In this document: in pieces, positions 1 through 49,863 of the stretch
How positions within the stretch are numbered: position 1 is the stretch's first letter
Layout: the number at the start of each line of letters is the position of its first letter
Virus genome (UHGV): UHGV-1522688
From: a virus
DNA length: 49,863 nucleotides
Direction: 5' to 3' (one strand)
Notes under the pieces: generated by a model
The model's input: only the letters and a program-made list of their open reading frames with translations
Databases searched by the model: none
Told to the model about the DNA's origin: nothing
Program-made: the position numbers and the translations under genes

Positions 1-151
1 ATTTAAATAATTCACTTTAAATTCAATCATATAATCACACAAATACATCCAGAATCCAAATTAAGGGCGCATTTAGGTACACATTAACCTACGCGCCCTC
101 TCTTTTAGTTACCACCTATACTTTCAGTCTGACATATGGCTGGAGGTTTTT

Positions 152-823
152 ATGTGTGGACGTTTTTCACAGTCAATGACGCGTGAAGACTATCTAGCCC
201 TTCTCGCTGAAGAAGTCGAACGAGACATTCCATATGGCCCTGAACCGATCGGACGTTTCAACGTTGCGCCCGGAACCAAAGTTCTGCTACTGAGCGAACG
301 TGATGAGAAACTCCATCTTGATCCAGTTATCTGGGGATACGCCCCCGGGTGGTGGGATAAACCACCACTAATTAATGCACGCTCTGAAACTGCGGCCACC
401 AGCAGAATGTTTAAACCACTCTGGCAGTATGGTCGTGCAATTTGCTTTGCTGATGGATGGTATGAATGGAAAAAGGAAGGTGACAAAAAGCAGCCCTACT
501 TCATTCATCGAGCCGATGGCCAGCCGATATTCATGGCGGCGATCGGCAGAACACCATTCGAACGTGGAGATGAAGCAGAAGGATTCCTGATAGTGACGGC
601 TGCTGCAGACAAAGGGCTGGTAGATATTCACGACAGGCGGCCGCTGGTTCTGTCACCAGAAGCCGCTCGCGAATGGATGAGGCAGGACATTGGAGGGAAA
701 GAAGCTACGGTAATTGCGGCTGACGGTTCCGTGCCGGCTGATAAATTTTCATGGCATGCTGTAATGCGTGCCGTCGGGAATGTTAAGAATCAAGGACCAG
801 AGTTAATAGAAACTATGCGTTGA
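152..823 (+). CDS. yedK: SOS response-associated peptidase YedK (SRAP family, abasic-site processing)
   Basis: 223 aa starting MCGRF (Cys2 nucleophile signature of SRAP/YedK); collinear with enterobacterial YedK as recalled. Confidence 0.9.
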   Translation: MCGRFSQSMTREDYLALLAEEVERDIPYGPEPIGRFNVAPGTKVLLLSERDEKLHLDPVIWGYAPGWWDKPPLINARSETAATSRMFKPLWQYGRAICFADGWYEWKKEGDKKQPYFIHRADGQPIFMAAIGRTPFERGDEAEGFLIVTAAADKGLVDIHDRRPLVLSPEAAREWMRQDIGGKEATVIAADGSVPADKFSWHAVMRAVGNVKNQGPELIETMR

Positions 824-1053
824 CGTACGAAGCGACAGAGAAAAACATCTGCTTTGAGCGAAAAGTGGCAGTTGAAGACAATCATGAACGATCTATGACT
901 CGATATTTACTTAATTCACTGTTATTCAAAGGGTTAAGTAAAAAAATATTATCTGTCACCTCAGTGCAATGCAATCTAAGGTTTCAAAGAACCCCCCTTT
1001 GAGTACACCGTAAGTTTTAAAATGTGAGGTAAGTTGATTTTACATATTTTCTA

Positions 1054-2124
1054 ATGCATTATCATACGTCCCTTAAAATAAATCATATTACTGAGAAAAA
1101 AATGTCCAACATTAATTTATTCGATGATGTAGTGCCTTTAGAAAAACAACATCCAATATATACAATGATGAAAGAAGAACGCTACAAACCGGAGAGAGAT
1201 GTAATTAATCAATGGGCAAAAGGATTTCAAGACCGAGACAATAAATTTGCTAAAGAATTTCAAACAAGTTTTGAACCTTGCCTATGGGAATTATATCTTT
1301 TTGCCTATCTGAAAGAATTAGGCTTAAGGAGCGACTTTTCATACGACGCTCCTGACTTCGTCGTCAATGATCCAGATTTTTGCATTGAGGCAACTATTGC
1401 ACTTCCAGCACAAGGAGACCTTGGGGCGCATGGTTTCAGTAAGGAAGATATGCCGAGAGATTTTAATAAATTTAATTCTGAAGCATCTATTCGACTTAGT
1501 AATAGCTTTATATCAAAGGTTAAAAAATTAAGATCGAGATATTCTCTACTTCCTCAATGTAAAGAAAAACCTTTTGTAATCGCCATAGCTTCATTCGACA
1601 GACCTTTTGCACACTTTGCAGCAGCTAGGCCCATACTTGCAACATTATATGGCCTATACCATGATGAAGAAGCAACCATTGAATCAGGGTCAAAGAGTAT
1701 AATTTCTTATAACGTCGATGCTGCAGTAAAAAAAGAAAATGTTAATATAGACATGGGGTTATTCTGCACACCTGAATATTCGGATGTAAGTGCTGTGATT
1801 TATAGTAGTTTAGCTACTTGGGGAAAAGTAAGAGCCCTTGCGGACAACCCTTCTGCTCTAACGATTTATACATCATTTACTCCAAAGGAAAACTCATTAT
1901 TTCCTGAAGTTCATCAAGCCTTAAAAAGTGATTATGTAGAACATCTAGCGGATGGGTTATATATTTTACACAACCCATTTGCCAAGCATCCATTGCCTAA
2001 AGAGACACTAAGTCATCCAAGAATAGCGCAAGGTTATATTGAGCCAGATGGATACGTTAATTTTATAGCGCCAGATGATTTTCTTTTATTGCGTTTTTTA
2101 CAATCGTTAAATTTGAAAGAGTAG
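1054..2124 (+). CDS. hypothetical protein, A+T-rich islet gene 1 (possible PD-(D/E)xK-like nuclease core)
   Basis: 356-aa ORF (alternative start at MSNINLFDD, about 1102); helix then 'DAPDFVVNDPDFCIEATIA' resembles a restriction-endonuclease-like strand motif; no family recognised. Confidence 0.5.
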   Translation: MHYHTSLKINHITEKKMSNINLFDDVVPLEKQHPIYTMMKEERYKPERDVINQWAKGFQDRDNKFAKEFQTSFEPCLWELYLFAYLKELGLRSDFSYDAPDFVVNDPDFCIEATIALPAQGDLGAHGFSKEDMPRDFNKFNSEASIRLSNSFISKVKKLRSRYSLLPQCKEKPFVIAIASFDRPFAHFAAARPILATLYGLYHDEEATIESGSKSIISYNVDAAVKKENVNIDMGLFCTPEYSDVSAVIYSSLATWGKVRALADNPSALTIYTSFTPKENSLFPEVHQALKSDYVEHLADGLYILHNPFAKHPLPKETLSHPRIAQGYIEPDGYVNFIAPDDFLLLRFLQSLNLKE

Positions 2125-2283
2125 TAATTATGGTCACATCTAATTACTTTACATAGATACCCACTAGAAAGGGGACTTTTCTTAAAACTCAGCCGTCAAA
2201 GATTTAGAGTGGTTATCTACTGGTATGCTTCCGAATCTGCCAGTGCGGCTGAGTGGATTTCTAGTACCCTCTAGAAGATTTAG

Positions 2284-3132
2284 TTGATTAAAACAGGTCA
2301 TGTATCATCTTCAGAGTCAACATATCGCCAACTGTCTATCATTCCATTGAGGAAAAGTATGTCATCAGAAAATTTTGTCACCTTCTGGCTCGCTAGAGCC
2401 GATCTTCCATACTTTCTTGAACCTCATGAATTTTACGTTTCGGAGGCCAAGCGTAGACTTCTATCGCAGTTTGGCGATTTAGAACAAGAAGCAGAAAGGA
2501 GGGAACAACAGTATTTGGAAGCTACCTCAAAATATTTCGATCCTGATAACGATGATCCAATGGCTGCCTACGAGCAAGCCTACCACGTGGGAATTAATTA
2601 TGTATGGTCGCTTCTGGAGATGCAAAATACCGTGTTGTTGGCATTAACGGCAGGAATGTACCACCAGTTTGATAAAAAACTAAGAGAACACACCATCAAA
2701 GAACTAAGTAACTGGTGCAAAAGAGAATTAATTACTCCCATGATCTGGAATATAACTTTCCATCAGCTTATTGATTTACTCGAATGGATTGGCCTCAAAA
2801 TCAATGGAACCGGATACGGAGAGAGGATCAAAGCCTGTAACTTGGTAGTAAACGTATACAAGCATGGGGACGGGCCTGCGCATCAAACACTATCATTCAA
2901 TCATCCTGAGTACTATCAACACCCTACCGATGTTCGAGGTACGCAGAACATACATGACCATGATGATTTACATGTATCAGAAGAGCAATTTGTAGAGTTT
3001 GCTGACGCAATAACTGAATTCTGGAAAGCAGTTCCAGAGAATTGCTATTACTCAGATCTCAAAGAAGAACCCAAATGGTTGAGTAAAGTCGTAACAAAAT
3101 TCGATAAAAAACAGAAGGGAAATAGGGACTAA
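2284..3132 (+). CDS. hypothetical protein, A+T-rich islet gene 2
   Basis: 282-aa ORF (alternative start MSSENF about 2359) directly downstream of gene 1 on same strand; no recognised family. Confidence 0.5.
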   Translation: MIKTGHVSSSESTYRQLSIIPLRKSMSSENFVTFWLARADLPYFLEPHEFYVSEAKRRLLSQFGDLEQEAERREQQYLEATSKYFDPDNDDPMAAYEQAYHVGINYVWSLLEMQNTVLLALTAGMYHQFDKKLREHTIKELSNWCKRELITPMIWNITFHQLIDLLEWIGLKINGTGYGERIKACNLVVNVYKHGDGPAHQTLSFNHPEYYQHPTDVRGTQNIHDHDDLHVSEEQFVEFADAITEFWKAVPENCYYSDLKEEPKWLSKVVTKFDKKQKGNRD

Positions 3133-3240
3133 TTACCCATCTCAAAACATCAAGTTTGCAGTGCCCTGCTCCCCGTTTATTAGTATGGAAGTTAACAATG
3201 TCTGCTTCTGACACATAACAGCCCTTAAGATGGTAACTCG

Positions 3241-3290
3241 CCGTCATGGGGTGTCGGGGGTCGGAGGTTCAAATCCTCTCGTGCCGACCA
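3241..3290 (+). other. partial tRNA-Pro (3' ~50 nt incl. T-arm, acceptor 3' strand and CCA); integration-site remnant
   Basis: 'ccgtcatggggtgtcgggggtcggaggttcaaatcctctcgtgccgacca' matches the 3' half of enterobacterial tRNA-Pro(CGG) as recalled; the 5' acceptor strand 'cggcacg' and D-arm are absent upstream. Confidence 0.7.
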
Positions 3291-3303
3291 AAAATCCTCG
3301 AAG

Positions 3304-3330
3304 AACCAGCCTGTTACGGCTGGTTTTTTT
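3304..3330 (+). terminator. rho-independent terminator following tRNA remnant
   Basis: 8-bp stem aaccagcc/ggctggtt with 6-nt loop followed by TTTTT. Confidence 0.55.
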
Positions 3331-3420
3331 ATGCCTGTTTTCTGAACGGGGAAGCAACGGGGAATAATTGGGGAAAAACCCCGACACAAAACATCGACTT
3401 TACCGTAAAGTTTCAGCTAT

Positions 3421-3810
3421 TCACATCACTGGGCAGTCATCAAACTCCGCGTTCCTGGCATCATTAATGATGTACGTGATAACACCAAATATTGCGTGTG
3501 AAGAATTATAGCCATCACCGTCTTCTGGCAGCACTTCTCTTCTCCCGTTCTCCAGATTTATCAGGTGGGGCTGAGGGTGAGTTCGGTATCGCTTGATCCT
3601 GAATTCCCCATCTATCGCGCATATCAGCAGCGAGCCATCACAGGCTGAAAGCGACGCGTCCACAACAAGTAGTGCCCCCTGGATTATCCCTTCCCTGAAA
3701 TGTGAACACGATGCCCGCATGAAATAAGTCGCTGCGGGCTGGCTGATTAGCTGTTGATCGAGGGAAATCCTTGTTTCAACGTAATCACTGGCAGGTGAAG
3801 GGAAGCCCAT
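3421..3810 (-). CDS. UmuD'-like protein, encoded without the N-terminal arm (begins at the position equivalent to UmuD Gly25)
   Basis: From internal ATG with GGAGG SD: MGFPSPASDYVETRISLDQQLISQPAATYF... aligns with E. coli UmuD residues 25 onward ([29 protein letters not shown]); C-terminal 'AIDGEFRIKRY...FGVITYII' matches UmuD fold; Lys of the Ser-Lys dyad retained, GDSM motif diverged to CSHF. Confidence 0.8.
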   Translation of the reverse strand: MGFPSPASDYVETRISLDQQLISQPAATYFMRASCSHFREGIIQGALLVVDASLSACDGSLLICAIDGEFRIKRYRTHPQPHLINLENGRREVLPEDGDGYNSSHAIFGVITYIINDARNAEFDDCPVM

Positions 3811-3812
3811 GG

Positions 3813-4055
3813 CTATAGTCCTCCGTTTGGATTGAAAAGCTGAAAGGTACGGTTCTCCCCTTCCTGCGTTGATACATCGCGGAATGATGTCACATACCAC
3901 TCGATCCATTCGTTAGCCTGCTTCATCGTCCAGTTCCAGTTAACCTTGCTCAGTTCCTGGACAAACCGCTGTGTGGTGACGGTCTTCCGGCCATTAGGTT
4001 CTTGCTGTATCGAAGCATGCCAGGCCATTTCAATATCGCTGCGTCGTGGCATCAA
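3813..4055 (-). CDS. hypothetical protein, upstream partner of UmuD'-like gene
   Basis: 80-aa ORF ending 2 nt before the UmuD'-like ATG; not UmuC-like. Confidence 0.45.
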   Translation of the reverse strand: MMPRRSDIEMAWHASIQQEPNGRKTVTTQRFVQELSKVNWNWTMKQANEWIEWYVTSFRDVSTQEGENRTFQLFNPNGGL

Positions 4056-4094
4056 TTAACCCCTCTTGAATACCGGATAAAAACACAGTATAAA

Positions 4095-4114
4095 TACTGT
4101 ATATCCATCCAGTA
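4095..4114. promoter_or_regulatory. putative LexA box (SOS operator) in divergent promoter region
   Basis: TACTGTATATCCATCCAGTA: CTGT-N8-CCAG, same variant half-site as the E. coli dinI box as recalled; sits 17 nt upstream of the dinI-like start. Confidence 0.55.
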
Positions 4115-4130
4115 AAGATGACTACAAGAA

Positions 4131-4373
4131 ATGTTCGTGGAACTCGTTTATGACAAAAGGAATTTTGATGGGCTGCCTGGTGCAAAAGATATCATTCTGG
4201 GCGAATTGACCAAGAGGGTTCACCGGATCTTCCCCGATGCTGATGTTCGGGTTAAACCGATGATGACACTGCCGGCGATCAACACTGACGCCAGCAAGCA
4301 TGAGAAGGAACAGATAAGCCGTACTGTTCAGGAAATGTTTGAAGAAGCTGATATGTGGCTGGTTTCAGATTAA
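4131..4373 (+). CDS. DinI-family protein (DNA damage-inducible protein I-like)
   Basis: 80 aa; C-terminal '...EQISRTVQEMFEEADMWLVSD' parallels DinI '...QRISEILQETWESADDWFVSE'. Confidence 0.7.
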   Translation: MFVELVYDKRNFDGLPGAKDIILGELTKRVHRIFPDADVRVKPMMTLPAINTDASKHEKEQISRTVQEMFEEADMWLVSD

Positions 4374-4501
4374 ACACCTTGAACCGTCATATTGCTTAAG
4401 TACAATCCGCCGTGACTGGCAATCATTCAATACTCGCACTATCGAACGTTCGCCAGTCGGCCGCAATCATGCTCTTGCATACGGCGTGGTTGCGGCAACC
4501 G

Positions 4502-6058
4502 TCAATTTTGCTGGCTACCTTTCAGCGTCTCAATCACATTCTTCAGGGAATTGAGTTCAGACATCTGTTCCTTCATCGCTCTGCCCATATAAACCATAGC
4601 GCATGCCATATCGGCCATAATGACATTATTATCAAGGGCAAGGGTATCGTCTTTGAGACCAACCTCAATCTGATGGTCAACATATTCGTTACCGGACTCA
4701 TCCACACCAACAACGTCCTCAAAAACAGGTCCACCAGGCACTATCTTTACGTACTGCGGATCAACTTTAGTCAGATCCTGGGCAATAAGGCCAAAACGCT
4801 GTGTATCCGACCCCTTATACTTAAACATGGTCGGTAACCACTGCATGACACGGTCGAAACTGTCTTTCCCGTCCCGATATTGGATATCTTCTTTTAGATC
4901 GCGGTCTGATGTCGCATTCTTGGCGAACACGTACGATCCCTGCCAGTTTGACCCGGATTCGTTCCATACGTCAGTAGTGATATCACCAGACTGAGGATTG
5001 AATCTGAACATCCTGTGATATCTGGCATCGCCCATAAAATGTAAGACGCCATGTGGCCAGCCATTGGCACCATTAGAAATGAGTCCCAGTGACAGACGAG
5101 TACTCCACCCACCCGATGCAGAAGAACCACCAGAAACGATTGGAGCCCAGCCACCATCATTTCCACCAACAATGGCGGACCAGTAAGGGGTGGTCCATGG
5201 ACCATCAACATCCCCCCAGCCACCCGATCCGCACTGTCCCCAGAAACCACGTGGTGATTGTATAACCCCACCATAACCAGAAAGAAAGTTGAAACGGTAT
5301 GTGTTCGCTCCTGCTCCAAAACTATTCGCGATTAGAGCAATGGCATCCAGATAATTACCCGCACCTCGTATCCCGCCAAACTGATAGAACGAATTCCCCA
5401 TCCACCCCTGCAGCTGGTTCATCATCCAGCCCAGTTCACCATCAACGTTATTCGACGTCAGTAAAATATCCTTCTTGACGCCAGCAGTGCTTTTGACGCC
5501 TGTACCCGACCCACCCGCCACCGAATTGACGCCACGGGTGCCAAGAACACTACCGAACGTAACATCCTGAGAGTTTCCCAAAGTGAGATTATCGCGGGCC
5601 GCATTTTTATCAGGCAGATCGGCCAGGGCCTGGCTTTTCAACAAAGCATTATTGATCTGATCAATAATGCTTTTCCATGATGGTCCTGTAAACTCCGTAT
5701 TGTCAGGAAGCCTGACAGTAATATTGCCGTTCGCAGAGAATAAAAGTTGCCAGTTCTGTTTGTCGTAATTCAGCCCCCGCAGCGCCTCCGTGTTCTGCAC
5801 CACCATTGCGGCAGTAACCATATTCAGCGCCACACGAGGAACAGCTGACCAGGCCGCGCCAGATTGGGTTGGCCCGGTGTAATTGCTGACCAGCGTCAAC
5901 GCTGTACCACTTTCCACGGACTTAACCGGAAGCGTATAGGGAACACCACCGACCGTAACAACAATAAAATCTCCGGCCGCCACCTCAGTGGTAAACGCGG
6001 TCCCGCTGCCAGCGACCGCAGCCGAGTTATTCATCAGGGTTAATGTTCCTGCTGACAT
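4502..6058 (-). CDS. side tail fiber protein with C-terminal intramolecular chaperone (peptidase S74-like) domain
   Basis: 518 aa; Gly/Ser-rich repeats; C-terminal 'SDRDLKEDIQY...RFGLIAQDL...' typical of auto-cleaving chaperone domain of phage fibers. Confidence 0.75.
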   Translation of the reverse strand: MSAGTLTLMNNSAAVAGSGTAFTTEVAAGDFIVVTVGGVPYTLPVKSVESGTALTLVSNYTGPTQSGAAWSAVPRVALNMVTAAMVVQNTEALRGLNYDKQNWQLLFSANGNITVRLPDNTEFTGPSWKSIIDQINNALLKSQALADLPDKNAARDNLTLGNSQDVTFGSVLGTRGVNSVAGGSGTGVKSTAGVKKDILLTSNNVDGELGWMMNQLQGWMGNSFYQFGGIRGAGNYLDAIALIANSFGAGANTYRFNFLSGYGGVIQSPRGFWGQCGSGGWGDVDGPWTTPYWSAIVGGNDGGWAPIVSGGSSASGGWSTRLSLGLISNGANGWPHGVLHFMGDARYHRMFRFNPQSGDITTDVWNESGSNWQGSYVFAKNATSDRDLKEDIQYRDGKDSFDRVMQWLPTMFKYKGSDTQRFGLIAQDLTKVDPQYVKIVPGGPVFEDVVGVDESGNEYVDHQIEVGLKDDTLALDNNVIMADMACAMVYMGRAMKEQMSELNSLKNVIETLKGSQQN

Positions 6059-6071
6059 GGATATCTCCTGA

Positions 6072-6100
6072 ATTAAGATAATAAAAAACCCGCCGGAGCG
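6072..6100. terminator. bidirectional rho-independent terminator
   Basis: stem aacccgc/gcgggtt with loop cgga, flanked by A-run on one side and T-run on the other. Confidence 0.5.
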
Positions 6101-6116
6101 GGTTATTTTTGGTATT

Positions 6117-6356
6117 TCATTGAGGGCAATTCGAACTGGTGAAATTATTTTTATTCACCCATCGCCAGTTAAAGGGATAACCGGCCCTGTACTCAGTCTG
6201 ATTAACAACTTTTTGCACACCGTAAATTTGCACTGACTGGGGCTGTCCACCAAGCACTAACTCAGCCTGACAAACCGGTTTCTGTTTCTCCAGAACAGGT
6301 CCTGAACAGGCTGAAAGCACCAGGCAGACAATAACTGGAATAATTATATTTTTCAT
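6117..6356 (-). CDS. small lipoprotein, possibly Cor-like superinfection-exclusion protein
   Basis: 79 aa; signal peptide with lipobox LSAC; located immediately after tail fiber genes, the usual cor position; function inferred from position only. Confidence 0.45.
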   Translation of the reverse strand: MKNIIIPVIVCLVLSACSGPVLEKQKPVCQAELVLGGQPQSVQIYGVQKVVNQTEYRAGYPFNWRWVNKNNFTSSNCPQ

Positions 6357-6464
6357 TTCGATACCAGAGTTAATTATTTAAACAAAAAATAACCAATGGC
6401 ATTGAATAATAAAAATAGTTTTAATAGATCAATATTCTAAAATTGATCGTTTAAATCGATCAGT

Positions 6465-7139
6465 TTAATCATATGCAGCTGTGTTTATCGCCGTTATCAC
6501 AATTCCACTATTTGTCGTACCGATTGAAGAGCCGCTTGCTGTTGTTGATGTAAGTCCTTTTATTCTCGTTCCCGCACCTTCATTGAAGCAACCTGTACCC
6601 ACATCCACAGACTGAATGATTGGCTGTCCACCAGGTGCCGAACCAGCATGAAGGAGAACAGATCCCAGCCCCATCGGATTTATGGCCCATTTGCCTGCCA
6701 TGTATGTATCAATGTTAAGCCCACCACTTACAGCACCTGGTGAACCAATAGTTGTAAGGTCGCTTAATACCCGGGACTCATTCGTAAGTACCAGTGTCCC
6801 TTCGGCATCCCATATAGCCACCCCCCAGGCAGGAAGCGTAAGCGGATATATGGCAAAAAAATAGGCCTCAAGGACAAAAGCCGATCCCCTGTAATTAGAC
6901 GCATTAACACTGAACGTATTGCCACTTTTTGAAGCTGATATCTTCGCCGGGGCGCTGGTTCGTGCAAATGCAATCCCTCCCTTCTGACCGTCGATAGTAA
7001 CAGACGCCGAAACACTGTTAAAATTCCCCCCAAAAGTTGAGTTTACAGTGACTTTCCGGTAAAGCGTCATTGGTGTGGAATCAGGCGTGATAAAAGGGTT
7101 CCCGTTAGGTAATGAAATCAATGCGCCATATTTAGCCAT
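6465..7139 (-). CDS. hypothetical phage protein (tail-associated by position)
   Basis: 224-aa ORF between J and tail fiber, contiguous with upstream ORF. Confidence 0.5.
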   Translation of the reverse strand: MAKYGALISLPNGNPFITPDSTPMTLYRKVTVNSTFGGNFNSVSASVTIDGQKGGIAFARTSAPAKISASKSGNTFSVNASNYRGSAFVLEAYFFAIYPLTLPAWGVAIWDAEGTLVLTNESRVLSDLTTIGSPGAVSGGLNIDTYMAGKWAINPMGLGSVLLHAGSAPGGQPIIQSVDVGTGCFNEGAGTRIKGLTSTTASGSSIGTTNSGIVITAINTAAYD

Positions 7140-7454
7140 CTACGCAGTCTCCGCAAAAACGATTAACTGCACTTTGACTGCCGGGTAATCATTAATCCCA
7201 TCACTACCTGAAGGCTGTATTGTTATGGTGTTTCCAGATGCAATAATATTTCTTTTATCTGTGTAACTTATTGTCCCTTTATCCTCCAGAGTACCAACCG
7301 CAAAACCGACCTTTAAACCGGGCTCGAGGTTGAACTGGTAGCTTCCCGTTTTCTGACCTAAAGCAAGATCGATGATTCCCACCACGGTTACAGGTTTAAT
7401 GCCATAGTTATTCGGGACACCGTTAGCGTCCCATGTCTGAATTCCCCATGTCAT
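7140..7454 (-). CDS. hypothetical phage protein (tail-associated by position)
   Basis: 104-aa ORF immediately downstream of J. Confidence 0.5.
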   Translation of the reverse strand: MTWGIQTWDANGVPNNYGIKPVTVVGIIDLALGQKTGSYQFNLEPGLKVGFAVGTLEDKGTISYTDKRNIIASGNTITIQPSGSDGINDYPAVKVQLIVFAETA

Positions 7455-10400
7455 CAGAATACCCCTGTTAATTTGCCAATCTGCACGCGGAGAACGCCAT
7501 TGCCATCTTTAACGCTGTAATTCAGATTGGTCATTTTCGTTGCCCCCTCCCCGGCAACAGCCCCATTCATTTCAAACGTTCCGTCTGATTTCATAATGGT
7601 GCCTGTTTGTCCCTGAACATAATTAGCGGAGCGCAGTTCGCCAATTTTTGCCAGAGTGATTTGACTATACTGAATAAAAGCATCGCTGATAAACACCTGA
7701 CCATTAATAGAAGCAAACGGAGAATATTGTGTATCACCGCTGCCACTCATCAGGACGAACTGATTGGCGTTAAAGCCGACACGGGTGACTACCGGCTTAC
7801 CCGCTTCGGCCAGCACGGCAATCGACATCCCGGCGTTATACATCACACCGTTTATTCGAACTCCGGTTTTAAGAGTGTAAATTGCAGATGCCCCGGTCGC
7901 ATCAACCACGGCGGTGAGCTTATCTTCCAGCGCGGCAGTCACATCATTGAACTGCGCCTGCACCTGCGTCGACATTTCAGCCATGGCTTTATCGACCTGC
8001 GCAATGGTCGTTTTAACCACCAGAATATCCGCGCGTACCTCGCCGTACTGCGCCCACTGGTGTTCCACGGTTGCATGGTTGGCCAGCGCGTTCTGCAATG
8101 CGGCTTCGAGATTGGTATCAATGTCGCCAGTCAGGCGGTCACCGTCGGCAGATGTCAGGAAGTCATCAGCAATATCGCCCAGGTAGTCGTCAGCATTCGC
8201 ATTAGATTCACCACGAACCCAGTCGGTCCAGTCACTCTGATTACCAATGCGATCAACCAGACGAGCCCGGTACCAGAACTCCTGACCTGCCTTCAAACCC
8301 AGTTGGGTATATGTGTGTTGAGGATACGGAACTCCTGCAAGCAGCAGAGGATTATCCCCATTTCCGTTTGCTGAATACTGCAGTTCGGTCTGGAGAGTAT
8401 CACCTGTATCCGCCGGAAAGGACCAGTCAGCCTGTATGCCCCAGTTGATTGCTGTGGTGCGCAGACCAACCGGCTTGGGAACATCCCCAGTACGTCCAGT
8501 GAGATGAGTCAGCACAGAAGAGGTCCACAAACTGGACGCTCCACCAGAGTTAATGGCGCGGACTCTCACGAGGTAATCGCCTGAGAAAATCCCGGCGATC
8601 TCTATATTGCGCAAGCCTGTTTCGGGAATGTTGATCCACTCATTATCACCACGTTTCCACTGTGCCTGATACGCGACAATATCCGCCTGAGGTTTCCCGT
8701 TTTTATCTACTGGCGCATCCCAACTCGCAACCATGGTTGCAATACGCTGCCCCTGCCGGACCGAGTCGTAACTGCTAATCGCGATATTCGTGGGCTGGCT
8801 AACCAGGCCTATCGGTAACAGACTAATCGGCGGCGTATCCAGCCGGGCGTTGTTATCAACGGCATCGTACTTAGCCCCGTTGTACTCTGCACCGGTGATA
8901 CTGTAGGTGTTCTCTTCATCGTTAAATGTCAGATTGGTTACACGGAAATACTGGAGGCGCAACTGGCCTGCATCGATAACAAAAATGGCATTAGGTTGTG
9001 GCTCAGCGGTAAAGGCAGTAGCCAGTATCAGTTGCTGGCCGTTAACCGCCTGAATGGTTCTGCTCTCAACGGTACCGCCCAGGGTACGAATCATCAGCGT
9101 ATCACCCGCCACCGCACTCGTGCCGCGATCGGTAGTTACTGACTTCAACCCTGCATCGTAATCAGTAATACGTCCACCATAGACACGCCCAGACAGCCGC
9201 TCATCTGCAAACGCAAATACGGTCCCCGGCACATAAGCGAAGCCATCGAGTCCCGTCTGGACAGTGATAATACGGTCCAGAGAATTGGAGTACACTGCCC
9301 AACCACCCCGGCGCTGAGCTTCGCTTTCACGTGTGCAGCCAATCGCGGTTAGCTGAGTCTGCTTAAACTTGAACTGCTTAACCAGATCGGGAAACATCAC
9401 TGCAGTAGTGCGATCCTGATAGTGGTTATCCGGGTCACTAAAGTTAATCAGCGCTGAGCTATAGCGATTCTTTTCACTGCCGCTGGAATAGGTTGGTTTC
9501 CCGACCACAGAGGCACGGGTGAGGATCTGAAGTTTTGACGTATCCGCAGGCATATCAGAGACAACATTGAACATGTTGTTGCCCCAGAAAGTCATTCCGT
9601 TGAAGCCCGCGGCAATATCTTTAATCACCTGCCAGGCATCAGCCTGGGACTGGATGTAAACGTCAAACATGAAGCGTGGCTCGGTAACGCTTCCGCCTTT
9701 CCCGTCGGGTACCTTCTGGTCGCAGCGCTGGGCGATGCGATAGAGCTCCCACTTATCGAGCATTTCTGGCGTCACGCGGCGCCCAAGACCGAAGCGCGGC
9801 TCAGTCACAACATCGAACCAAATCCACGCCGGGTTATTCGTCCAGCCCCATTTAAACGTCCCGTCCCATGTTCCGCTATAAGTCCGCGCTATTGGATCAT
9901 AGTTCGAAGGGATTCGGATGATGCGCCCCTTCGGCATGCAGGAAATCTTAGGGATGTTGTTGAATGACTTTGCGTTAAAGGACACGTACAGCAGCGCTGT
10001 GTGTGGATATCGTAGGCGAGCATCGATCACCTCAGTAATCGCTTGCACCTGCGTTTTGTTCTGCAGCATCTGGCTGGTGCTGTCATCGGTGTCACGCACC
10101 ACTCGAATTTGCCAGCCAGTGCTGGCTTTGGGAAGATTAATACGGTGGGTTAGTTCATAGAGCGAACTGAGCTTCTCTGTGACGGTTTTAGTCATGACTG
10201 TCGAGTAAGCGCCACCGTCCACCGCAAGGTCAATATGGTACTGAACCGTGGTGCCGACAATATCCCCATCGTTTTCCTGCTGCTGTAACCCAGGGATGCC
10301 AATACGAACCAGCACCGCGTCAATCTGGGTGTTACTCAGTGCGCGGGTCCATGGTGTGGCCTTTGTCAGCGATACGCCAACCGTAGTTTCATTCTCGACT

Positions 10401-10663
10401 GCAGGGAATCCCGGTATTGGTGTCTGTGTCTGTGTGCCAGGCCGGAATTCCCATGACACATTTTCAAAATTCATCGTTCCGTCGGGGTTTCCCAACGGCG
10501 TACCGTCCAGGAATATCCGGGTCGCATCCAGGCCACCAGCAAACTCACCCTCCCCGAGCGCCAGCAGCATGCGGCAGCGCGCCATTGACTGAGCCGAATC
10601 GGGCTGTTCTACAGGTGTATGCTGCTTCTGGCTGCCACCCTTTGCACCAGTGATCACTTCCAT
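7454..10663 (-). CDS. J: host specificity protein J (central tail fiber / tail tip)
   Basis: Start taken at MEVITGAKGGSQKQHTP; long blocks similar to lambda gpJ (e.g. 'IPSNYDP...YSGTWDGTFK', 'DKWELYRIAQRCDQKVPDG'). Confidence 0.9.
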   Translation of the reverse strand: MEVITGAKGGSQKQHTPVEQPDSAQSMARCRMLLALGEGEFAGGLDATRIFLDGTPLGNPDGTMNFENVSWEFRPGTQTQTPIPGFPAVENETTVGVSLTKATPWTRALSNTQIDAVLVRIGIPGLQQQENDGDIVGTTVQYHIDLAVDGGAYSTVMTKTVTEKLSSLYELTHRINLPKASTGWQIRVVRDTDDSTSQMLQNKTQVQAITEVIDARLRYPHTALLYVSFNAKSFNNIPKISCMPKGRIIRIPSNYDPIARTYSGTWDGTFKWGWTNNPAWIWFDVVTEPRFGLGRRVTPEMLDKWELYRIAQRCDQKVPDGKGGSVTEPRFMFDVYIQSQADAWQVIKDIAAGFNGMTFWGNNMFNVVSDMPADTSKLQILTRASVVGKPTYSSGSEKNRYSSALINFSDPDNHYQDRTTAVMFPDLVKQFKFKQTQLTAIGCTRESEAQRRGGWAVYSNSLDRIITVQTGLDGFAYVPGTVFAFADERLSGRVYGGRITDYDAGLKSVTTDRGTSAVAGDTLMIRTLGGTVESRTIQAVNGQQLILATAFTAEPQPNAIFVIDAGQLRLQYFRVTNLTFNDEENTYSITGAEYNGAKYDAVDNNARLDTPPISLLPIGLVSQPTNIAISSYDSVRQGQRIATMVASWDAPVDKNGKPQADIVAYQAQWKRGDNEWINIPETGLRNIEIAGIFSGDYLVRVRAINSGGASSLWTSSVLTHLTGRTGDVPKPVGLRTTAINWGIQADWSFPADTGDTLQTELQYSANGNGDNPLLLAGVPYPQHTYTQLGLKAGQEFWYRARLVDRIGNQSDWTDWVRGESNANADDYLGDIADDFLTSADGDRLTGDIDTNLEAALQNALANHATVEHQWAQYGEVRADILVVKTTIAQVDKAMAEMSTQVQAQFNDVTAALEDKLTAVVDATGASAIYTLKTGVRINGVMYNAGMSIAVLAEAGKPVVTRVGFNANQFVLMSGSGDTQYSPFASINGQVFISDAFIQYSQITLAKIGELRSANYVQGQTGTIMKSDGTFEMNGAVAGEGATKMTNLNYSVKDGNGVLRVQIGKLTGVF

Positions 10664-10718
10664 ATTACATCCATAAAAAAAGCACCCAATTGGGTGCTTG
10701 ATATTCAGAAAGGAGTTT

Positions 10719-11312
10719 TCAGATGTCTTCTGCGACGATGCCAGCACTGATGATGGCGCCGCCAATCTCGCGCTCACCATAAAGAAGCGCGACCGGGTTA
10801 CCCATCGCAAGGGTGTTCACCGAGCCACCGAAGGCATATGAGGGTCTATTGTCAGGATCGTCTCGCCCCTGTAGTCCTTTGGGCTGGGGCGAAAGCATCT
10901 GGTAAATCCCACCAGCCATCATTCCGATACCAGCGGAGACCATACCCGCGCCAATGATACCTGCTGAACCGAACGTCATGCCCGTGACGACGATGCCCGC
11001 CACAACCATGACAGCACCCAATATTGTCTGGAACAAACCCGCTTTTTTTGCCCCTTCCATCACGGGTGCTATGCGAATATCGGTGCTTCCGGCTAGGTTC
11101 TTAAAATCATCCGCGCCAATGTTGCGCCTGCCGCGAAACACCGCGAACGTCATACCATTCTTTTTGGCGTTCAAAAGATAGCTTTCCAGCCCGTCCAGGT
11201 TGATACATAACGCCTTCACGGCTTCCGCTGACGTCTGCACCGCCAGTTTATGCACGCGCCCAAATCGCGCACCCAGCGCACCGTACAATCGAATCGTGGT
11301 TAAGCGCGCCAT
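10719..11312 (-). CDS. I: tail assembly protein I
   Basis: 197 aa, position between K and J, Gly/Ala-rich hydrophobic C-terminal half typical of gpI. Confidence 0.7.
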   Translation of the reverse strand: MARLTTIRLYGALGARFGRVHKLAVQTSAEAVKALCINLDGLESYLLNAKKNGMTFAVFRGRRNIGADDFKNLAGSTDIRIAPVMEGAKKAGLFQTILGAVMVVAGIVVTGMTFGSAGIIGAGMVSAGIGMMAGGIYQMLSPQPKGLQGRDDPDNRPSYAFGGSVNTLAMGNPVALLYGEREIGGAIISAGIVAEDI

Positions 11313-12031
11313 GGCTGAATCTCCTGCGGCAAATATTTATGACGAACGCAGATCATCATCCTGTCTTTGAAATAACCTCGCGCATACGGCGTGATGCAGG
11401 ATGGTTGCCCGTACAGATGGTGAAGCAGCTCGCCTTCCTCGGTAATGATCCCCGCGTGGTTCCACTTACTGGATTCAACCTGCATGATGACCATACAGCC
11501 TGGCGACGGGTCGCATTCGACAAACCCCTCCCGTTCCCAGTTATCGAAATAGAGGTTGTCAGGGTACTGGCTTTCCCACCACGGGTATTCAACGCGAAAA
11601 TCAGTCAGCATTACACCCTGGGTGGCATGCCAGTCCATGATCAGCCCCCAGCAGTCGTGAGAGCCAAGGATGAACGGGCGTCCTATCAGCGGGATAGCGT
11701 CCGGCGTTAACTCAGCATATTCATCGCAGTCCGGCGCGTAGATGCCCCAGACCACACTGGAGTTATTGCACTGCTGGCGGTCCAAATCGGACGGAATAGG
11801 CCGGGCACCGTCGCCTGGGTGGGAGTGTATGACTCTAATAATGGTTCCTGCGTCCTCGGCATTTGCCCAGTGCTCACCATCAATACGGAAATGCTCAGAT
11901 GGGTTTTCATGACTGTTCGGTACCGGAATATATCGCTGACGCCTTCCTGACTGGATGACAAAGCCGCAGCACTCGCGTGGCGATTCCTCCATAGCATGCG
12001 CCCGGATAGCGTTCATTATCGTTTTGTTCAT
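11300..12031 (-). CDS. K: tail assembly protein K (NlpC/P60 + JAB/MPN-like)
   Basis: 243 aa; 'VIHSHPGDGARPIPSDLD' (JAMM-like) and 'GSHDCWGLIMDWH' (NlpC/P60 Cys-His); position between L and I. Confidence 0.8.
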   Translation of the reverse strand: MNKTIMNAIRAHAMEESPRECCGFVIQSGRRQRYIPVPNSHENPSEHFRIDGEHWANAEDAGTIIRVIHSHPGDGARPIPSDLDRQQCNNSSVVWGIYAPDCDEYAELTPDAIPLIGRPFILGSHDCWGLIMDWHATQGVMLTDFRVEYPWWESQYPDNLYFDNWEREGFVECDPSPGCMVIMQVESSKWNHAGIITEEGELLHHLYGQPSCITPYARGYFKDRMMICVRHKYLPQEIQPWRA

Positions 12032-12043
12032 ATTGAAGTCCGG

Positions 12044-12817
12044 TTATCGGGAGAAGAGAACAGTTGCCGGGAATCCCCCAAAATCGAGGGTGGCAGTATT
12101 GGGTTCAGCCAGGCCCGCACCAAATCGCTTGCGGCAATCGCTCAGGCAACCACCGCACACGTCCAGCGCAGGGTCAGCGACCACATTCCCCCTCGCATCA
12201 AAATATGCTGTTCCATTGTAGGTGCAGCCGTCACCGCCGCGGTACTGGCCGCGCAGCGCCCACTCGCACAGCGATGTAATTTGACGGGTGGGAATAACCA
12301 GGTTCTGCAGGTCTGCAGGACTACTCAACGCCCACGTCACCTCTTCATCATCTTCAGAGGTTTTAGTGTCCAGCCAGAAGGTCTGCAGGGAGAACATCGT
12401 CGGGTCTGCTGTCGGATTCACCCCGCCCGGGAAGTTCACCGCATCGAGGTAAACAGCGTAGGTGTCGATAATACTCACCTTTGCATTCACCATATCCTTG
12501 AACTGGAGGCACAACGCAGTGATATGCCCGTCAAGGTTCGATACGCTCAGCTTCGGTTCTGCGGCCTGGTCGGTTGAAAGTGCGAGGTCAGAAATCTGGA
12601 AGGGCCAGAAGTCGAAGGTTTTGCCATCCCAGATGATGGGCTTTGGTCCAAGCTTAGCTTCATCTCCGTTCGCCGCTTCAATCTCGGCGGGCGTATGGGG
12701 AAACGGACTGTAGTGAAAGCGGTGAATACCGCCGCTGAACTCTGAAGCATCTACTTCAACCAGCCGGACTCTACCGCCCGGCGCCAGCATTGCAGCTGTA
12801 TCAATCAGTGCTGTCAT
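12044..12817 (-). CDS. L: minor tail protein L
   Basis: 257 aa; Cys cluster 'CTYNGTAYFDARGN...CGGCLSDCRKRFG' as in lambda gpL. Confidence 0.85.
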   Translation of the reverse strand: MTALIDTAAMLAPGGRVRLVEVDASEFSGGIHRFHYSPFPHTPAEIEAANGDEAKLGPKPIIWDGKTFDFWPFQISDLALSTDQAAEPKLSVSNLDGHITALCLQFKDMVNAKVSIIDTYAVYLDAVNFPGGVNPTADPTMFSLQTFWLDTKTSEDDEEVTWALSSPADLQNLVIPTRQITSLCEWALRGQYRGGDGCTYNGTAYFDARGNVVADPALDVCGGCLSDCRKRFGAGLAEPNTATLDFGGFPATVLFSR

Positions 12818-12825
12818 GCTCCACC

Positions 12826-13176
12826 TCAGGCATAGACGCCATAGGCGCGCTTAATCGTGAATGTCAGCTCAGCGAATTTGCTGCTGAGTTGGTTTTTACG
12901 CACCGAATCGGTCACGACGCGATACAGACCCATCTCCTCGCCCGGCGGCGTGATGACGAATGCTTTAACGGTATGTGCCAGAAGGAAGTCACGAACAGTA
13001 TTCACTTCTGAGTCAGCGCCCACATGCTTCATCGGTATCTGAATCGCCGTGGAATTAATGCCGTTCTCAGCCACCTGCTCGTAGCCATCACCAAACTGCG
13101 CCGAGCGCACCGTTTGACTGTATTCGACAGCACCCGCGCCGAGTTGCGAGTGCCAGTTGTAGGTATCAACTGCCAT
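12826..13176 (-). CDS. M: minor tail protein M
   Basis: 116 aa; 'FGDGYEQ' motif as in lambda gpM; position. Confidence 0.75.
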   Translation of the reverse strand: MAVDTYNWHSQLGAGAVEYSQTVRSAQFGDGYEQVAENGINSTAIQIPMKHVGADSEVNTVRDFLLAHTVKAFVITPPGEEMGLYRVVTDSVRKNQLSSKFAELTFTIKRAYGVYA

Positions 13177-13369
13177 ATATACTCCATAAAAAAAACCCAG
13201 CCTGAGCTGGGTTAAACATTAGGTTATTGATTAAGCTGATGAAAAATTAACCTGAAATAACATCCTTGAAAAAAGAATTAGTTACTTCACACATATAAAA
13301 TGATGAAATATGCGACACTCCGTCAATATTTTTATCCATCATAGCTAACCAATTCACAGGGATAGTTTA

Positions 13370-14983
13370 ATGAATATTGTGCATTATGCAGCCATTGGAG
13401 CTGTAGCTTTCGTAGTTGTTCTAACAATTTTGGTGATAAACATCATTAAATTAAAGTCAGCCAAGGCTGATGCAGCAGAAAAGGCGGCAAAACTTGAGCG
13501 TTACGCGTCAATCACCAATGCTGAAACAGAAGCTGAACGAATCGTGAATGCAGCTAAGCAAACCGCAGAAGAGTTAATTATTGATTCGCAGAATAACCTT
13601 GACGAGGCAAAAGCTGAAGCAGCCAACACTATTGCAGCCAGTGAAAAAGATGCAAGATCTATAACACAGCGTGCGGAGGATATTCTATCAGATGCGCGTT
13701 TAGCAGCTAAGCGAATGAACGCAGAGGCGCTGACCGCTGTAGAAACACAAAGAGTCAAGCGTGCAGAAATTGAAAAACAGATTGATGAATTGCGTAAATC
13801 CTATCGTGAGAAAAAAATCACTTACGATGAGCTGACGGAAGCCCTGTCAATTTATAAAGATGATATGGAATTTGCTGACATGGGGTTCTATGCACCACAC
13901 TTCGATTTTGATACCTCGGCTAGTTTTCAGGATGCGATCAAGGCATGTCGCGAACGGCAAAAAAATCTGCTACGTGACAAAACTGAATTTGGCGCAATAC
14001 ATTGCCCTACTGAATGGACGGTTGGCGGCTCTAAAAGTGAAGGTCGGAAAATGACCACTCGCGGCATTCAGATGACAGCACGTGCATTCAATGGTGAGTG
14101 TGATGCAGCTATTGCAAACTGCACATTTAAAAACGTTTATCAAATGGAGCAAAGAATTTATAAAGCCTTTGATGCCTTGAATAAGATGAATGAGGTTAAC
14201 CAGATTTACATCAATCGTGCTTTTTTAGATTTGAAGCTGGATGAACTTCGACTTACACATGAATATCGTTTGAAAAAACAAGAAGAACGAGAAGAACAAC
14301 GTGAAATCCGCGCTCAGATGGCTGAGGAGAAGCGAGCTCAAGCCGAAATTGATCGTGCACTTCGAGAGGCTGAAGATGAAGAACGCCGCGCCCAAAAAGC
14401 GTTGGATAAAGCCCGAAAAGAAATGGAATCGAAGCTAGCCCAAATGACAGCTGAGCAAGTTGAGAAACACCAAGCGAAGGTATCCGAATTAGAACATGCC
14501 TTAGAAGAGGCATTGTTGAAAGGCCAAAAAGCTCTTTCTATGGCTCAACAAACTAAACGCGGCCACGTGTACGTTATCTCTAATATTGGTTCGTTTGGTG
14601 ATGATGTTTTTAAAATAGGAATGACACGTCGACTTGACCCTCAAGATCGAGTGGATGAACTGGGTAGTGCATCAGTCCCATTCCTGTTCGATGTTCATGC
14701 AATGATTTTCAGTGAAGATGCACCAACAATGGAAAACATGCTCCACCAGCGTTTCAATGAGCAACGCACTAACCTAGTTAATAAGCGTAAAGAGTTTTTC
14801 AATGTAAAATTAAGCGATATCAAAGATGCTGTGTTTGAGATCGCAGGTAAAGATGTAGATTTTATCGAAACAGCAACTGCTCAGCATTATTATGAAACAA
14901 AGGCAATTCGTAAGCAGAAAGCGGATATCATTTCAGTTGTTCCTCAAGAGGAAAAACTACCTAAATTTGCGGACGCAATATAA
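13370..14983 (+). CDS. membrane-anchored coiled-coil protein with DUF4041-like region and C-terminal T5orf172/MUG113 (GIY-YIG-like) domain; candidate defence/exclusion factor
   Basis: 537 aa; N-terminal hydrophobic helix (AIGAVAFVVVLTILVINII); long Ala/Glu/Lys/Arg-rich helical stretches; C-terminal 'GHVYVISNIGSFGDDVFKIGMTRRLDPQDRVDEL...VPF...LHQRFNEQRTNLVNKRKEFF' matches T5orf172 signature as recalled; opposite strand to the tail operon; A+T-rich. Confidence 0.7.
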   Translation: MNIVHYAAIGAVAFVVVLTILVINIIKLKSAKADAAEKAAKLERYASITNAETEAERIVNAAKQTAEELIIDSQNNLDEAKAEAANTIAASEKDARSITQRAEDILSDARLAAKRMNAEALTAVETQRVKRAEIEKQIDELRKSYREKKITYDELTEALSIYKDDMEFADMGFYAPHFDFDTSASFQDAIKACRERQKNLLRDKTEFGAIHCPTEWTVGGSKSEGRKMTTRGIQMTARAFNGECDAAIANCTFKNVYQMEQRIYKAFDALNKMNEVNQIYINRAFLDLKLDELRLTHEYRLKKQEEREEQREIRAQMAEEKRAQAEIDRALREAEDEERRAQKALDKARKEMESKLAQMTAEQVEKHQAKVSELEHALEEALLKGQKALSMAQQTKRGHVYVISNIGSFGDDVFKIGMTRRLDPQDRVDELGSASVPFLFDVHAMIFSEDAPTMENMLHQRFNEQRTNLVNKRKEFFNVKLSDIKDAVFEIAGKDVDFIETATAQHYYETKAIRKQKADIISVVPQEEKLPKFADAI

Positions 14984-15001
14984 CATTTCAATGACAAATT
15001 T

Positions 15002-15028
15002 AAGGGCGGTTTTTAATCGCCCTTTTAT
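15002..15028 (+). terminator. rho-independent terminator after moron gene
   Basis: stem aagggcg/cgccctt, loop gtttttaat, followed by TTTTATGTT. Confidence 0.55.
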
Positions 15029-15043
15029 GTTAAAAGTCATTAG

Positions 15044-15532
15044 TTACATGTTTTTGTAATAGCCGACTTTAGAATCAAAGTCCTGTTTTGCGAGTGGCGT
15101 TTGGCTTGTCACATAAGTCTCCCAGGAGCTGTACGCCTCTACGAGCGCGCGCTTTTCTTCTGCATCCTTAGTACTCGATTTCATTATTTCAAACACTCCA
15201 GAAGCATTCTCTTTGCGTTTGTTTTTTCTGTTAGCGCCGCAAGTCGCTATTGCATCGGCTACAGAATTATTCCACCCAACCAACTGCAGGATCTCCATTC
15301 TCTTTTGAATCACGAACTGATCCGCAGACGCATTCCGTGCCTGAGTCGACAGGTATTCAGCAAACTCCATTTTGTTCATTGGCACTTTGGAGACTGACTC
15401 AATATTTACGTCACACTTCGAAAGCTCATCATACTTGGCTTGTTTTTGCGCGTTGTTGACTGGACCATTGCCCGCGCACGCAGAAAGAGCCATTGCTAAC
15501 ACCACTGTCGTGAAGACCTTTTTCATTATCAT
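15044..15532 (-). CDS. lipoprotein of unknown function (moron)
   Basis: 162 aa; MKKVFTTVVLAMALSAC lipobox signal peptide; convergent with 13370-14983; A+T-rich. Confidence 0.6.
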   Translation of the reverse strand: MIMKKVFTTVVLAMALSACAGNGPVNNAQKQAKYDELSKCDVNIESVSKVPMNKMEFAEYLSTQARNASADQFVIQKRMEILQLVGWNNSVADAIATCGANRKNKRKENASGVFEIMKSSTKDAEEKRALVEAYSSWETYVTSQTPLAKQDFDSKVGYYKNM

Positions 15533-15626
15533 CCCCTGATTAGTATGGTTTTGACATAATAACCATGGGAGGCATCGGTGTAACCAGGTACGGGTTATAT
15601 TGCCATATCAGAATTTACGACGATGC

Positions 15627-18600
15627 CTATTTTGGCTGGAACTGCCTACCAAGGAGGCCATCACTTCGAGTTGCCCTCATAAGGATCTCCGTCACCTTAG
15701 TTTCTATTTCCTTCCCTAACGCCCGCGCTGCTGCGCCTCCGTCTCCAGATGTGTTAGATGTTGCATTGCCCTTATTATCGACATAAATATCAATGTTGAC
15801 CTGCGGCTGGGCTCCACCTCCACCCTGCGCCCTTACACCAAGTCTTCCAGCAGAATCCCGTGTCAGCGGCATGATGGCCTCTTCACCTGCCTCAGCAAAA
15901 ACTCCACCTTTGGCGAATTTAGATGCCCCTTGGAAGGTGAAATACTGAGGAGAGTCGTAGACGCCATTCACGTACTTACTGAGGCCCGGAGACTCATAGA
16001 CTCCGCCTTTTGCGTTCGGGGTGAATGATGGAACAGCGAATGATTGCCCGCCCCCAGCCGAAGCAACAGAGCCACCACTGATCCACCCCATTGCGGCCTG
16101 CACTGCATAGGCAACCATGAGGCGGTTCGTCACATCAAGGATCATCTTGAGCATGGATTTGCCGAATTCTTTAACTGATGCTTTGCCAGTGGTCATCAGC
16201 TCAGTCAGCATGTCGCCCAAGCCAGTCAGCGTGGAGCTGGCGACGTTTTTCACAGCATCGTATGTGTTAGTGGCAGCGTCCAGATACTCATTCCATCCGC
16301 TTAAAGCACCAGCCTTCCAATCACCGCGAAGCTTATCCTCTTCGGCGTAGTAGTTACGAAGGGCTGCCAGCTCTTTCTCATAGCCAGCATCTTCTAGCTT
16401 TCCGCCACCATTCAGCCATCCCTGACGAAGCTGCGCTTCTTCGGTCATTCGCTGAGCCATACGACTGCTTAAACCTGACCCGCTACGTAACGCCTCAGAC
16501 TTTTCAGCCATCTGCGTTACATACTTATTAGCCTGCTGTGCCAGGCCGTTAATCTTCTGCTGGGCCTCTACTTCTTTGTTCTTCTGATCCACAACCTTCG
16601 CGGCATTCAGAATGGCTTCTCGGCTAGACAGGAGTGACTTCTCCTGCGCGGTCAGTGCGCGGGTTTTGGCAGCCTCGTCCAGTTCCACAAAGCGTGACTG
16701 TTGTTTGCTGAATTCGGTATTTTTGGCGTGAATATCGCCGGTCTGACGCAGGGTTTCGAGGGTTTCCGTTAAGGTCCTTGCCTGCGCCCGGTAGTTCTCC
16801 AGGGTGCGATCGCCAGCATCGAGTGTTGCTTTCGCTTCTTTTGTCTTTTTGGCTGAGTCTTCTGCAAGCTTCGAGACTGCGTTTCTCGACTCGCGGCTCG
16901 AGCCCCCTTCCCCTTTAACGCTGGCACCTCGCGCTTCGGCTTCATAGCTTGCCTGTGCATTAGGCGCAGTGACCCGCTTCCAGAGTTCATCGTAGCGTTT
17001 TTTGTTCGCTGCGATCTCTTTGTCAGCTTCCGCCCCGGCCTTTTTCATAGCCTCAACATCCATGCCGAGGAAGTCGGTTATTGCTCCGCCGCCCGGGATT
17101 TTCTCAGCCCATCCTGCAATGGTCCCAGTAAACTTGGAATCCAGAGAGGTAATGTTGAGGAACAGGTCCTTTATCGAAGCTTCAACCAGGTTGAAAATAT
17201 CGATCACCTGATTTCCCCAGGCGCGGACAGTAATCCCGATATCATCAAAGGAGTCAGATGCTGTTTTCTTCAACCACTGCCAGGACTGCCCAATATTGTC
17301 GGTGGCCCTGTTGGTCTCTTCTGCGCGCTTTGCCATAACGCCAGCAAACAGGTTGATGGCTTCGTTTACCGCCGCCTGCTCCCCCTTCTGCTTACGCAAC
17401 TGGATGATGTGCTTCATCATGGCTTCATCAACAAAGCCATACTGCTCATTCAGGCTGGCCAGCCCTTTCACCGGGTCGCTGACAATCTTGCCGAAGTCGG
17501 ACATCGCCGTTTTGGTGTCACTGCCAGCCTTGCCCATCAGAGTGATGGACGTGGCGATCTGCTTCATCTGGCTGGCGGTATATTTACCAGTGTCATTCAG
17601 CGTAACCAGCGTATCTACGGTGGAACTGATGGATGTATTCGTCTTGCCGGCCACCTCTTCAGCAGCCTCATTGAGCTTCTGCATTGAGGAAAAACCAGCG
17701 CCACCCATCATGATGACCGATCGCGCCACTTGGTCGAATTGCTCGGATGAACTATATGCCGCAGTAGCCAGCAGACCAACCGTACCGACCAGACCTGCCA
17801 GCGCAATAGTGGTTGGGTTAATCATCCCAGCCATGCTGCGGATGTATTCGCCGACGCCAGTGAGCGCCCCCTGAACCCCGCCAAACTGGTCTTTAATCTG
17901 CCCGCCCTGTTGCAGCAGGATCAGGAAAGGAGACTGCCCACCAGCCAGCTGCGTGGCGATATCGGTGAACTGTGCTGGTAGTGTGCGCATTGCTGCGCTG
18001 TACTGGCCGACAGATATACCGGCACGACGCGCCGCAGCCTCCTGGCGAGATAGTGCCTCTGGCAGCACGTCAGCCACGCCAGACAGGCGCTCACGCGTCT
18101 GGTTCAGGATTGTATTGAAGTGCTCGAACTGCGCGCCGTTAATACGCCCCGCTTCGAAGTGTGCCACCAACTGCGCATGCTGCTCATCCAGCGAGTTAAA
18201 CGCGCGGATAGTCGGGTCGATAGAGCCCAGCAGGTTTTTCAGTGCTGCTGATTGTTTCTCGGCAGCCTGGGTCGCGGCCAGTTCTGCCTGGGCGCGCGCC
18301 GCTGCTTCTCCGGTATCCGTCAGTTTTAACCGGGTCTCGTCCAGGATTTTGTTGTAGTGCTGAAAATCATCAGTATCCAGGAAACCTTTGGTCTGGAAGT
18401 TGCGCAGTGCGGCCTGTTGTTCATCCAGCCGGTTCAGCGCCTTGTTAACTGGATCGATATTCTCCAGCAGCCCCTTCAGCGCGATCTGCTGTTCCTTGAT
18501 ACCTTCAGTGCCCTGTTTCGCAGACTCAGCACCAGCACGGAATACGCTATTAAGGTCATCAGCTTTGCCTACGGCACCCGCCGCGGCTTCACCGAGTTTA

Positions 18601-18674
18601 TCCAGCTCGTTGCTGGCTGTTTTCAGGTCAGAAACATCGGCCCGTAAAGTAATCGAGGCGATCTGGTCAGTCAT
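15627..18674 (-). CDS. H: tail tape measure protein H
   Basis: 1015 aa, coiled-coil-rich, position between GT and M. Confidence 0.9.
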   Translation of the reverse strand: MTDQIASITLRADVSDLKTASNELDKLGEAAAGAVGKADDLNSVFRAGAESAKQGTEGIKEQQIALKGLLENIDPVNKALNRLDEQQAALRNFQTKGFLDTDDFQHYNKILDETRLKLTDTGEAAARAQAELAATQAAEKQSAALKNLLGSIDPTIRAFNSLDEQHAQLVAHFEAGRINGAQFEHFNTILNQTRERLSGVADVLPEALSRQEAAARRAGISVGQYSAAMRTLPAQFTDIATQLAGGQSPFLILLQQGGQIKDQFGGVQGALTGVGEYIRSMAGMINPTTIALAGLVGTVGLLATAAYSSSEQFDQVARSVIMMGGAGFSSMQKLNEAAEEVAGKTNTSISSTVDTLVTLNDTGKYTASQMKQIATSITLMGKAGSDTKTAMSDFGKIVSDPVKGLASLNEQYGFVDEAMMKHIIQLRKQKGEQAAVNEAINLFAGVMAKRAEETNRATDNIGQSWQWLKKTASDSFDDIGITVRAWGNQVIDIFNLVEASIKDLFLNITSLDSKFTGTIAGWAEKIPGGGAITDFLGMDVEAMKKAGAEADKEIAANKKRYDELWKRVTAPNAQASYEAEARGASVKGEGGSSRESRNAVSKLAEDSAKKTKEAKATLDAGDRTLENYRAQARTLTETLETLRQTGDIHAKNTEFSKQQSRFVELDEAAKTRALTAQEKSLLSSREAILNAAKVVDQKNKEVEAQQKINGLAQQANKYVTQMAEKSEALRSGSGLSSRMAQRMTEEAQLRQGWLNGGGKLEDAGYEKELAALRNYYAEEDKLRGDWKAGALSGWNEYLDAATNTYDAVKNVASSTLTGLGDMLTELMTTGKASVKEFGKSMLKMILDVTNRLMVAYAVQAAMGWISGGSVASAGGGQSFAVPSFTPNAKGGVYESPGLSKYVNGVYDSPQYFTFQGASKFAKGGVFAEAGEEAIMPLTRDSAGRLGVRAQGGGGAQPQVNIDIYVDNKGNATSNTSGDGGAAARALGKEIETKVTEILMRATRSDGLLGRQFQPK

Positions 18675-18961
18675 TATTTCGTCTCCTTATGCATTACCTT
18701 GAGAGCCTCGCTTTCCATAATCTGAAGGTCAGCCATGCAGGCCGCCGCATCCTCAACCCCGTGTAACTTAAACATCCAGGGGAGAACATTGTAATCAAGG
18801 CCGGTCGCCCCGCTCGCACCAACGCGCCATTGAGTCGCCAGTACAGAGAAGATGGTGAAGGCTTTCCATACCGACGGCAGGATCCCCACCTCTTCCTCCA
18901 CGTCCTCAGGCATCAAACCAAAAGCGCTCAACTCCGCGAGAGTCGGTCCCGGCGTGTACAA
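18674..18961 (-). CDS. T: T-frame extension of tail assembly chaperone (expressed as G-T fusion by -1 frameshift)
   Basis: ORF in -1 frame relative to G, overlapping G stop; joins at A AAA AAC heptamer. Confidence 0.6.
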   Translation of the reverse strand: MYTPGPTLAELSAFGLMPEDVEEEVGILPSVWKAFTIFSVLATQWRVGASGATGLDYNVLPWMFKLHGVEDAAACMADLQIMESEALKVMHKETK

Positions 18962-18978
18962 CGCTGCGGCGACCTGCC

Positions 18979-19317
18979 TCAGTTTTTTTCGCGGATACCC
19001 ATCAGTTCTTTGGTGTAGGCCAGACCGATGCTGTCGAAAGCGCGAGGATAGTTCTTCAGGAGGACAATTACGTTATCGCGAGTGAACTCGTCAGGCAGGG
19101 CCCAGCCTTCGACGATTTCCATCAAGTAATCGGCCTGCGGTTCGACGGGGGCTTTTTTACCTTCAGCTGATTTCTGCAACTTCTCATCCATTACGCGCAG
19201 CTCTTCGAGCGTCTTATGGCGGGAAGTGAAGGTCAGTTTGCCGTCTTCAGCGCCGGCGCGCGGGATGCTGGCGGTTACGGAAAAGGTAGGATTCGGGATC
19301 AGAGAGAATTTGGTCAT
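18979..19317 (-). CDS. G: tail assembly chaperone G
   Basis: 112 aa; position between V and H; frameshift architecture. Confidence 0.65.
   Translation of the reverse strand: MTKFSLIPNPTFSVTASIPRAGAEDGKLTFTSRHKTLEELRVMDEKLQKSAEGKKAPVEPQADYLMEIVEGWALPDEFTRDNVIVLLKNYPRAFDSIGLAYTKELMGIREKN
18982..18988 (-). promoter_or_regulatory. candidate -1 programmed ribosomal frameshift slippery heptamer (A AAA AAC) at end of G
   Basis: Minus strand reads ...CGC GAA AAA AAC TGA; shifting -1 continues KKLRQVAAALYTPGPTLAEL into the T frame. Confidence 0.55.
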
Positions 19318-19358
19318 GAAGTTATCTCAGAATGGCCCGGCGAACCGGGCATAATTGG

Positions 19359-20291
19359 TTAGCTGATAGTGACAACGCACGCAGCCGATGTGATGGTTTT
19401 GCCTGCGGCGTCGGTGACTTCGCAGGTGTAAGAGCCAGCATCACCGGATGCCACAGACGGGATGTTGAACGTCGAGGCCGTTTTGCCCGGAATGGCTGTG
19501 CCACCCTTCTTCCACACGTAGGTGTAAGGTGCTGAACCGCCCTGCATGACCACAGCCAGGTCCAGAGCTGAGCCAGTAGCAACAGATTTTGTTGGGGACA
19601 GGTCAGTCAGGAATGCCAGCGGCACAGCGGAGGAATCAGCGATCGGGTAAATCTGCATATCCGATTCGAAGTTCATGCGCGCTTCGTTACTTTCCACGGC
19701 ATTGATTTCGGTACGTGGTACCTTCTGGAAGGACACTTTGGCAGAGTAGTAGCGATCAGCTTTACCGCGTGGGTTATGGAACCATACCGCCGTAGTATCG
19801 CTCGACTCGTCGAGTTCAATCAGGCGTTTGTAGATAGCCAACTGCGGGTCATGAGCGAAAGTGTAGACCTGCACCACAGCGTTTTTAAACGTCGGGATAG
19901 TACGGGCCTTATCATCCTCCAGGAACTGGATGCTGATAGTCTGCTGGTCACCACCTTCGGTAGATAAGGTCATGACCTGAGGCATGGTGATCCACGAATC
20001 GATTTTACGAAGCGTACCCGCACCGGTACCTGCCGGAAATTTCGTGGTATCGGTGGTATCGAACGCTTCCAGCACGATTTTAGTACCGGTGACTGATTTG
20101 ACGCGCACCACCATGTTGTCGAGCTTCAGCCAGCCAGAGCTGACCTGGACGACATCACCCGCGAGGATGCCAGCCGCAGAGGCAACGGTCAGTTCGCATT
20201 CCGTTGCATTGGATGCCGCAGTGAAGACAATCGGCGCAAGATAGGCCTTGGCCACGTTTACACGCGACCCGTTAGGGATTGCGAATGCCAT
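19359..20291 (-). CDS. V: major tail protein V with C-terminal Ig-like domain
   Basis: 310 aa; C-terminal 'GSAPYTYVWKKGGTAIPGKTASTFNIPSVASGDAGSYTCEVTDAAG' is Big_2/Ig-like; strong SD. Confidence 0.85.
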   Translation of the reverse strand: MAFAIPNGSRVNVAKAYLAPIVFTAASNATECELTVASAAGILAGDVVQVSSGWLKLDNMVVRVKSVTGTKIVLEAFDTTDTTKFPAGTGAGTLRKIDSWITMPQVMTLSTEGGDQQTISIQFLEDDKARTIPTFKNAVVQVYTFAHDPQLAIYKRLIELDESSDTTAVWFHNPRGKADRYYSAKVSFQKVPRTEINAVESNEARMNFESDMQIYPIADSSAVPLAFLTDLSPTKSVATGSALDLAVVMQGGSAPYTYVWKKGGTAIPGKTASTFNIPSVASGDAGSYTCEVTDAAGKTITSAACVVTIS

Positions 20292-20306
20292 AGCATTCTC
20301 CTGAAT

Positions 20307-20786
20307 TTAAGTAATAAAAAACCCACCAGATAGTGGGCAGTAATCAGCGCGGTACTGCATGCTGACGGGGATGGAGTAGGTGATGGAGCCGCTGCTGCCG
20401 TTTGGTGCAGAGGTCGGACGGTCCTGTATTGGTGAACGAATCTGTGGCGGTCCGTTGATGTAAGTCGTGAGGTCACCATCCACCAGCGGTAGCCCTTCGG
20501 GGAAAGCGTCAGCGATGGACTGAGCCAGTCCTCTGGCCTGAGTCACGCCGCTACCCGCCGGAGCGATAATGTTGAGCTGGAGAATGCCCTGATAGGTTCG
20601 CAGTTGGCCTTCCATATCTTGCCCAACTGTTTGAGCCGGCAAGATGTAAACGCGCCCGTACGGCGCATTATTCGGAGGGGTGAACGCGATATTAGGCCAG
20701 GCGACAGGCAGACCGAGCGATGAGCAGATAACCGCGACACGGCTTTCCAGCAGGTCAGCGATCCGCATTGACTGTTCACCGACCAT
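20307..20786 (-). CDS. tail terminator / tail completion protein (U-like, by position)
   Basis: 159-aa ORF immediately upstream of V. Confidence 0.45.
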   Translation of the reverse strand: MVGEQSMRIADLLESRVAVICSSLGLPVAWPNIAFTPPNNAPYGRVYILPAQTVGQDMEGQLRTYQGILQLNIIAPAGSGVTQARGLAQSIADAFPEGLPLVDGDLTTYINGPPQIRSPIQDRPTSAPNGSSGSITYSIPVSMQYRADYCPLSGGFFIT

Positions 20787-21375
20787 TGCGCACCTCGCTC
20801 ATAGCCTCACGGAACAGCTGCGCGGCATCCAGCGCAGTTATGCCAACCATGCCGCCAGGCGCCTGTCCAGAATGCCCATTCTCCAGGGCTATGGCATAAG
20901 GCAGGTTATTGGTGAAGTAAATCGAATTAACCTGCCCTACTCTGAACACCTCCAGGACCTCCATTCCACGTGAGTTAGAACCCTGCCCGGACGCATCTGG
21001 CGTCTCGTTCGATTCGGTTGGCTGACTATCAAATCCCACGTACCAGTTATTTTTGAAACGGCCTCCAACATACCCATCAGGCTTTTTGATATCCATCGAG
21101 TCATTAACACGCAGCCCGCGCTTAAGTCGCCCTGACTTTGTGAGGTTGTCCGGGTCATCACGCAAAGCCGCGTTATGTTCCCGAACCGCAGTGTTGTAAG
21201 AGGTTGCCGTCTGGTTCACCTGCCAGATATCCGGCTGCCCGACGGGCGACATATCCACCAGCCGTCCGAGTATTTTGATACCTGTCCGGCGCACCACCTG
21301 GTCTATGTCCTCCTTTGAGCCATCGACGAACAGCTGAATAGCAGCCAGGAACGGCTGATTAGCAGTGTCAGCCAT
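20776..21375 (-). CDS. head-tail joining / tail completion protein (HK97 gp10-like or Z-like, by position)
   Basis: 199-aa ORF in head-tail connector block. Confidence 0.45.
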   Translation of the reverse strand: MADTANQPFLAAIQLFVDGSKEDIDQVVRRTGIKILGRLVDMSPVGQPDIWQVNQTATSYNTAVREHNAALRDDPDNLTKSGRLKRGLRVNDSMDIKKPDGYVGGRFKNNWYVGFDSQPTESNETPDASGQGSNSRGMEVLEVFRVGQVNSIYFTNNLPYAIALENGHSGQAPGGMVGITALDAAQLFREAMSEVRNGR

Positions 21376-21377
21376 AG

Positions 21378-21728
21378 TTACGCCCTCAGTTGGATGTTGT
21401 AGGAGATCAGTACATCAGCAGGCTTGACCGCATTCGGCTGCACCACGCGCCATTTCTTGCCGTCGATTTCGATGCGGTCATCGATACGCACTTCCGTTTC
21501 GAACGTGGCTGCCAGTTTTTTATCGCCCGTGGCGATCAGGGAACCGTCGATTTCTCGGGATGAGTATTCGGTGATAACGCCGGTGACGGTTGCTGTTACT
21601 GCAGGTGTTGTGACTTCCTTGCCGAACTGATCTCGAATGGCGCTTCCGCCGCGGGTTAGTTGGTATGCCTTCCCGTTCTCGGTCAGCAGCCGGGTTGCGG
21701 TCGCGCGCATGCGCAGATAGCTAATTGC
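21378..21728 (-). CDS. head-tail adaptor / head closure protein (by position)
   Basis: Start taken at MAISYLRMRATATRL (117 aa); ORF track offers longer N-extension overlapping upstream gene. Confidence 0.45.
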   Translation of the reverse strand, partial: AISYLRMRATATRLLTENGKAYQLTRGGSAIRDQFGKEVTTPAVTATVTGVITEYSSREIDGSLIATGDKKLAATFETEVRIDDRIEIDGKKWRVVQPNAVKPADVLISYNIQLRA

Positions 21729-21732
21729 CATA

Positions 21733-22215
21733 TCAGCCCCTTTCGATACGGATCTGATTGCCGCCGACCACCAGCCCGCGCAGCGAGGAATAGAACCAAG
21801 GGAATGACGGCGCCGCCTTGTTGGTGCCCACTTCATACTGAACAGTCACAGCACCCTCGACACGTTCCATCGTCACCGCACCACCACCGGCAACCGAAGG
21901 CATTAAGTCAATCTCCTGCGACTCGATAGCCATGCGGCACTGCGCGTCAACCAACCGCTGTGGGATAGCATCATCCGGCAGGTCAACACCATCGAAGCGA
22001 ACGCCAGAGCGAGGCCAAGATAGCGGCTGTGAAGCAACGCTGCGCTGCCCGCGCCATGACTTACCTTCCAGATAATCCATCGCCTGCATCAGCATCTGGT
22101 CGCACTCAGCATCATCGGTAGGTACGGTATATCCGCGCCCCGCTGCGAACGCACGCAGGTCAATAACGCCAGCGTAGGTGTTAAAGTCTGGCGAATGAGG
22201 ATCGGCCACCAGCAT
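21733..22215 (-). CDS. head-tail connector / DNA packaging-associated protein (by position)
   Basis: 160-aa ORF downstream of capsid gene. Confidence 0.45.
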   Translation of the reverse strand: MLVADPHSPDFNTYAGVIDLRAFAAGRGYTVPTDDAECDQMLMQAMDYLEGKSWRGQRSVASQPLSWPRSGVRFDGVDLPDDAIPQRLVDAQCRMAIESQEIDLMPSVAGGGAVTMERVEGAVTVQYEVGTNKAAPSFPWFYSSLRGLVVGGNQIRIERG

Positions 22216-22217
22216 GG

Positions 22218-22439
22218 TTATTCCTCCAGACGCCAGTCCAGCGCCAACCAGTTATCCACTTCGGCAGGGTGAACCTCAGCACTCAGCGGACCGTTGGGAA
22301 ACTCTGGAATATCACGCACCATGACAACCAACTCAATACCAGGCTGTTCCTGCTGGGCAGGCGCATGTTCAGCGCCGTTCTGCGCAGCAAGCTTTTCAGC
22401 CTCACGCAGCGCGCGCTGCTCTTTGGTCAATCCGGCCAT
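22218..22439 (-). CDS. hypothetical small phage head protein
   Basis: 73-aa ORF between capsid and connector genes. Confidence 0.4.
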   Translation of the reverse strand: MAGLTKEQRALREAEKLAAQNGAEHAPAQQEQPGIELVVMVRDIPEFPNGPLSAEVHPAEVDNWLALDWRLEE

Positions 22440-22478
22440 TGGGCCTCCTGAATAACAAAGGGGCCAAAGCCCCTGCGG

Positions 22479-23615
22479 TTAGCCCATGATGATGGCGGAA
22501 TGCTCTTCCTGAACAGATGCAACGCCCCACGCCACACCGACTTCGTAACGCACCTGACGGTACTGACGGTACAGAGCGATCTGGAAGGTGATGCCAGAGA
22601 CAGGATCGGTTACGTTCATCACATCGTCAGCGGTATCACCGCCTTTTGGCATGGCAGGAGTACGGCAAGCCAGCAAAAATGCGTTACGGTCAAAGGCAAC
22701 GTTTGGCGCGAACTCGCTCAGCACAGTGACAGTTGCCTGGTCCGCCAGATCCTGACGCAGGCCCGGTGCGCCAATGGTGATGCTCGATGAGGTTGCAGCA
22801 ACGACCATGTACTGGTTGTCATCACCGTCGAACTTCACCGCTGTGCCTACAGCGATCCCACCAGTACCAGCAGAGATAGCAACAATGATGTCTCCCTCTT
22901 TCTTCGCGCCGTTGACCTTGTAGCCAGCCGCAGTGCTTTTCGCGGTACGCTTGATGTTGGCGGATTCATGCAGGTTAAAGCCCATCACTCGACCGATGAT
23001 GCCTTCGCGCAGCAACTGATCGGTACCGGCTTCGTTTGCTTTGAACAGTACGGACTGCTTACCACGAATGGATGCCATCGCTTCGCCACCCAGTACCATG
23101 CGCAGGTCAGTAGTTGGTGCGCCGTTATCCACCAAAATCTGGCGGGCCAGCGCAGCATCGGATAGATCGTCTTTTACGCTGAACGGGGTATTTTTCGGCG
23201 TTCCGACGGCGCGGGAAGATTTGTAGGCCAGCGCCGCCAGGTCAGCATCCATTTCGTTGCTCAGTGCGCGGAAGGCCTGAGAGAACTGGTCAGCCAGGAC
23301 AATGTCATAGGTACCTGATGGCCCGATAGCAAGCTGTTCTTCACCATTCCATTTGACTGGGGCCATTTTAGATTTGGTGATTTTGACGTCCACGGTACCG
23401 ATGTTCTGATCGCCGTCGTTTGGCGCGGTTGCCGCCGGGGTGATATCAACGGTGGAGGTTTTCGGTGCAACGGGCGCGGTCACGGTCTGGTCTTTAGCTG
23501 CGGCATCGGCCTTAGCGTTACGGGCAACCGCCGGGATAAAGCCCACCTGCTCGCGGGATACGCGATTAAGCGCGGTGAAGATGGTTGGGATGAGGCCAGT
23601 AAGAGTATTGGACAT
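22479..23615 (-). CDS. major capsid protein
   Basis: 378 aa, downstream of scaffold gene, upstream terminator-less tight packing; composition typical of HK97-fold coat proteins. Confidence 0.75.
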   Translation of the reverse strand: MSNTLTGLIPTIFTALNRVSREQVGFIPAVARNAKADAAAKDQTVTAPVAPKTSTVDITPAATAPNDGDQNIGTVDVKITKSKMAPVKWNGEEQLAIGPSGTYDIVLADQFSQAFRALSNEMDADLAALAYKSSRAVGTPKNTPFSVKDDLSDAALARQILVDNGAPTTDLRMVLGGEAMASIRGKQSVLFKANEAGTDQLLREGIIGRVMGFNLHESANIKRTAKSTAAGYKVNGAKKEGDIIVAISAGTGGIAVGTAVKFDGDDNQYMVVAATSSSITIGAPGLRQDLADQATVTVLSEFAPNVAFDRNAFLLACRTPAMPKGGDTADDVMNVTDPVSGITFQIALYRQYRQVRYEVGVAWGVASVQEEHSAIIMG

Positions 23616-23631
23616 TCAAGTTTCCTTTCGA

Positions 23632-24423
23632 TTAATCAACGATGCTCGTGCCACCGCCAATGACCGTTTGTTGTTCAACTGGCGGTAAGGCGTCGAAAGC
23701 AGCGCGTTTCATGGTTTTCTGCCCGGCCTGATGCTGCGACTGGTGAGAGCCACCGCCGCTGTTGCCGGACGATTTGAGGATGTAGTCTTTCTGCGGATGC
23801 AACTCGACCAGCGATTCCAGCGCTTCATCGAAGCTGGCCAGTTCGCCAGGCTTGGTGCGGGAGAACACCTTGTTGCCCTGCCCGTCGTAGGCCACGACCT
23901 TGCCGTCTTCGATTTTGAAGTTCTGCCCGAAGTGAGAACGCACGAACTCAGCCGGGATCGCCATCTTCTCGGAGATGAACTTCGAACCGCCGAAGCGGCT
24001 GCAGATCATCTCGTTGTAGAGTTGGGTTTCCAGTTTCTGGTTCTTGCCGTTCGCTTCGTCCAGTTGCTGCTGGAAGACCTTGGTGATCTCAGCCTTCACC
24101 TGGTCAACGGCGCCAGCATCGATCAGTTTCTTCTGGTCGATTTTGGTCACCATCTCCAGGGCTTCGAGCGCCTTGGTCGGGTCGGTGATGCCAGCGAATT
24201 TCGCGAGACCGGCTTCCGCTGTTTCCTTCGCCTCACGGTGAGTTTTGGCTTCACTATTCAGGGAGGTAATTTTGGTCATCGCTGCGACCGCGTCGAACGG
24301 AATCTCTTTGCCGTCGTCATGGACGTACACAGGCATACCGTTTTCAACGACCACATTTCCGTTAACATCGAGTTTGAGTTTCATTGTTTTGCTCCAGCCT
24401 TCCGGCCATTGGTAGTGGGTCAT
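23632..24423 (-). CDS. scaffolding protein
   Basis: 263 aa, helical/charged, between head morphogenesis and capsid genes (alternative start MKLKLDV). Confidence 0.6.
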   Translation of the reverse strand: MTHYQWPEGWSKTMKLKLDVNGNVVVENGMPVYVHDDGKEIPFDAVAAMTKITSLNSEAKTHREAKETAEAGLAKFAGITDPTKALEALEMVTKIDQKKLIDAGAVDQVKAEITKVFQQQLDEANGKNQKLETQLYNEMICSRFGGSKFISEKMAIPAEFVRSHFGQNFKIEDGKVVAYDGQGNKVFSRTKPGELASFDEALESLVELHPQKDYILKSSGNSGGGSHQSQHQAGQKTMKRAAFDALPPVEQQTVIGGGTSIVD

Positions 24424-24508
24424 CCGACCCGGTCACCGCGTCGCATCCGCTCAGCGGCAGGCATAAAAAAGGCCACCCGAAGGCAGCCTGATGTTGATTA
24501 GGTTTACG

Positions 24509-25612
24509 TTACTCGAATGCCGACGCATCCACACGGCGCAGTTCCTCCAGGGTCATGAACTCCCCTGCATCGTTGAACAATTCCGGCACAGTGATTTTAC
24601 CGTCACGCAGCATCTGCGCACGGGTGACGCCCAGCACCTGCTCCTGTCGCGCGTACGGCTGCCGGGTAAGCCAGTCGGCATAGCTGGTATGCGCTGGTAC
24701 CTGCCCGTCCATTGACGCGCGAGTGGCGTTGCTCAGCTCGCCAGAGGGTATCTGCAATTCCTCCCACGATTTGGTGATCAGGATTTCGCCGGAGCGGCAG
24801 CAGAAGTGGATTTTGCCGGGGCCGCGCAGATACGGGATTGCATGGCCCAGCGGCCTGCCGTCAAGAGTGTAGAGCTTGCGGTCTCGAATGATGCACCACT
24901 GACTGGTATGCGTATCCAGCGTGGATGACCATTGCTTAGCCTTGACGATATCGCTGTTGGCCTGGGCGAACTCCTGGCGCGCCGTTGCGGCCATATGATT
25001 CACCGCGGTGCGGGTCACCACTGCCAGGTCACGGCGAGAAGTGTTAATAATTCCGTTCTGGCGGTTAAGTTGCGGCGTGCCGGCGACGCGCTTCACGATC
25101 TGCTCGACGGTTTCACCCTGAAGAAATCCGGAACGCACGGCATTGGTGATTTTATCCAGCCGGTCGGCTTCAAGCTTCTGTCCCCACTCTTTTAGCAATC
25201 GCCCCTGAAACGGCTGCGCTGCTGCAGCGGCGTAGACCTGCTCTGATGCGATGCTCTGCAGCGGAACGTGCTTCAGGATCTGCTTAGGAATGATGCTGCT
25301 GAACAGGTCAATCTGATACCCGGTCTCATACTCAACGTAGCGCGTCAGCTCGCGAGCCAGCGCCTCGTTAACTGGCCCATAGGCCTGCTGGTTCAGGTCA
25401 CGCACACCAGTCAGCAGAGAAGCCAGGCGGCGGGCGCTGTAGGTATCCGCCCGCTTGCCGTCCAGCAGCACTAACAGTTTCGCGGCTAGTTCTGCATCCA
25501 GTTTGTTCAGCAGCGCCACCATGCGTCGGGCGACGCTTGTGCCGTAGCGCGTCACATACAGGCCGTGAGCAATGGTCTCGTCCTGCAGGCGGTCATTGAC
25601 GGAGCGCACCAT
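24509..25612 (-). CDS. phage head morphogenesis protein (SPP1 gp7 / Mu F-like)
   Basis: 367 aa immediately downstream of portal; sequence pattern of minor head protein family. Confidence 0.7.
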   Translation of the reverse strand: MVRSVNDRLQDETIAHGLYVTRYGTSVARRMVALLNKLDAELAAKLLVLLDGKRADTYSARRLASLLTGVRDLNQQAYGPVNEALARELTRYVEYETGYQIDLFSSIIPKQILKHVPLQSIASEQVYAAAAAQPFQGRLLKEWGQKLEADRLDKITNAVRSGFLQGETVEQIVKRVAGTPQLNRQNGIINTSRRDLAVVTRTAVNHMAATARQEFAQANSDIVKAKQWSSTLDTHTSQWCIIRDRKLYTLDGRPLGHAIPYLRGPGKIHFCCRSGEILITKSWEELQIPSGELSNATRASMDGQVPAHTSYADWLTRQPYARQEQVLGVTRAQMLRDGKITVPELFNDAGEFMTLEELRRVDASAFE

Positions 25613-25613
25613 G

Positions 25614-27017
25614 TCACACCTCGTCCGGTGGTGGTTCGGTCAGCGAAGATGACTCTGTCAATAGCTCGCTCAGCACCAAATCGGGATCCGCATCAGCATC
25701 AATAAGGTTGAGCTTCTGCAGGGCTTTAATCGCATCGATACGGCGGAGGTCACCACCCTGACGCAGTGACTGAATAGCCAGCGCAGCAGGCGGGTTGAAC
25801 TCTTTCGACTCTACATCCAGTTCAGTGCGGACATCGACGTTGCCACCCTCCTTCTCGCCGATGTACTCAGCCATGATTTGCAGGATGTTGTCGATCGCAT
25901 CTTCCAGGCTGGTTGCCATGGTGTAGAGCGGCGACTGTTCCTGCATTTTCTCTTCCGAGGTCTGGTCTACGGACTTGGTTGAAGTGTTGTCGGTGCGCAG
26001 CAGCTTTGCGCCCGCCTGGCGCATCTGCTCTACCAGGTCGGTTAGGGACTCTTTACCAGCACTGATCGAAGTACCTGTGTGTTCGACGTATTCAAGCCCC
26101 TGTTTCTGTCGATCGGAGAATTGAGTTGCAGACGAAGAACCGATAACCAACTCTTGCCCCTCCTCCAGTCCGAATACTGTTAGTAGCGGCACCCGCGCGA
26201 CGTGCAGGATGTTGTCCTGCTCACTCTGGCTCTGCCAATGCTTGATGTTCAGCAGCGCCATGTTCAGCAGCGGCGGAGAAGCGCACATAAACCCGGTGCG
26301 CTTGGTGTAGAGCGTTACCAAGGTGATATCCCTGCGAGAGGTTTGCCATTCGTCGTGTAACGCCCAGGTGGCCTGCCCTTCTGCACCGGTAGACTTCCGG
26401 TAAATCTGCACCATGCCCGGCGTCAGGAGGCGGATCTGTTCGACTTTCGTCTGCCCGAAGTCATCGCCATCCTCGACAATCACCTCTTTGATGCGCAGCT
26501 CGGTCAATACGACCTTGCCGCCGGTCATCTTAGATTTCCAGCCGATCAGCTGTCGGGGATTCAGCATCGTTACGTACGGTCGTGCGCCAGTGGCTTTCTC
26601 ATCCGCCTTGGTCTTCACTTGCTCGGCGTCCACCCGGGGGTAGTCCACCAGCGCATGGGAAAGCCCATACTGCATCGCCAGGCTGAAGAACGACTGCGCC
26701 CATACATCCAGGCGGGTGCCTTCAAGGTCCACGTCTTTTGCGAACTCGCGCAGCTGATCTGGGACGTTCTCGCCCAATTGGATGGGTTCAGCAAATACGC
26801 GCCCAACATTCTGGTTGATCGTCTCTTCGTAGGCAGGGAGAAGCGTGGCCACTGCCAGGCGCTTTTTGTAATCCTCTTTATCTTCCTTCGGCCAGCGCGG
26901 CAGATAGGCCTCACCCAGCTGACGCATGTACAGCGTGCCGCCCATCAGGGCGTCGTTAATGTCCCACGCCTGCACCATGTTCCCATAGTCCAGATTGGGT
27001 GTTGAAATATCAGGCAT
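25614..27017 (-). CDS. portal protein
   Basis: Start taken at MPDISTPNLDYGN just after terminase stop; ~468 aa; position. Confidence 0.8.
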   Translation of the reverse strand: MPDISTPNLDYGNMVQAWDINDALMGGTLYMRQLGEAYLPRWPKEDKEDYKKRLAVATLLPAYEETINQNVGRVFAEPIQLGENVPDQLREFAKDVDLEGTRLDVWAQSFFSLAMQYGLSHALVDYPRVDAEQVKTKADEKATGARPYVTMLNPRQLIGWKSKMTGGKVVLTELRIKEVIVEDGDDFGQTKVEQIRLLTPGMVQIYRKSTGAEGQATWALHDEWQTSRRDITLVTLYTKRTGFMCASPPLLNMALLNIKHWQSQSEQDNILHVARVPLLTVFGLEEGQELVIGSSSATQFSDRQKQGLEYVEHTGTSISAGKESLTDLVEQMRQAGAKLLRTDNTSTKSVDQTSEEKMQEQSPLYTMATSLEDAIDNILQIMAEYIGEKEGGNVDVRTELDVESKEFNPPAALAIQSLRQGGDLRRIDAIKALQKLNLIDADADPDLVLSELLTESSSLTEPPPDEV

Positions 27018-27021
27018 GGAG

Positions 27022-28593
27022 TTAAATCCGTAGGTTAGTGACTTTGCCGACTTTCTTCGGCGGTGAATGTAATACGGCGTAGCGCGTACCATCCCAGTCG
27101 TGGTCTTCTTGCTGGGTGTCAACGTCATCAGGGTTCTTGCTGTCGCGAACGAGTACCGGCACACGGCTTATCCAGCCCCGGCAGTAATCAAACACGTAAA
27201 ATGCTGGCTTCTCAGGCATGCCTGACTCCAGCTTCTTGCCCTCAATGACGGCCTCGAGCATGTCAGCAAATAATGCTGCGCCGTTCACGCGCGATCCGGG
27301 TTTCTTATTGGATGGCACCCATTTAACGCCCTGCGATTCCATCTTCTGGGCAATGGATAGCTCATCATCGCCGGTGTTGTATATAGCCCCATCAGCCGGG
27401 CCGGAACTAACCTGCTTGCAGATGCCCGGCATTATGTTCAGTTGTCCCTGCGTCACGCCGTTGAGCTTTATCTCATCCGGCTCAGCAAGTTCTATTCCCT
27501 TAAGACGTTTATCAACCCATGCCACGCCTTTTGCGACGTTCGTCGAGGACATATTCAGACCTTTGTTCAGCTCATCAGGCGGGCAGCCGTACCACTCACC
27601 TATCAGAATCAGCGACCCGGCAGGTGGGCAGAACTGGCGACCGTCCGACAGCTCTGCGGCGGTGCCGTCAGTACGCGCCCACCATAGATTAGAGAAGGGT
27701 TTCGATTCGCCCCAGTCATGGGAGCGGTCGACGGTCCAGCTATCCGGTATCCGGAACGGTTTGATAACGTGTAGTGACGCATTCCACAGGTGGTCAAAGC
27801 GTCCGCCGCTGGTGACGTCCCAAGAGCCCTCTACCCACGCTTTACGCCGGTTAGGGTCTTTGATAGCCATCAACGTCGCTATGTATTGCGGATCGAGATA
27901 CGGGTTCTCTTTAAATGAGCCGTGAATCGCAACGCGGGTAAGCGTTACATCCTCTTCCCGCTCCGTCTGCGGGTTAAACACCTTCTGCGTTTCGCGAATG
28001 ATGGTGCCGCGCGGTGCTGGCTCAATGAAGCGCTTCTTCACCCAGGTATGGCCGATGCCAAACGGGTTCGTCGTGCTGAACGTTTCCAGGGGAATAGGCT
28101 TCAGCATGCTACCGTCAGGCAGCGGATAGTTTTCTGGCCGGAACGACGAGCGACGGCATGAGAACATCATTTCGTAGAACTCGGCAGACTGCTGTTTTGT
28201 AAGTTCGTTAAAGCCGATAAACGGGAACTCCTGTCCGTGATAGTCCCAGTAGTCGCTCTCTTCTTTCCCGAAGCGGAAAAGCAGCTCCTCTCCGGTCGGC
28301 CAAACCCATCGCAATTCACTGGCGGATGCAAGATATCGAGCCCCGTCGTTAAACAGGCGATACATACGTTTTGACTGGGTAATGATGTCGGTGAGGTTTT
28401 TATACTCGGTATCGAAAATGACACCTCGCCAGAACGAGCCATAGCCCAGGCCAACCAGTCGACGAAAGCGCGCCAACTGCGCAGCAGTCTTACCAGGTCC
28501 GCGCGTCCCCTCGTAGAGGATTTCGTTACATGGGCAACTCAGGGAGAGCGATTGCGACCCCGGCAAAGGTTTCCAGACGGCTTTATAATTCAT
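27022..28593 (-). CDS. terminase large subunit
   Basis: 523 aa; Walker A 'GTRGPGKT'; C-terminal nuclease-like region. Confidence 0.9.
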   Translation of the reverse strand: MNYKAVWKPLPGSQSLSLSCPCNEILYEGTRGPGKTAAQLARFRRLVGLGYGSFWRGVIFDTEYKNLTDIITQSKRMYRLFNDGARYLASASELRWVWPTGEELLFRFGKEESDYWDYHGQEFPFIGFNELTKQQSAEFYEMMFSCRRSSFRPENYPLPDGSMLKPIPLETFSTTNPFGIGHTWVKKRFIEPAPRGTIIRETQKVFNPQTEREEDVTLTRVAIHGSFKENPYLDPQYIATLMAIKDPNRRKAWVEGSWDVTSGGRFDHLWNASLHVIKPFRIPDSWTVDRSHDWGESKPFSNLWWARTDGTAAELSDGRQFCPPAGSLILIGEWYGCPPDELNKGLNMSSTNVAKGVAWVDKRLKGIELAEPDEIKLNGVTQGQLNIMPGICKQVSSGPADGAIYNTGDDELSIAQKMESQGVKWVPSNKKPGSRVNGAALFADMLEAVIEGKKLESGMPEKPAFYVFDYCRGWISRVPVLVRDSKNPDDVDTQQEDHDWDGTRYAVLHSPPKKVGKVTNLRI

Positions 28594-29153
28594 CCACCAA
28601 GAACCTCGCTCTGCTGTTTCTGTGCTGCTGCTTCCCAGCTATCCACATTGTCGCTGGTCGGTACCAGAATAACGTTGTGGGTCGCCACGACTTTCTGTTC
28701 GACCTGCTCTTTGAAGGCCTGCACCTTGATGTGCTTGCCGAGCAGTTCAAGGTTCTTGACCTTATCCGGCCACTTAATCTTCTTGAGCAGTGCGGCGGTG
28801 TTTCCCTCGGCGGACATCTCGACGACATCCAGCCCGGATAATGTCGTCCTCCAGACCTTCGGCCACTGTGACACTGGCCTGAGTTCACCGGTCGAGGTCA
28901 GGATGTCCAGCACGTCCATCTGGTCTATCTCAACGAGACGATTCAGGACGTATGTCGCATTTATGCCAACCAGATCATTGCGTTGCGCTTTAAGTTCGGC
29001 AATTCTGGCCTGGATGTCAGGTTTTGACAGGTTTTCGGACGCAGTGCGGTTAGCTGTCTTTGCGCTGTACCCCGCCCGAATAGCCGCTTGCGTGGCGTTT
29101 AAATCGATGAGGTACTCGCGACAGAACATCTCTTGTTTGTCGGTAAGTGCCAT
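28590..29153 (-). CDS. terminase small subunit
   Basis: Start taken at MALTDKQEMFCREYLIDLNATQAAIRAGYS (HTH); overlaps start of large subunit. Confidence 0.7.
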   Translation of the reverse strand: MALTDKQEMFCREYLIDLNATQAAIRAGYSAKTANRTASENLSKPDIQARIAELKAQRNDLVGINATYVLNRLVEIDQMDVLDILTSTGELRPVSQWPKVWRTTLSGLDVVEMSAEGNTAALLKKIKWPDKVKNLELLGKHIKVQAFKEQVEQKVVATHNVILVPTSDNVDSWEAAAQKQQSEVLGG

Positions 29154-29175
29154 GTTTACCTTCAAGGAGCAGGAT

Positions 29176-29367
29176 ATGAGTAATTATAAAATTGGTGACA
29201 AAGTGAAACTTAAATCCGGCGGACCGGTTATGACTGTTCATGACACCAATGTGCAAGTCCCAAAATATCGGGGAAACTTACGGTGCCAATGGTTTGCAGG
29301 AAAGAAACTTGAAGAAGGTTATTTCCCGGATGACTCACTTGAGGAAGTCGGGGATGACGAACAATAA
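29176..29367 (+). CDS. DUF2158 (YodC-like) family small protein
   Basis: 63 aa 'MSNYKIGDKVKLKSGGPVMTV...CQWFAGKKLEEGYFPDDSLEEV' matches DUF2158 pattern; SD AGGAG; divergent from terminase. Confidence 0.6.
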   Translation: MSNYKIGDKVKLKSGGPVMTVHDTNVQVPKYRGNLRCQWFAGKKLEEGYFPDDSLEEVGDDEQ

Positions 29368-29626
29368 GGATCAAACCATCCTCTGGATGCTTGAACATCT
29401 CAAAAAAGACGGATGTCTATATCAAGATGATGTAGTCGATCATTTGGTTAAAACTAAAAATGAAGACCTTTTAGTTGAGAATGCCGACGGAAATTTAGCT
29501 TTGAGTCGTCAGATTCTTACTTTGTTTATGAAACATACAGCAGACGATGTTGTTTGGGTTAAGCCGCAGCGTTATTGGCGCTATCGTGTCGCTGAGGATG
29601 AACCTGGTCGTGAGGCCCGTGGGTAA
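29354..29626 (+). CDS. hypothetical protein
   Basis: 90-aa ORF from ATG overlapping upstream stop, SD GAGGAAG; followed by hairpin terminator. Confidence 0.5.
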   Translation: MTNNKDQTILWMLEHLKKDGCLYQDDVVDHLVKTKNEDLLVENADGNLALSRQILTLFMKHTADDVVWVKPQRYWRYRVAEDEPGREARG

Positions 29627-29929
29627 ATTAAAGGGCGATCATTCGCCCTTTTCTTCGACACTCTCTTCCAATGGCGTGAACTGCACGCGCTTTACATCGG
29701 CCGGAGCAAAATACAGCCACTGGCCCGTTTCCGTCGCCAGCGGCACAAAACCGTTAACCAACTCAGGCTGACGTCTCGACATCTTACCAGTGAAGGTTTC
29801 GCCTGTTTAGGTAGTGAAGAGATGTGGTAGATGTAGGACATTGAGCGCCTCTTTATCCGCTGGTAGGGATATCTAGTTTATTATCCGCTGTAGGGGATAA
29901 TGAAAAACTCACGTTCAATCATGCAATGT

Positions 29930-29954
29930 AAAAAACCCCGGCAGAGCGGGGTTT
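29930..29954 (-). terminator. rho-independent terminator of 29972-30466 gene
   Basis: minus-strand hairpin ccccgc..gcgggg followed by T-run. Confidence 0.5.
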
Positions 29955-29971
29955 GAAAGTGCCATTAAGAA

Positions 29972-30466
29972 TTAGAGTTCTCTTTTGAAAATACGCGCAG
30001 AGGCTACTTTATCTGTGCCGTTCATTCCATACGGATGTTGCGTATGGTACTTACGAAGCAGTAAATCGCATACCTCTTGATGTCTTGAGAGAAGAATTTT
30101 GTCAACATCACCCTGGTTTTTTGCATCAGGGAATACGTCTAGGTTGACCAAAAACAAAAAGTCATCTTCACCATGCGGGGTGTGAGCCACATACAGATAT
30201 CCTTCATCTGCGATTTTAATTGCTGTAAAGCCTGTAACCGATGAAGGCTCAATATATTTATCAATTTCGCCTGGAGGAAGTAAACCTAGAGCATCACGAA
30301 CCAATGTGGTGCAGAAAGCCACATCATTAGGATCGTCAAAGTTAACAGCTCGCGTCGCTTGGTTTTTACCAAATGTCTGAAGAATCTTTTCTTCACTATA
30401 ACCTTCTTGGTCCAAATATCTAATCCACTGATATAGGTGCGCCCAAGGATTTCTTTTCCAGCCCAT
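29972..30466 (-). CDS. hypothetical protein (A+T-rich moron)
   Basis: 164-aa ORF with own terminator; no recognised family. Confidence 0.5.
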   Translation of the reverse strand: MGWKRNPWAHLYQWIRYLDQEGYSEEKILQTFGKNQATRAVNFDDPNDVAFCTTLVRDALGLLPPGEIDKYIEPSSVTGFTAIKIADEGYLYVAHTPHGEDDFLFLVNLDVFPDAKNQGDVDKILLSRHQEVCDLLLRKYHTQHPYGMNGTDKVASARIFKREL

Positions 30467-31179
30467 TTCACTCTCCTTTTACCAAAGAAATCCAATAGTA
30501 CCGTATATATGTTAGTTCTGTGAAATCTGTAAAATTTAATTAAGACACTGTTCTTTGACGTAGTCCTGCAGATACCCAACCTGCTTCGTCACTGTGACGA
30601 TTTGCCCTCTGAGGGTGAAATAATCCTGTTCGACGGCTCAATAAGTTGGGTCGTTACCATCATCCTTACCGATGATGTTGTCTGTTTCACTCACTCAGTA
30701 GTTAGTATGGTTCTGCATTGTCCCTTCACTAATGTCGTGCTGCGATATAATTTCACGGAGGGACATCACTCCGGCACAGCACGCCGTCCCGATGGCCTCC
30801 CAGTCCGGCTTGCTCATGCTTCTTTCCTATTAAAGTAATCCCATTGATGACCTATGGTAAGACGGAAGTAAACCTGTCATCTATGCTACCGAGGAAATTC
30901 TCGATGGACGAAACAATTACTGAAAATGCTATTAAGCAAGCATATAGCGTTACCATCATGCAGCTTTTTAATGTCTATCTAAATTCAGCAAACGATCCCA
31001 ACGCATCAGCAAGATTTCAGGAAGGGCTTCGTCTTGCGATACAAGTCCGAGATGCCTGTATGCAAATCGCCTCCCAAAACCATGCGCCATGAATTTATTA
31101 GCGGCTATTCACAAACTGCCATTACGATGGGGCTACCCATGGTGATGGCAATAAAAAACCGCCCGAAGGCGGCTTGTTA

Positions 31180-31407
31180 TCAATTACTTAATAACTTTTC
31201 GATATTGGATGGGATCGGAGCTCCAGGCTCTGCTTTCAGCTTGCTTAGTCTTATGATAATAGCCTGCTTCTCCGCCTCACTCGCTGCTTGGTAATAGGGT
31301 TTTATCCCTTTAATGATATCGTCAACTGTAGCAGTAGAACCAACGCCAGCGCCTGGCTCGTTTTTATTCAAAGCGCTGTAAATAATTTCCTCAATAGCCT
31401 GATTCAT
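31180..31407 (-). CDS. hypothetical small protein
   Basis: Start taken at MNQAIEEIIYSALNK (~75 aa). Confidence 0.35.
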   Translation of the reverse strand: MNQAIEEIIYSALNKNEPGAGVGSTATVDDIIKGIKPYYQAASEAEKQAIIIRLSKLKAEPGAPIPSNIEKLLSN

Positions 31408-31515
31408 AGTTATTACCCAAAATGAGTGGCGACATACCACAACCTGTATATCGATGTAATACTCGTTGCCCTGTTCAAACTGCTCATGCTGGGGTTTAAG
31501 GATGCCCACGCTTTC

Positions 31516-31734
31516 CTACGCAGTATCGCCGTCAGCCGGTGAGGCAGCTTCAACCACAACCACGTGTGACATCTGGCTTTGCGCAGTTTTTTGCGCAGCT
31601 GGCTTTTTGATATAGCGCCGCGCAGATGTGTAATTCAGTCCCTGCTCTTCGCACCAATCTTTCGGGGAAATACCTGATTTGGCATGGTCGGACAGGAACC
31701 GTTGCTGAAGCTCGCCCCAGTCCGGTTTTGCCAT
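31516..31734 (-). CDS. small HTH-containing protein
   Basis: 72 aa 'MAKPDWGELQQRFL...GISPKDWCEEQGLNYTSARRYIKK' helix-turn-helix-like. Confidence 0.4.
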   Translation of the reverse strand: MAKPDWGELQQRFLSDHAKSGISPKDWCEEQGLNYTSARRYIKKPAAQKTAQSQMSHVVVVEAASPADGDTA

Positions 31735-32090
31735 GATTATTCACCAAGTGATCAATATCTATTATCGTAAGGAGGAATAACGTGTATTTTACAAAGTTTG
31801 TATTTTTATGCTCAGAGCGTAACCATGATCATCGAAGAAGCTAGAGGCTTTTTATTTCAACAAGGTATGCTGGAAGAATGTGTTAAACATCCTATTTATA
31901 TAATTAACGGAAGTACGGATAAGCAGGATGACCCAGTGGTTTTATCTGAATATCTAATCATGATAAATAGCAACGGGGACACCATTGCTGGGCGTTCACC
32001 AAATAGTCAATGGAGCATGTACCCCATCGCTATTAAAGACACGCACCCTAATATAACAAGTCATCTGCACGCTATAACTATCCCATAATT

Positions 32091-32651
32091 TTATTGGGCG
32101 GCATTCGCGTTGACTTGTCTCAGCATTTCAATTTCCCGGATGCCCGCTAGCTGGTTATTCGCCTTCTCAATGGTAGCCAGCAGCGGATTAATCCATAGAA
32201 CAGCCTGACAGTACGTTATTGAGCTGGCGGCAGCGGTGCTATCACCGGCTGCGTCAGCGTTCCCGGTATCGGGTTGCATTGCGCTGGCACGTAAACGGTA
32301 CGCGTATTTGAGCAGCCCACCAGCAACATCAGCAGGCACAGGCAGATCACAGTTTTTTTCACGTCGTAGAATCTCCCGGTATTTGATGACTGTTCTCTCT
32401 GTGCCGGCATCTATCAGCGAATTCATGCGGCTGGCGTTCTCTGCTACTTGGTTAAACCGGTTGAAGTTGAAAGCCTGTGTAGTTATTACCGTCGCCTGTA
32501 ATGCGTTATCGCTGCGCAGTACCCGGTTGTCATTCTCGAACGCGGTCAGCGCCGCATTGCTGCGTACCAGCAGAACACAGAGCACCGCAATGATGGTTAC
32601 GACGACCACCAGCAGAATCGCGACAATCGTAATTTTGCTGGTTTTCATCAA
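32091..32651 (-). CDS. Rz: i-spanin (Rz-like)
   Basis: 186 aa; N-terminal TM; coiled-coil periplasmic domain; embedded Rz1; directly after endolysin. Confidence 0.8.
32216..32362 (-). CDS. Rz1: o-spanin (Rz1-like lipoprotein) embedded in Rz in alternate frame
   Basis: GTG start; '[17 protein letters not shown]' lipobox signal; Pro-rich mature part. Confidence 0.7.
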   Translation of the reverse strand: MKKTVICLCLLMLLVGCSNTRTVYVPAQCNPIPGTLTQPVIAPLPPAQ

Positions 32652-33220
32652 AATACCCCCGGAACTGATACCGGAATGCCTGGGTTAAGCGGCCCGAGCC
32701 CATCACCAAGAACCTGCGGTTTTTCTGCCCACAGGCAAACTTCACGCTCAATCTCACGCCGGGTGATTAAACCCTTCCACTGTTTGCCACCGGCATATGT
32801 CCAGCGCCGTAATTGTTCGCAAGCCCCTTTTGTGTCGCCCAGGTTGATTTTGCGTAGCAGCGTGGAGGTTTTGAAGTTGCCAGCACCGACGTTGTACGCG
32901 AATGAGTAAAGTGCACCCCGCATTGTTGCCGGGATCGGAACCTTGATGTAGGGGTCAATCTGACGTGCGATGGTATTCAGATCTTTTGTGAGCAGAATGG
33001 CACACTCTGTCTCGGTGTACGTCTTCCCGATTTTGACGTCGCTGCCAGTGTGCCCGTAGCATACCGTCCAAACCCCAACTACATCCCGATAAGGCTGATA
33101 GCGCACACCTTCAAGGCCATCATTACCCGTTGGACCAATAATCAACGCCGCTGCGATAGCAATAGCGCCAGCGGGTATAGCTGCAATAACGCTATTCTTC
33201 AGCTTTGGTGGCATAGCCAT
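32648..33220 (-). CDS. R: SAR endolysin (GH24 lysozyme)
   Basis: 190 aa; N-terminal weakly hydrophobic Gly/Ala-rich SAR segment '[19 protein letters not shown]'; lysozyme catalytic region '[23 protein letters not shown]'. Confidence 0.85.
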
Positions 33221-33470
33221 TGCGCCGATCCTCCCGTTCTTTCCAGCGGAAATACCAGTTCACTGCACAGGTAATAACTGTGCATGCGATACCGACAATA
33301 ATTGCCCAGTCGCTCAGGCTTAACCCTGCAATTCTGTCGGCCAACATCCAGGACACCTCTTTTGCTGTTTTAGCTGTTTCGGCATATGCCTTCGCTGATA
33401 CACCGCAGCCGGTCAGCGTGGTTCCTGTTCCATATGAAAGTCTGCTGTAAATGGTGCTCATTCTGGTCAT
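33192..33470 (-). CDS. S: holin (phage 21 S-like pinholin, class II)
   Basis: Start taken at [11 protein letters not shown]; two TMDs; C-terminal '[13 protein letters not shown]' resembles S21. Confidence 0.7.
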
Positions 33471-33850
33471 AGCCTCACCTCCGATTTTTCGGATGGCGCT
33501 GTGTGTGATGAAAGGGTCAGGCTTCACGGGCTGGATTTATCAACAAAGCACGTAGTAATTGATTCCCGTGAGCCTGAAATGAAAAAGGCCGCCATTTGGC
33601 AGCCTCGAAAAAAAATAAGATTGTTTAAATCGACATATTAAGTGGATTACCAAAAACCTCTGACATAGCGATAAGACAAATGATGTCGCTATAAGTAACA
33701 TGTCATATACCAACGACTGATTTTCCTTTCAGCCTCCTAACAGAGGTATCCGTGCAATGCGCTATCTGAATAGCTCATCACGTACGATACAGCAACATTC
33801 TTCTGTATTAAAATCTATGAAATGAGCAACTGATAATAGTGGTTCAAATA

Positions 33851-34096
33851 CTATCGGCATGAAGCGCTGGTACTGCATTGTAGTGTATCAGTAGGCACCC
33901 ATTTACCATTGCTACATACGAATTTCTTCACTCCAGGAAAACCACCTGAAGTTGCACACGTATAGCATTTCTCTTGCCCATTTACACATGCAGATTGTAT
34001 TTGGTTGGGTGATTTATCAATTGTGGAAGAGTTTGTGCTGCATGCTGATAGAAAAAACGCTGATAAAACAGTGGAGTAAAAAATTATCTTATGCAT
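33851..34096 (-). CDS. Cys-rich secreted lipoprotein (moron between Q and lysis genes)
   Basis: 81 aa; 'MHKIIFYSTVLSAFFLSAC' lipobox; 8 Cys in mature part; A+T-rich. Confidence 0.55.
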   Translation of the reverse strand: MHKIIFYSTVLSAFFLSACSTNSSTIDKSPNQIQSACVNGQEKCYTCATSGGFPGVKKFVCSNGKWVPTDTLQCSTSASCR

Positions 34097-34301
34097 TTTT
34101 TATACCTTCATAAGATTATTAATATTATATATTTATCATTATAGGCGCCTTTAAAAATCCTTCCAACCGACATTCAGAATGCTTTTTCTTACTCTCCAGA
34201 AACGCAAAAACCCAAGGCGTCAACCTCAGGCTTGAAAACTCATTTACTGCCAGTGCATACAACAATGGCACAATATCAGATTTACACGAAATATATCCAT
34301 T

Positions 34302-34991
34302 TCAGTTCGGTTTTGCAAGACTTACATCCAAATTTGTCGCCTTTTGTTGTGAACGTGATCGCGAAACAGAAAGGAGCGCCTGATTATCAAGGTGCACGAA
34401 TTCTTGTTTCATCGCCAGCCAGTGCGGGAGGTAGGTTTCAGTCCAAGTTGGCTTTGATACCCCTACCAGTTGCGCCAGCTGCTGGTACTCGTATGTGCTG
34501 CGCCCTGCTAGTTCTGCTTTCACATCCTGAGCAGCAAGCCAAATTAACGCCTTCAACCGTTCGATGGTTTTACCAGCTATCTTTCGAGACCCCATCTGCG
34601 ACTTGAATTCAGCCCACGCCCACTGAGTAATCAACACCTGACTCTCCCAGCTTACGTTCTCGCTGTAGTTCCACAGTAGCCAGGCCTTCTGGGGTTCTTC
34701 AAGTGACATCAGCGCCCGGCGCCACGATGCGGTGTAGAATTCTACCGGCTGCACCAGGGGAATATGTGAACCCTTGGCATGCGACTGTTTGCCCGGTATT
34801 GGTGGGTTATCCAGCGTAATCATTTTCCCGGTCACTTCATCATACACACGGAGCTTCTTACGTTTAAACGTTCCCGTATCAAACTGGGCGTTCTCAAGCC
34901 ACGCCATCAACTGCCCTTTCGTCGCACCACTTAAATCGGCGGTGGCCACCATCAGCTGCTGGCGCACGTATTCGAGAAATTGAGTGTTCAT
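34302..34991 (-). CDS. Q: late gene antitermination protein Q
   Basis: 229 aa, immediately upstream of lysis cassette region; family assignment by position and size. Confidence 0.7.
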   Translation of the reverse strand: MNTQFLEYVRQQLMVATADLSGATKGQLMAWLENAQFDTGTFKRKKLRVYDEVTGKMITLDNPPIPGKQSHAKGSHIPLVQPVEFYTASWRRALMSLEEPQKAWLLWNYSENVSWESQVLITQWAWAEFKSQMGSRKIAGKTIERLKALIWLAAQDVKAELAGRSTYEYQQLAQLVGVSKPTWTETYLPHWLAMKQEFVHLDNQALLSVSRSRSQQKATNLDVSLAKPN

Positions 34992-35121
34992 ACAGTACCG
35001 CCTATGGTTTTAATGTAGTTCTTCAGTATTCGGTAGTCCGTCAGCACAGAGCCGGGGAAATGGTATAAGCGCAATCGCTGCCAGCGAACGCGGAGGTGAT
35101 CGGCAAGGTAGGTTTCGAATG

Positions 35122-35763
35122 TCACACTGCCTCCTGTTTTCTTGGGCCGACATACTCGCCATATAAAGGCGCTCTACCTCGTGCCTTCGTGTGCCGATGA
35201 GTTACCTTTGGTGAAAACAATGCATCTTCCACACTCATTCCTTGCTTCAGGCGTAGCTTGATTGTGTTACCAGCTACAGAAACCCTAGGGTCCCTTGACC
35301 ATTCGGTAGCTGTTTTTGTTTCTCCAGAGAACGTAATTCCGGTTCGCCCTTTTTTGGTATGTTCTGGAATGTGAACCCGAGATCGCATGACATTGCATGC
35401 ACGACAAAGAACCCTCAGATTTGACTCGTCATTGTTGTCCACAACCTCATCAATGTGATCGATATGCACCGTCTTCCATGTGACAGTCTTTCCGCATTTC
35501 TCACACGGAGGTAGCGCCTCGCCATGTCGGTCATAGATAACCTTCCGATGCTCATAAACGAACCCATTCGCCATTACCAACGGATGATCTGGCATCTTGA
35601 GCATCTGGTAACCCTTACCATTCCTCTGTCTGGTCTTTCCCTTTCCAACTTTTGTAAGTTCGTAGGTTCCGTAGCGCATCATCCTGAAGTAATGCATTTG
35701 ACAGATGCCCTTTCCCGGGTAGTGCTTGCATTCACGATCACAACCTTCAACTTTGCATTTCAT
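35122..35763 (-). CDS. HNH endonuclease
   Basis: 213 aa; Cys-rich N-terminus 'CKVEGCDRECKHYPGKGICQMHYFR', 'HIDHIDE...NLRVLCRACN' HNH motif. Confidence 0.75.
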   Translation of the reverse strand: MKCKVEGCDRECKHYPGKGICQMHYFRMMRYGTYELTKVGKGKTRQRNGKGYQMLKMPDHPLVMANGFVYEHRKVIYDRHGEALPPCEKCGKTVTWKTVHIDHIDEVVDNNDESNLRVLCRACNVMRSRVHIPEHTKKGRTGITFSGETKTATEWSRDPRVSVAGNTIKLRLKQGMSVEDALFSPKVTHRHTKARGRAPLYGEYVGPRKQEAV

Positions 35764-35774
35764 GCAGCACTCTC

Positions 35775-36407
35775 CTAGGCTTTTTGACGACGCTTACTCA
35801 GCGCATTCGCTCTGCGGGAAAAAATTGACTTCATTCTCTTCAGGTAGTGGATGTCGAACCGGCGCGGCTCGTTGTCGGATTCAAGGCGCTCGACACGTTC
35901 CAGGCCAATGCGTTCAATCAGGCGAATGCGATACTCAACGGTATTTCCGCTTAATTGGCGGTTGCACCGTGTACAGGCTGAATGAACGTTAAAGACGTTG
36001 AATTTGAGATGTGACGCAGCACCGCGCGAACGGTAATGACTGGCATCGATGGCACTACCAGTCAGATAGTTGCTTTTGCCAATGAGCGGATTGCCGCAAC
36101 TGACACGGTCTTTCCCCTCATCACGAATCCTGATGTACCGATTGAAAGCGGACTGAGCCTCTTTATCCCACTGGGATTTAGTCTTCAATGACTCGCGCAC
36201 CCTCTGGCGACGTTGGCGTTCTTTTTTCTCGGCTGCGCGCTTTTTGGCAGACTCCTTGCGTTGTGCCGCCTCCCTGACCTTTCTGGTCTGCTCTTTTCCA
36301 ACCGCGCTAGCGCACTCATAACCGCAGACAGTCTGCGTATCGCGAACAGGATGGAACCACTGGCGGCATTCTTTGTTGGCGCACTTCCGGCGCGGTAACT
36401 TAGCCAT
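35775..36407 (-). CDS. ninG: NinG-like recombination protein
   Basis: Start taken at MAKLPRRKCANKECRQWF; Cys motifs and basic region as in lambda NinG family. Confidence 0.75.
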   Translation of the reverse strand: MAKLPRRKCANKECRQWFHPVRDTQTVCGYECASAVGKEQTRKVREAAQRKESAKKRAAEKKERQRRQRVRESLKTKSQWDKEAQSAFNRYIRIRDEGKDRVSCGNPLIGKSNYLTGSAIDASHYRSRGAASHLKFNVFNVHSACTRCNRQLSGNTVEYRIRLIERIGLERVERLESDNEPRRFDIHYLKRMKSIFSRRANALSKRRQKA

Positions 36408-36409
36408 AA

Positions 36410-36616
36410 TCACCCCCAGACCTTTTGCCGAAAGGTTCTTGGTGTACGCGCCGGATGCTCGCATTCAGGTAATTTTGCGCTAACAGTCCAGGTGATATTG
36501 TCGCGATTCAGGCTGCGTTCTACCGTGGCGCCGCGGCGTCGGTAACAGGCAATAAGTTCGTCGGCCTGCTCGGTTGTGCATTCGTGATGGTGGAACCAGG
36601 AAAATTTCATCGCCAT
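36410..36616 (-). CDS. hypothetical small nin-region protein
   Basis: 68 aa from ATG overlapping upstream stop (TGATG coupling). Confidence 0.45.
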   Translation of the reverse strand: MAMKFSWFHHHECTTEQADELIACYRRRGATVERSLNRDNITWTVSAKLPECEHPARTPRTFRQKVWG

Positions 36617-37218
36617 CACCCCGCAAAACTCATAAGCTGCGCAGCGGCGTTTTCCGCTTCTCGCTGAGTCTTGAATGCCCGGGACAATACCCAGCGCCAC
36701 AGAACATCGAGCGCGGCTTTGTAAAGTTGCTGGAACTCGGTTTCGTCCATGTTGGCGAAAGCTATGCTGCGGGGGTGTTTACGAAGAGTTCCGTCAGGTA
36801 GTTGAATTGCGTCGTAGTGGCCGGCCTCGACAATTACCCAGGCACGGTACGCGTCAAAGGATTTACACAGGCTGATCCCATTGGTAACTCGGCGACTGGC
36901 TACCTGCTCCAGATACTGCTCGGCAGCATCCAGCAGTGCGCCTTCGTTTCCACCAAATGCCGCGAGGAATTTAGCATAACCATTTACGAGCTTACGCTCA
37001 TTGCTGGATATCGCCCCTCCAGTAGGTTCCCAGTATTCAAACCCGAGATTCAGGAGCGCAAAAAAACGGCGATGGAATGCGGGATTCCTCACCTGGCGAA
37101 ATTCGGCTACCAGCACGGCACCGAGTTTGATTTTTGATTGCAGAATATCGCTGGTCTCCGGCGTCGCGGGGATCAGGATTCCTGATGACTGCTTGATGAG
37201 TTGTAGTTCGTGCGCCAT
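36616..37218 (-). CDS. nin-region protein (DUF1367-like?)
   Basis: 200-aa ORF; family guess from memory only. Confidence 0.45.
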   Translation of the reverse strand: MAHELQLIKQSSGILIPATPETSDILQSKIKLGAVLVAEFRQVRNPAFHRRFFALLNLGFEYWEPTGGAISSNERKLVNGYAKFLAAFGGNEGALLDAAEQYLEQVASRRVTNGISLCKSFDAYRAWVIVEAGHYDAIQLPDGTLRKHPRSIAFANMDETEFQQLYKAALDVLWRWVLSRAFKTQREAENAAAQLMSFAG

Positions 37219-37300
37219 GGTATTCCCCGTGGCGCATAATTGTCAGGTTACTGGTTGTTCAGGCCAGTGACAGAATTATGATTGGGTACGTAGCATTAAG

Positions 37301-37522
37301 TCAATTTTTAGAAGTCATCTCCCTTACAACTTCCATGATGGTTTCTTTGGACCAGTACAATTCATCTCTGGATAATTTTCTGTTAGTTACAGAACCGGCC
37401 TTGGCTGAAAGGATGTAGCGTTCATCCGCTGCAAGTCCGAAAGACAAAAGCTCCCGACCTTTCCCATCGGTTATGATCACCCGTAAATTATCAGCAAGAT
37501 CTGATTGGGCTATATCTGCCAC
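37301..37522 (-). CDS. hypothetical small protein
   Basis: 73-aa ORF. Confidence 0.4.
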   Translation of the reverse strand: MADIAQSDLADNLRVIITDGKGRELLSFGLAADERYILSAKAGSVTNRKLSRDELYWSKETIMEVVREMTSKN

Positions 37523-37631
37523 TTAATCCCCCTGAGCGACATACAGACGCGATTAAAGAATGTCGGCAGCAGCATCAAAGGGATACACATTTTGGTATTC
37601 TGATAAATGCGCGCCAGCCTTAAGCGCAATT

Positions 37632-37865
37632 CTAATAAAACCAGTCGTCAGCGCTTTCCCAGGTATCCTGGAGGATTGATTCAATTTTCTTTTTATCGTC
37701 CTTGTCACCGCCAAAAACACTTAACCCATCCGACCCGGCACGGCGGATTGTGAGCCTGCAATTGTCATAGTGATCATTCAGGCGCTTAAGCAATTCTTTC
37801 TCCAGTGCAGGAACCGCGCCTTTAGGAAGTTCTTTCATACGATCAATGGTTAATTCAACTTTCAT
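37632..37865 (-). CDS. DinI-family protein (second copy)
   Basis: Start at ATG with GGAGG SD: MKVELTIDR...; C-terminal 'KKKIESILQDTWESADDWFY' nearly identical to DinI 'QRISEILQETWESADDWFVSE'. Confidence 0.8.
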   Translation of the reverse strand: MKVELTIDRMKELPKGAVPALEKELLKRLNDHYDNCRLTIRRAGSDGLSVFGGDKDDKKKIESILQDTWESADDWFY

Positions 37866-37883
37866 AATGGCCTCCAATGCATA

Positions 37884-37903
37884 TACTGTGTTTTTATACA
37901 GTA
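37884..37903. promoter_or_regulatory. LexA box upstream of second dinI-like gene
   Basis: TACTGTGTTTTTATACAGTA: perfect CTGT-N8-ACAG, 19 nt upstream of start codon. Confidence 0.65.
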
Positions 37904-38172
37904 TACCTATGAGAGGAAATGATCAACGTTTTAAGAGCACAAATTGTTAATTTCCTGTCAGGAATAAAAAAAGAAAACCCGCCGTAGCGGGTTGAATTCG
38001 TGATGGTTTATAAAGATGTAATTTCTTTCTACTGACAAATCTATGGCTACCCATTTACCCTCAAACGTGAATACAGCATACGCGCCGACATACTGATTAT
38101 CTCTTTGTGGATCGGGATATGATCAACCTTCTGCCAGAACGTAAAACTTGATGCCGCTGACAAATAAACAGC

Positions 38173-38433
38173 TCATTGTTTCTTCTCGTTCTGGGCTGCC
38201 ATATCCAGATAGCGCGGGTCGGATGCTCTCGGTAATGTCAGACTTTGCTCGCGATAGTAGCGCACACGCTCCATGAAGTATTCGCGGAGATGCTCTGGCT
38301 GATCACGGGCTTCCTGTTCAGCGATAACCGGCATGTTCAGGCGCTCTTTGTCCGCTACTCCGGATGCTGCAAAGTCAACGTTAACCTTGTCCTGCTCTTC
38401 TTTCGGCTTGGCTGCAATGTTATGGTTGGACAT
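38173..38433 (-). CDS. hypothetical small acidic protein
   Basis: 86-aa ORF. Confidence 0.4.
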   Translation of the reverse strand: MSNHNIAAKPKEEQDKVNVDFAASGVADKERLNMPVIAEQEARDQPEHLREYFMERVRYYREQSLTLPRASDPRYLDMAAQNEKKQ

Positions 38434-38523
38434 GGTAATCTCACCGGTTAGCTGAGGGAACGATTCTCCTCAACTTGATCATTCAATCTGATTTGTAATC
38501 TTCCGAAATTTGAAATAACATCT

Positions 38524-38928
38524 TTACTTTAATTTATATATTAAACAATCCACAATATCCAAACCATTAACCATACTATTTGAAAGTCGAACTTTGCTAT
38601 TTTCAATAGAGAATGCTCCTTTCATCATTTTATAAATAAAAGCAGACTCTCCTTTAGCTTCGATTGCTTCAAGTGGTATGGAATGGTATTTATTTGATCT
38701 ATTATCTCTATTGATTTGACTTATAAGGCTATAAACGAATGTAGGCCCTTTCTCCTCAAGATCACTTATTACCAAAATATATTTCCAAGAAAACATTTCC
38801 CCATAAAAAAACCACATGGCAGCGGATAAAGCTACTCCTTTCTTCTCTAACTCTTTCATTAGAAATTGGCCAGAATTTTCCATAGAGGTCGTCATTGAGT
38901 GACCTATTACCAGTGACTTCTTACCCAT
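38524..38928 (-). CDS. hypothetical protein (A+T-rich cassette, downstream gene)
   Basis: 134-aa ORF overlapping the upstream gene by 22 nt. Confidence 0.5.
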   Translation of the reverse strand: MGKKSLVIGHSMTTSMENSGQFLMKELEKKGVALSAAMWFFYGEMFSWKYILVISDLEEKGPTFVYSLISQINRDNRSNKYHSIPLEAIEAKGESAFIYKMMKGAFSIENSKVRLSNSMVNGLDIVDCLIYKLK

Positions 38929-39329
38929 TGCAAAACTCCAGATTGATTATTCTCAGCTGCTTCGATGAGCTGCTCCGCCATAGCCCGACTGATAGTAGTT
39001 TCGTAGCGGAGTTGTTCACTCCAATCCTTCATAACAGTCCAAAATATTTCAAACTGCCCATCCTGGGCAGCTAATTGTCTATGTGATAGTTGTAGGCTCG
39101 CCACCTGCATGAGCTTTGTTAGATCATGAACATGTGAGTCCATGGCTAACTTCTTGTCAGGAAATTGAAATGCCGTCACATTTTTTGCTATACATGCTTT
39201 AAGAGCGCACTCAACTGCGTATCCGCAGAGGTAGTATGCACCATGATATAATCCATTCTGTAACAGACATTTTGCTTCCGTTAACCTTATACCAGTTAAA
39301 ACTTCTAGGTCAGATTTATTCATTTGCAA
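38907..39329 (-). CDS. hypothetical protein, possibly HEPN-like helical domain (A+T-rich cassette, upstream gene)
   Basis: 140 aa; 'GAYYLCGYAVECALKACIA' resembles first helix of HEPN-type domains; canonical Rx4-6H not clearly seen. Confidence 0.45.
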   Translation of the reverse strand: MQMNKSDLEVLTGIRLTEAKCLLQNGLYHGAYYLCGYAVECALKACIAKNVTAFQFPDKKLAMDSHVHDLTKLMQVASLQLSHRQLAAQDGQFEIFWTVMKDWSEQLRYETTISRAMAEQLIEAAENNQSGVLQWVRSHW

Positions 39330-39441
39330 ATATTCTAATTTTCTTTCATAGGCACATGGTACTCATTGAGTGTAATTCTTTCCAACAAATTATCAGATAT
39401 ATACGATAAAAGGTCGCTTGATCAATTTTCGGAGCTAGGAG

Positions 39442-39894
39442 CTAAATGATGTGAAGGCGCGGCTCCCCGTTTTTCGGCTCAGGCCACTGACGCTGCTTAT
39501 TCACCGCCAACTTTTCTACCATCGCCTGGTTAATCTGCTCGTCACTGATACCGGCACGACGTTGCGCATCCCATAACAGGAATTGCATGTCAGCCCATTC
39601 GCTAAGGTCGCCTGGTTCAGCAGCAGCCTCGAGTGCTTCTTTGGAAAGGTGCTTCAGCGGACCAACTGGACCGACATCGCCGAAAGTAGCCAGTGACCAC
39701 GCTGCATGTTCACGGCGTACTTGTTCGCGGGCCATCGACTCCAGAACCCCATTAAACACCTTCACAGCATCAGCCATTGCGTAGCCGAGATTGCCGCCGT
39801 CGCTTTGTGCTGCTGCTTTGCTGAGTATTTCTCTTATCTGGTGCAGGCGATTGAGTGATACAGGACCGTTCGCCGGGTGGTTGTTAGTGGTCAT
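39442..39894 (-). CDS. MazG-like nucleotide pyrophosphohydrolase (DUF550-like)
   Basis: Start taken at MTTNNHPANG; 'EALEAAAEPGDLSEWADMQFLLWDAQRRAG' resembles MazG-type fold. Confidence 0.55.
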   Translation of the reverse strand: MTTNNHPANGPVSLNRLHQIREILSKAAAQSDGGNLGYAMADAVKVFNGVLESMAREQVRREHAAWSLATFGDVGPVGPLKHLSKEALEAAAEPGDLSEWADMQFLLWDAQRRAGISDEQINQAMVEKLAVNKQRQWPEPKNGEPRLHII

Positions 39895-40202
39895 ACTGAT
39901 GCTCTCCCGTAAAATGCCAGAACCCGCTTCATCGCCGGACTTGTACGGCATACTGAAGTAACCATGTTTTTTCTCATGTTCGATTTGATCTGCTTGATAT
40001 TCAGTTCCCCGCCTAGTTGCAGCGAATAGACCGGGTGATGTGGCTCCCCAGCGCGAATAACTACTGCCCTACGTACCAGGTGAAGCAGCAGGTTGTGTGC
40101 TTTCTTGCAGTCGCATCCCAGCAGGTTCTGAACCTGACGCGGGGTTATGGTCTGGTTAACCCGAAGGAAATCGACAATTGCCCACAGTGATTTGCTTGCC
40201 AT
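39891..40202 (-). CDS. hypothetical protein (replication-region)
   Basis: 103-aa ORF, 4-nt overlap with downstream gene. Confidence 0.45.
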   Translation of the reverse strand: MASKSLWAIVDFLRVNQTITPRQVQNLLGCDCKKAHNLLLHLVRRAVVIRAGEPHHPVYSLQLGGELNIKQIKSNMRKNMVTSVCRTSPAMKRVLAFYGRASV

Positions 40203-40220
40203 AGTGATTTTCCCTCGCGG

Positions 40221-40970
40221 TTATTTAACGATCCGGAGATGGCTAACGTTCTTGCGATAGCTGCCCCAGTCAAAGTTCACCCACATCCCGCCATCCATCT
40301 GGAGGCGATCGATAACCCGCGCACCCAACGCGCCGAGAAGTTCGTCGTGGTTCAGATTCGTCAGAACGCCAACCGGGCGCATTGATGACAGCCGACGGTC
40401 AATAACCTGATTCAGAATGACTTTCTCCCCGTTGCTACCGCGCTGAATACCGACTTCATCCAGCACCAGCAGATCGACTTTGCAGAGGTCATCCAAAAGT
40501 GAAGCCTCGGATTGACCACCGTCGTAGCACTCGCGAACGCGCAGCATCAGATCAGGGATTGTCACCACCAACACAGATTGCCCACCGGACAGGAGATGAT
40601 TCCCGATTGCCGCTGCCAGATGGTTTTTCCCGGTACCAGGACCGCCACTGAATACAAAACTCGCAAAGCCGGCTCCAAAGTTCTGCGCGTAGCTCTTTGC
40701 CATGGTATAGGCCTTGCGCTGTTGCTCCCCGGACACTTCGTAGTTGGCGAACGTGCAGCTGCGGTGCAGGCTTTGAATTCCTGAGCGGCCGAAGATTTTC
40801 TCTGTGCGCGCTTTCTGATTCAGCTTGTCCAACTCTTCGCAATGTTTCAGGCCTTCTTCCCGCTGCCACGCCAGCAGCTCTGCTGCGCTGGTGAACTTCG
40901 GCTGAACGCCTGGCGGAATGAGTTTTTTCAGGCGCTCAAGAGCGCTGCCGGAATTAACAATGTTTTTCAC
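40221..40970 (-). CDS. DnaC-like helicase loader (IstB-like ATPase)
   Basis: 249 aa; Walker A 'SGGPGTGKNHLAAAIG', Walker B 'LLVLDEVG'. Confidence 0.85.
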   Translation of the reverse strand: MKNIVNSGSALERLKKLIPPGVQPKFTSAAELLAWQREEGLKHCEELDKLNQKARTEKIFGRSGIQSLHRSCTFANYEVSGEQQRKAYTMAKSYAQNFGAGFASFVFSGGPGTGKNHLAAAIGNHLLSGGQSVLVVTIPDLMLRVRECYDGGQSEASLLDDLCKVDLLVLDEVGIQRGSNGEKVILNQVIDRRLSSMRPVGVLTNLNHDELLGALGARVIDRLQMDGGMWVNFDWGSYRKNVSHLRIVK

Positions 40971-40972
40971 CG

Positions 40973-41917
40973 TTACCCCCTGAATCCGGTTGGGATGGTT
41001 TTATCTGGCTCGGAAATGCGGTTCACATCCCTCCCCGTTTTGCGGTCGTTGAGAGCGAACTTCGGTTTGAACAGTCCCTGGTATCCGTTGGCGATACTGG
41101 TGTTGATCACATCAACCGGGTCATGCCCTTCGTCCAGGCAAGCCTTGAGCAACTTGAAAGCTTTGGTGACCGTCATTTCGGTCTTGATGGCTTTGCCAGA
41201 CTGTTGGCGGTAGGCAACCCACTCATTCCAGGACACAGAATCAAGCCACTCAGGAACGGGAATCGTCAACGGGTCAAACTTACCCCTCCCCTTTGGGGGA
41301 TTAGAGGGGGTTAGATCTGTATTTATATTTGTATTTGGAAGAATGTCTTTGGTGTTCCCTGTTTTCAGGGATACCTCTCCCTGTTTTTGGGGATGGTTAT
41401 CCCCGTTTTCAGGGATGGTTGAATGGGTAAAATTGCTATCCCTGAATTCGGGGATGGTAATTACCCATGTAACAACTTCAGCAGCAGGAAACACCGCTGG
41501 ACACTTCATGCAATTTGGCTTGGTATACGCCCATTTATCCAGGCTGGTATTAATCCCTATGTATCTGGTTTGCCCAATGCGGCGCAGGATGATGATGTTC
41601 CGATAGGCAAGGCTCAACACGGCCTCAGAGACGTGCTTCACCTTCAGCGTCGTTTTATCTGCAATGAGGCTATTGGCGATGCGGTCAGAACTCTTAGACC
41701 AGCCATAGGTCAGACGAACGATAGCATTCAGCACCCGAAACTCACGCCCGGATAGTTCGACGATACACAGGGCATCCTGAATCTGGTTGGCCAGGCGCAA
41801 ATAGCCTTTCTCCAGATCAGCCATGCTGCTCTCCTGTTTCCCCTGCTGTGTGGGGAATTTGAATATTTCAGCGGTATTTGACATACTGTTCCCCGCAATC
41901 ACTTTCCGTTTTTGCAC
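40973..41917 (-). CDS. O: replication initiator O-like protein
   Basis: N-terminal region 'LRLANQIQDALCIVELSGREFRVLNAIVRLTYGWSKSSDRIANSLIADKTTLKVKHVSEA' parallels lambda O; contains iterons internally. Confidence 0.8.
   Translation of the reverse strand: MQKRKVIAGNSMSNTAEIFKFPTQQGKQESSMADLEKGYLRLANQIQDALCIVELSGREFRVLNAIVRLTYGWSKSSDRIANSLIADKTTLKVKHVSEAVLSLAYRNIIILRRIGQTRYIGINTSLDKWAYTKPNCMKCPAVFPAAEVVTWVITIPEFRDSNFTHSTIPENGDNHPQKQGEVSLKTGNTKDILPNTNINTDLTPSNPPKGRGKFDPLTIPVPEWLDSVSWNEWVAYRQQSGKAIKTEMTVTKAFKLLKACLDEGHDPVDVINTSIANGYQGLFKPKFALNDRKTGRDVNRISEPDKTIPTGFRG
41356..41454. repeat. origin iterons: four ~16-bp internally palindromic repeats (TCCCTGTTTTCAGGGA variants) next to an A/T-rich stretch, inside O gene
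   Basis: Copies at about 41356, 41378, 41400, 41439; adjacent 'atctgtatttatatttgtatttgg'. Confidence 0.7.
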
Positions 41918-41968
41918 CTGAAGGCCGTTGGTGTTCGAGCACCGCGGCTTTCGCCATTTTTAAACCCG

Positions 41969-42508
41969 TCATACAACCCCCAGCATCAACTGCACCATCT
42001 CCATCAGCGGACCGGTTAAGCCAGGGTCAACGCGGTACATCTCCACGATCCCCTCGCTCAGCTCTTTCAGCTTCTGATGACGCGGCGCATCCATTGCGAC
42101 AGCTATCTTCGCTTCGCTGGTTTCCTTCTCCATACGTGCCAGGCGAGCCATGATGTTGTCTTCTGGCAGCAGGCGGTTGCGGTATTCAATCGGCAGAACT
42201 GCGAGGATTGCGGGAGTCAGCTGGCGAACGTTCTCGCGGTACCGCTCGCTGTTGAAATGGTTATCGAGGAAGCGGAAAAGCTTCTGGCGCTTTCGGCAGA
42301 GATCATCAGGGAAAGTGATGTCGTCACCACCCTGCGCCTGGTACTCTTCGATGATCAGAGCAGTAACTACGTCCTGACCATCAGCACCAGCCCAGGAGCG
42401 AACCGCATCACGAATATCTTCGTGGCTCGGCCCCCTGCGTGCTTGAGCGCGATTTATCATTACCCCTTGAGTAATATCGCTATCATTCTGATAAGTAAGT
42501 GTCTGCAT
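41969..42508 (-). CDS. YdaT-like (DUF1019) protein in cII position
   Basis: 179 aa; 'VVTALIIEEYQAQGG...LTPAILAVLPIEYRNRL' resembles Rac YdaT as recalled. Confidence 0.55.
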   Translation of the reverse strand: MQTLTYQNDSDITQGVMINRAQARRGPSHEDIRDAVRSWAGADGQDVVTALIIEEYQAQGGDDITFPDDLCRKRQKLFRFLDNHFNSERYRENVRQLTPAILAVLPIEYRNRLLPEDNIMARLARMEKETSEAKIAVAMDAPRHQKLKELSEGIVEMYRVDPGLTGPLMEMVQLMLGVV

Positions 42509-42519
42509 GATTAAGCCTC

Positions 42520-42738
42520 CTAACGTGGCAAACCATCTGTTGGGTTTGGGTAAATATCACTACGGACCTCATGCGGAGTGATTTTCCAATCGAGTAAACG
42601 GCAAATTGGAAGCACGCGGTGCGCAGGAACCTCGTGGTTTAACCAAAGGCTGACCGCTTGAGACGTAGTGCCAAGATTTTTCGCTATTTCTGTTTGCGTC
42701 ATAACCGCACAAACACGTTGTTTAATGGAATTTGTCAT
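42520..42738 (-). CDS. Cro/YdaS-like HTH regulator
   Basis: Start taken at MTNSIKQRVCAVMTQTEIAKNLGTTSQAVSLW; HTH; divergent from repressor. Confidence 0.7.
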   Translation of the reverse strand: MTNSIKQRVCAVMTQTEIAKNLGTTSQAVSLWLNHEVPAHRVLPICRLLDWKITPHEVRSDIYPNPTDGLPR

Positions 42739-42847
42739 ATGCAACCCTCGGATATTGAAATTCAAGATTACAACATGAAAAAAATATTTTCAATCCTGAA
42801 TGAAAATAATCTTTGCAATGCGGAATGAAAGGCTACCTTGTAGAATG
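42739..42847. promoter_or_regulatory. immunity-region divergent promoter/operator with inverted repeats
   Basis: Palindrome TTGAAATTCAA (42755-42765) and TTTTCA-N8-TGAAAA (42787-42806) between cro-like and repressor genes. Confidence 0.4.
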
Positions 42848-43264
42848 GAAGACATGAAAAAAGCACCCAACGAAGCGTTTGCCTACCGACTTCAGCTCGT
42901 CAGAGATGAGTTCGGTTGGAACATGTCAGATATAGCCCGGAGAGCGATGGTTACTCCCCAGGCAGTGCAGCAATGGGCCAAAGGAGAGTCAGCTCCAAGA
43001 GGTGAGCGCTTAAAGCGTCTCGCTGCAGCTGCTGGAAAGCCCGAACATTGGTTTTTCATGCCACCAAATACCGAAGGTGAAGATGCTGGGGTGCATGAGC
43101 CACCGCGGCAACTGGATGAAAAAGAAATCGCACTGCTTACGTTGTTCAATCAAATGCCAGAAGCTGAAAAGCTACGTTTGATAGTGCATGCCAAGGCTAC
43201 CTTGAGAGAGCTTGATCTCCTCAAAGATGATGTGTCTAGCATCATTCAAAGTATTCAGAAGTAA
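42800..43264 (+). CDS. CI-like / XRE-family prophage repressor
   Basis: 154 aa (alternative start 42845); HTH 'WNMSDIARRAMVTPQAVQQWAKGESAP'; divergent from cro-like gene. Confidence 0.75.
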   Translation: MKIIFAMRNERLPCRMEDMKKAPNEAFAYRLQLVRDEFGWNMSDIARRAMVTPQAVQQWAKGESAPRGERLKRLAAAAGKPEHWFFMPPNTEGEDAGVHEPPRQLDEKEIALLTLFNQMPEAEKLRLIVHAKATLRELDLLKDDVSSIIQSIQK

Positions 43265-43281
43265 AATCCCCCCTTCTTTTT

Positions 43282-43310
43282 AATGCAATCAGTCAGTTGA
43301 TTGCATTTTC
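43282..43310 (+). terminator. hairpin with T-run after repressor gene
   Basis: perfect 10-bp inverted repeat aatgcaatca/tgattgcatt with 6-nt loop, followed by TT. Confidence 0.4.
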
Positions 43311-43457
43311 ACGCCATCAATTGAAATTATTATTTTCATTTCGCTTGCATATTGCAATTTTCATTTGTATTGTTACTGACATCGACAACAAGCGCATCGT
43401 TGTCAGGTTCAAGAAACGTTCCGCCAGCCTGGCGACAAGGGCAAAGAGGGGATTGAG

Positions 43458-43658
43458 ATGCAAAACAACCACACAATACCAAACAGCGGCCGCGCAGTTG
43501 CAATGCGTAACCAGCGCACCGGCGCAGCATGGCTGGTCTCTTTTGATTACCGCGAAAGCATGTACTGGCACGAACCGCAGGGCAACCTGCGCCACATCCG
43601 CCGCCCGTATGCTTCCCGCACCATTGAACCGAATCTGGTTCTGGCTGGTACGCACTGA
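43458..43658 (+). CDS. hypothetical small protein
   Basis: 66-aa ORF in early-left region. Confidence 0.3.
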   Translation: MQNNHTIPNSGRAVAMRNQRTGAAWLVSFDYRESMYWHEPQGNLRHIRRPYASRTIEPNLVLAGTH

Positions 43659-43860
43659 TGAACACTCTTTTCGCGTTAGTGCTGACCATTGGCATGACCA
43701 ACGGTGATTATCAGGATGTTGTACTGGGTGTTTATGGCGACCAGCAGCAATGTGAGCAGGCAGCTGTTGAGCAGCAGGTTTCAGGTAGCTGCTACCCAGT
43801 TGAAAGGATCATCAGTAGTGAAGAATTACCTGCTCAGGCAGACGTTAAGTTCTGAGGAAA

Positions 43861-44024
43861 TGATGATGCAGACCAAATGCGGTTATTGCAACAAGCCGGT
43901 TAAACCGGAAGAAGTAATCAAAAGCACCCTTCTCTATCGCAACGGCTCACAGCTGGCACGCAAAGAGAAAGAGTATTGTTCCAAACGTTGCGCTTCGCAC
44001 GACCAGATGGCTCACGAAGGCTAA
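43861..44024 (+). CDS. hypothetical small Cys-containing protein (zinc-ribbon-like)
   Basis: MMMQTKCGYCNKPV...CSKRCASH: CxxC...CxxxC. Confidence 0.35.
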
Positions 44025-44163
44025 CGTAAAACCCGCGCAAGGCGGGATCTACGTCCGGTGCCACCGACCAAAGTTACACCGGAAACAACATCAAAACCAA
44101 AGTTAACCCAATGGGCGCTATCAATGGTCCGGGGATTCTAACACCCAAAAATGAGGATCTCAC

Positions 44164-47094
44164 ATGGAATTTCCATATGTAGTTAAAGCCACACAAAAGT
44201 CGGGAAAGCCTGATGCTTTTGTCTGGTTCACTGCAAAAACTGAGGCTCGCGCCAACCTGATGCTGGACGTTGCTCTGGAAGACGCTGGCATCGAAACCGG
44301 CCGTGGTAAGGACTACGCCAAGCCTATCCGCACTGACTTCCCAGTTGTTGATGACCTTCCGGAAGAAGGTGAAGTTGATTTCACCTGGTGTGATCGTTAC
44401 GAACTGCAGGACGACGGGCGCATCTGGCTGCCAAAGGCCGCTGGCGACGTTGTCACCACTATCCCTGCCGATGTAAAAAATACCGATGAAGTAGCGACAT
44501 CTGACGAGAATGTATCGTTAGAAAACCGCACTCCAGCAGTCCGTTTTGCCTTCCATCTGATGAGCGATAAATACCAGACTCACGTCACTAAAGAGCAGCA
44601 GCTGGCTGCCAGCGAAATGTCACTGGACGAAAGCAATACCTATCTCCAGAACTTGCTGCAGGTTAAAAATGATGTTCCTGAAATTGGCGAACTCAGTCTG
44701 AATGCTGAGTGGAAAATGATTCAGGCGATTAAAGACATCTTCGAACAGGGTGAAGAGCATGAACCTGAAGTGATCGCTGCTTTCATGTCTGACTGGGTGA
44801 ACGCAGAAGCAGGTGATCGCAATCAACTGGTTGAAGACTGGCGCAGTGGAAAGTTTCCTCTGCTCAAAACTGAAACCACCAGCGTTGGTGATGAAGTCGG
44901 TCCCGAAGAACAATCTCAGCAGCCAGAGCAGCCGAACCTGATCGTCGTAGCCACCCTGCCATTCCGTCAGCGCGTACTGGCTCAGTTCATCGGTAATGGT
45001 GAATATCTCTATCACGTCGATGCCGCGCAGAAAAAAGAGATTGTCCGCCTTGAGATGGACACTGATGACACGTACATCCAGAACCTGCTGCTGGCTGCTG
45101 AGAATGTGGAGGCATTCAAAAAAGCCATTGAGCACGATATTCATAAAGTCGTGAATGCCGTTAAGAAAGTCTTCCCTGTCGACGGTAAGAAACCGGAGCT
45201 GGCAACAGTTATCCAGTTCCTGACGGTGTGGTTCAAAACTGAATACATCGATCGCGGCCTGCTGGTCAAGGAATGGCAGAAAGGCAATCGTGTAACAACC
45301 ATTAATCGCACACCTTCAGGTGCGAACGCCGGCGGCGGCATTGTCTCTGACCGAAAATTCCCGCAAACCATTCTCGGTCTGGAGCATGAGATTGCTCTGG
45401 CGTTACGTGCCCGTGACCGCGAATTTGATATTTACAACGTCCCTCTGGATATAGAACTACAGGCAAACTCCATCATGAATAAGATGGACGATCCCGAATG
45501 GCTGGCGACTCGAGAGAGATTCGTTTCAATTCCTGGTGGCCTGGACTACTCACGTGCCTGCATCATCGCAACAGTAAAAACCACACCAGAGGGGCTTTAT
45601 GCTGATCCTGTAAAACACCAAGAATATTTGAATAGAGTACTTACGGAAACCGACCACGCCAACCCAGATCCATTGCTCGTTGATATAGCCTGCGGTCGTT
45701 CGTCTATGCCTGTACCTATGAAACAGGAAAAAGTAACGGCCGAAGAGGTAAACAAAATTCTTGCAGCTTCCCGCGGAGAATATGTCGAGGGGATTAGTGA
45801 CCCTACAGACCCGAAATGGATCACAGAAGACCTCGCATTAACCGCCCAACAAATAGATGACCGTTCACCACTTAATAAGGAAACCACCAGCAATGTGCAG
45901 ATGGAAGAAACTGTCAGTGATGAAGAGCAGTCAGGCGAAAGCAGTCTGGAAACTGGTGAAGAGTCACATACCGGCCAGCAAGCCGATGTAAACCAGAATG
46001 CGGATTCTGTCGCCCAAAATAGCGATTTTGTAAACCAAACCGAACCGGTTGCGGCACAAATCAAGCCAGAATCTCATTCTGACGAACCGGCTGTTGTGTA
46101 CCCTGCTTACTTTGAGCCAGGCCGCTATGAAGGATTGTCGAACGAGGTTTATCACGCAGCGAACGGTATCAGCTCAACCCAGGTGAAAGACGCACGTGTC
46201 AGCCTGATGTTCTATCACGGCCGTCACGTGACCAAGACTATCCGTCGCGAAAGCAGCGAGGCGCTGACGTTAGGTAGCCTGGCGCACACCCTGGCCCTGG
46301 AGCCCGAAAAGCTCCACGAAGAGTTTGCGGTATTCCCAGGTATTCCGGCTGAGGCGTTTACCACCACCGACTCCATGAAGGCGTTCATTCGAGAATTTAA
46401 CGCGGATAAGCCAAAGGCCGAGCAACTGAAGCTCACCGGTAAGAAAGAAGAACTTCAGGCGGCGATACGCGCGGTCAGCCCGGAGGCCATTTTCGCTGAT
46501 GAATTTGAGCAGCAATGGCGTGATAGCGTTGATGGGAAAACCATCCTGTCCAGAGAACAACTGACGCTGGCCACGGCAATTCAGCAAGCCCTACTGAATC
46601 ATGAATCAGCCGGGAAACTGCTGCGCCATCCTTCCCGTTCAGTGGAAACCAGTTATTTCGGGATGGACGACGAAACCGGTCTGGAAGTCCGTGTGCGCCC
46701 TGACCTTGAGGTTGAAATCAACGGCGTTCGTATCGGTGTTGACCTGAAGACGATCAGCATGGGACGCGTTAAGCAAGACGGTTTGCGCGCCAAACTGCAC
46801 CGGGAAATCATCGACCGCGACTACCACCTCAGCGCTGGCATGTATTGCTCCGTTGCCGACTTTGATCAGTTCTTCTGGATCTTCGTCAACAAAGACGAGG
46901 GCTACCACTGGGTGGCGGTAATTGAGGCATCGGAAGATTTGCTCGACCTCGGGCTGCTGGAGTATCAGCGCACCATGCGTGCACTCGCAAATGCGTATGA
47001 CACCGATTGCTGGTCTGCACCGATAACCGAAGACTACACCGACGAACTGAACGACTTCGACCTGCGCTGCCTTGAAGCGCTGCGTCTGGCTTAA
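44164..47094 (+). CDS. RecE-like exonuclease (exodeoxyribonuclease VIII family)
   Basis: 976 aa; acidic linker; C-terminal region with '(D/E)xK'-type 'GVDLKTISMGRVK'; followed by annealing-protein gene. Confidence 0.6.
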   Translation: MEFPYVVKATQKSGKPDAFVWFTAKTEARANLMLDVALEDAGIETGRGKDYAKPIRTDFPVVDDLPEEGEVDFTWCDRYELQDDGRIWLPKAAGDVVTTIPADVKNTDEVATSDENVSLENRTPAVRFAFHLMSDKYQTHVTKEQQLAASEMSLDESNTYLQNLLQVKNDVPEIGELSLNAEWKMIQAIKDIFEQGEEHEPEVIAAFMSDWVNAEAGDRNQLVEDWRSGKFPLLKTETTSVGDEVGPEEQSQQPEQPNLIVVATLPFRQRVLAQFIGNGEYLYHVDAAQKKEIVRLEMDTDDTYIQNLLLAAENVEAFKKAIEHDIHKVVNAVKKVFPVDGKKPELATVIQFLTVWFKTEYIDRGLLVKEWQKGNRVTTINRTPSGANAGGGIVSDRKFPQTILGLEHEIALALRARDREFDIYNVPLDIELQANSIMNKMDDPEWLATRERFVSIPGGLDYSRACIIATVKTTPEGLYADPVKHQEYLNRVLTETDHANPDPLLVDIACGRSSMPVPMKQEKVTAEEVNKILAASRGEYVEGISDPTDPKWITEDLALTAQQIDDRSPLNKETTSNVQMEETVSDEEQSGESSLETGEESHTGQQADVNQNADSVAQNSDFVNQTEPVAAQIKPESHSDEPAVVYPAYFEPGRYEGLSNEVYHAANGISSTQVKDARVSLMFYHGRHVTKTIRRESSEALTLGSLAHTLALEPEKLHEEFAVFPGIPAEAFTTTDSMKAFIREFNADKPKAEQLKLTGKKEELQAAIRAVSPEAIFADEFEQQWRDSVDGKTILSREQLTLATAIQQALLNHESAGKLLRHPSRSVETSYFGMDDETGLEVRVRPDLEVEINGVRIGVDLKTISMGRVKQDGLRAKLHREIIDRDYHLSAGMYCSVADFDQFFWIFVNKDEGYHWVAVIEASEDLLDLGLLEYQRTMRALANAYDTDCWSAPITEDYTDELNDFDLRCLEALRLA

Positions 47095-47108
47095 TGGAGG
47101 ATTTGACC

Positions 47109-48149
47109 ATGCAAAATACCAACATCATTACGACCGAGCAGGCACCAAACACCATTTCCGCCAGCAACGCTGTGTTCAACGTGCAGGCACTCGGCCAGCT
47201 TACCTCTTTTGCTGAATTGATGGCGCAGTCTGTCGTCACCGTCCCCAAACACCTTGCGGGGAAACCCGCCGACTGTATGGCTATCGTCATGCAGGCTATG
47301 CAGTGGGGAATGAACCCATATGCAGTTGCCCAGAAAACACACCTGGTCAACGGTGTGCTGGGTTACGAAGCGCAGCTGGTTAACGCAGTGATCTCCAGTT
47401 CCAGCGCCATTATTGGCCGCTTCCATTACGAGTACGGCGGTGACTGGGAGAAGATCGCCGGGAAAAAAGACGGTCGTGATGAATTAGGTCTGTTTATCCG
47501 GGTTGGCGCCGTACTGCGCGGAGAAGAAGAAATTACCTGGGGCGAGCCAATCTACCTGGCAGATATCACCATACGTAACTCGCCACTGTGGAAAACAGCG
47601 CCGAAGCAGCAGATCGCTTATCTGGCAGTGAAGTACTGGGCTCGCCTGTACTGCCCAGAAGTCATCCTCGGCGTCTACAGTCCAGATGAAGTTGAGCCAC
47701 GCACTGAGAAAGAGATTAACCCGGCGCCGCAACGCGTTAGCCTGGCCGATATTTCAGGTGACACCGTCACAACCACGCAAAGCGCACAGGAATCGTCGGT
47801 AAATATCGACTCTCTTGCCGATGATTTCCGCGAACGAATCGATGCCGCTCAGGATGTTGATAGTGCAAAAGCACTGCGCGCTGATATCGAAAGCGCGAAG
47901 GCCACACTCGGATCAGCCCTGTTCACCGAGCTGAAGAATAAGGCAGTGAAACGCTATTACCTGGTTGATTCACGTAACAAGGTTGAGGCCGCGATCAACT
48001 CCCTGCCGTCTCCGGACGAACCGGATGCAGCTGAACGGTTTGGGGAAGTTGAGCGAGTTCTTGCAACTGCGAAACGTCATCTGGGCGACGAGCTGCACGA
48101 TCAGTTCAGCATCACCCTGGCGGATATGAAACCGGAATACGTTGGCTAA
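47109..48149 (+). CDS. RecT/Redbeta-superfamily single-strand annealing protein
   Basis: ATG with GGAGG SD just after recE-like stop; 'SPLWKTAPKQQIAYLAVKYWARLYCPEV' resembles RecT core. Confidence 0.55.
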   Translation: MQNTNIITTEQAPNTISASNAVFNVQALGQLTSFAELMAQSVVTVPKHLAGKPADCMAIVMQAMQWGMNPYAVAQKTHLVNGVLGYEAQLVNAVISSSSAIIGRFHYEYGGDWEKIAGKKDGRDELGLFIRVGAVLRGEEEITWGEPIYLADITIRNSPLWKTAPKQQIAYLAVKYWARLYCPEVILGVYSPDEVEPRTEKEINPAPQRVSLADISGDTVTTTQSAQESSVNIDSLADDFRERIDAAQDVDSAKALRADIESAKATLGSALFTELKNKAVKRYYLVDSRNKVEAAINSLPSPDEPDAAERFGEVERVLATAKRHLGDELHDQFSITLADMKPEYVG

Positions 48150-48188
48150 CTGGGTTGGGAGGGTTCGCCCTCCCACTGAGGAGATGTA

Positions 48189-48431
48189 ATGCGACTAATT
48201 AACCGTGCAAATCAGCAATCCCCGTTAGCGCGTCAGGCATGCGACATAGCACTGGCCACTCATGCAGAACGTTACGGCGACTATGGCCGCAGCAAGATGA
48301 AGGAAACGTACACGGTGAGAGTTGAAGGTGTGAAGGTCTGGGTGGAAGTGGTGAACCGTAAGGCTAGCTACGTGGCCACAGCAATGACAGGTATGCGTCG
48401 TTTGCGCGCGCTGCCGGGTCAGGTTTCTTGA
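48189..48431 (+). CDS. hypothetical small protein
   Basis: 80-aa ORF between recT-like and xis. Confidence 0.4.
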   Translation: MRLINRANQQSPLARQACDIALATHAERYGDYGRSKMKETYTVRVEGVKVWVEVVNRKASYVATAMTGMRRLRALPGQVS

Positions 48432-48476
48432 TATTACTTTTGGAAATGGCCCAGTTCGGGCCATTGGAGAAAAACG

Positions 48477-48677
48477 ATGGATGATATTTTGCTGACGTCA
48501 GACCTGACCAGTCGATACAAAATCTCACGTAAAACCCTTTGGTCATGGCAAAGCACAGACACGATGCCGCGGGGTTTTGCGAAGCCGTTCCCCGCCCCGG
48601 ACTTCCCCGGTAACCCTAACCGCTGGAAGTCGGAGTCAGTCAAAGAGTGGGAAGGTGTGAAACAGCCAATTAACTGA
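48477..48677 (+). CDS. xis: excisionase (AlpA/Xis-family HTH)
   Basis: 66 aa; '[12 protein letters not shown]' HTH typical of AlpA-type; adjacent to integrase. Confidence 0.7.
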
Positions 48678-49863
48678 ACGGCTCACCGATGATGTTTTCA
48701 AGATGGCTCTGCCAAACGTGGAGCCAGTGTTTTTGATCATCGATGTAGTCATGCAGGTTATAGTGCGCCATCACGCCAACCATTTGGTGACCAAGTAACT
48801 TTTCAATCACATGCGGCGGACAGCCAAGTTCTGAAAGATTTGTTGCGATTGTTCTTCTCATATCATGGAGAGACCAGGGCTCCATGCCGGATTCTGACCA
48901 AATATACCTGGCGTAGTTCGAAGCAACTGGCGGATGAACCGGGACGTCTTTAATTTCCCCATCCAATAAGCGCTGTGAAGTGACTAAATGCTTTGTGTTG
49001 ATCTTCTCAAGATGATTTTTTACCAGTCCCACCGCAGCATCAGAAAGAGCCCTTCTCATGTGCACTCGCGTTTTGTAACTTCCAGCAGGAACTATCCATT
49101 CATTTTCATCCAGCTTGAACCATGACCTTTCGCTTAACCGAATCTCTGCCGTCCTACAGCCGGTCAACATAATAAATTTCACAAGAAACACGGACTCTAT
49201 GGACATGCGGTTTTGCAGCCACCGATAAATAGCCACCAGCTCACGATCATCCAAGCGCCGCGTTCTCTTTTTCGGTTTTTGGCCAACGTCAGTGGGTAGC
49301 AATCCCTCGAGCGGATTGGTCGATATTACGCCTCGGTTAATACAGAACCTGAATGAGCGTTTGCACAGCGAAAGCATATAATGAGCCATCACCCTGCTTT
49401 CAATCTGATCAAAAACATCTATCCAGTGCCTTTTTGTCGAATTGTCGACTTTGACGTTTCGCATCGGTTCGGCGATATGCTTGGCAAATACCAACTGATA
49501 ATAACCTGTCTTTGTCAGTTGATTAGCGATGCAGTGTTTCTCGATCCAATAATTGAATGCTTCCGATACGGCCATGGAACCTTCGCGGGTCAATTTCTCC
49601 AGCTTTACTTGCTCTCGGGGATCGAGTCCTTCAGTAAGCCAGATTCTGAATTGCTGACGCCTTTCCCTTGCCTGAGCAATACTCATTGCTGGATAATCGC
49701 CGACATTGAGTTTTACAGCTTTGCCTGCCCATCTGTACCGGTAGAAGAAAGAGACCTTTCCGGCCAGACTGATTCTTGCGTTGAGTCCGTGAGAATCTGA
49801 AATAATTTCGATATCATCGCGTTTCTTGCCAAGGGCCTTCCTGAGCTTTGTGTCAGTGATCAT
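48670..49863 (-). CDS. int: tyrosine integrase (start at or beyond window edge)
   Basis: 397 aa; catalytic-domain motifs '[11 protein letters not shown]', 'LHDMRRT', 'MAHYNLH'; N-terminus 'TDTKLRKA' typical of P4-like integrases. Confidence 0.9.

Follow-up and report, generated by a model that had tools for sequence, protein, structure and literature searches.

The window is the whole 49,863-nt stretch of the UHGV virus genome UHGV-1522688 that was analysed, and its features are collected in Table 1. It holds a complete-looking prophage with an integrase, RecE/RecT, O/P-like replication genes, Q, lysis genes, a terminase, a portal protein, a major head protein, a tape measure protein and J. 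A dinI homologue is located in the nin region of this prophage. A LexA box, a putative promoter and a rho-independent terminator lie upstream of dinI, and a small ORF and an irsA homologue follow it on the same strand. The sequence comes from ENA as a contig of a metagenome. The closest genome match of the prophage was Citrobacter murliniae. An origin as an E. coli prophage was ruled out, with the best complete-genome matches covering at most 42% of the right half at 83–90% identity.

Table 1. Position and properties of the features of the SOS operon, the repressor region and the second DinI locus in the window.
Feature	Position	Strand	Properties and basis
dinI homologue	37632..37865	-	77 aa; opens the operon; ATG to TAA
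Ribosome-binding site of dinI	37875..37871	-	GGAGG
LexA (SOS) box	37884..37903		Coding strand reads TACTGTATAAAAACACAGTA; pattern match, conservation
Putative sigma-70 promoter	37900..37926	-	-35 TTGATC (37926..37921), 15-nt spacer, -10 TATACT (37905..37900)
Rho-independent terminator	37976..37993	-	AACCCGCTACGGCGGGTT followed by a T-run; terminator scan
Conserved 109-nt spacer	37523..37631	-	Pairwise identity
Small antirepressor ORF, GftA family	37301..37522	-	73 aa; GTG start; PHROG 4847
irsA homologue (DUF1367)	36616..37218	-	200 aa; third in the operon
Prophage repressor, GtgR/DicA type	42854..43264	+	136 aa; HTH only
YdaS-like cro	42765..42520	-	Divergent from the repressor; Pfam search
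YdaT-like gene	42508..41969	-	Divergent from the repressor; Pfam search
msgA-like DinI paralog	4131..4373	+	80 aa; Pfam DinI 4.1e-21
Bidirectional SOS control region	4071..4114	.	Box A TACTGTATATCCATCCAGTA (4095-4114), degenerate box B TACCGGATAAAAACACAGTA (4071-4090)
HumD-family gene (pre-processed UmuD'-like)	3421..3810	-	129 aa
orf79	4052..3813	-	Precedes the HumD gene

The nin-region dinI encodes a protein with the sequence MKVELTIDRMKELPKGAVPALEKELLKRLNDHYDNCRLTIRRAGSDGLSVFGGDKDDKKKIESILQDTWESADDWFY. The protein matched the Pfam family DinI (PF06183) over profile positions 1–63 of 63, with an E value of 8e-26 and a score of 90.6 bits (cutoff 24.2). E. coli DinI (PDB 1GHH) matched it with an E value of 2.8e-17, and the C-terminal TWESADDWF was identical. 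The preliminary description was therefore right in calling the product a DinI homologue, but its length of 78 aa has to be corrected to 77 aa. The likeness to chromosomal DinI of E. coli (PDB 1GHH, 7YWA) comprises the fold family, 45% identity, the shared C-terminus and a LexA box in front of the gene, whereas E. coli dinI is monocistronic and the gene here is phage-borne and the first in an operon. The NCBIfam equivalog NF007893, which represents chromosomal DinI, scored 89.7 bits with the nin-region protein and 41.8 bits with the msgA-like paralog of the same prophage, both below its cutoff of 111 bits. These scores indicate that the two genes are members of paralogous subfamilies and not orthologues of chromosomal dinI.

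In the cryo-EM complex, the contact residues of DinI hold loop L2 of RecA and the basic patch of the groove (PMC9926225). The contact residues of E. coli DinI are L13, L21, W71, W77 and F78, which form a pocket, and E24, E69 and D76, which form an acidic patch. In the alignment, seven of the eight were identical in the nin-region DinI (L13, L21, E24, W71, D76, W77 and F78), and E69 was replaced by D. The nin-region DinI is very likely able to bind RecA filaments, most likely in the filament groove, because the contact residues are kept.

The palindrome CTGT-N8-ACAG upstream of dinI (37884-37903) reads TACTGTGTTTTTATACAGTA. Its arms are perfect, its spacer is GTTTTTAT, it follows the E. coli-type pattern, and it overlaps the inferred -10. 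When up to three mismatches to the 20-mer consensus TACTGTATATATATACAGTA were allowed, the window gave two matches and 100 shuffles gave none; each match lies immediately upstream of one of the two DinI-family genes. The bare 16-mer CTGT-N8-ACAG was found twice against an expectation of 0.58, and 8 of 100 shuffles reached two. The box at this position is more than a chance match. The preliminary description placed it 19 nt upstream of dinI; the box itself is genuine and conserved, but the gap to the ATG measures 18 nt from the edge of the 20-mer and 20 nt from that of the 16-mer core.

The -10 of the putative sigma-70 promoter overlaps the LexA box. Its hexamers were assigned by inference and are separated by a short spacer of 15 nt, and the site was not listed by a generic promoter scan of the window. 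The TTGA of the -35 was invariant among 57 distinct upstream sequences of relatives. The terminator, a GC-rich hairpin that precedes the LexA box, is also carried by Gifsy-1 and mEp237, and it serves to insulate the operon from the early-right genes lying upstream.

The 73-aa ORF behind dinI showed 75% identity over its full length to STM2621.1n of Gifsy-1 from strain LT2, the GUG-start ORF between dinI and irsA, that is, gftA; a GTG start was found in both. In an alignment of six homologues of this antirepressor family, 40 of 73 columns were invariant. The third gene was 93% identical to STM2620 of Gifsy-1 and matched Pfam DUF1367 with an E value of 1.5e-96, and the DinI of the window was 66% identical to DinI of Gifsy-1. 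A terminator scan between dinI and the antirepressor gene gave no credible terminator. By megablast, the region matched sequences beside the nin regions of Gifsy-1, Gifsy-2 and coliphage mEp237, and the upstream DNA could be aligned to Gifsy-1 through the terminator, the TTGA, the box and the ribosome-binding site. The Gifsy-1 record annotates the same order of a DinI homologue, a 73-aa hypothetical protein and STM2620.

The 136-aa repressor was 53% identical from end to end to GtgR, the repressor of LT2 Gifsy-1 and Gifsy-2, and matched DicA weakly. In Pfam it contained HTH_3 alone, and an S24 domain was absent. In the Pfam and NCBIfam profile search of the window, the only S24-domain protein was the product of the HumD-like gene. 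The route to induction by self-cleavage of a repressor is thus predicted to be unavailable to this phage, because the sole S24-domain protein detected is a HumD homologue. The 136-aa repressor is the presumed target of the antirepressor.

With the antirepressor as query, public genomes and IMG/VR yielded 84 loci, which belong to Citrobacter, Enterobacter and Leclercia or to viral contigs of uncultured origin. dinI was followed by the antirepressor gene in all 84 loci, and irsA came next wherever the locus extended far enough. In 81 of the 84 loci, a CTG-N10-CAG box preceded the ATG of dinI by 18–19 nt. The CTGT and ACAG arms were invariant among the 57 distinct upstream sequences, while the spacer of the box was variable. 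Two of the remaining loci (L015 and L017) had another upstream junction with neither terminator nor box, dinI being located directly after the upstream ORF, and the third (L022) had a 1-nt insertion in the box spacer that resulted in CTGT-N9-ACAG. LexA control is not universal in the family, because these three relatives are without the canonical box.

Coliphage mEp237, which is viable and sequenced, carries the corresponding genes gp48-gp49-gp50. Its gp48 DinI was identical to the DinI of the window at 76 of 77 positions, and its LexA box and terminator were identical. The slot behind dinI of mEp237 differs in holding an unrelated small ORF of 82 aa (gp49), a second cassette family. The antirepressor slot is occupied by two unrelated families, one of 73 aa that starts with GTG and one of 82 aa, seen in mEp237, in which the start is TTG or GTG. 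Judged from start codon and position, the 82-aa family is probably of the GfoA/GfhA type.

The Gifsy prophages have been studied by experiment. They contain a LexA box that is preceded by a terminator and adjoins a dinI homologue (Lemire, Figueroa-Bossi and Bossi 2011, PMC3121763). In their LexA-regulated operon, dinI comes first, followed by a small antirepressor gene with a non-canonical start and by an irsA homologue (PMC3121763). Induction of Gifsy was blocked by lexA3, became arabinose-dependent when PBAD was put in place of the box region, and was brought about by gftA alone, while the short Gifsy repressors stayed uncleaved (PMC3121763). The dinI genes of Gifsy-1, -2 and -3, whose box lies 19 bp away from the ATG, were induced 23-, 14- and 4.6-fold by nalidixic acid, respectively (PMC8072944). 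Gifsy-1 of strain D23580 was non-inducible owing to one SNP in the -10 of PdinI-gfoA, and its repair restored phage production (PMC5322425).

All parts of the Gifsy-type operon were found in the window: the terminator, the LexA box, dinI, a small ORF with a non-AUG start and irsA, in this order, together with an HTH-only repressor. The locus resembles dinI-gftA/gfoA/gfhA-irsA of Gifsy-1, -2 and -3 in gene order, in the distance from box to ATG, in the HTH-only repressor family and in the YdaS/YdaT-type partner region. It differs from them in the host lineage and in the sequence of the box spacer. The distance from the module to the replication genes is also larger, about 2.3 kb in the window compared with 1.3 kb in Gifsy, because extra genes have been inserted, namely a theta homologue, a HEPN pair and a pyrophosphohydrolase gene. 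The theta homologue (38173-38433, minus strand), which corresponds to the theta subunit of DNA polymerase III (HolE), is located immediately upstream of the terminator of the SOS operon. The HEPN pair (38524-39329, minus strand) consists of overlapping genes for a 140-aa HEPN-like protein and a 134-aa partner, inserted where the replication genes end and before the SOS operon is reached. The HEPN-like protein matched Pfam HEPN weakly and the PADLOC candidate PDC-M28A at 2.9e-09, and the two genes may be a toxin–antitoxin or a defence pair.

Tum of phage 186 and the split tum of Fels-2 and PSP3 are also LexA-controlled antirepressors associated with a DinI-like sequence. However, Tum of 186 is a fusion with the antirepressor part first, while the genes are separate here, with dinI first and an antirepressor that is unrelated in size. 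Instead of a single polypeptide of about 146 aa with a DinI-like C-terminal half, the window contains separate ORFs of 77 and 73 aa with a spacer of 109 nt.

We consider it highly probable that the feature comprises the control region and the opening gene of an SOS induction operon of the Gifsy type, carried by a lambdoid prophage that appears to be complete. Anatomy, homologies and conservation were taken from the window and its relatives, while LexA binding, co-transcription and binding of the antirepressor to the repressor are predicted from the work on Gifsy prophages of Salmonella. In the lysogen, host LexA would sit on the box overlapping the -10 and start region and keep dinI, the 73-aa antirepressor gene and irsA silent, and the upstream terminator would shield the operon from read-through. 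After DNA damage, active RecA would lead to self-cleavage of LexA and the operon would be transcribed. The antirepressor would then bind the short HTH-only repressor, which is without a protease domain and is predicted to be non-cleavable, the repressor would come off its operators and lytic growth would begin. The co-expressed DinI most likely sits in the groove of host RecA filaments, where it probably tunes RecA activity and would not be needed for induction. The LexA control of dinI proposed in the preliminary description agrees with the box at this gene, but the box heads dinI, the antirepressor gene and irsA, and the 73-aa antirepressor would be the product essential for induction.

Three other explanations were weighed against this operon. 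The palindrome could be a chance occurrence, with dinI read through from the early-right operon, and a bare 16-mer is indeed expected about 0.6 times per window. This explanation is hardly credible, since the 20-mer consensus was absent from the shuffles and both of its matches precede DinI genes, position and arms were conserved in 81 of the 84 relatives while the spacer drifted, and a terminator is located just upstream. It is unlikely that dinI is a stand-alone SOS-inducible gene, served by the box on its own account, whose product alters the coprotease activity of RecA and sets the frequency of induction. L13, L21, E24, W71, D76, W77 and F78 are kept, with only E69 changed to D, and the box is immediately upstream, as such a gene would have them; yet a conserved antirepressor gene comes next with no credible terminator between, and RecA coprotease cannot act on a repressor without a cleavage domain. 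Furthermore, non-polar deletions of dinI in Gifsy-1 and Gifsy-3 caused no significant change in the level or rate of induction (PMC3121763).

It is very unlikely that the module is a non-functional relic, inherited through mosaicism, whose antirepressor no longer fits the repressor of its own prophage and could act in trans on other prophages. Lambdoid mosaicism is evident, and two unrelated antirepressor cassettes were found behind the same spacer. Gifsy antirepressors act on some non-cognate repressors and fail on others (PMC3121763), and the repressor of the window is just 53% identical to GtgR, so that the pair, with 75% identity to GftA on one side, may or may not be cognate. Against a relic, the ORFs are all intact, the prophage looks complete, and repressor and antirepressor are both of the GtgR/GftA lineage and not of mixed lineages. 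The Gifsy-type operon has been known as a system since 2011; the window holds another copy of it, with no biology beyond the Gifsy paradigm.

The preliminary description also reported another, diverged DinI paralog with a LexA-type box of its own, and this was confirmed. BLASTP of the two DinI paralogs gave no pairwise alignment, and their kinship was visible through profiles only. That they lie at opposite ends of the genome is a loose statement, as one is located after the tail fibre genes, and the other belongs to the nin region and is about 12 kb away from the end with the integrase. Nor is the pair special to this prophage, because mEp237 and Gifsy-2 have the same pair, which is standard in this phage group. 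In mEp237 the msgA-like DinI is gp25, which is located past the tail fibre gene and has its own LexA box. The msgA-like branch was found past the tail fibre genes in phi80 (dinL), HK140, HK225, mEp390, mEp237, phiKO2 and Gifsy-2, where the gene is truncated, and at least 575 relatives were found in IMG/VR. Four of the eight RecA-contact residues were changed in the msgA-like paralog (L21I, W71F, D76M and F78L). Both types of DinI gene are listed as SOS-induced in Salmonella, msgA being induced 3.4-fold (PMC8072944).

Box A (TACTGTATATCCATCCAGTA) ends 16 nt before the ATG of the msgA-like gene. A rightward promoter, TTGAAT-17-TATAAA, is directly followed by box A, and a leftward promoter-like sequence, TTTACT-18-TATACT, overlaps it. 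The control region is part of a divergent SOS cassette (3421-4373) with orf79 and the HumD gene read leftward and the msgA-like DinI gene read rightward; a umuC-like gene was not adjacent. The HumD-family protein matched NCBIfam NF051876 (HumD) over positions 1–129 of 129 with 223 bits against a cutoff of 120, and PHROG classed it as UmuD-like. The protein opens with MGFPSPASDYVE and starts at the position of the UmuD' N-terminus. The cassette thus pairs a HumD-family gene, as known from phage P1, with a DinI gene of the Salmonella MsgA type, and both are associated with LexA-type boxes.

The HumD-like gene neighboured the msgA-like gene in 52 of 54 IMG/VR loci with enough flank, and the region upstream of the msgA-like gene was conserved in 56 of 57 distinct sequences. 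This region occurred in two versions, one resembling that of the window and another that has two good LexA boxes in tandem. In the window, the nucleotides before the msgA-like ATG (4115-4130) read AAAGATGACTACAAGAA, compared with AAAGAGGCAATAAGCA in nearly all relatives, and the Shine–Dalgarno sequence of the msgA-like gene of the window appears to be weakened. To our knowledge, from a search of the literature that was not exhaustive, the divergent pairing of HumD and msgA-like genes at the tail-fibre end of lambdoid prophages has not been described as a unit.

Several other genes were found in this part of the window. A SRAP gene (152-823, plus strand; YedK-like, SOS response-associated peptidase) is located at the left edge of the window, in the prophage or in host flank, and would be a fourth DNA damage-related gene beside HumD and the two DinI genes. 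Two cargo genes past the tail fibre genes are read rightward. The product of the one at 1054-2124 matched the PADLOC protein PD-T7-5 (E 3.9e-102), and that of the one at 2284-3132 had no match in Pfam, NCBIfam or PADLOC. A gene for a 537-aa protein with DUF4041 and T5orf172 (13370-14983, plus strand) is inserted on the opposite strand in the tail gene cluster, and in PADLOC its product matched PD-Lambda-1, a defence protein (E 5e-201).

The 109-nt spacer that separates dinI from the antirepressor gene was conserved above both flanking coding sequences. Its mean pairwise identity was 0.876 among 66 distinct relatives, compared with 0.743 for dinI (0.54 at third codon positions) and 0.766 for the antirepressor gene (0.625 at third positions). 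The same spacer precedes the two unrelated families, the GftA-like 73-aa ORF and the mEp237 gp49-like 82-aa ORF, and homology ends at the ribosome-binding site. Diverged Klebsiella phages retain two blocks of it, UCCCUUUGAUGCUG and GCGUCUGUAUGUCGCUCAGGGGG. The sequence UCCCUUUGA is able to pair with the Shine–Dalgarno region of the antirepressor gene, and this helix was present in the MFE fold and in the consensus fold.

The fold of the spacer was no more stable than that of shuffled sequences (z = 0.09). In RNAalifold, the helix occluding the Shine–Dalgarno sequence was kept in both cassette types with zero compensatory changes, and pair counts were equal to those of the shuffled control (94.8% and 95.4%, respectively). 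A structure that occludes the Shine–Dalgarno sequence is compatible with these results but is not supported by them. The window as a whole gave no matches to Rfam at gathering thresholds and none in a tRNA scan, and phage records hold no annotation of the spacer. Small ORFs in the spacer were rejected on either strand, as 1-nt indels break the frames in relatives and a Shine–Dalgarno sequence is absent. A counterpart of the RNA from chromosomal dinI was also rejected, because phage dinI is not followed by a terminator; that RNA has its own terminator and a Klebsiella-specific active region. The spacer could act as a brake on translation, as a site for a protein or an RNase, or as a conserved mosaic junction at which cassettes are exchanged.

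It is conceivable, though doubtful, that the spacer is an undescribed cis element, for example an anti-Shine–Dalgarno hairpin (UCCCUUUGA/UCAGGGGGA), or that the two DinI paralogs divide labour. With such a hairpin, the hairpin and the GUG or UUG start would hold back translation of the antirepressor, and only a strong or sustained SOS response would commit the phage to lysis. With a division of labour, RecA would be the target of the nin-region DinI, in the standard way, and the msgA-like DinI, changed at four of the eight contact residues, would act together with its HumD partner. The conserved spacer is the sole part of the locus that might repay an experiment.

For the Gifsy-type operon as a whole, the arrangement described here suggests that this prophage is probably induced via LexA and the antirepressor and not via cleavage of its repressor. 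The route of induction bears on which antibiotics and stresses would mobilise the prophage together with its cargo, the defence genes PD-Lambda-1 and PD-T7-5 matched in PADLOC.

Follow-up and report, generated by a model that had tools for sequence, protein, structure and literature searches.

A widespread two-gene module of a HEPN protein and an obligate, weakly MNT-like partner, carried between the replication and nin genes of a lambdoid prophage

In the UHGV virus genome UHGV-1522688, which we analysed as a single strand of 49,863 nucleotides (the window, numbered from its first letter), an A+T-rich block holds two overlapping minus-strand genes, a HEPN-domain gene (gene A) followed by its partner (gene B). 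To judge from its composition the block is a horizontally acquired gene pair, and by its linkage and spread the pair is a widespread, obligate two-gene module and not a prophage oddity. As far as the sequences tell, it is also a large sister architecture to HEPN/MNT that is named in no database, with the gene order reversed, the two genes tightly coupled and a partner apparently without catalytic residues. We read the pair as a self-contained, horizontally mobile conflict module of the toxin-antitoxin (TA) or abortive-infection (Abi) kind, in which a HEPN effector would be controlled by a dead-MNT-like partner through binding, not AMPylation, and we give this reading about an even chance of being right. 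The features of the cassette are these:

38907..39323, minus strand: gene A, a 138-aa HEPN-domain protein of the PF05168/'HEPN-T' type, from ATG
38524..38928, minus strand: gene B, a 134-aa obligate partner of an uncharacterised family, with a weakly MNT-like alpha/beta fold
38907..38939, minus strand: translational-coupling junction, from a reading of the sequence and from the overlap in most of 92 loci
39324..39441, minus strand: upstream intergenic region, A+T-rich, GC 0.33
38434..38523, minus strand: downstream intergenic region, in which no intrinsic terminator was found

If translation began at the in-frame TTG at 39329, gene A would be 2 aa longer (38907..39329, 140 aa). Since the homologues of gene A are all 138 aa long with the N-terminus MNKSDLE, and the gene calls on related contigs are likewise 138 aa, we take the ATG at 39323 as the true start. 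An earlier note on this DNA, made from the letters alone, had described two minus-strand ORFs of 140 and 134 aa with a 22-nt overlap; its coordinates agree with ours (the overlap is 38907..38928) apart from this start, which we have amended to the ATG. Each ORF has hundreds to thousands of homologues, so both are real genes and not chance. The note had also described an A+T-rich cassette amid phage genes of normal GC, and the numbers bear it out. GC content is 0.369 in 38434..39441 versus 0.502 in the window, it runs at 0.31-0.43 along the A+T-rich block with 0.50-0.56 on both sides, and GC3 is 0.37 and 0.30 in the two genes versus 0.57 and 0.59 in the flanking genes.

By its layout, the junction of gene A and gene B is a classic case of translational coupling. 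A GGAG Shine-Dalgarno sequence (38939..38936) sits 7 nt ahead of the gene B ATG (38928..38926) and is embedded in gene A codons, those of the invariant Gly129 and the Val that follows it, and the gene A stop TAA is at 38909..38907. Across loci the junction has the consensus GGnGTnnTnnCATGGnTnAAGAAnnnnTGGTAA, in which one frame encodes the HEPN C-terminus, G-[VI]-L-x-W-x-K-x-x-W-stop, and the other frame encodes the beginning of the partner, M-x-K-x-x-[LV]-V. The -22 overlap is common to most of the 92 loci.

A promoter borne by the cassette is plausible. Upstream of gene A there is a possible promoter made up of TTGATC (39425..39420), a 16-nt spacer and TATATA (39403..39398), and a 20-bp imperfect palindrome, TTATCGTATATATCTGATAA (39409..39390), overlies the -10 element. 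TTGATC-N16-TATATA and the palindrome could be the promoter and operator of the cassette. In three other prophage contexts (L002, L093/L096 and L097/L098), a perfect TATAAT is found ~34-41 nt upstream of the HEPN ATG. On the coding strand of the cassette, a strict scan for promoters and terminators came up empty, and Rfam gave no match anywhere in the window. Because no terminator was found after gene B, transcription probably runs on into the theta/HolE-like gene that comes next.

In all of the loci (92/92) the HEPN gene is followed immediately, on the same strand, by the partner, and these include 80/80 from an independent scan that took one representative genome for each GTDB species. That scan found at least 591 loci encoding the HEPN, of which 80 were fetched, and these span more than 10 phyla overall. 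By the phylum names in the genome records, they include Acidobacteriota, Desulfobacterota, Bacteroidota, Planctomycetota, Chloroflexota, Actinomycetota, Verrucomicrobiota, Gemmatimonadota, Nitrospirota, Bacillota and Pseudomonadota. The two genes have diverged together (mirror-tree r = 0.71, a value reached by 0/2000 permutations), with a mean identity of 50% for the HEPN versus 37% for the partner. Conservation of the HEPN above its partner fits the expectation for an effector paired with an antitoxin or a sensor.

Around the pair nothing recurs. The 141 nearest ORFs match 201 different Pfam families, each 3 times at most, so the module has no third component and no constant neighbourhood, and the neighbours are mostly housekeeping genes, not defence islands. 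Two metagenome-assembled genomes carry two whole-pair copies each (L028/L031 and L019/L062), and when the window is compared with a different prophage, L002, DNA similarity begins at the HEPN ATG and stops at the partner stop codon. Small, strictly linked, mobile and independent of context, the pair has the generic architecture of a mobile two-gene module, as a type II-like TA module would. It is rare in sequenced phages, where 1 of 50,697 records carries it, and on plasmids, with 2 of 72,556 records. On one of these, the Acinetobacter johnsonii plasmid pAJ4131 (NZ_CP045104.1, 13.9 kb; L099 5001-5800), the pair has the 22-nt overlap and adjoins the TA module BrnT/BrnA and a DUF6236 gene. At one locus (L035:6307-6562) we noted an additional partial copy of the partner directly after the pair. 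An apparent HEPN-partner fusion (L051) was rejected as a 1-nt frameshift in a metagenome-assembled genome.

One locus has an intact HEPN beside a broken partner. In the Catalinimonas alkaloidigena isolate GCA_029504655.1 (L009:3396-3857), a nonsense codon interrupts the partner near codon 20, and the adjacent HEPN is intact and identical to that of another locus (L010) whose partner is intact. This may be a tolerated natural partner-null, or it may be a sequencing error. An intact HEPN next to a broken partner argues against a simple constitutive toxin.

Gene A belongs to the HEPN superfamily both by profile and by fold. It matches the Pfam HEPN model PF05168 with 27.8 bits, the gathering score being 22, over residues 16-127 of the 140-aa TTG-start ORF. 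Its AlphaFold2 model, built with 38 homologues, has a pLDDT of 95.0 and is an all-alpha up-down helical bundle that matches the MNT-associated HEPN-T structures TT1696, AF0298 and ST0689. The upstream protein had been called HEPN-like from its letters, and the two checks that were run, a Pfam profile search and a match of the predicted structure, both support this. When the protein and its profile were searched against solved structures, there was no sequence-level match to any solved HEPN. The exact gene A sequence is found in public collections (WP_213239112.1 is among the accessions listed), and its family comprises at least 2619 clusters at 90% identity. Within the family, R13, Y30, Y31, G34, Y35, E38, C39, K42, F54, P55, H66, W95, W101, Y107, G129, W133 and W138 are invariant, and E103 and R106 are nearly so.

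In catalytic HEPN RNases the last core helix begins with an Rx4-6H motif, which gene A does not have. In the family alignment R106 is followed by Y107, with no conserved His within 4-6 residues, and the invariant His is H66, away from the Rx4-6H position. In part of HEPN-T (PF05168) the Rx4-6H His is also missing and there is a conserved His elsewhere (PMC3710099, Table 1), and for HEPN proteins without the motif, sacsin among them, a non-catalytic role in binding RNA or nucleotides has been proposed (bioRxiv 10.64898/2025.12.18.694329; PMC3710099).

The missing motif would suit a reading that we consider unlikely but take as the main alternative, which is that the pair forms a non-conflict heteromeric complex binding RNA or nucleotides, made of a non-catalytic HEPN-T (cf. 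sacsin) and its partner, with a regulatory or RNA-metabolism role of benefit to host or phage and no toxicity. The mostly housekeeping neighbourhoods point the same way, as does the Catalinimonas locus with its nonsense codon in the partner and its intact HEPN. What speaks against such a non-toxic complex is the patchy spread of the pair, the lack of a link to any pathway, the foreign composition, the double copies, the moron slots in prophages described below and the BrnT/BrnA neighbour. Patchy spread, foreign composition, extra copies and moron slots are hallmarks of selfish or defence modules. In addition, the conserved charged residues of gene A (R106, H66, E103, E38 and K42) suggest chemistry rather than binding alone. 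To our knowledge, there is no experimental assignment of function to a HEPN-T active site.

Gene B is harder to place. The earlier note had recognised nothing in the downstream protein, and this stands insofar as gene B has no match in the Pfam, NCBIfam or PADLOC models; what that first reading missed is the wide spread of the pair as an obligate module and the weakly MNT-like fold of this protein, which belongs to a large family. Its only library match is phrog_5760, of unknown function. A single-sequence search with gene B found 11 relatives, all of them enterobacterial. A profile built from the genes downstream of distant HEPN homologues recovered 730 proteins, and by exhaustive HMMER search the family has 2363 clusters at 50% identity, 1207 of them at E<=1e-10. 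Nearly all members are 125-140 aa long, and the longer homologues have only extra tails, which are not conserved. Gene B and 53 relatives gave no relevant match in Pfam or PADLOC and none to a nucleotidyltransferase (NTase) Pfam model (0/54), and there was no meaningful match by sequence when the protein and its profile were compared with solved structures.

The AlphaFold2 model of gene B has a pLDDT of 91.8, with a helix at 14-29, a hairpin at 34-42/47-54, helices at 57-75, a strand at 89-92, a helix at 97-103 and a hairpin at 113-133. About one third of its top 60 structural matches have the pol-beta nucleotidyltransferase fold, and these include OAS1, GLD-2, CCA-adding enzyme, TUT4, KNTase, LinB and CdnD/E. 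Also among the structural matches is a Shewanella HEPN/MNT chain, 5yep_A, which is labelled "antidote Mnt family". The top Foldseek match, at E 0.04 and TM 0.37, which is not significant, is 7ae2_B of a HEPN/MNT complex, a chain that we infer to be the MntA antitoxin of that complex. An hhalign comparison of the gene B profile with the sole MNT sequence in the fetched loci, a weak single-sequence test, gave a probability of 0.1%. The gene B alignments lack the NTase signatures hG[GS] and [DE]x[DE] on strand 2, and W39 and W48(-K49), both invariant, sit in the hairpin at the position of the NTase motif. Conservation extends to G61, P62, Y66, R114, G122, D127 and Y131, with D127 on a C-terminal strand. 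We infer, with moderate strength, that gene B is possibly an MNT-derived pseudoenzyme, and we assign it to no family.

Among TA families, HEPN/MNT is considered one of the most abundant, and the mode of neutralisation known for it is AMPylation of the toxin by the MNT. The pair resembles type VII HepT/MntA, which is also a mobile two-gene system of a HEPN and a small alpha/beta partner of NTase-like fold, and one could suppose that here too an active NTase partner AMPylates a HEPN tyrosine, for example Y107 beside R106. That MNTs are the top structural matches of the partner would agree with this, as would the gene A fold, which is closest to MNT-associated HEPN-T proteins, the invariance of Tyr107 next to a conserved Arg, and the conserved partner D127 on the C-terminal strand. 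However, HepT is an RNase of the DUF86 type with an RX4HXY motif, whereas gene A has no Rx4H, and MntA is an active AMPylating enzyme encoded upstream, whereas gene B lacks the catalytic Asp and is encoded downstream. An NTase Pfam model matched 0/54 partner members, the catalytic motifs are absent from the alignments, and the HEPN is upstream in 92/92 loci. Given the missing NTase motifs and the HEPN-first order, we reject the canonical type VII mechanism and regard it as highly improbable for this pair.

The MNT-HEPN modules with PF05168 HEPNs, from thermophiles and archaea (TT1696, AF0298 and ST0689 types; Anantharaman et al. 2013, PMC3710099), have the same HEPN subfamily as our pair by Pfam and by fold. 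They, too, are small two-gene modules that lack the Rx4-6H His and have a conserved His elsewhere. The weakly MNT-like fold of gene B is a further likeness. They differ from our pair in that the partner here has lost all NTase motifs and is unmatched by NTase profiles. The gene order also differs, as the MNT gene is canonically upstream of the HEPN gene (PMC3710099), whereas here the HEPN comes first, with a fixed 22-nt overlap.

Gene A and all 38 of its aligned relatives match PDC-M28A, the component A model of the PADLOC candidate PDC-M28, with a best E of 1.4e-10. The match to gene A is weak, at 35.5 bits, and indicates a related HEPN family and not the identical one. Because the partner family matches no PADLOC model, PDC-M28 as PADLOC defines it is absent, and PADLOC-DB v2 holds no registered system of which the pair matches all components. 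PDC-M28 is itself only a candidate, and we found no paper in the literature that describes it. We also found no description of the pair or mention of its accessions in the literature, although it may be identical with one of the four validated HEPN systems that the DefensePredictor papers report.

In the prophage, the cassette had been placed between the nin region and the replication genes, and this is where it lies, with NinG, DUF1367 and Q on one side and the DnaC-like and O-like genes on the other. The interval between them (37632..40202, minus strand) is a stack of accessory genes, listed here with the genes on either side:

34302..34991: Q, nin side of the cassette
35775..36464: NinG, nin side of the cassette
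36616..37218: NinB-like DUF1367 gene, nin side of the cassette
37632..37877, minus strand: DinI-like accessory gene
38173..38433, minus strand: DNA polymerase III theta/HolE-like accessory gene
39442..39951, minus strand: dATP/dGTP pyrophosphohydrolase (PF04447), whose annotated start probably overlaps the Ren-like gene
39891..40202, minus strand: Ren-like accessory gene (phrog_142)
40221..40970: DnaC-like replication gene, replication side of the cassette
40973..41917: O-like replication gene, replication side of the cassette

The A+T-rich gap at 37878..38172 between the DinI-like and theta-like genes (~295 bp, GC ~0.37) matches nothing in Rfam, and every ORF on its minus strand is shorter than 40 aa. 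Beyond the replication genes, and adjoining them, is a gene for a YdaT-domain protein (41969..42508, minus strand), and in the early-left part (44164..48149, plus strand) a 976-aa Exonuclease VIII/PDDEXK protein and a RecT gene make up a RecET-type recombination module. The window also carries PD-Lambda-1, a known single-gene defence moron, at 13370..14983 (plus strand), where it sits on the opposite strand within the tail-gene block; its 537-aa protein (DUF4041 and T5orf172/MUG113) is a full-length PADLOC match at E 5e-201.

A near-identical cassette is found in Citrobacter freundii (L001), with the same flanks and 94% identity, and another in Klebsiella phage Kp4864-1, at 91% DNA identity. 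A megablast-level comparison with 5,426 complete E. coli genomes found the cassette DNA in none of them. Three further lambdoid backgrounds hold versions whose proteins are ~57-62% identical to those of the window: L002, which has DnaB-type replication genes, a Klebsiella background with ParB/DndB genes (L093-96) and one of the E. coli O/P type (L097). The pair thus lies between the replication genes and the nin/Q genes, on the early-right strand, in four different enterobacterial prophage backgrounds. HepS, a solo HEPN abortive-infection protein of Gifsy-1 (PMC13043305), is likewise an accessory HEPN near a lambdoid replication region.

Only its position would suggest that the pair has an ordinary, conserved role in lambdoid replication or among the nin functions. 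With the DNA missing from those E. coli genomes, the pair present in a single phage record, the flanking genes varying between prophages and most homologues being non-phage, we reject such a role; it is close to refuted, and its probability is negligible.

The pair could also be a phage counter-defence device that serves lytic growth of the prophage, either as a sponge for a nucleotide signal or as an inhibitor of a host RNase or of a CBASS- or CRISPR-type effector. Its early-right operon position with no terminator found after it agrees with this idea, and HEPN-T domains can bind nucleotides (bioRxiv 10.64898/2025.12.18.694329). However, nearly all family members are chromosomal, in many phyla and with no visible phage context, and a single record among 50,697 from phages carries the pair, so we think a counter-defence role very unlikely.

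We favour the conflict-module reading because of the HEPN identity of gene A, the obligate linkage of the two genes, the embedded Shine-Dalgarno sequence, the co-divergence, the lack of a third gene, the foreign composition and the double copies. Its location supports the same conclusion, since the pair takes the same replication-nin slot in four backgrounds, a slot of the kind in which HepS is found, has BrnT/BrnA as a neighbour on a plasmid and shares its prophage with PD-Lambda-1. Several observations count against this reading, namely the missing Rx4-6H, the HEPN-first order, the partner-null in Catalinimonas, the rarity on plasmids and phages and the housekeeping neighbours, and the pI values of the two proteins do not show the pattern of a basic toxin with an acidic antitoxin. 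The earlier note had proposed a TA or Abi pair. The mobile two-gene architecture fits that proposal; the lack of Rx4-6H, a match to PDC-M28A that is only weak, the unmatched partner and the Catalinimonas locus do not.

If the pair is a conflict module, we would picture its working as follows. It probably descends from HEPN-MNT modules and would have been picked up as a moron in the lambdoid replication-nin accessory slot. The HEPN and its partner would form a stoichiometric complex in which the faster-evolving partner, as a catalytically dead MNT-like subunit, keeps the HEPN inactive through binding. The HEPN would be the effector, which binds and probably cleaves RNA, or else binds a nucleotide, at a dimer cleft predicted to be lined by R106/Y107, E103, H66 and E38xxxK42. 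Degradation of the partner, or a sensed phage trigger, would release or activate the HEPN, and the growth arrest that follows would exclude a superinfecting phage or stabilise the element.

More tentatively, the pair may represent an unnamed class of HEPN system that serves as a defence moron of enterobacterial prophages. In such a class an MNT-derived pseudoenzyme would have exchanged AMPylation for stoichiometric control or trigger sensing, and the HEPN would use a non-canonical site made up of R106/Y107, E103 and H66. We regard this more specific proposal as possible but doubtful. Were it true, it would mean that HEPN toxins can be neutralised by a new logic and that HEPN catalysis has a new variant.

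Should the pair prove non-toxic, it would be a counter-example to the labelling of every small HEPN pair as a TA system. If instead it is toxic or defensive, HEPN effectors would have a second mode of control and the role of the HEPN-T active site would come to light, and the pair would be a compact addition, of ~0.8 kb, to the prophage-borne defences of Klebsiella, Citrobacter, Salmonella and E. coli.

Follow-up and report, generated by a model that had tools for sequence, protein, structure and literature searches.

A Gifsy-type repressor opposite Cro-like and YdaT-family genes in the lysogeny-control region of a lambda-like prophage

The immunity region of virus genome UHGV-1522688 is a commonplace example of lysogeny control in a lambda-like prophage, with a short repressor of the Gifsy type standing opposite Cro-like and YdaT-family genes, and it belongs to an already known kind of system. 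Within the window (the whole 49,863-nucleotide stretch of DNA that was analysed), a gene for a 139-aa HTH repressor on the plus strand is divergent from minus-strand genes of the YdaS/Cro and YdaT families, which are followed by O-like (40973-41917) and DnaC-like (40221-40970) replication genes, also on the minus strand; this last pair was identified by matches to PF04492, TIGR01610, NF009043 and phrog_50. Because the O-like and DnaC-like genes (40221-41917) lie downstream of ydaT, the YdaT-family gene, which has cro on its other side, occupies the cII slot. An earlier note on this DNA had put a 179-aa YdaT-like protein at the cII position, 3' of a YdaS/Cro-like HTH gene and with the repressor divergent, and these genes were placed correctly. 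Taken as a whole, the locus is quite probably a lambdoid switch like those of Gifsy and mEp237, in which three exchangeable modules provide immunity, establishment and induction. The family memberships, the gene order and the motifs with their conservation were computed here; reverse promoter activation by YdaT and inactivation of GtgR by GftA come from the literature on homologues.

The repressor open reading frame on the plus strand (42800-43264) has HTH_3 as its sole Pfam domain, and the Pfam search gave no S24 peptidase (autocleavage) domain. Its start is placed at 42845 (42845-43264, 139 aa) from gene calls and from the alignment with GtgR of Gifsy-2, and the same start recurs on identical metagenome contigs; other in-frame ATGs lie upstream at 42800 and 42818, and another at 42854. 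The protein is 53% identical to Gifsy-2 GtgR over 137 of its 139 residues, and Gifsy-2 (as also LT2 Gifsy-1; Lemire et al. 2011, PMC3121763) has an equally short repressor without a cleavage domain. Its NCBIfam match to the DicA family, at 46 bits, falls far short of the cut-off of 101. The Cro analogue is encoded on the minus strand in an open reading frame at 42520-42765 that scores 41.6 bits with YdaS_toxin (PF15943), for a cut-off of 30, and has a weak match to P22_Cro. Translation probably begins at the ATG at 42738, which has a GAGGG Shine-Dalgarno sequence 5' of it and gives a 72-aa protein (42520-42738) that is also called independently on identical metagenome contigs. With a profile score above cut-off and a position as first gene of the rightward operon, divergent from the repressor, it belongs to the YdaS family. 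At the megablast level the exact cro/repressor pair is absent from the phage and E. coli genome collections; the nearest sequence, 65% identical in nucleotides, is that of Klebsiella phage ST16-OXA48phi5.1. A search of Rfam gave no match anywhere in the window, the end of which is the int start codon.

These relationships bear on the label 'Rac-like type', which the earlier note gave to the whole region. In its strict form, with a RacR-family repressor acting as in Rac and no antirepressor, such an immunity would fit the facts that the YdaS and YdaT families were first described in Rac and that the divergent arrangement is the same as in racR/ydaS/ydaT; Rac of E. coli K-12 does have a YdaS-family Cro and a YdaT-family activator arranged as in the window. 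However, the likeness of the repressor to RacR is confined to 44 aa of the HTH (30% identity, pairwise E = 3e-4), so that RacR is no close homologue of it, in contrast to its full-length resemblance to GtgR, and Cro is nearer to Gifsy-2 Cro (50% identity) than to Rac YdaS (31%). The replication genes are of the O/DnaC kind, as in Gifsy-2, and not ydaU/ydaV, as in the defective Rac prophage, and a complete cassette of LexA box, dinI and gftA-like gene is present. A strict Rac-type immunity is thus very improbable, and the label is not supported for the region as a whole. The window is instead collinear with Gifsy-2 through repressor, cro, cII slot, O, dnaC, LexA box, dinI, small ORF and ninB-like gene, the presence of YdaT where Gifsy-2 has Phage_CII being the one exchange.

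The short palindromes that had been noticed between the divergent genes do exist, and they are specific. In the whole 49.8-kb window TGAAAA-N5-TTTTCA, a motif of 17 bp, is matched three times with at most one mismatch, each time at OR or OL. Candidate operator OR-a (TGAAAAAAATATTTTCA, 42776-42792) has perfect arms, being the only zero-mismatch match in the window, and is conserved in the two closest relatives, L001 and L002, in which the divergent intergenic region is nearly invariant. OR-b (TGAAAATAATCTTTGCA, 42801-42817), with one mismatch and nearly invariant in the same two relatives, forms with OR-a a tandem unit of 25 nt. A further candidate, OL-a (TGAAATTATTATTTTCA, 43322-43338), lies just 3' of the repressor gene, where pL and OL are expected, and is likewise conserved in L001 and L002; a second, weaker OL unit follows 25 bp beyond it, at about 43347-43363. 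We infer the operator assignment and the exact promoters, as well as the presence of the same activities in UHGV-1522688. Operator sequences presumably differ from those of Gifsy-2, and the immunity specificity is therefore presumably different.

The candidate promoters fit this arrangement. The default promoter and terminator scan gave nothing useful in OR or within cro and ydaT; it missed candidate pR and pRM, both of them weak matches. Candidate pR, which would serve cro-ydaT-O-dnaC, was read straight from the sequence on the minus strand (42766-42794; -35 TTGAAA at 42794-42789, 17-nt spacer, -10 TAATCT at 42771-42766); it is conserved in L001 and L002, and its -35 and spacer are overlapped by OR-a. 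A relaxed scan gave candidate pRM on the plus strand (42818-42846), with a weak -35 directly 3' of OR-b and a -10 TAGAAT at 42841-42846. The predicted pRM start at about 42853-42854 coincides with the ATG at 42854, which would allow a leaderless mRNA, for which the leaderless cI and paaR2 mRNAs offer an analogy (PMC8630535). The relaxed scan also suggested a pL on the plus strand ahead of the recE/recT operon (43345-43373; -35 TTGCAT, 17-nt spacer, -10 TATTGT). Binding of the repressor at OR and OL would shut off both pR and pL. Beginning 18 nt past the repressor stop codon is a terminator-like hairpin on the plus strand (AATGCAATCA-N6-TGATTGCATT followed by TTTT, 43282-43307; z = -3.5), the stem changes of which in L001 and L002 are compensatory and G-U.

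The gene in the cII slot (41969-42508, minus strand, 179 aa) is a candidate functional analogue of lambda cII. The earlier note had proposed a profile search for DUF1019/YdaT, which we take to be the earlier name of PF06254, and this search supports the family assignment clearly: the protein scores 91 bits with Pfam YdaT_toxin (PF06254; cut-off 21) and 191.6 bits with phrog_163, 'CII-like transcriptional activator'. Among the NCBIfam models, none corresponds to the YdaT-like or the Cro-like protein. Sequence matches are found to the PDB entries 3c4r and 8bt1, which are also the only PDB entries retrieved by Foldseek at probability 1.00 (TM to target 0.60-0.68). In the AF2 model, which is confident for residues 29-110 (pLDDT 80-88) and less so in the C-terminal half, the protein has the POU-like HTH and long helix of 8BT1 and 3C4R, and its N-terminal 26 residues are predicted to be disordered. 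Identity to Rac YdaT is 33%; Rac YdaT, with 140 aa, is without the extensions that the window's protein has at its N-terminus (27 aa) and its C-terminus (roughly 40 aa). The likeness to YdaT of CP-933P (paaR2-ydaS-ydaT of E. coli O157:H7; structure 8BT1) is about 29-30% identity over the aligned part, with a shared fold, a similar recognition-helix segment (QKLFRFLD in the window, QKIFRWLD in CP-933P) and a conserved DNA-contact arginine. R79 aligns with this arginine (Arg60 in CP-933P YdaT, R57 in Rac YdaT), is invariant in 32 homologues and is one of eight invariant columns across YdaT subfamilies. CP-933P differs from the window in that its repressor, PaaR2, shares a transcript with a parE-type toxin-antitoxin pair, of which the window has none.

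The earlier note implied that a YdaT-like protein would not be CII-like, and took CII-like activity as something that would count against the assignment. This contrast does not hold. The YdaT proteins of CP-933P and Rac bind to an inverted repeat where ydaS and ydaT meet, and activate a reverse, pRE-like repressor promoter (PMC8630535, PMC9986795, PMC11879457); in CP-933P, where the site is TTGATT-N6-AATCAA, CII-like activation of the promoter between ydaS and ydaT, PRE933P, is experimental (PMC8630535, PMC9986795). Since such activity is the known function of the YdaT family, finding it would bear out that function and would not count against membership. In addition, relatives of the same immunity type fill the cII slot with a genuine Phage_CII protein. 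In Gifsy-2 this is a 106-aa, P22 C1-like protein (PF05269), in contrast to the window's 179-aa YdaT-family protein, and L003 also has a Phage_CII gene there; a TTGC-N6-TTGC-type site is found at the cII 5' end in L003 (TTGCGTGCAATTGC) and, with one mismatch, in Gifsy-2 (TTTCGTGCAATTGC). The replacement of Phage_CII by YdaT in a collinear slot shows that either family can fill it, and the YdaT subfamily of the window adjoins many different Cro and repressor types. By analogy with its characterised homologues, YdaT is the functional equivalent of CII and not its rival.

The same evidence bears on the proposal that YdaS and YdaT form a toxin-antitoxin or toxin-like module restrained by the repressor, with a 179-aa protein that kills or arrests the host. 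The Pfam names are 'Bacterial toxin YdaT/YdaS', depletion of RacR is lethal in E. coli K-12 through expression of ydaS and ydaT (PMC5700377, PMC5700373), and expression of Rac YdaT leads to filamentation and death (PMC11879457). However, the toxicity of Rac YdaT is due to off-target activation of the host gene rcsA (PMC11879457), CP-933P YdaT is non-toxic while activating PRE (PMC8630535), and the fold of the window's protein places it with DNA-binding POU/HTH tetramers (AF2 and Foldseek here; PMC9986795). The position of the gene, with cro before it and the replication genes after it, is precisely that of cII, and in relatives of the same immunity type a true Phage_CII gene takes its place; an argument from genetic context against a toxin was made earlier by Jobling (PMC5917428). 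A toxin function is accordingly very unlikely to be the role of this gene.

As an activator, the YdaT-family protein would be produced from pR after infection and would bind within its own 5' coding region, at 42443-42460. Here there is an inverted repeat resembling a YdaT box (TTGAGCGCGATTTATCAT, plus strand), within ydaT codons 17-22, 48 nt inside the gene. It is a degenerate box-like repeat, TTGAGC-N6-TATCAT, with TGA-N10-TCA geometry; its half-site TTGAGC is two positions off the characterised TTGATT, and it is conserved across the window's subfamily. A candidate pRE -10 hexamer, TATCAT (42481-42486, plus strand), follows 20 nt after the box, and the predicted pRE start near 42493 places the box centre at -41.5. 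YdaT bound at about this position would activate a pRE-type promoter and so do the same job as lambda CII, the plus-strand transcript passing antisense across the ydaT start and cro before it reaches the repressor gene. Neither candidate start codon of the repressor has a good Shine-Dalgarno sequence for translation off this long transcript.

The case for the box lies in comparison across loci, since motif statistics in one window are unremarkable. The canonical TTGATT-N6-AATCAA with up to two mismatches has four matches in the window, none of them in the immunity region and without excess over chance, and the relaxed box motif has no statistical significance within a single window. A second composite of TGA-N10-TCA and TAnnnT, at 37909 beside the LexA box, was rejected as noise, about 0.7 such composites being expected by chance. 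Single-protein scans, four in number, gathered 275 loci from four YdaT subfamilies, including those of Rac and the CP-933P-like phages. The box, followed after 20-21 nt by TAnnnT, is present in every locus of each subfamily (85/85, 80/80, 30/30 and 80/80), against a TAnnnT background of 0.0097 per position. The spacing is kept in Rac-type (80/80), CP-933P/Tritos-type (80/80) and L002-type (30/30) loci, in spite of intervening sequences that do not align. In a sample of 15 lineages of the window's subfamily, less than 85% identical, the box is invariant as TTGA..CG.TTTATCA with hypervariable flanks, and the box and the TAnnnT 20 nt on, including a constant third-codon-position T, are the sole invariant islands in the hypervariable 5' region of ydaT.

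It may be asked whether this conservation reflects no more than coding constraint on the YdaT N-terminus, with the real promoter elsewhere (for example a reverse promoter in cro, activated from afar as has been proposed for PracR4 of Rac) or with YdaT acting mainly at OR. Because the box coincides with a conserved I-N-R-x-Q, its conservation could be due in part to selection on the protein. Synonymous sites are just as invariant in many other ydaT codons, and a synonymous-site analysis of the whole gene cannot separate DNA from protein constraint because the sampled sequences are too closely related. The Rac box has been footprinted, and reverse transcription toward racR requires it for its 29-fold activation, but in the published model of Wons et al. 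the activated promoter is PracR4, about 190 bp from the box and not adjacent to it, and YdaT was also footprinted in the racR-ydaS intergenic region (PMC11879457). On the other side, TAnnnT always stands 20-21 nt from the box despite the differing coding contexts of the subfamilies: in Rac- and CP-933P-type loci the box covers the ydaT start codon, with the hexamer upstream of the ORF; in L002-type loci it lies within a different N-terminal sequence. In the window's subfamily residues 8-10 vary (N/Q, D/N/S and S/T/N) while three promoter-critical bases stay constant, and the N-terminal 26 residues, which overlap the candidate promoter, are those predicted to be disordered. The Rac reporter in which activation was seen is described as including both the box-adjacent region and PracR4 (PMC11879457), and so discriminates in favour of neither. 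We regard an origin in coding constraint as rather unlikely. That YdaT proteins are, as a family, class-II-type activators at a pRE abutting their own box (centre about -41.5 or -42.5, -10 hexamer 20-21 nt after it) has, in our estimate, about an even chance of being right.

If the YdaT family does work in this way, it would contrast with the 'activation from a distance' (about 190 bp) proposed for Rac. Activator gene, binding site and pRE would be a single self-contained cassette, exchangeable with a lambda-type cII-pRE cassette behind any cro/repressor pair, and the long-form subfamilies, including that of the window, would encode the promoter within a disordered, hypervariable N-terminal extension. 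Rac shares with the window an inverted repeat of TGA-N10-TCA geometry at the ydaT 5' end and a -10-like hexamer (TATGAT in Rac) 20 nt on, in the antisense strand. The closest phage homologue, which carries the annotation CII or CII-like activator, is the 'CII protein' of Enterobacteria phage mEp237, with identities of 90% in nucleotides and 82% in amino acids; its box, TTGATTGCGATTTATCAT, is one half-site position off the footprinted Rac box (PMC11879457) and is followed after 20 nt by TATTTT. Phage mEp237 has a different Cro and repressor, and is therefore heteroimmune, and its replication module is O/P, unlike the O/DnaC of the window.

The resemblance to lambda extends to the divergent repressor and cro genes, the activator gene after cro and, as candidates in the window, the operators at OR and OL and an activator site and pRE at the 5' end of the activator gene itself, antisense through cro. 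The activator differs from lambda CII, which recognises the direct repeat TTGC-N6-TTGC, in coming from an unrelated family (it has no PF05269 match) that recognises an inverted repeat. The repressor, without an S24 domain, is also not of the lambda CI type, and induction presumably proceeds by an antirepressor. The earlier note suggested that the region might behave differently from the lambda circuit; this is probably so, but the difference lies elsewhere than it supposed, in the repressor without an autocleavage domain and in a LexA-controlled antirepressor cassette about 5 kb away.

That cassette lies downstream of the replication genes and is of the Gifsy type. The Gifsy system combines a GtgR repressor and Cro and CII analogues with a LexA-controlled dinI-gftA-irsA operon, and all Gifsy prophages have a terminator before the LexA box, the position of which is the same (Lemire et al. 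2011, PMC3121763). In the window a Rho-independent terminator-like hairpin, read from the sequence on the minus strand (AACCCGC-TAC-GGCGGGTT and a T-run, 37966-37995), lies upstream of a LexA box (TACTGTGTTTTTATACAGTA, TACTGT-N8-ACAGTA, 37884-37903), which is 19 nt 5' of the start codon of a dinI homologue (37632-37865, minus strand; phrog_189, 95 bits). Then follow, on the same strand, a GTG-started 73-aa ORF (37301-37522), which encodes a putative antirepressor homologous to Gifsy-2 GftA, and, last in the cassette, a NinB-like gene (36616-37218; phrog_319), which is collinear with Gifsy-2 STM1020 and stands where the 'irsA homologue' does in Gifsy. The 73-aa product is 75% identical over 73 aa to Gifsy-2 STM1020.1n, likewise between dinI and the next gene; gftA was mapped to the small ORF after dinI in Gifsy-2 and also has a GTG start (PMC3121763).

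Gifsy repressors are not cleaved but are inactivated by LexA-controlled antirepressors (PMC3121763). Given the Gifsy SOS cassette some 5 kb downstream of the immunity region, the prophage is, by analogy, probably induced by a separate SOS-controlled antirepressor and not by self-cleavage of its repressor. On DNA damage, LexA would leave the site at 37884-37903, the dinI-antirepressor-ninB operon would be expressed, and the 73-aa GftA-like protein would bind the repressor and strip it from the DNA. Antirepressor-repressor pairings in the Gifsy phages are idiosyncratic (PMC3121763), and the repressor that the GftA-like protein recognises could be another one.

None of these results changes the general picture of lambdoid regulation. 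'Toxin YdaT domain-containing protein' is the annotation on hundreds of enterobacterial protein clusters, and the 'toxin' label misleads, as the context here is that of an activator which establishes lysogeny, in a lambdoid prophage that is apparently complete. The predicted induction by a LexA-controlled antirepressor is of a kind that in the Gifsy phages allows cross-talk among co-resident prophages. Finally, the conserved layout of box, 20-21 nt and -10 hexamer provides a precise and cheap test of activation by YdaT, which bears on the published model for Rac.

The window is a lambdoid prophage. Its minus strand carries the late, tail, replication and right-hand early genes; the recE/recT operon is on the plus strand. 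The integrase gene (48670-49863, minus strand) lies at the right end, convergent with the recE/recT operon; its start codon marks the very end of the window, so any pI-type YdaT-dependent promoter would lie outside. Within 41969-43264 the gene map of the earlier note is correct. The repressor gene (plus strand, ending at 43264), with HTH_3 as its sole domain, diverges from a 72-aa Cro/YdaS-like ORF (42738..42520, minus strand; YdaS_toxin 41.6 bits, cut-off 30). The latter has an ATG start with a GAGGG Shine-Dalgarno sequence and lies upstream of the YdaT-like ORF (42508..41969, minus strand), which is followed by O-like and DnaC-like replication genes. Six metagenome contigs carry identical copies of the locus, and gene calls made independently on them gave the same 139-, 72- and 179-aa products.

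The 'Rac-like' label previously attached to this region holds for the YdaT-like and Cro genes (33% and 31% identity to their Rac counterparts, YdaT and YdaS) but not for the repressor. Along its full length the latter shares 53% identity with the Gifsy-2 repressor GtgR, whereas its match to RacR is confined to 44 HTH residues. Cro, too, is closer to its Gifsy-2 analogue (50% identity). On these affinities, calling the whole immunity region Rac-type is wrong.

Palindromes had also been noticed between cro and the repressor gene, and two of the only three matches to the 17-bp palindrome TGAAAA-N5-TTTTCA (at most one mismatch) in 49.8 kb are found there, as candidate OR sites 25 bp apart (42776-42792 and 42801-42817). 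A candidate OL site (43322-43338) lies 58 nt past the repressor stop codon and is followed at 25 bp by a weaker unit. Both regions are nearly invariant in the two closest relatives. A plausible pR (TTGAAA-17-TAATCT) is overlapped by the first OR site, and a plausible pL (TTGCAT-17-TATTGT) lies past the OL site. The putative pRM would have a weak -35 element abutted by the second OR site and a -10 element, TAGAAT, that places the start on the ATG at 42854; a leaderless message is therefore possible, as found for cI and paaR2 (PMC8630535). The repressor frame has four in-frame ATGs, at 42800, 42818, 42845 and 42854 (plus strand; region 42800-42856), and 42801-42852 is identical in both closest relatives. 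On induction, a promoter further upstream in Gifsy-3 gives rise to GfhR*, a version of GfhR with extra N-terminal residues (PMC3121763); by analogy the window repressor could have such a form too. Just 3' of the repressor gene, a hairpin (43282-43307) with compensatory and G-U changes in relatives looks like a terminator.

The likeness to Gifsy-2 extends to gene order: repressor, cro, cII slot (the position between cro and the replication genes), O, dnaC, a few small genes, LexA box, dinI, a 73-aa ORF and a NinB-like gene. In the window, a terminator-like hairpin precedes a near-consensus LexA box (TACTGTGTTTTTATACAGTA, 37884-37903) placed 19 nt 5' of the start of dinI (phrog_189), and the GTG-initiated 73-aa ORF (37522..37301, minus strand) is 75% identical to the Gifsy-2 ORF at the same position; the NinB-like gene is also present. 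Lemire et al. found that Gifsy repressors are not cleaved upon induction; instead, GtgR is released from operator DNA by the antirepressor GftA, the product of a small GUG-initiated ORF between dinI and an irsA homologue, in a LexA-controlled dinI-gftA operon with a terminator in front (PMC3121763). With the full Gifsy-2 cassette present, the window's immunity system is therefore of Gifsy type, and its induction is predicted to follow the same route.

Immediately upstream of the terminator-like hairpin and the LexA box, a gene encodes a homologue of the DNA polymerase III theta subunit (HolE-like, phrog_1105; 38173-38433, minus strand). Three accessory genes (38524-39951, minus strand) separate the replication genes from the SOS cassette, encoding a dATP/dGTP pyrophosphohydrolase-like protein (39442-39951), a weakly matched HEPN-domain protein (38907-39329) and, overlapping the latter, a 134-aa protein without assigned function (38524-38928); these last two may form a toxin-antitoxin or defence pair. 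Elsewhere, a 537-aa gene with DUF4041 and T5orf172/MUG113 domains (13370-14983, plus strand) stands in opposite orientation within the tail-gene block, in a stretch of lower G+C content (0.44-0.49, compared with about 0.55); it resembles a moron and is possibly defence-related. The left end (1-3909) is also low in G+C (0.41-0.44). It holds an SRAP/YedK-like gene (152-823), two ORFs with no Pfam match (1054-2124 and 2284-3132) and a 162-aa S24 peptidase (3421-3909, minus strand), and may be cargo or flanking host DNA.

The 179-aa protein belongs firmly to the YdaT family, as the earlier note had proposed. It scores 91 bits against Pfam YdaT_toxin (cut-off 21) and 191.6 bits against phrog_163, labelled 'CII-like transcriptional activator', and aligns with Rac YdaT over 115 aa. 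It matches 8bt1 and 3c4r by sequence, and these are the only structural matches with a probability of one for its AF2 model, in which residues 29-110 are confident. The DNA-contact arginine, the sole residue conserved family-wide in the YdaT recognition helix, is present as R79. PGAP labels hundreds of clusters in Citrobacter, Escherichia, Salmonella, Klebsiella and Enterobacter 'toxin YdaT domain-containing protein'. Long-form YdaT proteins, including the distant type of the related loci L002 and L005, have about 40 extra C-terminal residues (window 41969-42090, minus strand) with a conserved non-polar tail, M-L-G-(V/A)-(V/A/M/I), that Rac and CP-933P YdaT lack; that it might be a protease degron, like FtsH control of lambda CII, is pure speculation.

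The earlier note had set YdaT-like against CII-like, but published work treats YdaT as a CII equivalent. Jobling used gene context to argue that ydaS and ydaT correspond to cro and cII (PMC5917428), and Jurenas et al. found CP-933P YdaT to be non-toxic and to activate a PRE lying between ydaS and ydaT (PMC8630535). The YdaT structure 8BT1 comes from Prolic-Kalinsek et al., who also footprinted TTGATT-N6-AATCAA (PMC9986795). For Rac, Wons et al. found a YdaT footprint, ATGATTCATGAAAATCAA, over the ydaT start codon, showed that this box is needed for reverse transcription toward racR to be activated 29-fold, and traced the toxicity to activation of host rcsA (PMC11879457). Comparative context directly supports functional equivalence. 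Among five genomes with relatives of the window's repressor/cro pair, the cII slot holds the same YdaT type in one, a distant YdaT-like type in two and a genuine Phage_CII protein in one, and is empty in one; the Gifsy-2 slot also holds a genuine Phage_CII protein. The window's YdaT subfamily is also found behind many unrelated cro/repressor pairs, and phage annotators already name it CII, for instance in mEp237 (82% protein identity).

The canonical YdaT box has no match at up to 2 mismatches in the region. When the 5' ends of 85 loci of the window's YdaT subfamily were aligned, the N-terminal coding region proved hypervariable save for two invariant islands on the antisense strand. The first, TTGA..CG.TTTATCA (window 42443-42460, TTGAGCGCGATTTATCAT), shares its TGA-N10-TCA geometry with the published boxes; the mEp237 lineage has TTGATTGCGATTTATCAT, which differs at one half-site base from the same-strand reading of the footprinted Rac box (TTGATTTTCATGAATCAT). 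The second is a TAnnnT hexamer exactly 20 nt past the first, TATCAT in the window (42481-42486) and TATTTT, TATCCT, TATTGT or TACTCT in other loci; its three defining bases are constant and the encoded residues 8-10 variable. A -10 element here would predict a start at about 42493 and centre the box at -41.5, where activators that overlap a poor -35 element classically bind, as lambda CII does at pRE. The candidate pRE transcript would cross the ydaT start and the whole of cro in antisense before entering the repressor gene. The 26 N-terminal residues overlapping the candidate promoter are predicted to be disordered and are absent from Rac and CP-933P YdaT. As a caution, the box overlaps codons for I-N-R-x-Q, residues that are conserved, and the sample is too closely related for synonymous-site statistics across the gene to be informative; a pRE beside the box is a prediction, not a result.

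The same architecture is found even where sequences are unalignable. In Rac of E. coli K-12 (L090 3152-3195, minus strand), the footprinted box is followed after exactly 20 nt by TATGAT on the racR-directed strand, with 5/6 matches to the -10 consensus. The layout is present in 80/80 Rac-type loci, with seven different box/hexamer combinations, in 80/80 CP-933P/Tritos-type loci, several with an extended TGn, in 30/30 loci of the distant L002/L005 type (box TTGATATTTCGATATCAC) and in two Klebsiella phages. Since TAnnnT occurs at only about 1% of positions, it is very unlikely to fall by chance at either of two fixed offsets in all lineages. As a control, relatives with lambda-type CII were considered: the 5' end of cII carries TTGCGTGCAATTGC (TTGC-N6-TTGC) on the antisense strand in the related locus L003, and TTTCGTGCAATTGC, one mismatch from TTGC-N6-TTGC, in Gifsy-2. 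Given these sites and the YdaT box layout, YdaT- and CII-type activators each seem to bring along a site and promoter of their own. The Rac authors credit the activation to PracR4, about 190 bp from the box, and the TATGAT element is unmentioned in the parts of their account considered; the reporter described there held both the box-adjacent region and PracR4 and therefore does not decide between the adjacent promoter and PracR4 (PMC11879457). The only other box and TAnnnT composite in the window, where about 0.7 would be expected by chance, is at 37909-37926 (plus strand), by the LexA box (TGA-N10-TCA, ATGAGAGGAAATGATCAA ... TAATTT, at 21 nt); it points away from dinI, antisense to upstream genes.

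The region belongs to a well-described kind, in which it forms a new immunity specificity. Its departure from lambda most likely lies in the Gifsy-type immunity and predicted induction, not in the YdaT gene. The family-wide layout of box, 20-21 nt and -10 element is the sole element that goes beyond the published accounts considered.
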